A DNA stretch of 32,222 nucleotides from Elusimicrobiales bacterium (GCA_049972095.1 JBMFKQ010000017.1:1-32222), one strand, 5' to 3'. Shown: positions 1-32,222, numbered from the stretch's first letter. Notes: a model not told the origin generated them from the sequence alone. Program-made: numbers and translations.

Positions 1-1
1 A

Positions 2-277
2 CTATTCACTAACCTTTCACAAGGCAAAATTGCCTTGATTTTACAGGATTATAAACATTCACAATATGAGCCATTGCGCGAGTTTCTGGATATTATTTCT
101 GTGGAATGTCCGCACCAACTATTTAACGAATCCCCGCGAATGTCCGAAATAAAACAAAAGTTTGATTTACTACTGAGCCCCAGATTTCTTCGCTCAACTC
201 AAACGGCAATCTCGTCGGTAAATTTAGTTGCACTACTTAGAATGTTAGCAAGTGAACTTCGTGTTTTTGTATTTTGA
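2..277 (+). pseudogene. Possible gene fragment or 3' end of a foreign ORF, open from the window edge
   Basis: The frame is open from base 2 to TGA at 275-277 (LFTNLSQGKIALILQDYKHSQYEPLREFLDIISVECPHQLFNESPRMSEIK...). It uses codons such as CCG, CGA, CGC and TCG that are rare in the neighbouring genes. Product uncertain. Confidence 0.3.
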
Positions 278-381
278 TATAAGCCATATTTTATTATAAA
301 ATTTATATTAAGCTAATAAAGTTACCTTTATAAGAAGGAGTGTGAATAAAAATACAGGGCTTTCTCATTTAATGGAGGAAA

Positions 382-615
382 ATGAATATGGAGACAACGC
401 TTGCAAGGGCTATGGATGGAAGATTAAAGATTGTGAGAATAAATGGCGGAAGAAACCTTGTTAGGAAGCTTTATTCTATGGGAATATATGAGGGTGTAGT
501 CATCGAAAAGATTTTATCTTACTCAAAAGGACCTGTGATTGTAAAGGTGCATAACTCCCAGGTTGCGATTGGAAGGGGGATGGCTGAAAAGCTGAGTGTT
601 GAAAAGATTGATTGA
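382..615 (+). CDS. feoA: Ferrous iron transport protein A
   Basis: 77 aa, with RKLYSMGIYEG..GPVIVKV..SQVAIGRGMAEK FeoA pattern; GGAGG SD at 374-378; directly upstream of feoB. Confidence 0.92.
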   Translation: MNMETTLARAMDGRLKIVRINGGRNLVRKLYSMGIYEGVVIEKILSYSKGPVIVKVHNSQVAIGRGMAEKLSVEKID

Positions 616-625
616 ATATCAATCT

Positions 626-2356
626 ATGAGAATAATCCTTGTTGGTAATCCAAATGTTGGAAAAAGTGTGGTGTTTAGCTATCTTACAGGTTATAGTGCT
701 GTTTCGTCTAACTATCCAGGGACAACAGTAGAGATACTTAAAGGAAAGGCAAAACTCGGTGAGTTTGACTGTGAGGTTGTAGATCTGCCCGGATGTTATA
801 GCCTTACAGGTGAAAGTGCAGCGGAAAAGGTGGCATCAGATATAATTAAATCCTGTAACTATGATGTGATATTTAATATTGTTGATTCATGCAATATTGA
901 AAGAAACCTTTTTCTTACACTTGATCTTTTGAGGATAAAAAAACCTCTTGTTATTATAACAACAAAAAATGATATAGCCAAAAGTCGTGGCATTGAGATA
1001 GATTATTCAAAGCTTTCGGGAATGCTTGGGGTAAAGGTTTTCCCTGTTGTTGCAACCGCAGGGATAGGTTTTGATCTTCTTGAGAAAGGTTTGAGTGAGA
1101 TTTTATGTGAAAAAACATTACCATCCCCAGCTATTGATATTCCTGATGATAGTATTGAGAGATGGAAGATTATAGGTGAGGTATTTCTAAAAACTGTTCG
1201 TATAATTCATAAACATCCCACATTTCTTGAAAAGCTTGAGCTTATAACCACAACTCCATCAACAGCAATCCCTTTTGCCTTTGTTGTAGGGCTTGCTTGC
1301 TTCTATATTGTAAGATTTATTGGTGAGGGCATTATAAACTGGATAATGGATCCTTTATTTAATCGATATTATATGCCGGTAGTTGAAAGGATAGCAAATA
1401 ACATCAATGGGGTTTTAAAGGATCTTCTATTTTCAAAAAATATCATGCCACTTGAGGGTTTTTCCGTTTTAACGACAGGTGTTTATATTCCTTTTGTTGT
1501 TGTTTTACCTTATATATTTTCATTCTACCTTGTGCTTGGAATGCTTGAGGATATAGGATATCTTCCAAGGCTTGCAGTTGTTCTTGATAGACTTTCACAC
1601 AAAATAGGGCTTCATGGATATGGAAGTATTCCACTTATAATGGGACTTGGCTGTAAAATTCCTGGTATATTCTCTTCAAGGATTCTTGAATCAAAAAAGG
1701 AAAAACTAATAGCAGCCTCTCTTATGTTTTTGATATCTCCATGCATTCCACAAACTGCTATGATTGTTTCTGTTCTTTCAAGATATCCTTGGGTTTTTAC
1801 ATTTTTCTTTTTTGCTTATGTTTTTTTTGTTGGTGTTATTGCATCATATCTTTTAAACAGAATTATTGGCGGAGTTTCTAACGATCTTTTTATAGAGATA
1901 CCACCATATCATAAGCCTACAGTTAAGAATATGGTGTTGAAAATGAAGATAAGAATATCAGAGTTTTTAAAGGATACCGCTCCTCTTGTGGCAGGTGGTG
2001 TTTTTTTTATAAATATTCTCTATATAATTGGGATTATTGATTTTACCTCACATATTGCAGCTCCTTTGTTTGCAAAGATATTTTCAGTTCCTGCAAGTGT
2101 TTGTAGTGTTGTTTTTTTTGGTTTTTTAAAAAAGGATGTGGCAATAACACTTCTTACACCATTTAATCTTACACTTAAACAGTTTATGGTTTTGTCTTTT
2201 TTTCTTGTCACATATATGCCATGTCTTGCATCAATCCTTGTTCTTGTAAGAGAACTTGGTAAAAAGAATACCTTTTATGTCATTATTTTTAATCTTGTTG
2301 TTTCAATCTTTTTCACTGTTATATTCTCTTATCTTCTTTCCTTTTTTATCTCTTAA
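626..2356 (+). CDS. feoB: Ferrous iron transport protein B (GTPase plus membrane domain)
   Basis: G1 GNPNVGKS, G2 NYPGTTV, G3 DLPG, LEDIGYLPRLA gate region, GLGC and FIEIPPY motifs. Start moved from 596 to the ATG at 626 (MRIILVG). Confidence 0.95.
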   Translation: MRIILVGNPNVGKSVVFSYLTGYSAVSSNYPGTTVEILKGKAKLGEFDCEVVDLPGCYSLTGESAAEKVASDIIKSCNYDVIFNIVDSCNIERNLFLTLDLLRIKKPLVIITTKNDIAKSRGIEIDYSKLSGMLGVKVFPVVATAGIGFDLLEKGLSEILCEKTLPSPAIDIPDDSIERWKIIGEVFLKTVRIIHKHPTFLEKLELITTTPSTAIPFAFVVGLACFYIVRFIGEGIINWIMDPLFNRYYMPVVERIANNINGVLKDLLFSKNIMPLEGFSVLTTGVYIPFVVVLPYIFSFYLVLGMLEDIGYLPRLAVVLDRLSHKIGLHGYGSIPLIMGLGCKIPGIFSSRILESKKEKLIAASLMFLISPCIPQTAMIVSVLSRYPWVFTFFFFAYVFFVGVIASYLLNRIIGGVSNDLFIEIPPYHKPTVKNMVLKMKIRISEFLKDTAPLVAGGVFFINILYIIGIIDFTSHIAAPLFAKIFSVPASVCSVVFFGFLKKDVAITLLTPFNLTLKQFMVLSFFLVTYMPCLASILVLVRELGKKNTFYVIIFNLVVSIFFTVIFSYLLSFFIS

Positions 2357-2375
2357 CTTGTAAAATTTAATTATA

Positions 2376-4199
2376 GTGATAAAGAAGAATTTTAGAATTT
2401 TCATTTCTTTTTTCATTTTGAATTTTATCTTCAGTGTTGTCTTGTCTTTGTCTTATATATTTTTTTCTCAAAGGATATTTGTAGAAACAATTTTTCTTAT
2501 CTTTTCCCTTATCTCAAACACTTCAATGATCTATCTCGCAGTTTTGATTTTGACTTTTTCTTTTTTATTTTTTTCTTTCTGTTTTTATCCTTTGGCGTTT
2601 ATAATGTTTCTCATTCATATCTTAAATATAGTTGATATCTTTATATATAAAATATGGGGTTTTCATATAAACTCAATGGTTTTAAATATAATCTTTACAC
2701 CGGGTGGTATAGAGTCTCTTGAGCAAAGCTGGAATGTTAAGGCGTTTTTTTTCTTTTTGTGTGTTGCAGTAATTGCCCTTGAGATTTTTTTGATATATCT
2801 TTCTAAGAAAATAGCTCAGAGGAATTTTTTAAAACCGATTCTTTTAAAGTTTCTCTTTACTATCATTTTGCTTTCGGTCTTTGTGGATAAAATTGGTTTT
2901 GCCGTAGCATCACTTTATGACTATACTATAATAACTAAGAATAGAAATCTTTTTCCCCTTTATCAACCACTTAGTATAAGAAGATTTGCTGAAAAATATC
3001 TTGGATTTGATTTAAAAAGAAAGCCAACTTTTACTCTTAGCACAAGATATTCAACTATGTGTTATCCAAAAAGGGATATAGAGTTTAGAAAGCCACTGAA
3101 AAAATACAATATAATAGTCATTGTTGTAGATTCAATGAGATATGATATGTTAGATCCTGATATAATGCCATATACATACTCTTTTTCAAAGAAATCATCC
3201 GTTTTTAAAAATCATTTCAGCGGTGGTAATTGTACAAGGTTTGGTATATTTTCTCTGTTTTATGGGCTTTATGGAAACTACTGGTTTTCAATGCTGTCTG
3301 AAAAAAGAGGGCCTGTGCTGATGTTTAGTTTAAAAAAACAGGATTATGATTTTTTTATACTTGCAAGTGCAAAGCTTACATTTCCTGAATTTAATGAAAC
3401 CTGTTTTGTTGAGATTGATAAAGAAAAGATATATGATGAGCCTTATGGCAGCAAGGTTGAAAAAGATATTGAAATAGCCTCAAAAGCTGTTAGTTATATA
3501 AAGACAAAAAACAAAAATAGTGAAAGGCCATATTTTATGTTTGTTTTTTTTGATGCCTCTCATGGAAGCTATGATTATCCAAAAGATTTTGAAAGATTTA
3601 AGCCATCTTATGGGGTTAATCTTTTAACTCTCAACAAAACTAATGTCCTTCCTCTTTTTAATAAATACAAAAACTCAATACATTTTGTAGATTCGCTTAT
3701 AAACAAGATAATAACTGCTGTTAAAGAAAATGGTGGATTTAAAAACACAATAATTATAATAACAGGGGATCATGGAGAGGCATTTTTTGAAAGAGGTTAT
3801 CCAGGGCATAATCATTCATATTCGTATGAAGAGGTTAAAGTTCCTTTTGTATTTTATCATCCTGATGTTAAACCTAAGATTTTTGAGCATAGAACATCCC
3901 ATATAGATCTGGTTCCAACACTTATGGAAATGATTGGTGTGATAAATAAACCAGATGATTATTCACAAGGTATTAATCTTTTTTCTGAAAGTAGGAGGGA
4001 TTACATAGCTGTTTTCAGTTGGGATAATGCGGGACTTGTTTTTGATGATTTTACTCTGGTTGTTCCTTTTTCAAGTTATGGTGGGGGTGTAGAGATGTAT
4101 AGAAATGTTGATTGGAAGGGGATTGAGGTTGATTATAATAGGATGATTCCATATCTAAATGATTTTAGAAAAAAGGCTGTTGAGTTTATAAAAAGATGA
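2376..4199 (+). CDS. Membrane-anchored sulfatase/alkaline-phosphatase superfamily protein, DUF3413 / YejM(PbgA)-like
   Basis: About 5 N-terminal TM segments, PLYQPLS linker, NIIVIVVDSMRYD, NHFSGGNCTRFGIFSLFYGL, TGDHGE, GHN and SHIDLVPT motifs. Confidence 0.85.
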   Translation: MIKKNFRIFISFFILNFIFSVVLSLSYIFFSQRIFVETIFLIFSLISNTSMIYLAVLILTFSFLFFSFCFYPLAFIMFLIHILNIVDIFIYKIWGFHINSMVLNIIFTPGGIESLEQSWNVKAFFFFLCVAVIALEIFLIYLSKKIAQRNFLKPILLKFLFTIILLSVFVDKIGFAVASLYDYTIITKNRNLFPLYQPLSIRRFAEKYLGFDLKRKPTFTLSTRYSTMCYPKRDIEFRKPLKKYNIIVIVVDSMRYDMLDPDIMPYTYSFSKKSSVFKNHFSGGNCTRFGIFSLFYGLYGNYWFSMLSEKRGPVLMFSLKKQDYDFFILASAKLTFPEFNETCFVEIDKEKIYDEPYGSKVEKDIEIASKAVSYIKTKNKNSERPYFMFVFFDASHGSYDYPKDFERFKPSYGVNLLTLNKTNVLPLFNKYKNSIHFVDSLINKIITAVKENGGFKNTIIIITGDHGEAFFERGYPGHNHSYSYEEVKVPFVFYHPDVKPKIFEHRTSHIDLVPTLMEMIGVINKPDDYSQGINLFSESRRDYIAVFSWDNAGLVFDDFTLVVPFSSYGGGVEMYRNVDWKGIEVDYNRMIPYLNDFRKKAVEFIKR

Positions 4200-5299
4200 T
4201 AATTAAAAATAAAATAAGAGATTTTCTTTCGCTTGTGCTTGGAAAGATTTTTCGGGTAAAAAAATATCCAGCCAATCTTATAAAAAGGGATTTTGAATGC
4301 GCTGTTATAAGAAAGATACTGATTATAAGGCAGAATCAGGGAATTGGTGATATGGTGCTCTTGAGTCCGGTTATAAAAGCTCTTAAACAAAGCAGTTATG
4401 AAAAAAGGGTTGATATGCTTGTAAGTGAGTATAATTATCCTGCTGTAAAAGGTAATCCTAATGTAACCAGGTTTTATATATGGAAAAAATCATGTTTGTT
4501 TAATTGGTTAAGAATTTTAAGGGATATAAGAAAAGAGAATTATGATATTGTAATTGGTGTCTGGAGCCATACCCCTTCTTTCACAACACTTCTCTACGCT
4601 TTGCTTTCTGGTTCAAAGAGAACTGTGAGCTATAATTCCTTTCAGTTTAACAAAACCCTCTGGAGTAGATATATGATATCATGTGAAATTGACGCACCTT
4701 CATCTTACAAAGAACTGGAAAGATTTAGAGGGCTTGTTTCTTTTCTTGGACTTAATGTTGATGAAAGAACAGAGTTTCATATTGGAGATGAGTATATAGA
4801 GGCTGGAAAGAAATTTTATTTTGAGCTTTCAAAACCAAAGGTGGGTATTTTTCTTGGTGGAAATTCCAAAAGGACTGATAGGCTATGGAGAACTCAAGGA
4901 TGGGCAGAGATTGTTAGGAAACTCATAGAAAGAAAAATTTCAGTTGTTGCTGTTGTTCCACCTAAGAGGATTAAGGCTGGAGGGGGAGAGAGGGAAGTGA
5001 ATTTTTATGATGAGGTATGCAGAAAGGCAGGCTTTAAAATACCAAAATTTTCTCACAGTGATATTATGATGGTTGGGGCATTTATCAAAAATCTTGATGT
5101 TTTTGTATGCCCTGACGGTGGAATTTTTCATATCTCTGTGGCATGCGGTGTTAAGACTGTTGGTATATTTATAAAAACTGATTCAAAAAGATGGAGCCCG
5201 GATGCGAAATGGGTTTCGTGTGTTCAGTCGGCTGATGGGACCGCTTGTGGTGTGAGCTGTGATGATGTGTTCAAAGCTGTTTTGAGATTTTTAGAATAA
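4196..5299 (+). CDS. Glycosyltransferase family 9 (ADP-heptose:LPS heptosyltransferase-like)
   Basis: KILIIRQNQGIGDMVL..P.IKALK N-terminus and CPDGGIFHISVACGVKTVGIF (DSGxxHxA-like) C-terminal motif; ATGA overlap with the upstream gene. Confidence 0.88.
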   Translation: MIIKNKIRDFLSLVLGKIFRVKKYPANLIKRDFECAVIRKILIIRQNQGIGDMVLLSPVIKALKQSSYEKRVDMLVSEYNYPAVKGNPNVTRFYIWKKSCLFNWLRILRDIRKENYDIVIGVWSHTPSFTTLLYALLSGSKRTVSYNSFQFNKTLWSRYMISCEIDAPSSYKELERFRGLVSFLGLNVDERTEFHIGDEYIEAGKKFYFELSKPKVGIFLGGNSKRTDRLWRTQGWAEIVRKLIERKISVVAVVPPKRIKAGGGEREVNFYDEVCRKAGFKIPKFSHSDIMMVGAFIKNLDVFVCPDGGIFHISVACGVKTVGIFIKTDSKRWSPDAKWVSCVQSADGTACGVSCDDVFKAVLRFLE

Positions 5300-5304
5300 G
5301 GTTT

Positions 5305-6123
5305 ATGAAACTATCTCAGGATCGTAAAATACCTGTTGTGCTGACTATTGCTGGTTCAGACCCTTCAGGAGGAGCTGGAATTCAGGCGGATATTAAGGTT
5401 TTTAATGAGTTCTGTGTCTATTCTATGGCTGTTATAACATCTCTAACAGCTCAAAACACTATGGGTGTTTTGGAAGTTTATAATCTTGATAAGAAGTTTC
5501 TTATAAGACAGCTTGAGGCATGTCTTTCTGATATCAAACCAGATGCTTTCAAAACCGGCATGATATCCCTTCCTTCTATGCCGGAGGTTATTGCTAATTT
5601 TATCATCAAATATGGCTTGAAAAATTATGTACTTGATCCTATTATTATGTCAGGTTCTGGAAAAATGCTATGTGATAAAAAAACTCCTTCAATGATGGTA
5701 AAACATCTTTTCCCATATGCCTTTCTTATAACCCCAAATATAAATGAGGCAGAGTTTTTTTCAGGGATCAAAATAAATAATGTTGATGATATGATCAAAG
5801 CCTCACAATATATAAAAAATATGGGACCATTAAATCTTCTTCTTAAAGGGGGACACATAGGTGGTGATGAATGCATTGATGTGCTTCTTTTAAACAGTGG
5901 CAAGATCAGGTTTTTTAAGCACAAAAGAATAAAGAATATAAAAACGCATGGAACAGGGTGTGGTCTTTCTTCTGCTATTGTTGCACTTATAGCCAGGGGT
6001 TTTGATATTGAAGATGCTGTTAAAATGGCAATTGACTATACGGTTATGGCAATAAAGAGATCTTTAAGAGTTGGACATAGTGCTTTGGTGCTTAATCACT
6101 TCTGGAAAAGGATTAAAAGGTAA
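5305..6123 (+). CDS. thiD: Hydroxymethylpyrimidine/phosphomethylpyrimidine kinase
   Basis: VLTIAGSDPSGGAGIQADIK, TAQNT, ITPNINEA, KGGH and THGTGC motifs. Confidence 0.95.
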   Translation: MKLSQDRKIPVVLTIAGSDPSGGAGIQADIKVFNEFCVYSMAVITSLTAQNTMGVLEVYNLDKKFLIRQLEACLSDIKPDAFKTGMISLPSMPEVIANFIIKYGLKNYVLDPIIMSGSGKMLCDKKTPSMMVKHLFPYAFLITPNINEAEFFSGIKINNVDDMIKASQYIKNMGPLNLLLKGGHIGGDECIDVLLLNSGKIRFFKHKRIKNIKTHGTGCGLSSAIVALIARGFDIEDAVKMAIDYTVMAIKRSLRVGHSALVLNHFWKRIKR

Positions 6124-6176
6124 ATAAAGATATAACAATTCTTTCACTAACACCATTTTTGACAAGATTTATCATA

Positions 6177-6240
6177 TTTCGGTAATATTATATTTGATTT
6201 GATTCGGAATATTGCTTGGTGCTAAAAATTTTGCTATATT
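6177..6240 (+). promoter_or_regulatory. Sigma70-type promoter of pgm with upstream conserved motif
   Basis: TTGCTT (6212-6217), 17 bp spacer, extended TGcTATATT (-10 at 6235-6240), ATG 8 nt later. The motif at 6177-6204 is repeated upstream of topA. Confidence 0.6.
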
Positions 6241-6248
6241 TTTTATCT

Positions 6249-7739
6249 ATGATAACCATTATAAAATTTGGCACATCTGGTTGGAGAGCAAAGATAGCTG
6301 AACACTACACTGTGACGAATCTGAGAAAGATAGCATTCGCCACAGCAATGCATATAAAGACCAATAAGAGATATGGTTATAATGGGGAGGATTACGAGTA
6401 TTATTTGAGTTTGCATAAAAAAAAGAAAACTCCATTCCCTGTTGTTATTGTAGGTTATGATACAAGATTTTTTTCTGATGTTGCGGCAAGGATAGTAAGT
6501 GAGGTTTTTGCGTATCATGATATTCATGTTGTTTTTTCAAACACAGAAAGCCCAACCCCTGTGGTTGGTTGGATGGTTATTGAGAAGGGTGCTGTTGGAG
6601 GCGTTACAATAACTGCAAGCCATAATCCACCTGAATATAATGGCTTTAAATGGACTCCTTTCTGGGGTGGTCCTGCAAGTGTTGAGATAACAAGGGATAT
6701 AGAAGAAAAGGTTTTAACAACATCGGATTCTCAGGCTGAGAAATATATGGAGTTCAGCTCAGCTATGGCAAACGGAATAATAACTGTTGATGATTTTCAT
6801 TTGAAGTATTTTAACCAGATAAAAAGGATAATAGATTTTAAGGCTCTTAAAAGCTTTAAGGGAAGTGTTGTTGCTGACAGTGTTTATGGATGTGCAAGAA
6901 GCTATCTAAGAAGAATTATAGAGGAAGGTGGTATTTCGGTTAAAGGAATAAGGGAAGAAAGGGATGTTTATTTTGGGGGTAGATCACCTGATACTGATGA
7001 AGAAAACCTAAGTGTTCTAAAGGATTTGGTTATAAAAGAAAAACACAGTGTTGGATTTGCTTGTGATGGAGATGCTGATAGGTTTGGAATCATAACATCA
7101 AAAGGAAGATGGCTTTCCCCTAATCTTGTTCTTGCTATGTGTTATTATCATCTTATAAAAAATAGAGGGATGAAGGGGGGTGTTGTTAGAAGTGTTATGA
7201 CAAGCCATATGGTTGATGTTATAGCGAAGGAAAATGGATATGATGTAAGAGAAACTCCTGTTGGTTTTAAATACATCGGTGAGCTTCTTAGATCCGGAGA
7301 TTATATTATAGGTGGCGAGGAGTCAGGTGGAATTTCGGTTAGTGGGCATGTGCCTGAAAAGGATGGAATTCTTGCATGCCTTCTTATACTTGAATTGATG
7401 GCATATGAAAAGAAGGATATTGAAAGAATAATTGAAGATATTGAGAAGAGATATGGAAAATTTTACAACATGAGAGTTAATTTCAGGATATCAGAGTCGC
7501 TTGATATTAATGAGATAAAGTCTAATATTGAAAAAAATCCACCACTTAAAATAGCATCAAAATCTGTGTGGAGAATAGACACAACTGATGGCTTTAAATT
7601 TATACTCAAAGATGGTGATTGGCTTGGTTTGAGAGTAAGTGGAACAGAGCCTGTTGTTAGGATATATGCTGAATCAAGAAAGGAAGATACACTTATGAGG
7701 ATAGTAGAGGAAGGTAAGAAGATACTCAGTGCAAAATAG
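6249..7739 (+). CDS. Phosphoglucomutase/phosphomannomutase family protein
   Basis: [10 protein letters not shown], catalytic TASHNP, metal loop DGDADR, GEESGG and RVSGTEP motifs. Start reassigned from 6216 to the ATG at 6249. Confidence 0.93.
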
Positions 7740-7747
7740 GAGGTATT

Positions 7748-9037
7748 ATGGAGGCGGAGATAAAAAAGGTTTATGCAAGGGAGATACTTGATTCAAGGGG
7801 TTTGCCGACGGTTGAGTGTGATGTATGGCTTTCTGACGGTTCATTTGGAAGGGCTGCTGTGCCAAGTGGGGCGTCAACTGGAAGTAATGAAGCGCTTGAG
7901 ATGAGAGATGGAGACCCTAAAAGATTTATGGGAAAGGGGGTGCTTAAAGCTGTTGAAAATGTTAATAGGCAAATATCAAAGCTTGTTTGCGGTATGAAGG
8001 CAAGCGAACTTGATAAGATAGATAAAGCGATGATTGAACTTGATGGAACTGCTAATAAATCAAAGATTGGTGCAAACGCTATACTTTCAGTCTCAATGGC
8101 TGTTGCAAGAGCGGGTGCCGCAGCTTATGATATGCCACTTTATATGTATCTTAGAAAAATTTATGGAGTAAAGGATAAAGATTACTATCTTCCCACTCCA
8201 ATGCTTAACATAATCAATGGGGGAAAGCATGCTGACAGCGGACTTTCTGTTCAGGAGTTTATGATAGTTCCCACTGGTGCAAAATCTTTCAGGGATGCAA
8301 TAAGAATGGCAAGTGAGGTGTATCATTCTCTCAAAAAAATACTTGCCTCAAAAGGATATACAGTGTCTGTTGGAGATGAGGGAGGCTTTGCGCCAAAGAT
8401 GTTTACTCATGAACAGGTTCTTGAAACGATAATGGAGGCAATATCAAAAGCAGGTTATTCAAGTAAGGAGATAAAGCTTGCAATAGACTCTGCAGCAAGT
8501 GAGTTTTATAAAGATAGTAGATATCTTTTTGAGGGTGGGCTGTTGTCTTCAAAGGAGCTTATATCAAAATACGAGGAATGGAAAAAACTGTTTCCAATCA
8601 TAAGTTTTGAAGATCCTTTGTCAGAGTATGACTGGGAGGGGTGGAAGAGTATGACGAAGGTTATGGGTAAGAGGGTTAGGTTAGTAGGAGATGATATATT
8701 CGTTACAAATCCAAGAATATTCTCTGAGGGCATAAATCAAGGGGTTGGCAATGCAATACTTATAAAGCTCAATCAGATAGGAACCATAACTGAAACTGTT
8801 GAGGTGATAGAAACTGCAAAGAAGAATGGATATTCAACAATTATCTCTCATAGATCTGGCGAGACTGAGGACAGCTTTATAGCTGATTTTGTTGTTGCAA
8901 TGAACTCAAAAGCAATAAAAAGTGGAGCACCTGCAAGAAGTGAAAGGCTTTCTAAATACAACCAGCTTATAAGAATTGAAGAGGAGCTTGGTAAGAAGGC
9001 AAAATATTCTGGAGAGTTAGCTTTTGTTGGTAGATGA
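7748..9037 (+). CDS. eno: Enolase (phosphopyruvate hydratase)
   Basis: [46 protein letters not shown] and KYNQL motifs; AGGAGG SD. Confidence 0.98.
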
Positions 9038-9315
9038 GAAGAAAAAGAATAAAAAATTCAGTTATAAGATGGGGTATAATAGCCTTGGGGCTTTTATTCT
9101 CTTTGCCGGCTGTGTGGAATCTTGCCGTAAATACATACAGAGTCTATCATCTTAAAAAACGTCTTAAAAACCTTGAATTAGAGAATATAAGGCTTAAAGA
9201 AGAGATAAAACAAACCAAGAAACCTGACTACATTGAGAGAGTTGCAAGGCTTAAACTTGGGCTTAAAAAACCTGATGAGATAGAATACAGATTTGTCTAT
9301 CAAGCAAAGGAATAA
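9034..9315 (+). CDS. ftsB: Septum formation initiator FtsB/DivIC family protein
   Basis: One TM helix, a coiled coil and [18 protein letters not shown]; conserved position immediately after eno. Confidence 0.8.
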
Positions 9316-9930
9316 ATGAAAATAATTCCATTTGAGGTTGGAAGTATGAATAATCTTGTCTACATCGTCGATTTTGGAGATTTTTTTGTTGTTATTGACA
9401 CATCATTTGGTTATGAGAAGATAAAAGAGTATGCAGGATCAAAAAAAGCGCTTGCCTTTCTTTTTACTCACGGACACTATGACCATGTCATGGATGCAAA
9501 AAGGATATATTTAGATTTTAATGATGCTGTGTTTTATATGAACATAAAAGATGAGTTTCTTCTTCCTTTCAATGATCTTAATATAATCGATGTTTCTCAA
9601 AAGGATACCCTTGAATTAGCTGGAAATAAGATTTCTGTGATACATACACCTGGGCACACCCCTGGAAGTGTATGCTATCTTATTGAAAATCATCTTTTTA
9701 CAGGTGATACACTTTTTTGTAATTCGTGTGGGAGGGTTGATCTTCCAGGCTCTGACCCCAAACAGATGAGAATATCTCTTCTTAAAATTCTTGAGCTTCC
9801 AGACAATACCCTAATCCATCCTGGACATAACTATGGCGGAATAGAAATGACACTTGAAAAAGCTAAGAAAGAGAATCAGTTTCTTTCATCCGCAGATGAT
9901 GAAGAACTTTTTCTTTCACTTATCTTATGA
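9316..9930 (+). CDS. MBL-fold metallo-hydrolase (glyoxalase II-like)
   Basis: THGHYDH, HTPGHTPGS, FTGDTLF, GRVDLPG and PGH motifs. Confidence 0.92.
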   Translation: MKIIPFEVGSMNNLVYIVDFGDFFVVIDTSFGYEKIKEYAGSKKALAFLFTHGHYDHVMDAKRIYLDFNDAVFYMNIKDEFLLPFNDLNIIDVSQKDTLELAGNKISVIHTPGHTPGSVCYLIENHLFTGDTLFCNSCGRVDLPGSDPKQMRISLLKILELPDNTLIHPGHNYGGIEMTLEKAKKENQFLSSADDEELFLSLIL

Positions 9931-10553
9931 AAATAGCTGTTGTAAGCGATTTTGATGGCACTGTTAGCGAAACGGACATTGGAGATATGCTTCTGCTTGA
10001 GTTTGGTAAGGCAACTATTGAGGAGATAGAGCAGTCTTATAGACAAGGTGTTAATCTTGAGCAATGGATGAAGGTCTATTTTTCAAAGATGAAAGATATA
10101 AGCTTAACTGAGATAGAAAGAGTTATAAATGAGAAGGTTAGGGCAAGGGATGGTTTTGTTGAAACTTTGCGTTTTTTTTCAGATAATAACATTCCATTTG
10201 AGATAGTCAGCGGTGGGTTAGATCTTTATATTGATGCATTTATGAGAAAATATGGAGTGAGTTTTTCAGGGTTTTATGGAAGATTCAATCATGGTGATAT
10301 CACTTATGACTTTTTAAACGGTATGAGCCTTTATGAGTTTAAGGCGTCAAGGGTTATTAATTATAGAAATCTTGGTTATACTGTAGTCTTTCTTGGAGAC
10401 TCTTACAATGATTATCAGGCCGCGGTTGCAGCTGATATTAGATTTGCTACACTTAGACTTGCAAAGATTCTTTCAGATGAAAAAAGAGAATTTATATCGT
10501 ATTCAACATTTTATGAGGTTAAAAGTATTATAAATGAAGCCTTATCTTTTTGA
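9927..10553 (+). CDS. HAD-IB family phosphatase (MtnX-like)
   Basis: DFDGT motif I, IVSGG motif II, K and GDSYND motif IV. Confidence 0.85.
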   Translation: MKIAVVSDFDGTVSETDIGDMLLLEFGKATIEEIEQSYRQGVNLEQWMKVYFSKMKDISLTEIERVINEKVRARDGFVETLRFFSDNNIPFEIVSGGLDLYIDAFMRKYGVSFSGFYGRFNHGDITYDFLNGMSLYEFKASRVINYRNLGYTVVFLGDSYNDYQAAVAADIRFATLRLAKILSDEKREFISYSTFYEVKSIINEALSF

Positions 10554-11310
10554 GATATTCGGATTTAAAGTCCCATCATATGGAGTTATGATAGCGGTTG
10601 CATATATTGTTGCATATATTTATCTTTCAAAAAAATCCAAGGTTTATGCTATTGATGAAAAAAGGCTTAGTGATATAATCTTCTATTCAGTTATCTTTGG
10701 TTTTTTGGGAGCAAAGATTAGTTATATAATAACATTCTGGAATTATTTTGGTTCTGGTTTTAAAGAAAGGTTTTTGAATATCTTTTCAATTGATAATCTT
10801 AGATCAGGATTTATTTTTTATGGTGGAGTTATAACAGGTTTTCTTGGTTTTTTTTGGAGTGTTAAAAAGAATAAACTTGATGTAGTGTCTATGGCAGATC
10901 TTTTTGCCCCTGCAATGGCTCTTGCTCATTCTATAGGCAGAATAGGATGTTTTCTTGCAGGATGTTGTCATGGGAAAGAGACTGATTTTTTTCTTGGTGT
11001 TGTATTTACATCTCCATACTGTGAGGTTTCTAAAGATCTTATAGGCAAAAAAATACATCCAACCCAACTTTATGAATCAGTTGGAAATTTTATTATATTT
11101 CTTTTTCTCAATTATGCACTTTTTAAGCTTCCAAAAGGAAGGGTTTTCCTATCCTATATATTTCTCTATTCCCTTCTGAGGTTTATTGTTGAGTTTGTGA
11201 GGGGAGATGAAAGAGGAGCATACATTTTTGGACTTTCTCAGGCACAGGTTATATCAGTTATCCTAATTGTTTTGGCATCTTTATTATGGAAGCGGATTTC
11301 AAAGAAATAA
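10534..11310 (+). CDS. lgt: Prolipoprotein diacylglyceryl transferase
   Basis: SYGVM, FYGG, GRIGCFLAGCCHG, HPTQLYES and RFIVEFVRGD motifs; multi-TM. Confidence 0.95.
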   Translation: MKPYLFEIFGFKVPSYGVMIAVAYIVAYIYLSKKSKVYAIDEKRLSDIIFYSVIFGFLGAKISYIITFWNYFGSGFKERFLNIFSIDNLRSGFIFYGGVITGFLGFFWSVKKNKLDVVSMADLFAPAMALAHSIGRIGCFLAGCCHGKETDFFLGVVFTSPYCEVSKDLIGKKIHPTQLYESVGNFIIFLFLNYALFKLPKGRVFLSYIFLYSLLRFIVEFVRGDERGAYIFGLSQAQVISVILIVLASLLWKRISKK

Positions 11311-12200
11311 AAAAGATATACAGCGGCAGTGGTGAGAGGGTTGATATATATCTCAAATCAGTTCTTAATGGCTTTTCAAGGCAGCTTATAAAAGCTATGA
11401 TAGAGAAAGGCTATGTGAAGATAAATAGAGATGTGGTAAAACCATCATATATACTTAAATCTGGTGATGAGATAACTATAGTCTTAAACAGAGAGAATAA
11501 GAAAGATTTTAATCTCAAAGACATAATTATCTATGAAGACGATGATATAATTGTTTTAAATAAACCGGCAGGTTTAATAGTCCATCCACCGGGTGAAAGT
11601 TGGTTGACTAACCCAGATGCGCTTATGTTTTCACAACAGAGCCTTGCATTGCTTCTCTATTCTCAAAGTTCTATATCAAAATCTGATGTAAGGCGTATGG
11701 GGCTTGTTCATAGGCTTGATGCTGAGACAAGTGGGGTTATGGTTGTTGCAAAGAAATTTTCTATTCAGAGGTTTTTGATGGAGCAGTTTTCATCAAGAAG
11801 TGTTGATAAAAACTACAAAGCTGTTGTTTGTGGTGTTGTGTCTGATGATAAGATTATAATAGATGCACCTATTGGAAGGTTTTCTGGTGATAAGAGACTT
11901 AGGGTTATGGAATATGGGCGGGATGCTGTGACGGAGATCTCTGTAATAGAAAGAGGGAGTAAAAATAGCTATCTTGATGTTTTTCCAAAAACAGGTAGAA
12001 CAAATCAGATAAGGATTCATCTTTCATATATAGGTCATCCTATTGTTGGTGATGAAGTTTATGGAGGGAAGGAATATAAAAGATTAATGCTTCATTCATA
12101 TTCAATTGCCTTTATTCATCCTTCCTCCAAAAAATATGTTAGATTCAAGGCAGAGCCTGACAGAGATTTTGAAAACTTCATCTCTGAACTTCTTGCATAA
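11286..12200 (+). CDS. RluA-family pseudouridine synthase with N-terminal S4 domain (RluD-like)
   Basis: ERVDIYL..SRQ S4 domain, NKPAGLIVHP, catalytic HRLDAETSG, TGRTNQIRIH and GHPIVGD. Confidence 0.93.
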   Translation: MEADFKEIKKIYSGSGERVDIYLKSVLNGFSRQLIKAMIEKGYVKINRDVVKPSYILKSGDEITIVLNRENKKDFNLKDIIIYEDDDIIVLNKPAGLIVHPPGESWLTNPDALMFSQQSLALLLYSQSSISKSDVRRMGLVHRLDAETSGVMVVAKKFSIQRFLMEQFSSRSVDKNYKAVVCGVVSDDKIIIDAPIGRFSGDKRLRVMEYGRDAVTEISVIERGSKNSYLDVFPKTGRTNQIRIHLSYIGHPIVGDEVYGGKEYKRLMLHSYSIAFIHPSSKKYVRFKAEPDRDFENFISELLA

Positions 12201-12309
12201 CCACCAGCTTGAATCTTTAGACCATACCCCTCAAACTCCCAAAATGATCTTTATATTTCATTTTGTCAAATTAAATAAATGTTAGCGAATACATTGTCTT
12301 GTCATCATC

Positions 12310-12358
12310 CAAAATTCATAATTCAAAATTTAAAATTTAAAATTTAAAATTTCACATT
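12310..12358. repeat. Heptanucleotide tandem repeat (YAAAATT x about 7)
   Basis: CAAAATT CATAATT CAAAATT TAAAATT TAAAATT TAAAATT TCACATT read directly from the sequence. Confidence 0.8.
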
Positions 12359-12379
12359 ATAATTTGCTAAATTATATGT

Positions 12380-12742
12380 ATGATTGAAAAGTTGACGCCT
12401 TTGAGCATACTTGATGAAAATTACTGTGTATGTATGATAAGAAATTCATCTACAATTTTTGTCTTTTGGAAGTTTTCAAACTATTATATTAATCTTTTTG
12501 AGAAGAAGATTATTTCAAGCGAGATAAGGCTTAAGGTTTATTCATCGGATAGATGTATAGCTGATATACCGGTGAATTATAAGGTAGCTGGTTATCATAT
12601 AACACTGCCATCTATTGTTACAGAGATCAAGGTCGGGTTATTCTGCTATGAAAACGGGGAGGAAAAAAATCTCTGCTTTTCAAATCAGCTTTCACTTAGT
12701 TATGAGAAAGAAAGCTTTGAAGATTATAGTTTTGTCCAATGA
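12380..12742 (+). CDS. DUF4912-like protein
   Basis: MIRNSSTIFVFW resembles the DUF4912 lvrdP..lyayW motif, with SN near the C-terminus; typical position upstream of a GH57 gene. Confidence 0.6.
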   Translation: MIEKLTPLSILDENYCVCMIRNSSTIFVFWKFSNYYINLFEKKIISSEIRLKVYSSDRCIADIPVNYKVAGYHITLPSIVTEIKVGLFCYENGEEKNLCFSNQLSLSYEKESFEDYSFVQ

Positions 12743-14298
12743 AAAGAACTGATATAGTTTTTCTATTTCATTTTCATCTTCCATATGTATATCATCCAGA
12801 GGCTGGATATTTTGAGGAGAACTGGTACTATCAAAATCTTGCAGAGTCATACATCCCATTTTTGATGATGATGGAGGATCTTGCTAATAACACGATGGTT
12901 CCATCTGTTACTATTTCTCTTTCTCCAACATTGTGTTATATGATGGAAAATGAAAAGATGGCTGATAGATTTGTTTCCTATATAAACTCAAGAATTTCTC
13001 TTATAGAGAGTGAAAGGAGTATTATTAATGATGAGAAGATTCATAGAATTCTTGATATTTATGAGAAAAGATATGTAGATGTCCTTGATTATTTTGAAAG
13101 ATATAGTAGGGATATACTTACACCTTTCAAGCTTCTTAAATCAAGAGGGATTATTGAGATAATAACAACCCCTCTTACCTACCCCATCCTTCCCCTTTTA
13201 ACTATTTCTCAGGCGCTTAATTTTCAGATCACTGAGGCATGTAGGGATTTTTCAGAGAGGTTTCTTGAAAGAAACTTGGGAATGTTTTTGCCTGAGTGTG
13301 GGTGGAGCTTTGAGATTGAAAAATTCCTTCTTAAGAATAACATTGAATATATATTTCTTGATGAAAGAGCACTTGAGGATGATCCTCCTAATTCTCTTTA
13401 TCAGCTTGAAAGTGGTATAAGAATTTTTACACCAGACCATAAGATATTTGATTTTCTTTTTGGCAAAGATGGTGTTACAAGAAATCCCAACTACAGAGAG
13501 TTTTACAGGGATATAGGTTATGAAAGGGATCTAAGCTATCTTTCTAAATACACTGGTTGTAGTTTTCATGCACCAACGGGGTTGAAGTATTCAAAGATTA
13601 CAGGTGTTGATCTGCCTATTGAAAAAAAGCAGATATATGATGCGGAGATAGCATCCAGAACGCTTAAAGATGATGTTGAAAGGTTTGTGAATTTTCTTCT
13701 TTCTTATTGTGATGGCTCATCATCAAAACTTCTTACCTTTATATCAAGCGCTGAGATATTTGGCCATAGGTGGTTTGAGGGGATAGATTTTCTTAAAAAT
13801 TTTTTTATTTATGTCAGAAAGAATAGGCTTCCACTTAATTTTGTTCTTCCTTCAAGCTACATAAAGATGGTTTTATCTCCAAAGGTGATTAAACCTTCCA
13901 TCTCAAGCTGGTCTGATAATGGTTTTTTTGATAAATGGCTTAATGAAAGAAATGATTTTATATATCCCTACATCCATGAGATATCAAAAAAGTTTATATC
14001 TGTGGCTTCAAGGTATAGAAATTTGAGTTTTTCACCAGAAATTGATAGGATCCTAAGACAGGCAGTTAGGGAGATTTCTCTGATGCAGTCATCTGACTGG
14101 GCTATTATGATATCAACATCAACCCATAGGGAGTATGCTCTTAAAAGGATTAATGAGCATTATATGAATGTTATGAAGATAATTAAGTGGTTGCTTTCTG
14201 GAGGGCTTGACAGAGAAGAACTTTCAAGGATGGAGAAAAGGCTTCCTATCTTTCCTTTTATAGGATGGAAAAATTTTCTTTCTCTTTCACAAATGTAG
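12739..14298 (+). CDS. Glycoside hydrolase family 57 protein (branching-enzyme-like, DUF1957 C-terminus), acid/base Asp apparently substituted
   Basis: HFHLPY, ESYIP, LPECGW, YREFYRDIG, SAEIFGHRWFEG, SSW and QSSDW motifs. Confidence 0.9.
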   Translation: MKRTDIVFLFHFHLPYVYHPEAGYFEENWYYQNLAESYIPFLMMMEDLANNTMVPSVTISLSPTLCYMMENEKMADRFVSYINSRISLIESERSIINDEKIHRILDIYEKRYVDVLDYFERYSRDILTPFKLLKSRGIIEIITTPLTYPILPLLTISQALNFQITEACRDFSERFLERNLGMFLPECGWSFEIEKFLLKNNIEYIFLDERALEDDPPNSLYQLESGIRIFTPDHKIFDFLFGKDGVTRNPNYREFYRDIGYERDLSYLSKYTGCSFHAPTGLKYSKITGVDLPIEKKQIYDAEIASRTLKDDVERFVNFLLSYCDGSSSKLLTFISSAEIFGHRWFEGIDFLKNFFIYVRKNRLPLNFVLPSSYIKMVLSPKVIKPSISSWSDNGFFDKWLNERNDFIYPYIHEISKKFISVASRYRNLSFSPEIDRILRQAVREISLMQSSDWAIMISTSTHREYALKRINEHYMNVMKIIKWLLSGGLDREELSRMEKRLPIFPFIGWKNFLSLSQM

Positions 14299-14306
14299 GA
14301 GGTTCA

Positions 14307-15233
14307 ATGAAAAAACTTATGATTCTATTTACTTTTTTTATATCTTCCTGCACAATGATTAAACTCAAAAATAGTGAGCCCTATGATACCAGATTCAAAC
14401 TTTATTATTATACTACTGATCTTGAGAATGAGGCTGTTGTATGTGCTTTGACTATAGAAAGCTTTCTTTCTTTGTTTTCTATTGATTCTTTGGGTATTAG
14501 TGAATTTAAGGATAAATGCAGACTTTACATTGAGGTTTCTGATAAAAAGAAGATTGGAAATAAAACAAGGTATAGGCTTTATGTTGATGTGAAAGGTATA
14601 GTTGATGAACTTAAAGAGAAAGGCAGCCTTAGATACAATAACATTTCCTTTGCAGTCAACTCAGATTATGAAAGAATCAGCGAGCTAATAGAAAATATGA
14701 ATTTACAAAAAATAGGGTTTATATTTTTAGGTTATGATAAGAAAGATATTACAGATTATCTGCTTGATATAAAAGTTTCATCCTCATCTATAAACACATC
14801 CGTGGTTAACATTAAAGGTGTTGAGATTACCGCTGATATTATTAGGGGTGGTTCTATTGTTGATTCTGTTAAAGCAGTTGGTTATAGCTCAGATTCAGAT
14901 CCTCTTGTAAGTGCTGCAAGAGAGTTAGCTACAAAGCTTGATGTGTTAAAGGATAAACTTAAGCTGAATTTGACAACAGTTGAGTTTTCAGGTATAAAAG
15001 ATCTATCTGATCTTAAAAGGATATCAGATTTTCTTAAAAAGATCTCTGCCTCATATTGGGTGGTTTCAGTAAGTAAATCATCGCTTGTCTTAAAAATACC
15101 TATAAAGGTTTCAAGTGAAGAGTTTTCAAGTCAGATAGTTGCAAATATGAAGAATTGTGTTATTGAGAATATTGATGTTGAAAACAGGTTTATAAAGGTG
15201 ATTATGAATGAGGCTATTGTTGGAATAATATGA
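14307..15233 (+). CDS. Hypothetical lipoprotein
   Basis: AGGAGG SD before the ATG at 14307; MKKLMILFTFFISS-C signal peptide II and lipobox. Confidence 0.7.
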   Translation: MKKLMILFTFFISSCTMIKLKNSEPYDTRFKLYYYTTDLENEAVVCALTIESFLSLFSIDSLGISEFKDKCRLYIEVSDKKKIGNKTRYRLYVDVKGIVDELKEKGSLRYNNISFAVNSDYERISELIENMNLQKIGFIFLGYDKKDITDYLLDIKVSSSSINTSVVNIKGVEITADIIRGGSIVDSVKAVGYSSDSDPLVSAARELATKLDVLKDKLKLNLTTVEFSGIKDLSDLKRISDFLKKISASYWVVSVSKSSLVLKIPIKVSSEEFSSQIVANMKNCVIENIDVENRFIKVIMNEAIVGII

Positions 15234-15829
15234 GAAAGATTGCTTTTGCTCTTATATCAGCTCTTTTGATCTTCACTTCATGTAATATCGAGAATATAAG
15301 AAAGGAAGATAAAAGGTTTTTTATTGAAAAAGCAAGTGTATCTGTGCTTCCATTTGATAATATGTCAAATGATATCACAGCAGAAACAATGATGAGAAAC
15401 CTTGTTAGTGATGCTTTTAAGAAGAAGGGATGGCTTGTTATCCCTGATAGTGAGGTTGATGAAAAGCTCAAAAATTTAGGCATAACAGATGGTGGGCAGC
15501 TAAACTCTGTTGATCCTAAGGAGATCTCATTGCTTCTCTCTTCTCGCTATCTTTGTTATGGTAGTATTAATGATTTTAAATTTCAAAATCTTGGTTTTAT
15601 AATAAGAAAAAATGTTGAGCTAAATATAAGAATATATGATTCCAAAGAAGGTAGGTTTGTTTTTGATGAAACATCTAATTCATCAGATACTAAGATATAT
15701 CTTAACAAAGACGAGGCAAAAGAGGCATTTATTAAGTACAATGCTTTAAAGCTTGTAGAGAATATTATGAAAAGACCTCTTTATGAACAGGCTGTTGATG
15801 TTGTTAACAAGATTTTTGCTAAATTTTAG
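15230..15829 (+). CDS. Lipoprotein, DUF799/GNA1162-like (CsgG/TolB-N-like fold)
   Basis: Lipobox FTS-C; SVLPFDNMS, KKGWLVIP..EVDEKL..GITDGGQL and YLCYGSINDF pattern. Confidence 0.7.
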   Translation: MRKIAFALISALLIFTSCNIENIRKEDKRFFIEKASVSVLPFDNMSNDITAETMMRNLVSDAFKKKGWLVIPDSEVDEKLKNLGITDGGQLNSVDPKEISLLLSSRYLCYGSINDFKFQNLGFIIRKNVELNIRIYDSKEGRFVFDETSNSSDTKIYLNKDEAKEAFIKYNALKLVENIMKRPLYEQAVDVVNKIFAKF

Positions 15830-15853
15830 TATTATATTTTATAGGGAGGTTTT

Positions 15854-16786
15854 ATGAGAAGTTTTTTTTATGTTATTGCATCAATTAGTATGTTTTTTTA
15901 TTCATGTGCACCATCAAAATCGGTAAGAATGGATAGCACAACAACAGTTAGGGAGACTCAAAAGGTTGAAGCTAAGTATGTTGGTCCAAAAAGAAGGATA
16001 GCTGTTGTTGAGTTTGAGAATAAAACCGCATATGGGCAAAGAAGGCTTGGTCAGGCTGCGACGGATATCCTTATCACTGAGCTTTTTAAATCAGGTAAGT
16101 TTATTGTGGTTGAAAGGGATAAGATGAATAAGATAATTGAGGAGCAGAAGCTTCAACAAGGTGGAATGATAGATCCTCAAACAGCTGTTAAGCTTGGACA
16201 AATTCTTGGTGTTGAGGCTATAGTTGTGGGTGCTGTTAGTGAGTTTGGTGTTAGAAAAGAAGGTTCTGATTATTTGCTTGCTCAGTCAAAGCAGCAAGTT
16301 GCTGAGGTGAGTGTTGATATAAGAGTTATAGATGTTCAGACAGGACAGGTTATACTTGCAGATTCTGGAAAGGGTATAACAAAATCAAAGAAGGCGAGTT
16401 TTCTTGGTATGGGAACGAAAGGGGGATATGATGAAACCCTTGAGGGTGAGGCTTTAAGAGCAGCAATAGTGAAGTTTGTTGATAACATTGCGAATCAGCT
16501 GAATAAAAAGCCATGGTCAGCTACAATTGCAGATGCATCTGGTGATGAGATATACATCAATGCAGGTTCAAACTCTAATGTTGATATAGGACTTAAGCTT
16601 TCGTGTTTTAGTCAGGGGAAGGAGATAAGGGATCCCAAAAGTAATCTTGTAATCGGATATAGAGAAGAATACCTTGGTGATTTTGAGGTTATAAGATACT
16701 GTGGTGATAGTGGAGACTGCTCTATTGCAAAGGCATTGAGGATTGATAAATCTCCAAAATCTGGGGATATATGCCGGCTCAAATAA
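15854..16786 (+). CDS. CsgG/HfaB family lipoprotein with extra C-terminal beta domain
   Basis: Lipobox FYS-C; KRRIAVVEFENK, SGKFIVVERDKM..IIEEQKL, GAVSEFG and VDIRVIDVQTGQV; C-terminal IYINAGSNSNV..G (FlgT-C-like); GGAGG SD. Confidence 0.85.
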   Translation: MRSFFYVIASISMFFYSCAPSKSVRMDSTTTVRETQKVEAKYVGPKRRIAVVEFENKTAYGQRRLGQAATDILITELFKSGKFIVVERDKMNKIIEEQKLQQGGMIDPQTAVKLGQILGVEAIVVGAVSEFGVRKEGSDYLLAQSKQQVAEVSVDIRVIDVQTGQVILADSGKGITKSKKASFLGMGTKGGYDETLEGEALRAAIVKFVDNIANQLNKKPWSATIADASGDEIYINAGSNSNVDIGLKLSCFSQGKEIRDPKSNLVIGYREEYLGDFEVIRYCGDSGDCSIAKALRIDKSPKSGDICRLK

Positions 16787-16798
16787 TAAGGAGAGCTG

Positions 16799-18334
16799 GT
16801 GCTTGCAAAGGTTGTTTCTCTTGGTTTTAGGGGTATAGATGGGTTTAAGGTTGAGGTGGAGGTTGATGTAACCCCTGGACTTCCATCATTTACCATAGTT
16901 GGACTTCCTGATACAAATATAAAAGAGGCGAGAGATAGAGTAATAAGTGCCATAAAAAACTCAGGTTTTAAAATACCACATTACAGAATAGTTGTTAATC
17001 TTTCTCCTGCGGAGATAAAAAAAACAGGAACACACTATGACCTTCCAATAGCTGTTGGGATACTTCTTGCAATTAACCCCAGATTATCAAATACAGATAT
17101 CTCACAGATTGCCTTCCTTGGGGAACTTGCCCTTGATGGCAGGATAAGAGGGGTTGCCGGTGTTCTCCCGATGCTTATATCTGCCAAGGAGAATTCGTAT
17201 TGTAGAAAGGTTATTGTGCCTTATGATAACTCACTGGAATCGCATTTTTCAGGTATTGATTATCTATGTGCTTCAAATCTCAGAAATGTTTTTCTATACT
17301 TGAAAGGTGAGGTTGAGCTTGAAAAACCTGATATTAAAAATCATATGGTTAGAGATGAAACTGATGAGGATTTTTCTGATGTTAAGGGACAGTACTATGC
17401 AAAAAGGGCATGTGAGGTTGCTGTAAGTGGTTTTCACAATATGATAATGATAGGACCTCCCGGAAGTGGGAAGAGCATGATAGCAAGAAGGATCCCAACA
17501 ATAATGCCTCCAATGAGTGAGACTGAGATACTTGAGACAACAAAGATATATTCTGTTGTTGGGCTGAACAAAAATGGGATAATAACAAAAAGACCATTTA
17601 GAGATCCCCATCATACCATATCTGATGTTGCTCTTATAGGCGGTGGTGCTGTGCCAAGACCGGGCGAGATATCCCTTGCGCACAACGGCGTTCTTTTTCT
17701 TGATGAGTTTGCCGAGTTTTCAAGATCAGCGATAGAGGCAATGAGGCAGCCTCTTGAGACAAGACAGGTCACAGTTTCAAGGGTTAAAGAGACTATAACT
17801 TTCCCTGCAAGATTTATGCTTGTTGCCAGTGCTAATCCCTGTCCATGTGGTTATTTAGGACATCCTTCAAAACCATGCATCTGCACTCCAATTCAGATAG
17901 CAAAATACAGAGCTAAGTTTTCGGGACCTATACTTGATAGAATAGATATACACATTGAAATGGTGCCTGTAAAGTATGATGAATGGAAAGGAGATGAGAA
18001 AAAAACTGAATCTTCATCAGATATTTATGAAAGAATAAAAAATGCTATAGAGATTCAGATAAAGAGATTTGGAGGTAAGAAATTTAATTCTGAGATGAAT
18101 GCATCTGAGCTTAAGAGATATTGCATTATTGACGATGAGTCTTCAAAGCTGATAGAAAATGCTATGGACAAACTTGGATACTCTGCAAGAAGCATTGATA
18201 AAATACTTAAGGTTGCAAGAACCATAGCAGATCTTGATGGTGCCAAAAACATAACTAAAAAGCATATTGTTGAAGCAATACATTATCGTATTCTTGATAA
18301 AAATATGAATATGGAAGGATATGATAGCGATTAG
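16799..18334 (+). CDS. comM: YifB/ComM family Mg-chelatase-like AAA+ ATPase
   Basis: IVGLPD..IKEARDRV, NLSPA, GELALDG, Walker A GPPGSGKS, RDPHHT, PGEISLAHNGVLFLDE, NPCPCG and ARTIADL. Confidence 0.93.
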   Translation: MLAKVVSLGFRGIDGFKVEVEVDVTPGLPSFTIVGLPDTNIKEARDRVISAIKNSGFKIPHYRIVVNLSPAEIKKTGTHYDLPIAVGILLAINPRLSNTDISQIAFLGELALDGRIRGVAGVLPMLISAKENSYCRKVIVPYDNSLESHFSGIDYLCASNLRNVFLYLKGEVELEKPDIKNHMVRDETDEDFSDVKGQYYAKRACEVAVSGFHNMIMIGPPGSGKSMIARRIPTIMPPMSETEILETTKIYSVVGLNKNGIITKRPFRDPHHTISDVALIGGGAVPRPGEISLAHNGVLFLDEFAEFSRSAIEAMRQPLETRQVTVSRVKETITFPARFMLVASANPCPCGYLGHPSKPCICTPIQIAKYRAKFSGPILDRIDIHIEMVPVKYDEWKGDEKKTESSSDIYERIKNAIEIQIKRFGGKKFNSEMNASELKRYCIIDDESSKLIENAMDKLGYSARSIDKILKVARTIADLDGAKNITKKHIVEAIHYRILDKNMNMEGYDSD

Positions 18335-19019
18335 TGTTTTTATAATTTTTAACCTAAGCTTTATGCTTGGTGGTGAGGTTGTAAAATACAGAGTTAAAGA
18401 AGGTGACACTCTTTGGTCAATTGCAAAAAAATATTACAAAAGCGGTGAGAAATGGATGATGATATTCTCTGCAAACAAGGATGTCATAAAAGATCCTGAT
18501 ATTATAATAGAGGGTTCTCTCATAGAAATACCATTACCTGACAATAATAGGAATAATGAGTTTGATGAAGATAAATCTTCAGAAACTATTATATCAGACA
18601 CAAACACGATATCCTCTATTTATCAACAAACACAAGCTGTTCATTTAGAAAGTGTTGAGTTTGAAGAGGTTGAAAAAGGTATTTCAAATGATTTTCCACT
18701 TTCACAGTCATCTTTTGATATATCCTCAAAGAGGATAAGGTTTAAAAAGAGATACATAGCAGCTAAAGTCTTAGATAAGAATAAATCGGGGTTTTTTATG
18801 AAGGGTGATAAGATTATGTTATCATTCAATGATTCTTATTGCTCTAAGGATATGAAAGCTATTTTGATTAAAAAGGTAAAAGAGGATAGCCAATTTCTTA
18901 CAGGTGATATTGTAGGATATTGTAATATTGAGATGTGTGATAGGTCTGTGGCTATTTGTAAGATACATAATGCTGTAAGAGAGATTGTTGAAGGTGATTC
19001 TGTTTTGATATGGAGATAG
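18321..19019 (+). CDS. LysM peptidoglycan-binding protein (possibly TsaP-like)
   Basis: N-terminal hydrophobic signal; YRVKEGDTLWSIAKKYY..W..I..AN..IKDPDII LysM domain; directly upstream of dprA. Confidence 0.8.
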   Translation: MIAISVFIIFNLSFMLGGEVVKYRVKEGDTLWSIAKKYYKSGEKWMMIFSANKDVIKDPDIIIEGSLIEIPLPDNNRNNEFDEDKSSETIISDTNTISSIYQQTQAVHLESVEFEEVEKGISNDFPLSQSSFDISSKRIRFKKRYIAAKVLDKNKSGFFMKGDKIMLSFNDSYCSKDMKAILIKKVKEDSQFLTGDIVGYCNIEMCDRSVAICKIHNAVREIVEGDSVLIWR

Positions 19020-20119
19020 AAAAACTTAAATCGCTTATCAAAATAAATTCTGTAGCAGTCAACACATCAACCTCAGGTTTTTATGATTTTATTGTCAGCC
19101 ATAGAGATCCTGATTTGTTTTTTGAAAATCCTGATGAGATATTCTTTCCAAATGAGCTTCTTAGAGAAAAGGTAAAAAAATATGTCAATGATGCTATGAA
19201 TTTTAACGCAGATAAGGAGCTTGAGGAATGTGATAGATTATGTATAAGAATAATAACATGTCTTGATGATGACTATCCTGAGGAGTTTAAGAATATATCA
19301 AATCCACCACTTCTTGTTTACTGTCTTGGAAAACTTGGAAAAAGATTGTCGGTTTCCATTGTTGGTACAAGGCATCCAACAGATTATGGGATTAGACATG
19401 CTTCAAGGATCTCATCTGACCTTGCCAAGGCAGGAATATGTGTAGTCAGTGGTCTTGCAAGGGGTATAGATACAGTTGTTCATAAGTCTGTGCTTAAGGT
19501 GAAAGGTATTACTTGGGCTGTTATAGGCTCTGGTCTTAAAAAGATATATCCAGCTGAAAATAGAGCTCTTGTTGATAAAATTGTTGAAAATGGTGGATGT
19601 GTTATAAGTGAGTATCCTTTAAATACATCACCTTTTAAGTTTAACTTTCCAAGAAGGAACAGACTTATATCTGCACTTTCTTTTGGAACTCTTGTTATAG
19701 AAGGGGATTACAGCTCCGGTGCGCTTATAACTGCGCGTTATGCTGTTGAGCAAGGAAAAGAGGTTATGGCTCTTCCAGGGTGTGTTGATTCAAGGCAATC
19801 AAATGGGCCTAACAAACTTATTAAAGAAGGAGCATATCCTATAAGAAATGCTCTTGATGTTATAGATTTAATACCACCATCCCAGCTTTTTGAGATTGAT
19901 ATAAACAGATTAAAAGAAGAAAAAGCTCAAAAAACTATTAATATGAGTGATGGAGCAGCAAGAATTTACACACTTCTTAAGGAAAAAGGGGAAATGAGTA
20001 TGGATGAGATATCTGAGTTTTGTTCGATGAATGTCAATGAGATTTTTGGTTATCTTTTTGAGCTTGAGACAGCTGGTGCAGTTGAGGCAAGGGGTGGTAA
20101 ATACAGAACATCAATCTGA
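19010..20119 (+). CDS. dprA: DNA-processing protein DprA
   Basis: IVGTR, VVSGLARGID, FPRRNRLIS, SGALITA and GPNKLIKEGA motifs; C-terminal winged helix. Confidence 0.96.
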   Translation: MEIEKLKSLIKINSVAVNTSTSGFYDFIVSHRDPDLFFENPDEIFFPNELLREKVKKYVNDAMNFNADKELEECDRLCIRIITCLDDDYPEEFKNISNPPLLVYCLGKLGKRLSVSIVGTRHPTDYGIRHASRISSDLAKAGICVVSGLARGIDTVVHKSVLKVKGITWAVIGSGLKKIYPAENRALVDKIVENGGCVISEYPLNTSPFKFNFPRRNRLISALSFGTLVIEGDYSSGALITARYAVEQGKEVMALPGCVDSRQSNGPNKLIKEGAYPIRNALDVIDLIPPSQLFEIDINRLKEEKAQKTINMSDGAARIYTLLKEKGEMSMDEISEFCSMNVNEIFGYLFELETAGAVEARGGKYRTSI

Positions 20120-20186
20120 GCTTTTAAATAAATGTTTTTTTCATCTTATTAAACCAACCAGAGACTTTCTCTGATTAAGAAACTAC

Positions 20187-20249
20187 TTTCAGTGATATTA
20201 TATTGATTTGATTTATGATTTTGTTTCAAAGGAATAAATTTATTAAAAT
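20187..20249 (+). promoter_or_regulatory. Sigma70-type promoter of topA with upstream conserved motif
   Basis: TTGTTT (20221-20226), 17 bp spacer, TAAAAT (20244-20249), ATG 9 nt later. The motif at 20187-20213 matches the one upstream of pgm. Confidence 0.6.
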
Positions 20250-20258
20250 AACCTTGTT

Positions 20259-22340
20259 ATGAAGGATCTTGTTATTGTTGAATCACCAACCAAGCAAAAG
20301 ACCATATCAAAGTTTCTTGGAAATAATTTTGTTGTCAAAAGCTCATACGGTCATATAAGGGATCTTCCTGAAGATGATTTTGGTGTGGATATAGAGAATG
20401 GTTTTAAACCTCATTATATACTTATAGATAGGGCGAAGAAGGTAATAGCTGAGCTTATGAAATTTGCATCATCAAGCCGGAATATCTATCTTGCCACTGA
20501 TCCTGATAGGGAGGGTGAGGCTATAAGTTGGCATATAACTGAGGCTCTTAAAAATATAGATAGGAAGAAGTTTAGGAGAATCACATTTCATGAAATAACA
20601 AAAGAAGCAATAATAGAGGCTTTGAAAAATCCAAGAGATATAGACATAAATCTTGTTAATGCCCAGCAGGCAAGAAGGATACTTGATAGAATAGTTGGTT
20701 ATAAGATATCTCCCCTTTTGTGGAAGAAAATAAAGGGTGGTCTTTCAGCAGGGAGGGTTCAGTCTGTAGCTGTAAGGCTTGTTTACGAGAGGGATAAGGA
20801 GATATCTACTTTTGAGGTCAGAGATTACTTTACAATAAATGGTTTATTTGCTTATTCTGATTCTAAAATACAAGCAAGGATGATTAAATGGAATGGACAG
20901 AATGTTGAAAGATACACAGTTTTAAAACTTTTTGCAGAGGATTATAAGTATAGAAGCTCAATTTTTGAAAAAAAAGAGGATGCGTTTTTAGCGATAAATC
21001 TGATAAGGGATAAAAAATTTAATGTTATAAAGAAAGAATCAAAGACAGTTGTTTCAAAGCCTAAGCCTCCTTTTATAACAAGCACTCTTCAGCAAGAGGC
21101 ATATACGCGCCTTGGTTTTACATCTGACAGAACCATGAAGATAGCTCAAAAGCTCTATGAAGGTGTTTCTATAAAGGGTGAGATGAGGGGATTGATAACA
21201 TATATGAGAACAGATTCTTTTAATGTTAGCAAAAATATACAACTTCAGGCTCAAAAATTTATAAAAGAAAATTATGGTGATGACTATTGCCCTCAAACTC
21301 CACCTGTATATATAAAAAAGGTTAAAGGAGCACAAGAGGCTCATGAGGCAATACATCCAACAGATGTGTTTCTTACGCCAGAAAGCGTAAAAGGGTATCT
21401 TTCTGATGATGAGTTTAAGCTTTATGATCTTATATGGAAAAAATTTATGGCAAGTCAGATGGAGAATGCAGTTTTTGAGCAATTAACTATTGAGATCTCT
21501 GATGAGGATAATAGATCAGTTTTCAAAGCAGGTGGAAGAAGTCTTAAATTTGATGGCTATCTTAAAGTTTATGGTGATGATGAAGAAGACAAGGATAATG
21601 AGGAAAATGCAGTTCTTCCCCCTATTTCGCAAGGTGATATGCTTTTGCCTGTTGATTTTGATGTTAAATCTCATACCACAACCCCACCACCATCATATAA
21701 TGAGGCAAGTCTTATAAAAACCCTTGAGATTCATGGAATAGGAAGGCCTTCAACATACGCAACGATAATATCAAACATAATTCACAGAGGTTATATAAAA
21801 AGGGATAAGAGTAAGAAGCTTATAATAACAGAACTTGGTAGGAAAGTGACTGAAAAACTCATAGAATTTTTTCCTGATATAATGAGCCTTAACTACACTG
21901 CAGATATTGAGGATAAGCTTGATGACATAGCTAGTGGTAGTCTTTTATGGACAGAGCTGCTTTTATCCTTCTACAACAAGTTTAAGATAGAGCTTGATAA
22001 GGCAAATAAGGAGATGTCAAAAGAAGGGGCTCAGATATACTATGCAGAGAAATGTCCTGTTTGTGGGGCTGATATGATACTCAGAGAAAGCCGATTTGGA
22101 AAGTTTCTCACATGCTCTAAATTTCCAAGATGTAAGGGTAAGATAGGTCTCTCTGATAATATGGAAAAAAAGTTTATCGGTGTTAAAACCACTGAAAGGT
22201 GTAGTGTTTGTAAAACTGGATATATGGTTTTAAGAAAAGGTTCTAAGGGATATTTTCTTGGATGTTCTAACTTTCCAAAATGTAAGAATGTTAAGAAGAT
22301 AAGTGATGAGGAGGTTTCAAGGATACTTTCTAACAAATAG
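20259..22340 (+). CDS. topA: DNA topoisomerase I (type IA)
   Basis: LVIVESPTK, ATDPDREGEAI, SAGRVQS, catalytic ITYMRTDS, QEAHEAI and GIGRPSTY; two C-terminal C4 Zn ribbons. Confidence 0.98.
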   Translation: MKDLVIVESPTKQKTISKFLGNNFVVKSSYGHIRDLPEDDFGVDIENGFKPHYILIDRAKKVIAELMKFASSSRNIYLATDPDREGEAISWHITEALKNIDRKKFRRITFHEITKEAIIEALKNPRDIDINLVNAQQARRILDRIVGYKISPLLWKKIKGGLSAGRVQSVAVRLVYERDKEISTFEVRDYFTINGLFAYSDSKIQARMIKWNGQNVERYTVLKLFAEDYKYRSSIFEKKEDAFLAINLIRDKKFNVIKKESKTVVSKPKPPFITSTLQQEAYTRLGFTSDRTMKIAQKLYEGVSIKGEMRGLITYMRTDSFNVSKNIQLQAQKFIKENYGDDYCPQTPPVYIKKVKGAQEAHEAIHPTDVFLTPESVKGYLSDDEFKLYDLIWKKFMASQMENAVFEQLTIEISDEDNRSVFKAGGRSLKFDGYLKVYGDDEEDKDNEENAVLPPISQGDMLLPVDFDVKSHTTTPPPSYNEASLIKTLEIHGIGRPSTYATIISNIIHRGYIKRDKSKKLIITELGRKVTEKLIEFFPDIMSLNYTADIEDKLDDIASGSLLWTELLLSFYNKFKIELDKANKEMSKEGAQIYYAEKCPVCGADMILRESRFGKFLTCSKFPRCKGKIGLSDNMEKKFIGVKTTERCSVCKTGYMVLRKGSKGYFLGCSNFPKCKNVKKISDEEVSRILSNK

Positions 22341-22352
22341 CATAGAACAGTA

Positions 22353-23267
22353 ATGAGAAACCTATTAGACAAATTTATCCTCCACATAAAAACAAGACTT
22401 GGTTTTTCAAAAAACACTGAGCGTGCTTATAGAAGGGATATAGGTGATTTTATTTCCTTTCTTGAAGCTCTGAAAATAGCAAGCCCGTTAGATATAGATA
22501 ACATTATTCTAAGAAGATATCTATCAGAGCTTAGTAGTAAAGGTCTTTCAAGAAACTCTCTTATAAGAAAGGTTTCATCTGTAAGAAGTTTCATGTCATT
22601 TCTTACACTTGAAGGTCTTATAAAATCAAATCCCTTTGATGTGCTTCTTCTACCTAAAAAGGAAAAAAAACTTCCTTCATTTTTAACATATGAGGAGCTG
22701 GATAAACTTTTGAAATACAACTCACCTGATTATGTTCTTTCAAGAGAGCCCAATTACCCTTTTGCTTTTAGGGATTATGCACTTGTTATGCTTCTTTATT
22801 CCTCAGGCTTAAGGAGAAGCGAGGTTGTGGGACTTAATGTCGGTGATGTGGATCTGATAGGGGGATATGTGAGGGTTTATGGAAAGGGAAGGAAGGAAAG
22901 GATAGTTCCTGTTGGAAATAATGCATTAAAGGCGATTGAGAACTATCTTAATACACTTCCTATTGATAAGAAAACATACTCTTCGCCCCTTTTTACAAAT
23001 AAATATGGTGGTAGGTTAAGTGATACATCTGTTTTTCTGATAATAAAAAAAATGGCTTTAAGAGCAAGATTTACAAGGCATCTCAAACCTCATATCCTGC
23101 GTCATACCTTTGCTACACATCTGATAAACAATGGATGTGATATAAGGGCTGTAAGTGAGATGCTTGGACATTCATCATTATCAACAACTCAGGTTTATAC
23201 TCATCTAACCATTGAAAGGCTTAAAGAGGTTCACAGAAAGTTTCACCCAAGAAATTCAATGAAGTGA
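22353..23267 (+). CDS. xerC: Tyrosine recombinase XerC-like
   Basis: SAM-like N-terminus; complete catalytic set GLRRSE, GKGRKER, HILRHTFATH, LGH and TQVY; dprA-topA-xerC synteny. Confidence 0.88.
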   Translation: MRNLLDKFILHIKTRLGFSKNTERAYRRDIGDFISFLEALKIASPLDIDNIILRRYLSELSSKGLSRNSLIRKVSSVRSFMSFLTLEGLIKSNPFDVLLLPKKEKKLPSFLTYEELDKLLKYNSPDYVLSREPNYPFAFRDYALVMLLYSSGLRRSEVVGLNVGDVDLIGGYVRVYGKGRKERIVPVGNNALKAIENYLNTLPIDKKTYSSPLFTNKYGGRLSDTSVFLIIKKMALRARFTRHLKPHILRHTFATHLINNGCDIRAVSEMLGHSSLSTTQVYTHLTIERLKEVHRKFHPRNSMK

Positions 23268-23268
23268 T

Positions 23269-24606
23269 ATGAAATTTATAATTCTAATTTCATCCTTTCT
23301 TTTATCATCTGATGATTGCAGCTATTTTGACTCTAAGTTTAAGCAGGAGTTTGCTTATTCTTTTTCTGTTTATGATCTTAAAGAATCAAAAATAGTTAAA
23401 AGCTGTAAGAAGGATATGCTGCTTATACCTGCAAGCAGTCTTAAGGTTGTAACATCACTTTATGCTTTTGAAAATCTTGGTAGTGATTACAGATTTAAGA
23501 CCGAGATAGCTTTAAGTAAAAATACTAAAAATCATAGGCTTGTTATAAAAGGTTGTGGAGATTTTACACTTGGAAGTGAAAATTTTTCATCCTCCATAGA
23601 TAGTGTTACTCTTAGGATTTATGAGGTTATCAAAGAAAGAAATATAAAGAAACTTGAAGGTGTTTATGTTGTTAACGGTTATATCAGCTTTCCTGATGGG
23701 AGTGTTGAGTGGCAGGATCTTGGAAACTATTATGCAACCACAGTTAGCCTTTTTAGCATAAATGATAATTCATATAAGATTCACTTTAGAACCTTTGATG
23801 CAGAAAAGCCTGCTGTGATAACTAAAATAGTCCCTCACCCCGGACTTCATTTTATCAACATGGTTGTTGCTGGCTCTTCTTTTAGTGGGGATAATGCATA
23901 TATTAAGGCAAACCCTTATTCACCAAATGCCGTGATAATAGGGAATCTTCCTGCTATGAAGGATGATTTTGTGATAAAAGGTGCGGTTTTCCATCCAGAT
24001 AGTTTTTTTGCTGATTTTATATGTAAATACTTTAAGGAGGTTGGTGTGGAGGTAGGTGGCTGTTATTCAGTGGATAGATATGATGATGATTATGAGGTAG
24101 TTGATACAATCTACTCACCACCTCTTTCAAAGATAGTTTCATTTATGAATGAGAAAAGTTTTAATCTTTATGCTGAATCGCTTCTGCACTTTGCAATGAT
24201 CAAAAGTGGTGTTATAGGTTATGAAAGAAATATTGAAGAATTGTCTTCTTTTCTTAAAAAAATAGGGGTTGAAAAATTTTATATAAGAGATGGCAGTGGT
24301 CTTTCAAGAAGAAACCTTTTTACCGCAGATGGTTTTGTTAAGATTCTTGATTATGCTTATCACTCTAACTATTTTGAGAGCTTTTATCTTTCTCTTCCAT
24401 CATCAGAAAGGTTTAAGATTAATGGTGCTGATGAGCTAAGATTTAAAAGTGGTTCAATGAATAGAATAAGGAGTTGGTGTGGTTATATAAGAAGAGATCA
24501 GAAAATCTATGCTTTTTCATTCATATTTAACAATTATCTTTCACAACCATCTGAGATTGAATCAGCAGTTGTAGAATATCTTGAAGAAATTATTCAAGGT
24601 GTTTAG
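23269..24606 (+). CDS. dacB: D-alanyl-D-alanine carboxypeptidase/endopeptidase (peptidase S13, PBP4)
   Basis: PASSLK (SxxK), SFNLYAE (SxN), DGSGLSRRN and KSG (KTG variant). Confidence 0.9.
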   Translation: MKFIILISSFLLSSDDCSYFDSKFKQEFAYSFSVYDLKESKIVKSCKKDMLLIPASSLKVVTSLYAFENLGSDYRFKTEIALSKNTKNHRLVIKGCGDFTLGSENFSSSIDSVTLRIYEVIKERNIKKLEGVYVVNGYISFPDGSVEWQDLGNYYATTVSLFSINDNSYKIHFRTFDAEKPAVITKIVPHPGLHFINMVVAGSSFSGDNAYIKANPYSPNAVIIGNLPAMKDDFVIKGAVFHPDSFFADFICKYFKEVGVEVGGCYSVDRYDDDYEVVDTIYSPPLSKIVSFMNEKSFNLYAESLLHFAMIKSGVIGYERNIEELSSFLKKIGVEKFYIRDGSGLSRRNLFTADGFVKILDYAYHSNYFESFYLSLPSSERFKINGADELRFKSGSMNRIRSWCGYIRRDQKIYAFSFIFNNYLSQPSEIESAVVEYLEEIIQGV

Positions 24607-24654
24607 GTTAAGTAGCTCAAGTTTTGTAAAATATGATTTTGAAGGAGTTGATTT

Positions 24655-25848
24655 ATGGCAATAAAGTATCTCACACATATGGTTAAAATTGAGGGTAAAG
24701 GTGATCTTTTGATAAGACCCGCAAGGCTTATGGACGCAAGAAGGATTCAGGTGCTATATACCGAGGTTTACGGCTCATCCTATTCAATATCAATAATAAC
24801 AAATCCGGATAAGATGAAAAAAGCAATAGAGAGCGATGAATACTACTGGCTTGTTGCTGACTACAACGGGAAAATTGTTGGTAGCCTTGTTTATTCTCTT
24901 GATTATAAGCAGAGAATTTCAAAGGCATTTGGTGCAGTGGTAAGTGATGAGTTTAGAAAACATAATATAGCATACACAATGATGAAGCTCATACTTGATG
25001 ATATAACCCAGAAGCAGAGGCTTGTTGATGTTGTTTATGCAACCACACGAACAACCTCTCAGGCACCACAAAGGCTTACAGAAAGTCTTGGTTTTCTCAA
25101 ACTTGGAATATTTCCAAACACACATAAAGTTGCGGAGAATGAAACTCACTGCTTTACTGCATATCTTACTGAAGATGCCTTGAAAAAAAGAAAGAAGTTT
25201 CCTGAGATAGTGCCAGAGATCGCTCCGTTTTATGACATAGTCCTTAAACAGATAAAGCTTGAGTCTGCAAAGATATCTAATATTAAAGGCAAATACTCTG
25301 GTCACAAAATAAAGATACCGATCATTGACTTTGAGGTTATAACAGCATCTCAATTTATAAAAAGAAGATATTCAAGAGTAAAAAACAAAGGGATTTTCCT
25401 GCATACATTTATGCCATTTCATGAACCAAATATTCTTCTTGTTAGTTCTAATGGAAAGACAGAGGTTTATATGACATACAATCCAAAGGATAGATATAGT
25501 GTTTTTGTTGGTGGTTTTTCAGATCTTGAGCCAGAGATACTCCTTGAAAGTGTTGCAAAGAAGATGCAGGAGCTTGATATGACTTATCTTGAAATCCTCT
25601 TTGACGCTTATACACCAAGACTCCAAAGAGCCGCCATTGATGCAAGATTCATCCCATCAGGATATTTCCCAGCTGCAAAGATATCTAACAATTTAAGATA
25701 TGATTGCGTGATATTTTCAAGAACCTTTGATATACTTGATTTCAGAAATGTTAAGCTTTCAGGGCTTTATAAAAATTTTCTTAAAGAGTATTTGAAGCTC
25801 TGGAGAGAAAATTATATAGAGGTGGTTTTTGAAAGTGAAAGAGCTTGA
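24655..25848 (+). CDS. GNAT-family N-acyltransferase-like protein, probably two tandem GNAT-like domains
   Basis: IRPARLMD..I..LY.EVYG, WLVADYNGKIVG, AVVSDEFRKHNIA (motif A) and SLGF..LG; second degenerate domain ending FIPSGYFP; AAGGAG SD. Confidence 0.75.
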   Translation: MAIKYLTHMVKIEGKGDLLIRPARLMDARRIQVLYTEVYGSSYSISIITNPDKMKKAIESDEYYWLVADYNGKIVGSLVYSLDYKQRISKAFGAVVSDEFRKHNIAYTMMKLILDDITQKQRLVDVVYATTRTTSQAPQRLTESLGFLKLGIFPNTHKVAENETHCFTAYLTEDALKKRKKFPEIVPEIAPFYDIVLKQIKLESAKISNIKGKYSGHKIKIPIIDFEVITASQFIKRRYSRVKNKGIFLHTFMPFHEPNILLVSSNGKTEVYMTYNPKDRYSVFVGGFSDLEPEILLESVAKKMQELDMTYLEILFDAYTPRLQRAAIDARFIPSGYFPAAKISNNLRYDCVIFSRTFDILDFRNVKLSGLYKNFLKEYLKLWRENYIEVVFESERA

Positions 25849-27010
25849 TATTGAAAAAAAACTTCCTCATCCTTCTCATAAACTTAAGGAGAAAACAGTT
25901 CTTGAAAGGCTTGTTGAAAAAAGCCCTTTTGATTACTCTTTGTCTACATTGAATACTCTTGTTGAGGCAATGAGATACACTGCATCTTTTCAGTATGAAA
26001 GATCAGCTTTTATAAAAAGATACTATGATTCTGTTAATTTTAAACCGTCATCAGTAAAAAGGATATCGGATCTTAAAGATATACCTTATGTTTATGTTAA
26101 CGCCTTTAAGGAAAGAAATCTTACAACCTTAAAAAAGAATAAGATAGTGCTTGAGCTAAAATCAAGCGGAACAACCGGGCAGAGCTCAAAAATACAGCTT
26201 GATATTGGTTCGCTGCTTAGAGTAAGAAGAATGGCATGGAATGTGTTTGAGGCTCTTGGGTTATGTGATATGTCAAGGAGATATGATTATATATGTTTTA
26301 CCTATGATCCTGAGTTTGCAGGTGATGTTGGAACAGCCTGGACTGATAAGCTTATTACATCATTTACCCAAAAAGGCGAGATATTTTATTGCTTTAAATG
26401 GAGTAGCGAAAAGAAGGATTTTTATTTTGATATTGATGGTGCTATTATGAAGCTCAGGGAATATGAAGAAAAAAAGACTTGTGTTAGAATGCTTGGTTTT
26501 CCTGCTTTTGTTCTTAAACTAACGGAAAGATATAAAGAGAGATTTTCAAGATATCCAATTCTTAATCCAGATTCGTATGTTATAACTGGCGGTGGATGGA
26601 AAACCCTTGAGAATGAGGCAATGGACAAGAAGATATTCAGACAGATTCTTGCAGATAATCTTTCTATTCCGGTTGAAAACATAAGGGATTTGTTTGGTAT
26701 GGTTGAACATGGGGTTGCTTATGTTGACTGCAAACTTGGAAATTTTCACATACCTGTTTATGGAAGAGTTTTTGCAAGAGATCCTTATACGATGAAGATT
26801 CTTCCTTATTCAAAGAAAGGTCTTTTAGAATTTATGACACCATATCTTACCTCCTATCCATCATTTGTTCTTCTTTCCGGTGACTGGGGAAGTATAGAGG
26901 AAGGCTGTGATTGTGGTCTCAAAGGACCTGTTCTAAGAATATATGGCAGAGCAGGGATAAGAAAACACAAAGGATGTGCTATAGCAGCCTCTGATAAATT
27001 CAAAGCATAA
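25829..27010 (+). CDS. LuxE-like acyl-protein synthetase
   Basis: DIPYVYVNAFK, SSGTTGQSS P-loop, TGGGWK, IRDLFGMVEH, FHIPVY and C-terminal GRAG..KHKGC (Cys383). Start may be the GTG at 25835. Confidence 0.88.
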   Translation: MKVKELDIEKKLPHPSHKLKEKTVLERLVEKSPFDYSLSTLNTLVEAMRYTASFQYERSAFIKRYYDSVNFKPSSVKRISDLKDIPYVYVNAFKERNLTTLKKNKIVLELKSSGTTGQSSKIQLDIGSLLRVRRMAWNVFEALGLCDMSRRYDYICFTYDPEFAGDVGTAWTDKLITSFTQKGEIFYCFKWSSEKKDFYFDIDGAIMKLREYEEKKTCVRMLGFPAFVLKLTERYKERFSRYPILNPDSYVITGGGWKTLENEAMDKKIFRQILADNLSIPVENIRDLFGMVEHGVAYVDCKLGNFHIPVYGRVFARDPYTMKILPYSKKGLLEFMTPYLTSYPSFVLLSGDWGSIEEGCDCGLKGPVLRIYGRAGIRKHKGCAIAASDKFKA

Positions 27011-27022
27011 ATTGGAGGGTGA

Positions 27023-29641
27023 ATGAGTTTTTCTCAGATATATGTTTTTGGTAAGAGATTTGATATGATTGATAAATTTGTGCTTAAGTATATTGAGGAA
27101 AAAATCCCTTCAGCAAAGCAGAATATTTATTCAAAGAAAGTCTCTGACATAATTGATGTGCTGGATAGGGTTGGAAGGGTTTTTGCCGATAAAAAATCTA
27201 TGCCATATAAAGTTGCCATTGAGGATCTCAGTAAGAATATAAAGTTCTCACTGCCTATGATAGAGCAAACCCTTGATCTTGTGCCACAAATACTTTCTAA
27301 GAAAAGCCTTGAAAAGAGGCTTTTGCTTGAGCTTGGATATCCATCATCACTTGATGGTATGGTGGAAAGGGATTCTTATAGAGGAATGCTAACTGCATAT
27401 CCAAAGGGGGTTGTGTTTCATGTTGGGGCTGGCAATGTTTTTATAGGGATACTTGACTCTCTTATTATGGGTTTAATAACAAAGAATGTAAATATAGTTA
27501 AGATTTCATCAAAAGGCTCAAACTTTATGAATATATTTTGTGATTTGCTTGATGATATAGACAGAAAGGATATAATTTCTAAAAGCTTTGCTATACTTAA
27601 ATGGAAAGGTGGTGAGAAAGAGATTGAGGAGAAAATAGTATCACTATCAGATCTTGTGCTTGTTTGGGGAGGATATGAGGTAGCTGATTATTACAGAAAA
27701 ACTGTTCCTTTTACTACTGACATTGAGATATTTGGGCCAAAGACAAGCTTTGGCATAGTAACAATGAACTACATATCAAGATACGGCTATTCTCACACTG
27801 CTAAGCAGATTGTTAAAGACTGTTCGATGTGGGACCAGGCTGCATGTTCAAATATGCATGACCTTTATATAATCTGTGATGAAAAAGATAGGGAGGTAGC
27901 TGTTAAAAATCTGATGAAAGAGATTAAAAAAAGCTTTATTGAGTTTGAAAAAAAACTTCCCTGTGGTAAGATAGATGAGGATGAGATGGTTGAGATAATA
28001 AAGGCAAGAGAGCTTGCCAGGGTTGATAAGGCAATGGGTTTGGCTGATGTTATGATTGGTAATAAATTTACTGTTATCTATGAAAAAGATCCATCATATC
28101 GTCTTTCACCACTCAATAGAACCCTTTATATAAAAACTGTCTCGAAGATTGATGAGCTTAAAAAACAGCTTCTTCCTTATAGACACTATCTTCAAAGCTG
28201 TGGTCTTGGGGCTGAACCATTCGAGATGAAAGAGATAATCAAGAAGTTTCACAGCACAGGGGTTCATAGATTCTGCGAGCTTGGAAAGATGAGTGAGGGT
28301 GAGGATGGATCACCTCATGATGGCAGGTTTGTGCTTTCAAGGCTTGTGAGATGGGTTGGTTTTGAGTGGAGTGAGTCGCTTGAAGATCGTATTATTGGCC
28401 TTGTCAATTTTGCAAAAACGAGCACTGATTTTTATAGTAGGTTTTATCGTAGGATAGAGGTGAAAAAACTATCTGATTTTAAAAAACTACCATTTCTTAC
28501 AAAGGAGCATCTTTTTGAAAATACACCACCATTAAATCTCTCAATCTTTAGCTCAAAGCCATCCAATGGAATATACTTTGCAAGCGGTGGTTCAACAGGA
28601 AAACCAAAGTATGTTTTTTATGATAGCCATGAATATTCAGAGATCTCCAAAATGCTTGCAGATGCTTATATAAAGGCTGGAATTGAAAAGGGAGATATTG
28701 TTGCAAACCTTTTTGTCAGTGGAAATCTTTGGTCAAGTTTTTTAAGTGTTGAAAGAGCTTTATCTTTAACTGATGCTGTAAGCCTTCCTATTGGTTCATC
28801 ACTTCCTCTTGAAAACATAACAGAATATCTTAAAGAGTTTAGTGTTAATGCTCTAATAGGGCTCCCATCTTTTCTTTTGAAACTGGCATCATATATTAAG
28901 GAGAAGAAGCTCAAGCTAAGGATAAACAAGATATTCTACGGTGGTGAGTACATAACTGATGAGATGATATCTTATTTTAAAGATGTTTTTGGCAAAGGCT
29001 GTTTAGTCAGATCAGCAGGATATGCGAGTGCTGATGCAGGTGTAATAGGGTACCAGTGCAGTCATCTTGAAAAAGGTTTTCATCATCTTTTTAAAGAGCA
29101 TCAATATCTTGAGATAATAAATCCGGATACACTTAAACCCGTAAAAGATGATGAGATAGGAGAGGTCGTAATAACACCCCTTTTTAAAAAAAGAATGCCT
29201 TTGATAAGATACAGAATTGGGGATCTTGCAAGATGGGTTAATGTAAAGTGTGGATGTGCAAGTGATGATCCTGTTTTTGAGATAGTTGGAAGATGTGATG
29301 ACAGAATTCATGCAGGTGGCGCTCATATATTTGTGTGGGATATTCAAAAAGCAATATCCCTTGTTAAAGGACTTAGCTTTAATTTTCAGATTATTGTTGA
29401 TAAGAAAGGTGTGAGAGATTTTATTGAGATTGTTGTTGAATCGAAAGATTTTACAAATTCAAAGGCTCTTTCTGAAAAGCTTATTGAAAAGATAATGGAA
29501 AACTGCCAGGATCTTGCCGAAAGTGTTAAGATGGGTTGGATAGATGTTCCTTCAGTGAAAATAGTTCCTTTTGATACAATTGAAAGGATTAGCCGCACAG
29601 GAAAGATAAAGAGGGTTGTTGATAGAAGGATAAAAGTTTGA
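27023..29641 (+). CDS. Fusion: LuxC-type acyl-CoA reductase (aa 1 to about 450) plus PaaK-like adenylate-forming ligase (C-terminal about 420 aa)
   Basis: N-part has PKGVVFHVGAGNV, VWGG, FGPKTSF, DQAACS (Cys275), LQSCG and PHDGRFVLSRLVRW. C-part has LPFLTK, ASGGSTGKPK, YASADAG, MPLIRYRIGD, GRCDD and RTGKIKRVVDRR. GGAGG SD. Confidence 0.9.
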   Translation: MSFSQIYVFGKRFDMIDKFVLKYIEEKIPSAKQNIYSKKVSDIIDVLDRVGRVFADKKSMPYKVAIEDLSKNIKFSLPMIEQTLDLVPQILSKKSLEKRLLLELGYPSSLDGMVERDSYRGMLTAYPKGVVFHVGAGNVFIGILDSLIMGLITKNVNIVKISSKGSNFMNIFCDLLDDIDRKDIISKSFAILKWKGGEKEIEEKIVSLSDLVLVWGGYEVADYYRKTVPFTTDIEIFGPKTSFGIVTMNYISRYGYSHTAKQIVKDCSMWDQAACSNMHDLYIICDEKDREVAVKNLMKEIKKSFIEFEKKLPCGKIDEDEMVEIIKARELARVDKAMGLADVMIGNKFTVIYEKDPSYRLSPLNRTLYIKTVSKIDELKKQLLPYRHYLQSCGLGAEPFEMKEIIKKFHSTGVHRFCELGKMSEGEDGSPHDGRFVLSRLVRWVGFEWSESLEDRIIGLVNFAKTSTDFYSRFYRRIEVKKLSDFKKLPFLTKEHLFENTPPLNLSIFSSKPSNGIYFASGGSTGKPKYVFYDSHEYSEISKMLADAYIKAGIEKGDIVANLFVSGNLWSSFLSVERALSLTDAVSLPIGSSLPLENITEYLKEFSVNALIGLPSFLLKLASYIKEKKLKLRINKIFYGGEYITDEMISYFKDVFGKGCLVRSAGYASADAGVIGYQCSHLEKGFHHLFKEHQYLEIINPDTLKPVKDDEIGEVVITPLFKKRMPLIRYRIGDLARWVNVKCGCASDDPVFEIVGRCDDRIHAGGAHIFVWDIQKAISLVKGLSFNFQIIVDKKGVRDFIEIVVESKDFTNSKALSEKLIEKIMENCQDLAESVKMGWIDVPSVKIVPFDTIERISRTGKIKRVVDRRIKV

Positions 29642-29642
29642 T

Positions 29643-30344
29643 TTACTGATTTCTTGTATCCCTGTCAGATAGAACTGATTCAAGGAAATTTTTTGCGATA
29701 TCCTTTGCACCAAGCCCAAAGGATATACCAACAGCAAGAGCAAAACCAAGTCCAAGAGAGGCAAAAAGTATATTTATGCTTGACCTTAGTAATTTTATAT
29801 CAAGTCCAAGCTGTTCTATAACTATTATGCTTGTGAAAACGAGGACTACTGTTGATATGATCTTTGAAAACATCTTTCCTGCTCTAAGATTATTTGCTAT
29901 GGCAGCGTTATAGACAATATCCTCTATAACCTTTGATATTACTATTCCAACAAAGCCTATTATTATTGCTGCAACTACCCGTGGTATGAATTTGATAAGG
30001 AATGTCTCAAGAATATTTGATATGAAGTTCAGCTTAAGTGCAGATGTTGCTGATGCTATGAATATTAGCATTACTATCCAGTATATTATTATCCTTAGTA
30101 TTTTTGATGGTGATTTGCCCATTCCTATTCTAAAGAGTATCTCGTTTATGCCAAATTTTGCTGTAACTGTATCAAGCCTTATCCTTTTCATTATATACTC
30201 AAAGAATGAGCTTATGACCCTTGCAAGGAAAAAACCAATGACTATGAATATAAATGCCGAAATCATATTAGGTATGTAGTCAAGAATAACACTCCATATC
30301 TTATATGTTGCATCCCCCAAAAGAGAAACAACCTCCCTTCCCAT
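29643..30344 (-). CDS. Conserved-TM-helix (MscS-associated / CmpX-like) membrane protein
   Basis: Two repeats (YIPNMISAFIFIVIGFFLARVI; FIPRVVAAIIIGFVG) and ALAVGISFGLGAKD; AAGGAG SD; no cytoplasmic MscS beta domain. Confidence 0.8.
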   Translation of the reverse strand: MGREVVSLLGDATYKIWSVILDYIPNMISAFIFIVIGFFLARVISSFFEYIMKRIRLDTVTAKFGINEILFRIGMGKSPSKILRIIIYWIVMLIFIASATSALKLNFISNILETFLIKFIPRVVAAIIIGFVGIVISKVIEDIVYNAAIANNLRAGKMFSKIISTVVLVFTSIIVIEQLGLDIKLLRSSINILFASLGLGFALAVGISFGLGAKDIAKNFLESVLSDRDTRNQ

Positions 30345-30383
30345 AACATCTCCTTTAATACGAGAGTTTAGAACTAAAACTAT

Positions 30384-30405
30384 TTTATCAAATTATCTTG
30401 ATAAA
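30384..30405. promoter_or_regulatory. Perfect 8-6-8 inverted repeat in divergent promoter region (candidate operator)
   Basis: TTTATCAA-attatc-TTGATAAA, immediately upstream of TATAAT at 30409-30414. Confidence 0.4.
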
Positions 30406-30421
30406 TTATATAATTTTTTTT

Positions 30422-31534
30422 ATGACTTTGAGGAATATTCTTTCAACCATAGGTTTTATATATGGTTATGAACCCAGTGGTCATTCGAGTGTTGCAAAGG
30501 CTGTTTGTGAGTTTCTACCTTCAGAGGTTGTTGCTTTTAGGTTTTTAAACCTTTCAGACATATTTTCTGATACTGCACGAGTGATTGTTAAAGGCTATCT
30601 TGAAATAATACAAAAAGCTCCTGGGCTATGGGGATATCTTTATGATAGCCCACTTCTTAGTTTTCTTCACAGAAATCTGGGTATAACCCCACCGCCCTCA
30701 TACACTGAAAAGATTGAAAGGGTTATAGTTAAAAATGGTATTGATTTTCTTGTTTCAACTCATGCATTTTCATCTATCATCGCAAACAGAAATAGTATGA
30801 GGATAAAACTAAAAAAGCACATAGGGATAATAACGGATATATATGCTCATTCTTTCTGGCCAAATGATCTTGATAGATATTTTGTTCCACATTATGAAAC
30901 TTATAAATCTCTTGCACTTAATGGTGTAGCACAGCATAAGATTGAGATTTCAGGTATGCCGCTAAGAAAAGAATTTTACATAAATTACAACCAGAGCAAA
31001 ATCAGGAAAAAACTCAAACTAAAAAATCGCTACACCTTTCTTATAAGCGGGGGAAGTAAGGGGCTTGGGGATATAATATCGGTCATAGAGGCTATAAGGA
31101 GCATAAAAAGAAAGGTTAATATAATAGTGCTTTGTGGTTTAAACAAGCATCTTATGAGGGAGATAAGGAGTATGAGATACATTGATGATTTGAAGATAAT
31201 GGCTGTTGGTTATCATCTTAACACTGCAATGTTTTATGCAGCAAGTGATTGTGTTATAGGAAAAGCCGGTGGAGTTACTCTTTTTGAAACAGCAGCAATG
31301 TCAAAACCTTTTATAGTGTGGAATGCCATACCCGGGCAGGAGGAAAGAAACAGAGATTTTTTAAAGAAACACTCATATGCCCTTTGCCCTTTGAATAAGA
31401 GTGAGTTGAGAGAGGCGATCTGGACTTTTTATTCTAACCATGATTTGGCATTGAGATATTCTCATTCAATATCAAACCTTCATAAAAAAGATGCTCCTGT
31501 TAGAATTGTGGATTATATCCTAAGCAATGTTTGA
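30422..31534 (+). CDS. MGDG-synthase/UgtP-like glycosyltransferase (GT28)
   Basis: SGHSSVAKA, VSTHAF, IITDI..H.FW, SGMPLRKEF, GGSKGLG, GKAGGVTLFE and IPGQEERN. Start placed at the ATG at 30422, 7 nt after TATAAT. Confidence 0.88.
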   Translation: MTLRNILSTIGFIYGYEPSGHSSVAKAVCEFLPSEVVAFRFLNLSDIFSDTARVIVKGYLEIIQKAPGLWGYLYDSPLLSFLHRNLGITPPPSYTEKIERVIVKNGIDFLVSTHAFSSIIANRNSMRIKLKKHIGIITDIYAHSFWPNDLDRYFVPHYETYKSLALNGVAQHKIEISGMPLRKEFYINYNQSKIRKKLKLKNRYTFLISGGSKGLGDIISVIEAIRSIKRKVNIIVLCGLNKHLMREIRSMRYIDDLKIMAVGYHLNTAMFYAASDCVIGKAGGVTLFETAAMSKPFIVWNAIPGQEERNRDFLKKHSYALCPLNKSELREAIWTFYSNHDLALRYSHSISNLHKKDAPVRIVDYILSNV

Positions 31535-31571
31535 GGTTTTAAAAATTGTAAAATATTTTTACATCAATTTT

Positions 31572-31643
31572 CGGGGAGTGGCTCAGTGGTAGAGCGCTCG
31601 CTTGGGGTGCGAGAGGCCCAGGGTTCGATTCCCTGCTCCCCGA
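31572..31643 (+). tRNA. tRNA-Pro (GGG), CCA not encoded
   Basis: Acceptor CGGGGAG/CTCCCCG, D arm GCTCAGTGGTAGAGC, anticodon arm CTCGC-TTGGGGT-GCGAG, T arm CAGGG-TTCGATT-CCCTG. Confidence 0.96.
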
Positions 31644-31698
31644 TATTGTTGATAAGTTGGTGTTTTTGTTGGATGGAGTTTATCATCCCCTGATTTTT

Positions 31699-31776
31699 CG
31701 GGGCGTGGCTCAGATGGCTTAGAGCGTCCGGTTCGGGACCGGAAGGTCGCCGGTTCAAATCCGGCCGCCCCGACCA
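31699..31776 (+). tRNA. tRNA-Pro (CGG), CCA encoded
   Basis: Acceptor CGGGGCG/CGCCCCG followed by ACCA, anticodon arm TCCGG-TTCGGGA-CCGGA, T arm GCCGG-TTCAAAT-CCGGC. Confidence 0.96.
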
Positions 31777-31833
31777 AGTAAGACTTTCATTATTTCTAGA
31801 AGAAAATGTTTGCTTGCTCGCCTCGCCTTCGGC

Positions 31834-31868
31834 TCGGCTCACTTCTCGCTTGCGAGCCGATGATTTTT
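31834..31868 (+). terminator. Possible intrinsic terminator after the tRNA pair
   Basis: TCGGCTC (31834-31840) pairs with GAGCCGA (31854-31860), followed by TGATTTTT. Confidence 0.35.
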
Positions 31869-32027
31869 AGAAAAGAAAAAGGATAAATGCCCTTGCCTCA
31901 GCCCTCCCGTGTGCGGGTATTTGAAATTAAACTCCCTAAAGTTTTCTTTACATTATCAAAGTAATTTTGTATCATAATTACAGATGGTGGTTACTCTATA
32001 GATACATACTATTATTTTAATACTACA

Positions 32028-32222
32028 ATGTCAAGAGAGATTTCGCAAATAGGCAAAAATATAAAGAAGTTAAGAAAACAAAAGGGTTTATCGCAAGACC
32101 GGCTTTCTAAATTGGCTGATATTTCTTATAACACGGTGATAAAGTTAGAGTCGGGCGGTATCACCAACCCTTCAATTGACACACTTCAAAAATTAGCCAA
32201 AGCCCTTAATGTCTCAGTCGAT
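32028..32222 (+). CDS. XRE/Cro-family helix-turn-helix regulator (runs off the window end; absent from the ORF track)
   Basis: Manual translation: MSREISQIGKNIKKLRKQKGLSQDRLSKLADISYNTVIKLESGGITNPSIDTLQKLAKALNVSVD, a classic HTH_3 pattern. Confidence 0.9.
   Translation, partial: MSREISQIGKNIKKLRKQKGLSQDRLSKLADISYNTVIKLESGGITNPSIDTLQKLAKALNVSVD

Follow-up and report, generated by a model that had tools for sequence, protein, structure and literature searches.

The primary paper on the leupeptin operon is reportedly that of Li et al. (2020, Angew Chem). In the accessible parts of the published sources, this operon (leup; an MFS gene plus leupABCD) is described from the Klebsiella oxytoca/michiganensis complex, Photorhabdus and Xenorhabdus, and its gene products are an MFS transporter, a protein of the LuxE/PaaK family, an "acyl-CoA reductase," a ligase of the PaaK family and a GNAT (PMC8283571, PMC11480411, PMC11212599, bioRxiv 10.64898/2026.08.25.747093). 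From what those texts give, leupeptin, which is a protease inhibitor, is made by the operon via separate AMP-dependent ligases and the reductase (PMC8283571, PMC11480411), and the products are Ac-Leu-Leu-argininal, its Lys analogue and derived pyrazinones (PMC11480411). The leup-type pathway yields small N-acyl peptide aldehydes and involves neither a carrier protein nor an NRPS. The other close system is the fatty acid reductase of bioluminescence. In Photobacterium phosphoreum, the LuxE motif and the roles of Lys238, Arg355 and Cys364 have been described, and Cys296 is the catalytic cysteine of LuxC (PMC9157457).

As leup reference proteins we used those of an operon recovered from a metagenome and authenticated by published primers. 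Primer leupA_f had exact matches in 8 metagenome contigs; in one of them (L119), leupB_r also matched exactly, 1,235 bp from leupA_f, which is the amplicon size given for these primers in the accessible text of PMC8283571, where the operon is described as leupABCD plus a transporter. The L119 ORFs are an MFS, a LuxE-like protein (378 aa), a LuxC and AMP-binding fusion (801 aa), a PaaK-like protein (446 aa) and a GNAT (305 aa), so here, too, LuxC and PaaK-like parts are fused in the "reductase" (Pfam LuxC, aa 43-413; AMP-binding, aa 416-663).

Here, we compare with this operon three coupled genes of an uncultured hot-spring Elusimicrobiota bacterium (genome of 1.44 Mb in 58 contigs, 96.5% complete), found in a 32,222-nt stretch of DNA that we call the window. 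From the homologies described below, it seems quite probable that they represent a reduced, deep-branching variant of the leup pathway. The sequence-only reading had seen no settled function for this architecture, a view that has to be abandoned, since the leup operon has the same enzyme set and its recovered reductase is a homologous fusion; in substance, a characterised cluster of this architecture already exists.

Organization and conservation of the cassette

ORF and Pfam analysis of 24655..29641 (forward strand) gave genes for a GNAT of 397 aa, a LuxE-like protein of 393 aa and a LuxC::PaaK-like fusion of 872 aa, within the following features:

24625..24632, forward: -10-like box TGTAAAAT, extended type, read directly, inside the 48-nt spacer after dacB; weak evidence
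24641..24647, forward: Shine-Dalgarno-like GAAGGAG, read directly, 7 nt before the GNAT ATG
24655..25848, forward: GNAT gene, 397 aa, ATG start
25829..27010, forward: LuxE-like gene, 393 aa, TTG start, overlapping the GNAT gene by 20 nt
27014-27018, forward: GGAGG before the fusion gene, within the 12-nt gap
27023..29641, forward: fusion gene, 872 aa, 12 nt after the LuxE-like gene
27134..28354, forward: LuxC-like thioester reductase domain, aa 38-444 (Pfam LuxC, 6.9e-72), with predicted catalytic C275 in DQAAC
28382..29638, forward: PaaK-like adenylate-forming domain, aa 454-872, with SGGSTGKPK (aa 521-529) and a C-terminal TGK861IKRVVDRR
29643-30344, reverse: convergent MscS-like channel gene, 233 aa, with 1 base between its end and that of the fusion
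30398-31534: neighbour gene for a GT28/MGDG-synthase-like glycosyltransferase (Pfam and NCBIfam)

The tight coupling claimed by the sequence-only reading is borne out by the overlap and the short gap, with the convergent gene closing the set, and its domain calls (GNAT, LuxE, LuxC::adenylate ligase) were recovered by Pfam and NCBIfam profile searches. The set had also been credited with its own Shine-Dalgarno site and -10-like box; both are present, but the consensus scans of the region returned promoter-like and terminator-like sites at chance level (26 versus 24.1 ± 4.9 expected and 4 versus 3.2 ± 1.7, respectively), and the promoter scan listed no full promoter at the box. Codon style is close to that of core genes, as had been proposed (GC 0.353-0.358 and GC3 0.26-0.31 in the cassette, versus 0.326-0.350 and 0.23-0.28 in topA, xerC and dacB), and long residence in the lineage is upheld.

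The whole genome contains one LuxC locus and one LuxE locus. There is no MFS gene adjoining the cassette, which is flanked by dacB and the MscS-like channel gene, and the six MFS_1 matches of the genome are on four other contigs. A free LeupC-type ligase was not found, the sole PaaK-like match in the genome being the fusion itself; as the assembly is 96.5% complete, such a gene may lie on a missing contig.

The three genes form a conserved trio. Their order is kept in 17 of the 20 Elusimicrobiota loci fetched, the fusion is present in 43 of the 46 genomes of the host's own family, and, by our own count, 65 of the phylum's 401 genomes have matches that span both of its halves. A set of 48 loci found by the GNAT alone (from Bdellovibrionota, Elusimicrobiota, Kitasatospora, Streptomyces, Allokutzneria, Solihabitans, Algicola, Obscuribacterales and Smithellaceae) has GNAT, LuxE, LuxC and PaaK together in 36 cases. 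Transporters recur in this family: in three of the six longer representatives scanned, the GNAT carries a fused MFS at its N terminus, and an MFS gene adjoins the GNAT in three loci (L070, L072 and L097). Two annotated actinomycete plasmids show the order PaaK ligase, MFS, GNAT, acyl-protein synthase and 2.5-kb "acyl-CoA reductase."

Components of the cassette

The LuxE-like protein matches Pfam LuxE over aa 29-391 (3.2e-42) and P. phosphoreum LuxE in the PDB (7xc6_E, 3.7e-25), with C383 (codon 26975-26977) aligned with the cysteine of the KGC motif. It carries an SSGTTGQ loop (aa 112-118), K258, R374 and a C-terminal KGC383 tail; S112 to G114, K258, R374 and C383 are invariant in all 18 LuxE-like sequences of a cross-phylum alignment. 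Its identity to the L119 LuxE-like protein is 32% over 349 aa (5e-61), with the cysteine aligned, and by sequence we identify it as a LeupA-type component. The protein also has a Cys-His-Cys-Cys set that is absent from the aligned P. phosphoreum LuxE.

In the fusion, the reductase half matches LuxC 7xc6_A (3.1e-27) and the ligase half PaaK 4r1l (4.8e-34). C275 (codon 27845-27847) is invariant in the 17 fusions of the cross-phylum alignment, as are G522, G523, G526, K529, G860 and K861; both thioester cysteines, C383 and C275, are thus intact, as had been read. The C-terminal half has Pfam AMP-binding (aa 521-717, 2.8e-7) and AMP-binding_C_2 (aa 766-869, 1.2e-9), and it matches NCBIfam PaaK models at 2e-43 and 1.8e-40 with equivalog scores far below the cut-offs (TIGR02155, 138.7 versus 646.3; NF041878, 148.6 versus 700), which by sequence makes it PaaK-like in fold only. 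Alignment with the L119 fusion extends over both domains (query aa 95-869, 798 alignment columns, 27% identity, 6e-66), and we assign the protein as a LeupB-type component. The PaaK-like-domain tree places the domain in a starred clade by itself (99/98), apart from that of the LeupB-type fusions, and free ligases form starred clades of their own; the deep forks are weak (78/36 and 84/71).

The GNAT has a Pfam Acetyltransf_1 match at aa 57-147 (1e-7). Its AlphaFold2 model, built from an 80-sequence alignment (mean pLDDT 95.7, pTM 0.93), has an N-terminal GNAT domain at about aa 16-175 and a second alpha/beta domain at about aa 225-360. The N-domain is clearly a GNAT, with VIA-align structure matches of Z 12-13 and rmsd 2.0-2.9. 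The protein is a candidate tandem GNAT: over the whole chain it aligns with known ones (7q3a_B, Z 12.2, 258 aligned, rmsd 5.0; 3ddd_A, Z 12.4, 235 aligned; 9emd_A, Z 12.4, 251 aligned) across 235-258 residues, but at rmsd 4.6-7.3, and Foldseek gave single-domain GNATs only, among the matches listed. P154, E313 and D350 are invariant in all 80 family sequences. The R/Q-x-x-G-x-G/A acyl-CoA loop has the non-canonical reading R101-K-H-N104-I-A, with Gly at the N104 position in only 23 of the 80 members, so the use of acyl-CoA is assumed. Similarity to the L119 GNAT (hhalign, 96.6% probability over 132 columns, 5e-10; BLASTP, 24% identity over 137 aa, 6e-7) covers the N-domain, and the C-terminal 170 aa of the leup protein are unmatched by the family profile (probability, 0.5%). 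By sequence, the GNAT is therefore a counterpart of the leup N-acetyltransferase in the N-domain only.

Proposed pathway and alternative readings

We propose the following sequence of reactions. The N-terminal GNAT domain would attach a short acyl cap to one amino acid at its alpha-amine. Activation of this capped amino acid at its carboxylate, and its coupling to a second amino acid through the amine of the latter, would fall to an adenylate-forming enzyme, for which the reductase-fused PaaK-like domain is the simplest candidate. The C-terminal carboxylate would then be adenylated by the LuxE-like enzyme, which would hold it as a thioester at its flexible C-terminal residue, Cys383. After transfer of the acyl group to Cys275 of the LuxC-like domain, NAD(P)H would reduce it to the aldehyde. 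The assignment of ligases to steps is provisional, as are the roles that we infer for the individual Leup enzymes, and with identities of 24 to 32% to the leup proteins and weak deep forks, one-to-one orthology of individual steps is a candidate relationship only. For its capped tripeptide aldehyde, the leup copy employs three adenylating domains, whereas only two are present in the cassette and in its genome, which most simply predicts a product one residue shorter. This is likely an N-acyl dipeptide aldehyde; should one of the ligases serve otherwise, an N-acyl amino aldehyde would be expected. No product has been described for cassette members outside Gammaproteobacteria, as far as the accessible literature goes. 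If the reading is true, this uncultured bacterium of hot springs probably has in the cassette a minimal set of genes for a small capped aldehyde derived from a peptide or an amino acid.

Of the alternatives, a lux-type fatty acid reductase working without luciferase, in which LuxE would activate a fatty acid, LuxC would convert it to a fatty aldehyde for lipid, wax or ether-lipid, and the GNAT and second ligase would add a head group, appears unlikely. The strong Pfam LuxE and LuxC matches and the conserved Cys relay residues would fit it, as would the glycosyltransferase at 30398-31534, and LuxC relatives reduce fatty acyl thioesters elsewhere, for example TabE, according to the accessible part of that report (bioRxiv 10.1101/2025.08.11.669332). 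However, of the genomes fetched, only the two closest (L033 and L034) retain the glycosyltransferase, and the scores are well under the curated equivalog cut-offs (LuxC NF052251, 123.3 bits, cut-off 750; LuxE NF052244, 116 bits, cut-off 550). The absence of luxA, luxB and luxD reported for the window extends to the whole 58-contig, 96.5%-complete genome, with 0 matches to Bac_luciferase (PF00296) and 0 to LuxD (PF02273), which also leaves this reading without a LuxD-type acyl-transferase; by sequence, the cassette is not an orphan light-organ or lux system. Moreover, the LuxE-like protein and the fusion align end to end with the leup proteins, the latter over both domains, and the partners across phyla are the GNAT, PaaK-like ligases and MFS, not lipid genes. 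The earlier interpretation as a whole is partly supported: its general idea of a specialised metabolite with an aldehyde, made from more than one activated acid, stands, while an unusual lipid precursor is not favoured, given scores far below the LuxC and LuxE cut-offs and a cassette that travels with GNAT and MFS instead of lipid genes.

It is quite improbable that the GNAT is instead a Pat/AcuA-type protein lysine acetyltransferase, without a capping role, that switches off both adenylate-forming enzymes at their catalytic lysine. The best PDB sequence match of the family profile is indeed the protein acetyltransferase 3f8k (7.1e-9), lysine K861 is kept in the PaaK-like domain, and the structural matches include 4u5y (Z 12.6; the GNAT domain of Streptomyces lividans PAT bound to the acetyl-CoA synthetase C-domain) and 9it0 (Z 11.6; Escherichia coli PatZ), but the same list has dozens of small-molecule GNATs at tied Z scores. 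Fusion or adjacency to MFS transporters in several lineages fits a small-molecule substrate, and the characterised leup operon has both a GNAT and an N-acetylated product in the accessible text of PMC11480411. The GNAT is also the best conserved of the three proteins, at 77-78% identity in L033 and L034 versus 58% for the fusion.

A glycan or nonulosonic-acid acylation module is very improbable: the flagellin glycosylation islands of Aeromonas and Enterobacteriaceae do pair non-luminous luxC and luxE homologues with an AMP-dependent synthetase, but in the accessible parts of those reports the function of the island genes is itself only putative (PMC7874193, PMC4875605), and their ACP, FabG and pse genes are neither among the flanks here (dacB, MscS-like, GT28-like) nor in the scanned neighbourhoods of 13 related loci.

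Comparison with described systems

The leup-type reading, which we prefer, draws on several likenesses. Both systems have a LuxE-like synthetase with a C-terminal Cys tail (32% identity), a fused LuxC::PaaK-like reductase-ligase (27% over both domains) and a GNAT with a homologous N-domain, and both are tight operons without carrier protein or NRPS. Unlike leup, the cassette and its genome are without a free LeupC-type ligase (two adenylating domains versus three), no MFS is adjacent, the gene order begins with the GNAT, and the PaaK-like domain belongs to a separate starred clade. The GNAT, at 397 aa, has a conserved second domain, whereas that of leup has 305 aa and an unmatched C terminus. 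Finally, the cassette belongs to an Elusimicrobiota bacterium not yet in culture, and its product is a predicted one.

The cassette also resembles the extended, uncharacterised cassettes of Bdellovibrionota, Actinomycetota, Algicola and Obscuribacterales, where putative tandem-GNAT, LuxE-like and LuxC::PaaK genes occur together. What sets these apart is a single additional, free PaaK-like ligase and, in most cases, an MFS; those of the Bdellovibrionota type have a further conserved protein of about 480 to 520 aa without a Pfam match.

With LuxCDE (P. phosphoreum LuxC-LuxE, PDB 7xc6; PMC9157457), the cassette shares the two folds and the same predicted Cys-to-Cys thioester relay residues, with the KGC tail aligned, the reductase Cys within a conserved motif, and K258 and R374 as invariant counterparts of Lys238 and Arg355. 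It differs in the absence of LuxA, LuxB and LuxD from the genome, in its far lower equivalog scores, in the fusion of the reductase to a second adenylating domain, in the GNAT partner and in the Cys-His-Cys-Cys set of the LuxE-like protein.

The NRPS peptide aldehydes of Streptomyces (antipain, chymostatin and others, and livipeptin) resemble the predicted product in class, being small peptide aldehyde protease inhibitors in the accessible portions of PMC10548850 and PMC11212599. The machinery is unrelated: they are assembled by NRPS modules with terminal reductase domains, whereas the cassette codes for stand-alone ligases and a LuxC-type reductase.

Gene content of the cassette and its host genome

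The sequence-only reading had described a luciferase-less lux-like operon. The three ORFs were recovered exactly where it had placed them; its observation of the cassette was confirmed, and its interpretation is partly supported.

Cassette genes and signals in the upstream spacer (window coordinates, strand)
24625-24632, +: TGTAAAAT in the spacer after dacB, read directly
24641-24647, +: GAAGGAG in the spacer after dacB, read directly
24655-25848, +: ORF for a GNAT-family protein, 397 aa (Pfam Acetyltransf_1 at aa 57-147, 1e-7)
25829-27010, +: LuxE-like protein, 393 aa, TTG start (Pfam LuxE over the whole length, 3.2e-42)
27023-29641, +: LuxC::PaaK-like fusion, 872 aa (Pfam LuxC at aa 38-444, 6.9e-72)

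The start of the LuxE-like gene overlaps the GNAT gene by 20 nt, and the 12-nt gap before the fusion gene contains GGAGG. The C-terminal half of the fusion carries AMP-binding and AMP-binding_C_2 domains (aa 521-869, Pfam) and is PaaK-like (2e-43, NCBIfam). The NCBIfam equivalog models were all missed by a wide margin, the bit scores (and cut-offs) being 123.3 (750) for LuxC, 116 (550) for LuxE, and 138.7 (646.3) for PaaK. The -10-like box and Shine-Dalgarno sequence reported earlier are indeed present in the spacer, yet they prove nothing, as consensus scans of the region for promoters and terminators were at chance level. In GC and GC3 the three genes match their neighbors.

The genome that contains the window (G000) has 1.44 Mb in 58 contigs and is 96.5% complete, with the window as contig 17. 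It has one LuxC locus and one LuxE locus, and the whole 96.5%-complete genome gave zero matches to the Bac_luciferase and LuxD families, so the absence of luxAB and luxD first noted for the window extends to the assembly. Named relatives of the cassette proteins all belong to Elusimicrobiota. Two DNA runs, each from a different study and labelled hot springs metagenome, contain the region 24300-29900 (shares of sampled words, 0.89 and 0.60), and one of them is possibly the source sample; no RNA run was listed among the runs containing it.

Catalytic residues and the tandem-GNAT protein

The LuxE-like protein aligns with Photobacterium phosphoreum LuxE (chain E of the LuxC-LuxE complex, 7xc6_E; 3.7e-25), and its RKHKGCAIA falls on REQKGCSLS. 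In the account of that complex in PMC9157457, the sections dealing with catalysis describe the LuxE C-terminal motif TRxxKGCxLS, with Cys364, as a flexible acyl-carrying tail, Lys238 and Arg355 as the LuxE adenylation pair, Cys296 as the acyl-accepting residue of LuxC, and the relay from LuxE-Cys to LuxC-Cys to aldehyde as established. Alignments were made of LuxE-like proteins (18 sequences) and of fusions (17 sequences), drawn from Elusimicrobiota, Bdellovibrionota, Actinomycetota, Algicola, Obscuribacterales, and Smithellaceae. Invariant residues were S112, S113, G114, K258, R374, and C383 in the former, and C275 (in DQxAC), G522, G523, G526, K529, G860, and K861 in the latter. The two thioester cysteines considered intact by the sequence-only reading are thus C383, which falls on the KGC of LuxE, and C275, both invariant. 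With the catalytic residues conserved in this way, all the enzymes of the cassette look active.

A Cys-His-Cys-Cys set (C..H plus CxC) is likewise invariant, at equivalent places of both adenylating units, which suggests a structural metal site in each. Aligned P. phosphoreum LuxE has residues other than Cys at the Cys positions of this set, whereas PaaK (4r1l), aligned to the fusion, has both C..H and CxC, as in the window.

Codons of the invariant Cys-His-Cys-Cys set (window coordinates, strand)
26729-26731, 26747-26749, 26906-26908, 26912-26914, +: C301, H307, C360, and C362 of the LuxE-like protein
29057-29059, 29084-29086, 29249-29251, 29255-29257, +: C679, H688, C743, and C745 of the fusion

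The GNAT protein belongs to a family of about 380-400 aa throughout; an exhaustive search retrieved 380 cluster representatives with E <= 0.001, of which 202 had E <= 1e-10. An AlphaFold2 model from an 80-sequence alignment (pLDDT 95.7, pTM 0.93) has two alpha/beta domains, and the N-terminal one has an ordinary GNAT fold (rmsd 2.0-2.9 at Z 12-13 in VIA-align). The whole chain matched the tandem GNATs 7q3a_B, 3ddd_A, and 9emd_A over 258, 235, and 251 residues (Z 12.2, 12.4, and 12.4, respectively) with a high rmsd of 4.6-7.3, so that the second domain appears GNAT-like in the model, short of proof. A Foldseek search of the model against the PDB returned single-domain GNAT matches only, and the ESM Atlas yielded nothing beyond generic clusters of GNATs, for the most part from Elusimicrobiota, Actinomycetota, Bdellovibrionota, and Chloroflexota. 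P154, E313, and D350 are invariant in the family, the last two in the second domain, and the acyl-CoA loop is non-canonical (R101-K-H-N104-I-A), with Gly at the N104 position in 23 of the 80 family members. An MFS domain is fused to the N terminus of the GNAT in three of the six longer representatives scanned.

When proteins were searched with the GNAT of Algicola, no enterobacterial name appeared among the best 120 of 133 matches, and the clusters of 10 of these matches had only generic names, apart from one labelled Eremiobacterota. At the level of the order around the Algicola genome, 13 of 401 genomes gave matches; the 12 matches outside that genome were all confined to the N-terminal GNAT domain. 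Two paralogous tandem-GNAT genes, adjoining or close together, occur in some loci, one nearer the window protein (33-38% identity) and the other from a subfamily without the R-x-x-G-x-A loop.

Paired tandem-GNAT paralogues in relatives' loci (locus coordinates)
L060:2591-4926
L052:6751-8570
L053:7004-8095 and 10591-11724
L083:7001-7981 and 9483-10592

Distribution and neighborhood of the cassette

The fusion was surveyed in a phylum sample of 401 genomes, G000 included. It is present in 43 of the 46 genomes of the window's own family, and both halves are matched in 65 of the 401 (count of listed rows), while the larger total, 115 of 401, takes in genomes that match the PaaK half only. Twenty loci were fetched with wide flanks, and the conserved trio for which a neighborhood survey had been suggested was found as GNAT-LuxE-fusion, in that order, in 17; the other three (L050-L052) are of a rearranged paralogous type. 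A cross-phylum scan with a 14-sequence alignment of the GNAT subfamily, at one genome per species, gave 48 loci. GNAT, LuxE, LuxC, and PaaK occur together in 36 of these, the remaining 12 being mostly contig-end cuts or GNAT alone, and many have, in addition, an MFS gene and one PaaK-like ligase that is free. Related cassettes come from Bdellovibrionota, Actinomycetota, Melainabacteria-like bacteria, and other lineages. On two annotated actinomycete plasmids the genes run in the order PaaK-family ligase, MFS, GNAT, acyl-protein synthase, and "acyl-CoA reductase" (2.5 kb).

The extended, Bdellovibrionota-type cassettes also code for an uncharacterized protein of ~480-520 aa with no Pfam match, which is absent from the window. 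In L072, L081, and L053 it is flanked by the free ligase and LuxE, and in L070 it lies upstream of the MFS gene and GNAT.

The ~480-520-aa protein in extended cassettes (locus coordinates)
L072:1770-3236
L081:1809-3245
L070:4302-5771
L053:436-2004

In the window, the cassette is preceded by topA, xerC, and a PBP4-type dacB (20259-24606) and followed by MscS-like and GT28/MGDG-synthase-like genes (29643-31534), the MscS-like channel gene (233 aa) converging on the 3' end of the fusion gene with 1 base between the ends. Of the fetched genomes, L033 alone shares the upstream context, and the two closest, L033 and L034, share the downstream pair; in the other fetched loci the neighbors vary and neither context is found. 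Across the 13 Elusimicrobiota loci surveyed there was no conserved functional partner, and the sole recurring neighbors were an upstream giant NHL/TPR protein (6 of 13) and small proteins without a Pfam match, among them one of 240-310 aa in divergent orientation. Where these relatives have the giant gene, dacB is found in the window. In one relative a tocopherol-cyclase-family gene (L041:9619-10881) lies directly 3' of the fusion gene. Further along the window there are two tandem tRNA-Pro genes, and a 92-aa minus-strand ORF (31564-31842) is a read-through of both.

Neighboring features in relatives' loci and in the window
L035:416-3862, giant NHL-repeat/TPR gene upstream
L036:11355-14804, the same
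L037:13883-16567, the same
L039:14133-16568, the same
L041:216-2855, the same
L045:76-2901, the same
Window 31571-31644 and 31699-31776, tandem tRNA-Pro genes, anticodons GGG and CGG

The survey shows the three-gene core of a putative leupeptin-type route to be a stable, vertically kept trait of this uncultured Elusimicrobiota family.

Relation to the leupeptin operon

Leupeptin-type aldehydes are classic protease inhibitors. To our knowledge, the carrier-free, non-NRPS route to them is experimentally known from a few Gammaproteobacteria only. The parts of the literature bearing on the operon describe leupABCD with a transporter and give PCR primers (PMC8283571), a non-NRPS pathway in which separate AMP-dependent ligases make the amide bonds and a reductase the aldehyde (PMC11212599), and leupeptin, its lysine analogue, and derived pyrazinones as products (PMC11480411). 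Outside the original description of the operon (Li et al. 2020), our search found no paper assigning roles to individual Leup enzymes; the supplements of that description may bear on how widely its authors have already traced the operon.

A copy of the operon was sought with the published leupA forward primer against a metagenome collection, giving 8 exact matches. In one contig (L119) the leupB reverse primer is also exact, and the primers are 1,235 bp apart, the published amplicon size. Its operon codes, in order, for an MFS protein (419 aa), a LuxE-like protein (378 aa), a LuxC::AMP-binding protein (801 aa; LuxC at aa 43-413, AMP-binding at aa 416-663), a PaaK-like ligase (446 aa), and a GNAT (305 aa). 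As its reductase is a LuxC::PaaK fusion, the seemingly unusual fusion of the window is common to a characterized operon. The alignment of the two fusions takes in both domains (798 columns, 27% identity, 6e-66) and that of the LuxE-like proteins 349 aa, with the Cys tail included (32%, 5e-61); the window PaaK domain aligns with the free ligase of L119 (29%, 6e-42). At the sequence level the window locus is homologous to the leupeptin pathway, and the earlier view that this architecture had no settled function does not hold.

The locus probably also works like the leupeptin pathway. From the parts list, the GNAT would cap the first amino acid, one adenylating domain would make an amide bond, and the LuxE-like enzyme and the LuxC domain, whose relay residues are conserved here, would reduce the terminal carboxylate. 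In the L119 operon three adenylating domains go with a product that has two peptide bonds and a single reduced carboxylate. The window has two such domains, so the simplest prediction would be a product one residue shorter. Iterative use of a ligase, or a different division of labor, is also conceivable. An unlikely reading is that the cassette of this family makes an intracellular or signaling metabolite and not an exported protease inhibitor, and that the acyl donor of the second GNAT domain is the LuxE-bound thioester and not acyl-CoA. Candidates may be N-acyl amino aldehydes or N-acyl dipeptide aldehydes, either controlling proteases of the producing cell itself or cyclizing to a pyrazinone-type signal. 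The reading draws on the presence of the cassette in 43 of 46 genomes and its retention in one of 1.44 Mb, amid housekeeping genes, without an exporter or a third ligase. Flagellin-glycan, Pat-type regulator, and fatty-aldehyde readings were weighed as rivals and rejected.

With three genes and two adenylating domains, the cassette is a compact, testable system for how residue number is set, and a potential source of new small aldehydes. The comparison also corrects the annotation of homologues, several public ones being named "acyl-CoA reductase" and the 2.5-kb homologue on the two actinomycete plasmids carrying the GO term "bioluminescence". This kind of system is already described; what is noteworthy is that it extends to uncultured phyla and to a genome of reduced size, and the biology is plausible and testable.

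Three features of the leup operon are missing from this locus or shared only in part. The operon has a free ligase, whereas the 96.5%-complete window genome, when searched, had no second PaaK-like gene, and the adjoining MFS gene of the operon is missing from the cassette. The GNATs match in the N-domain only (BLASTP, 24% over 137 aa; hhalign, 96.6%, 132 columns), and the C-terminal 170 aa of the one from L119 have no significant match to the profile of the window's family (probability 0.5%). On these three counts we consider the cassette a variant and not a member of the leup operon. A maximum-likelihood tree of 33 PaaK-like domains has five starred clades, two of free ligases (LeupC type and Bdellovibrionota type) and three of fused domains (LeupB type, Bdellovibrionota type, and that of the three-gene cassettes, window included, 99/98); the forks between clades are weak (78/36, 84/71). 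With a starred clade of its own among weak forks, the window cassette is, as judged from this tree, a third, deep-branching type, whose placement relative to LeupB and LeupC rests on those forks.
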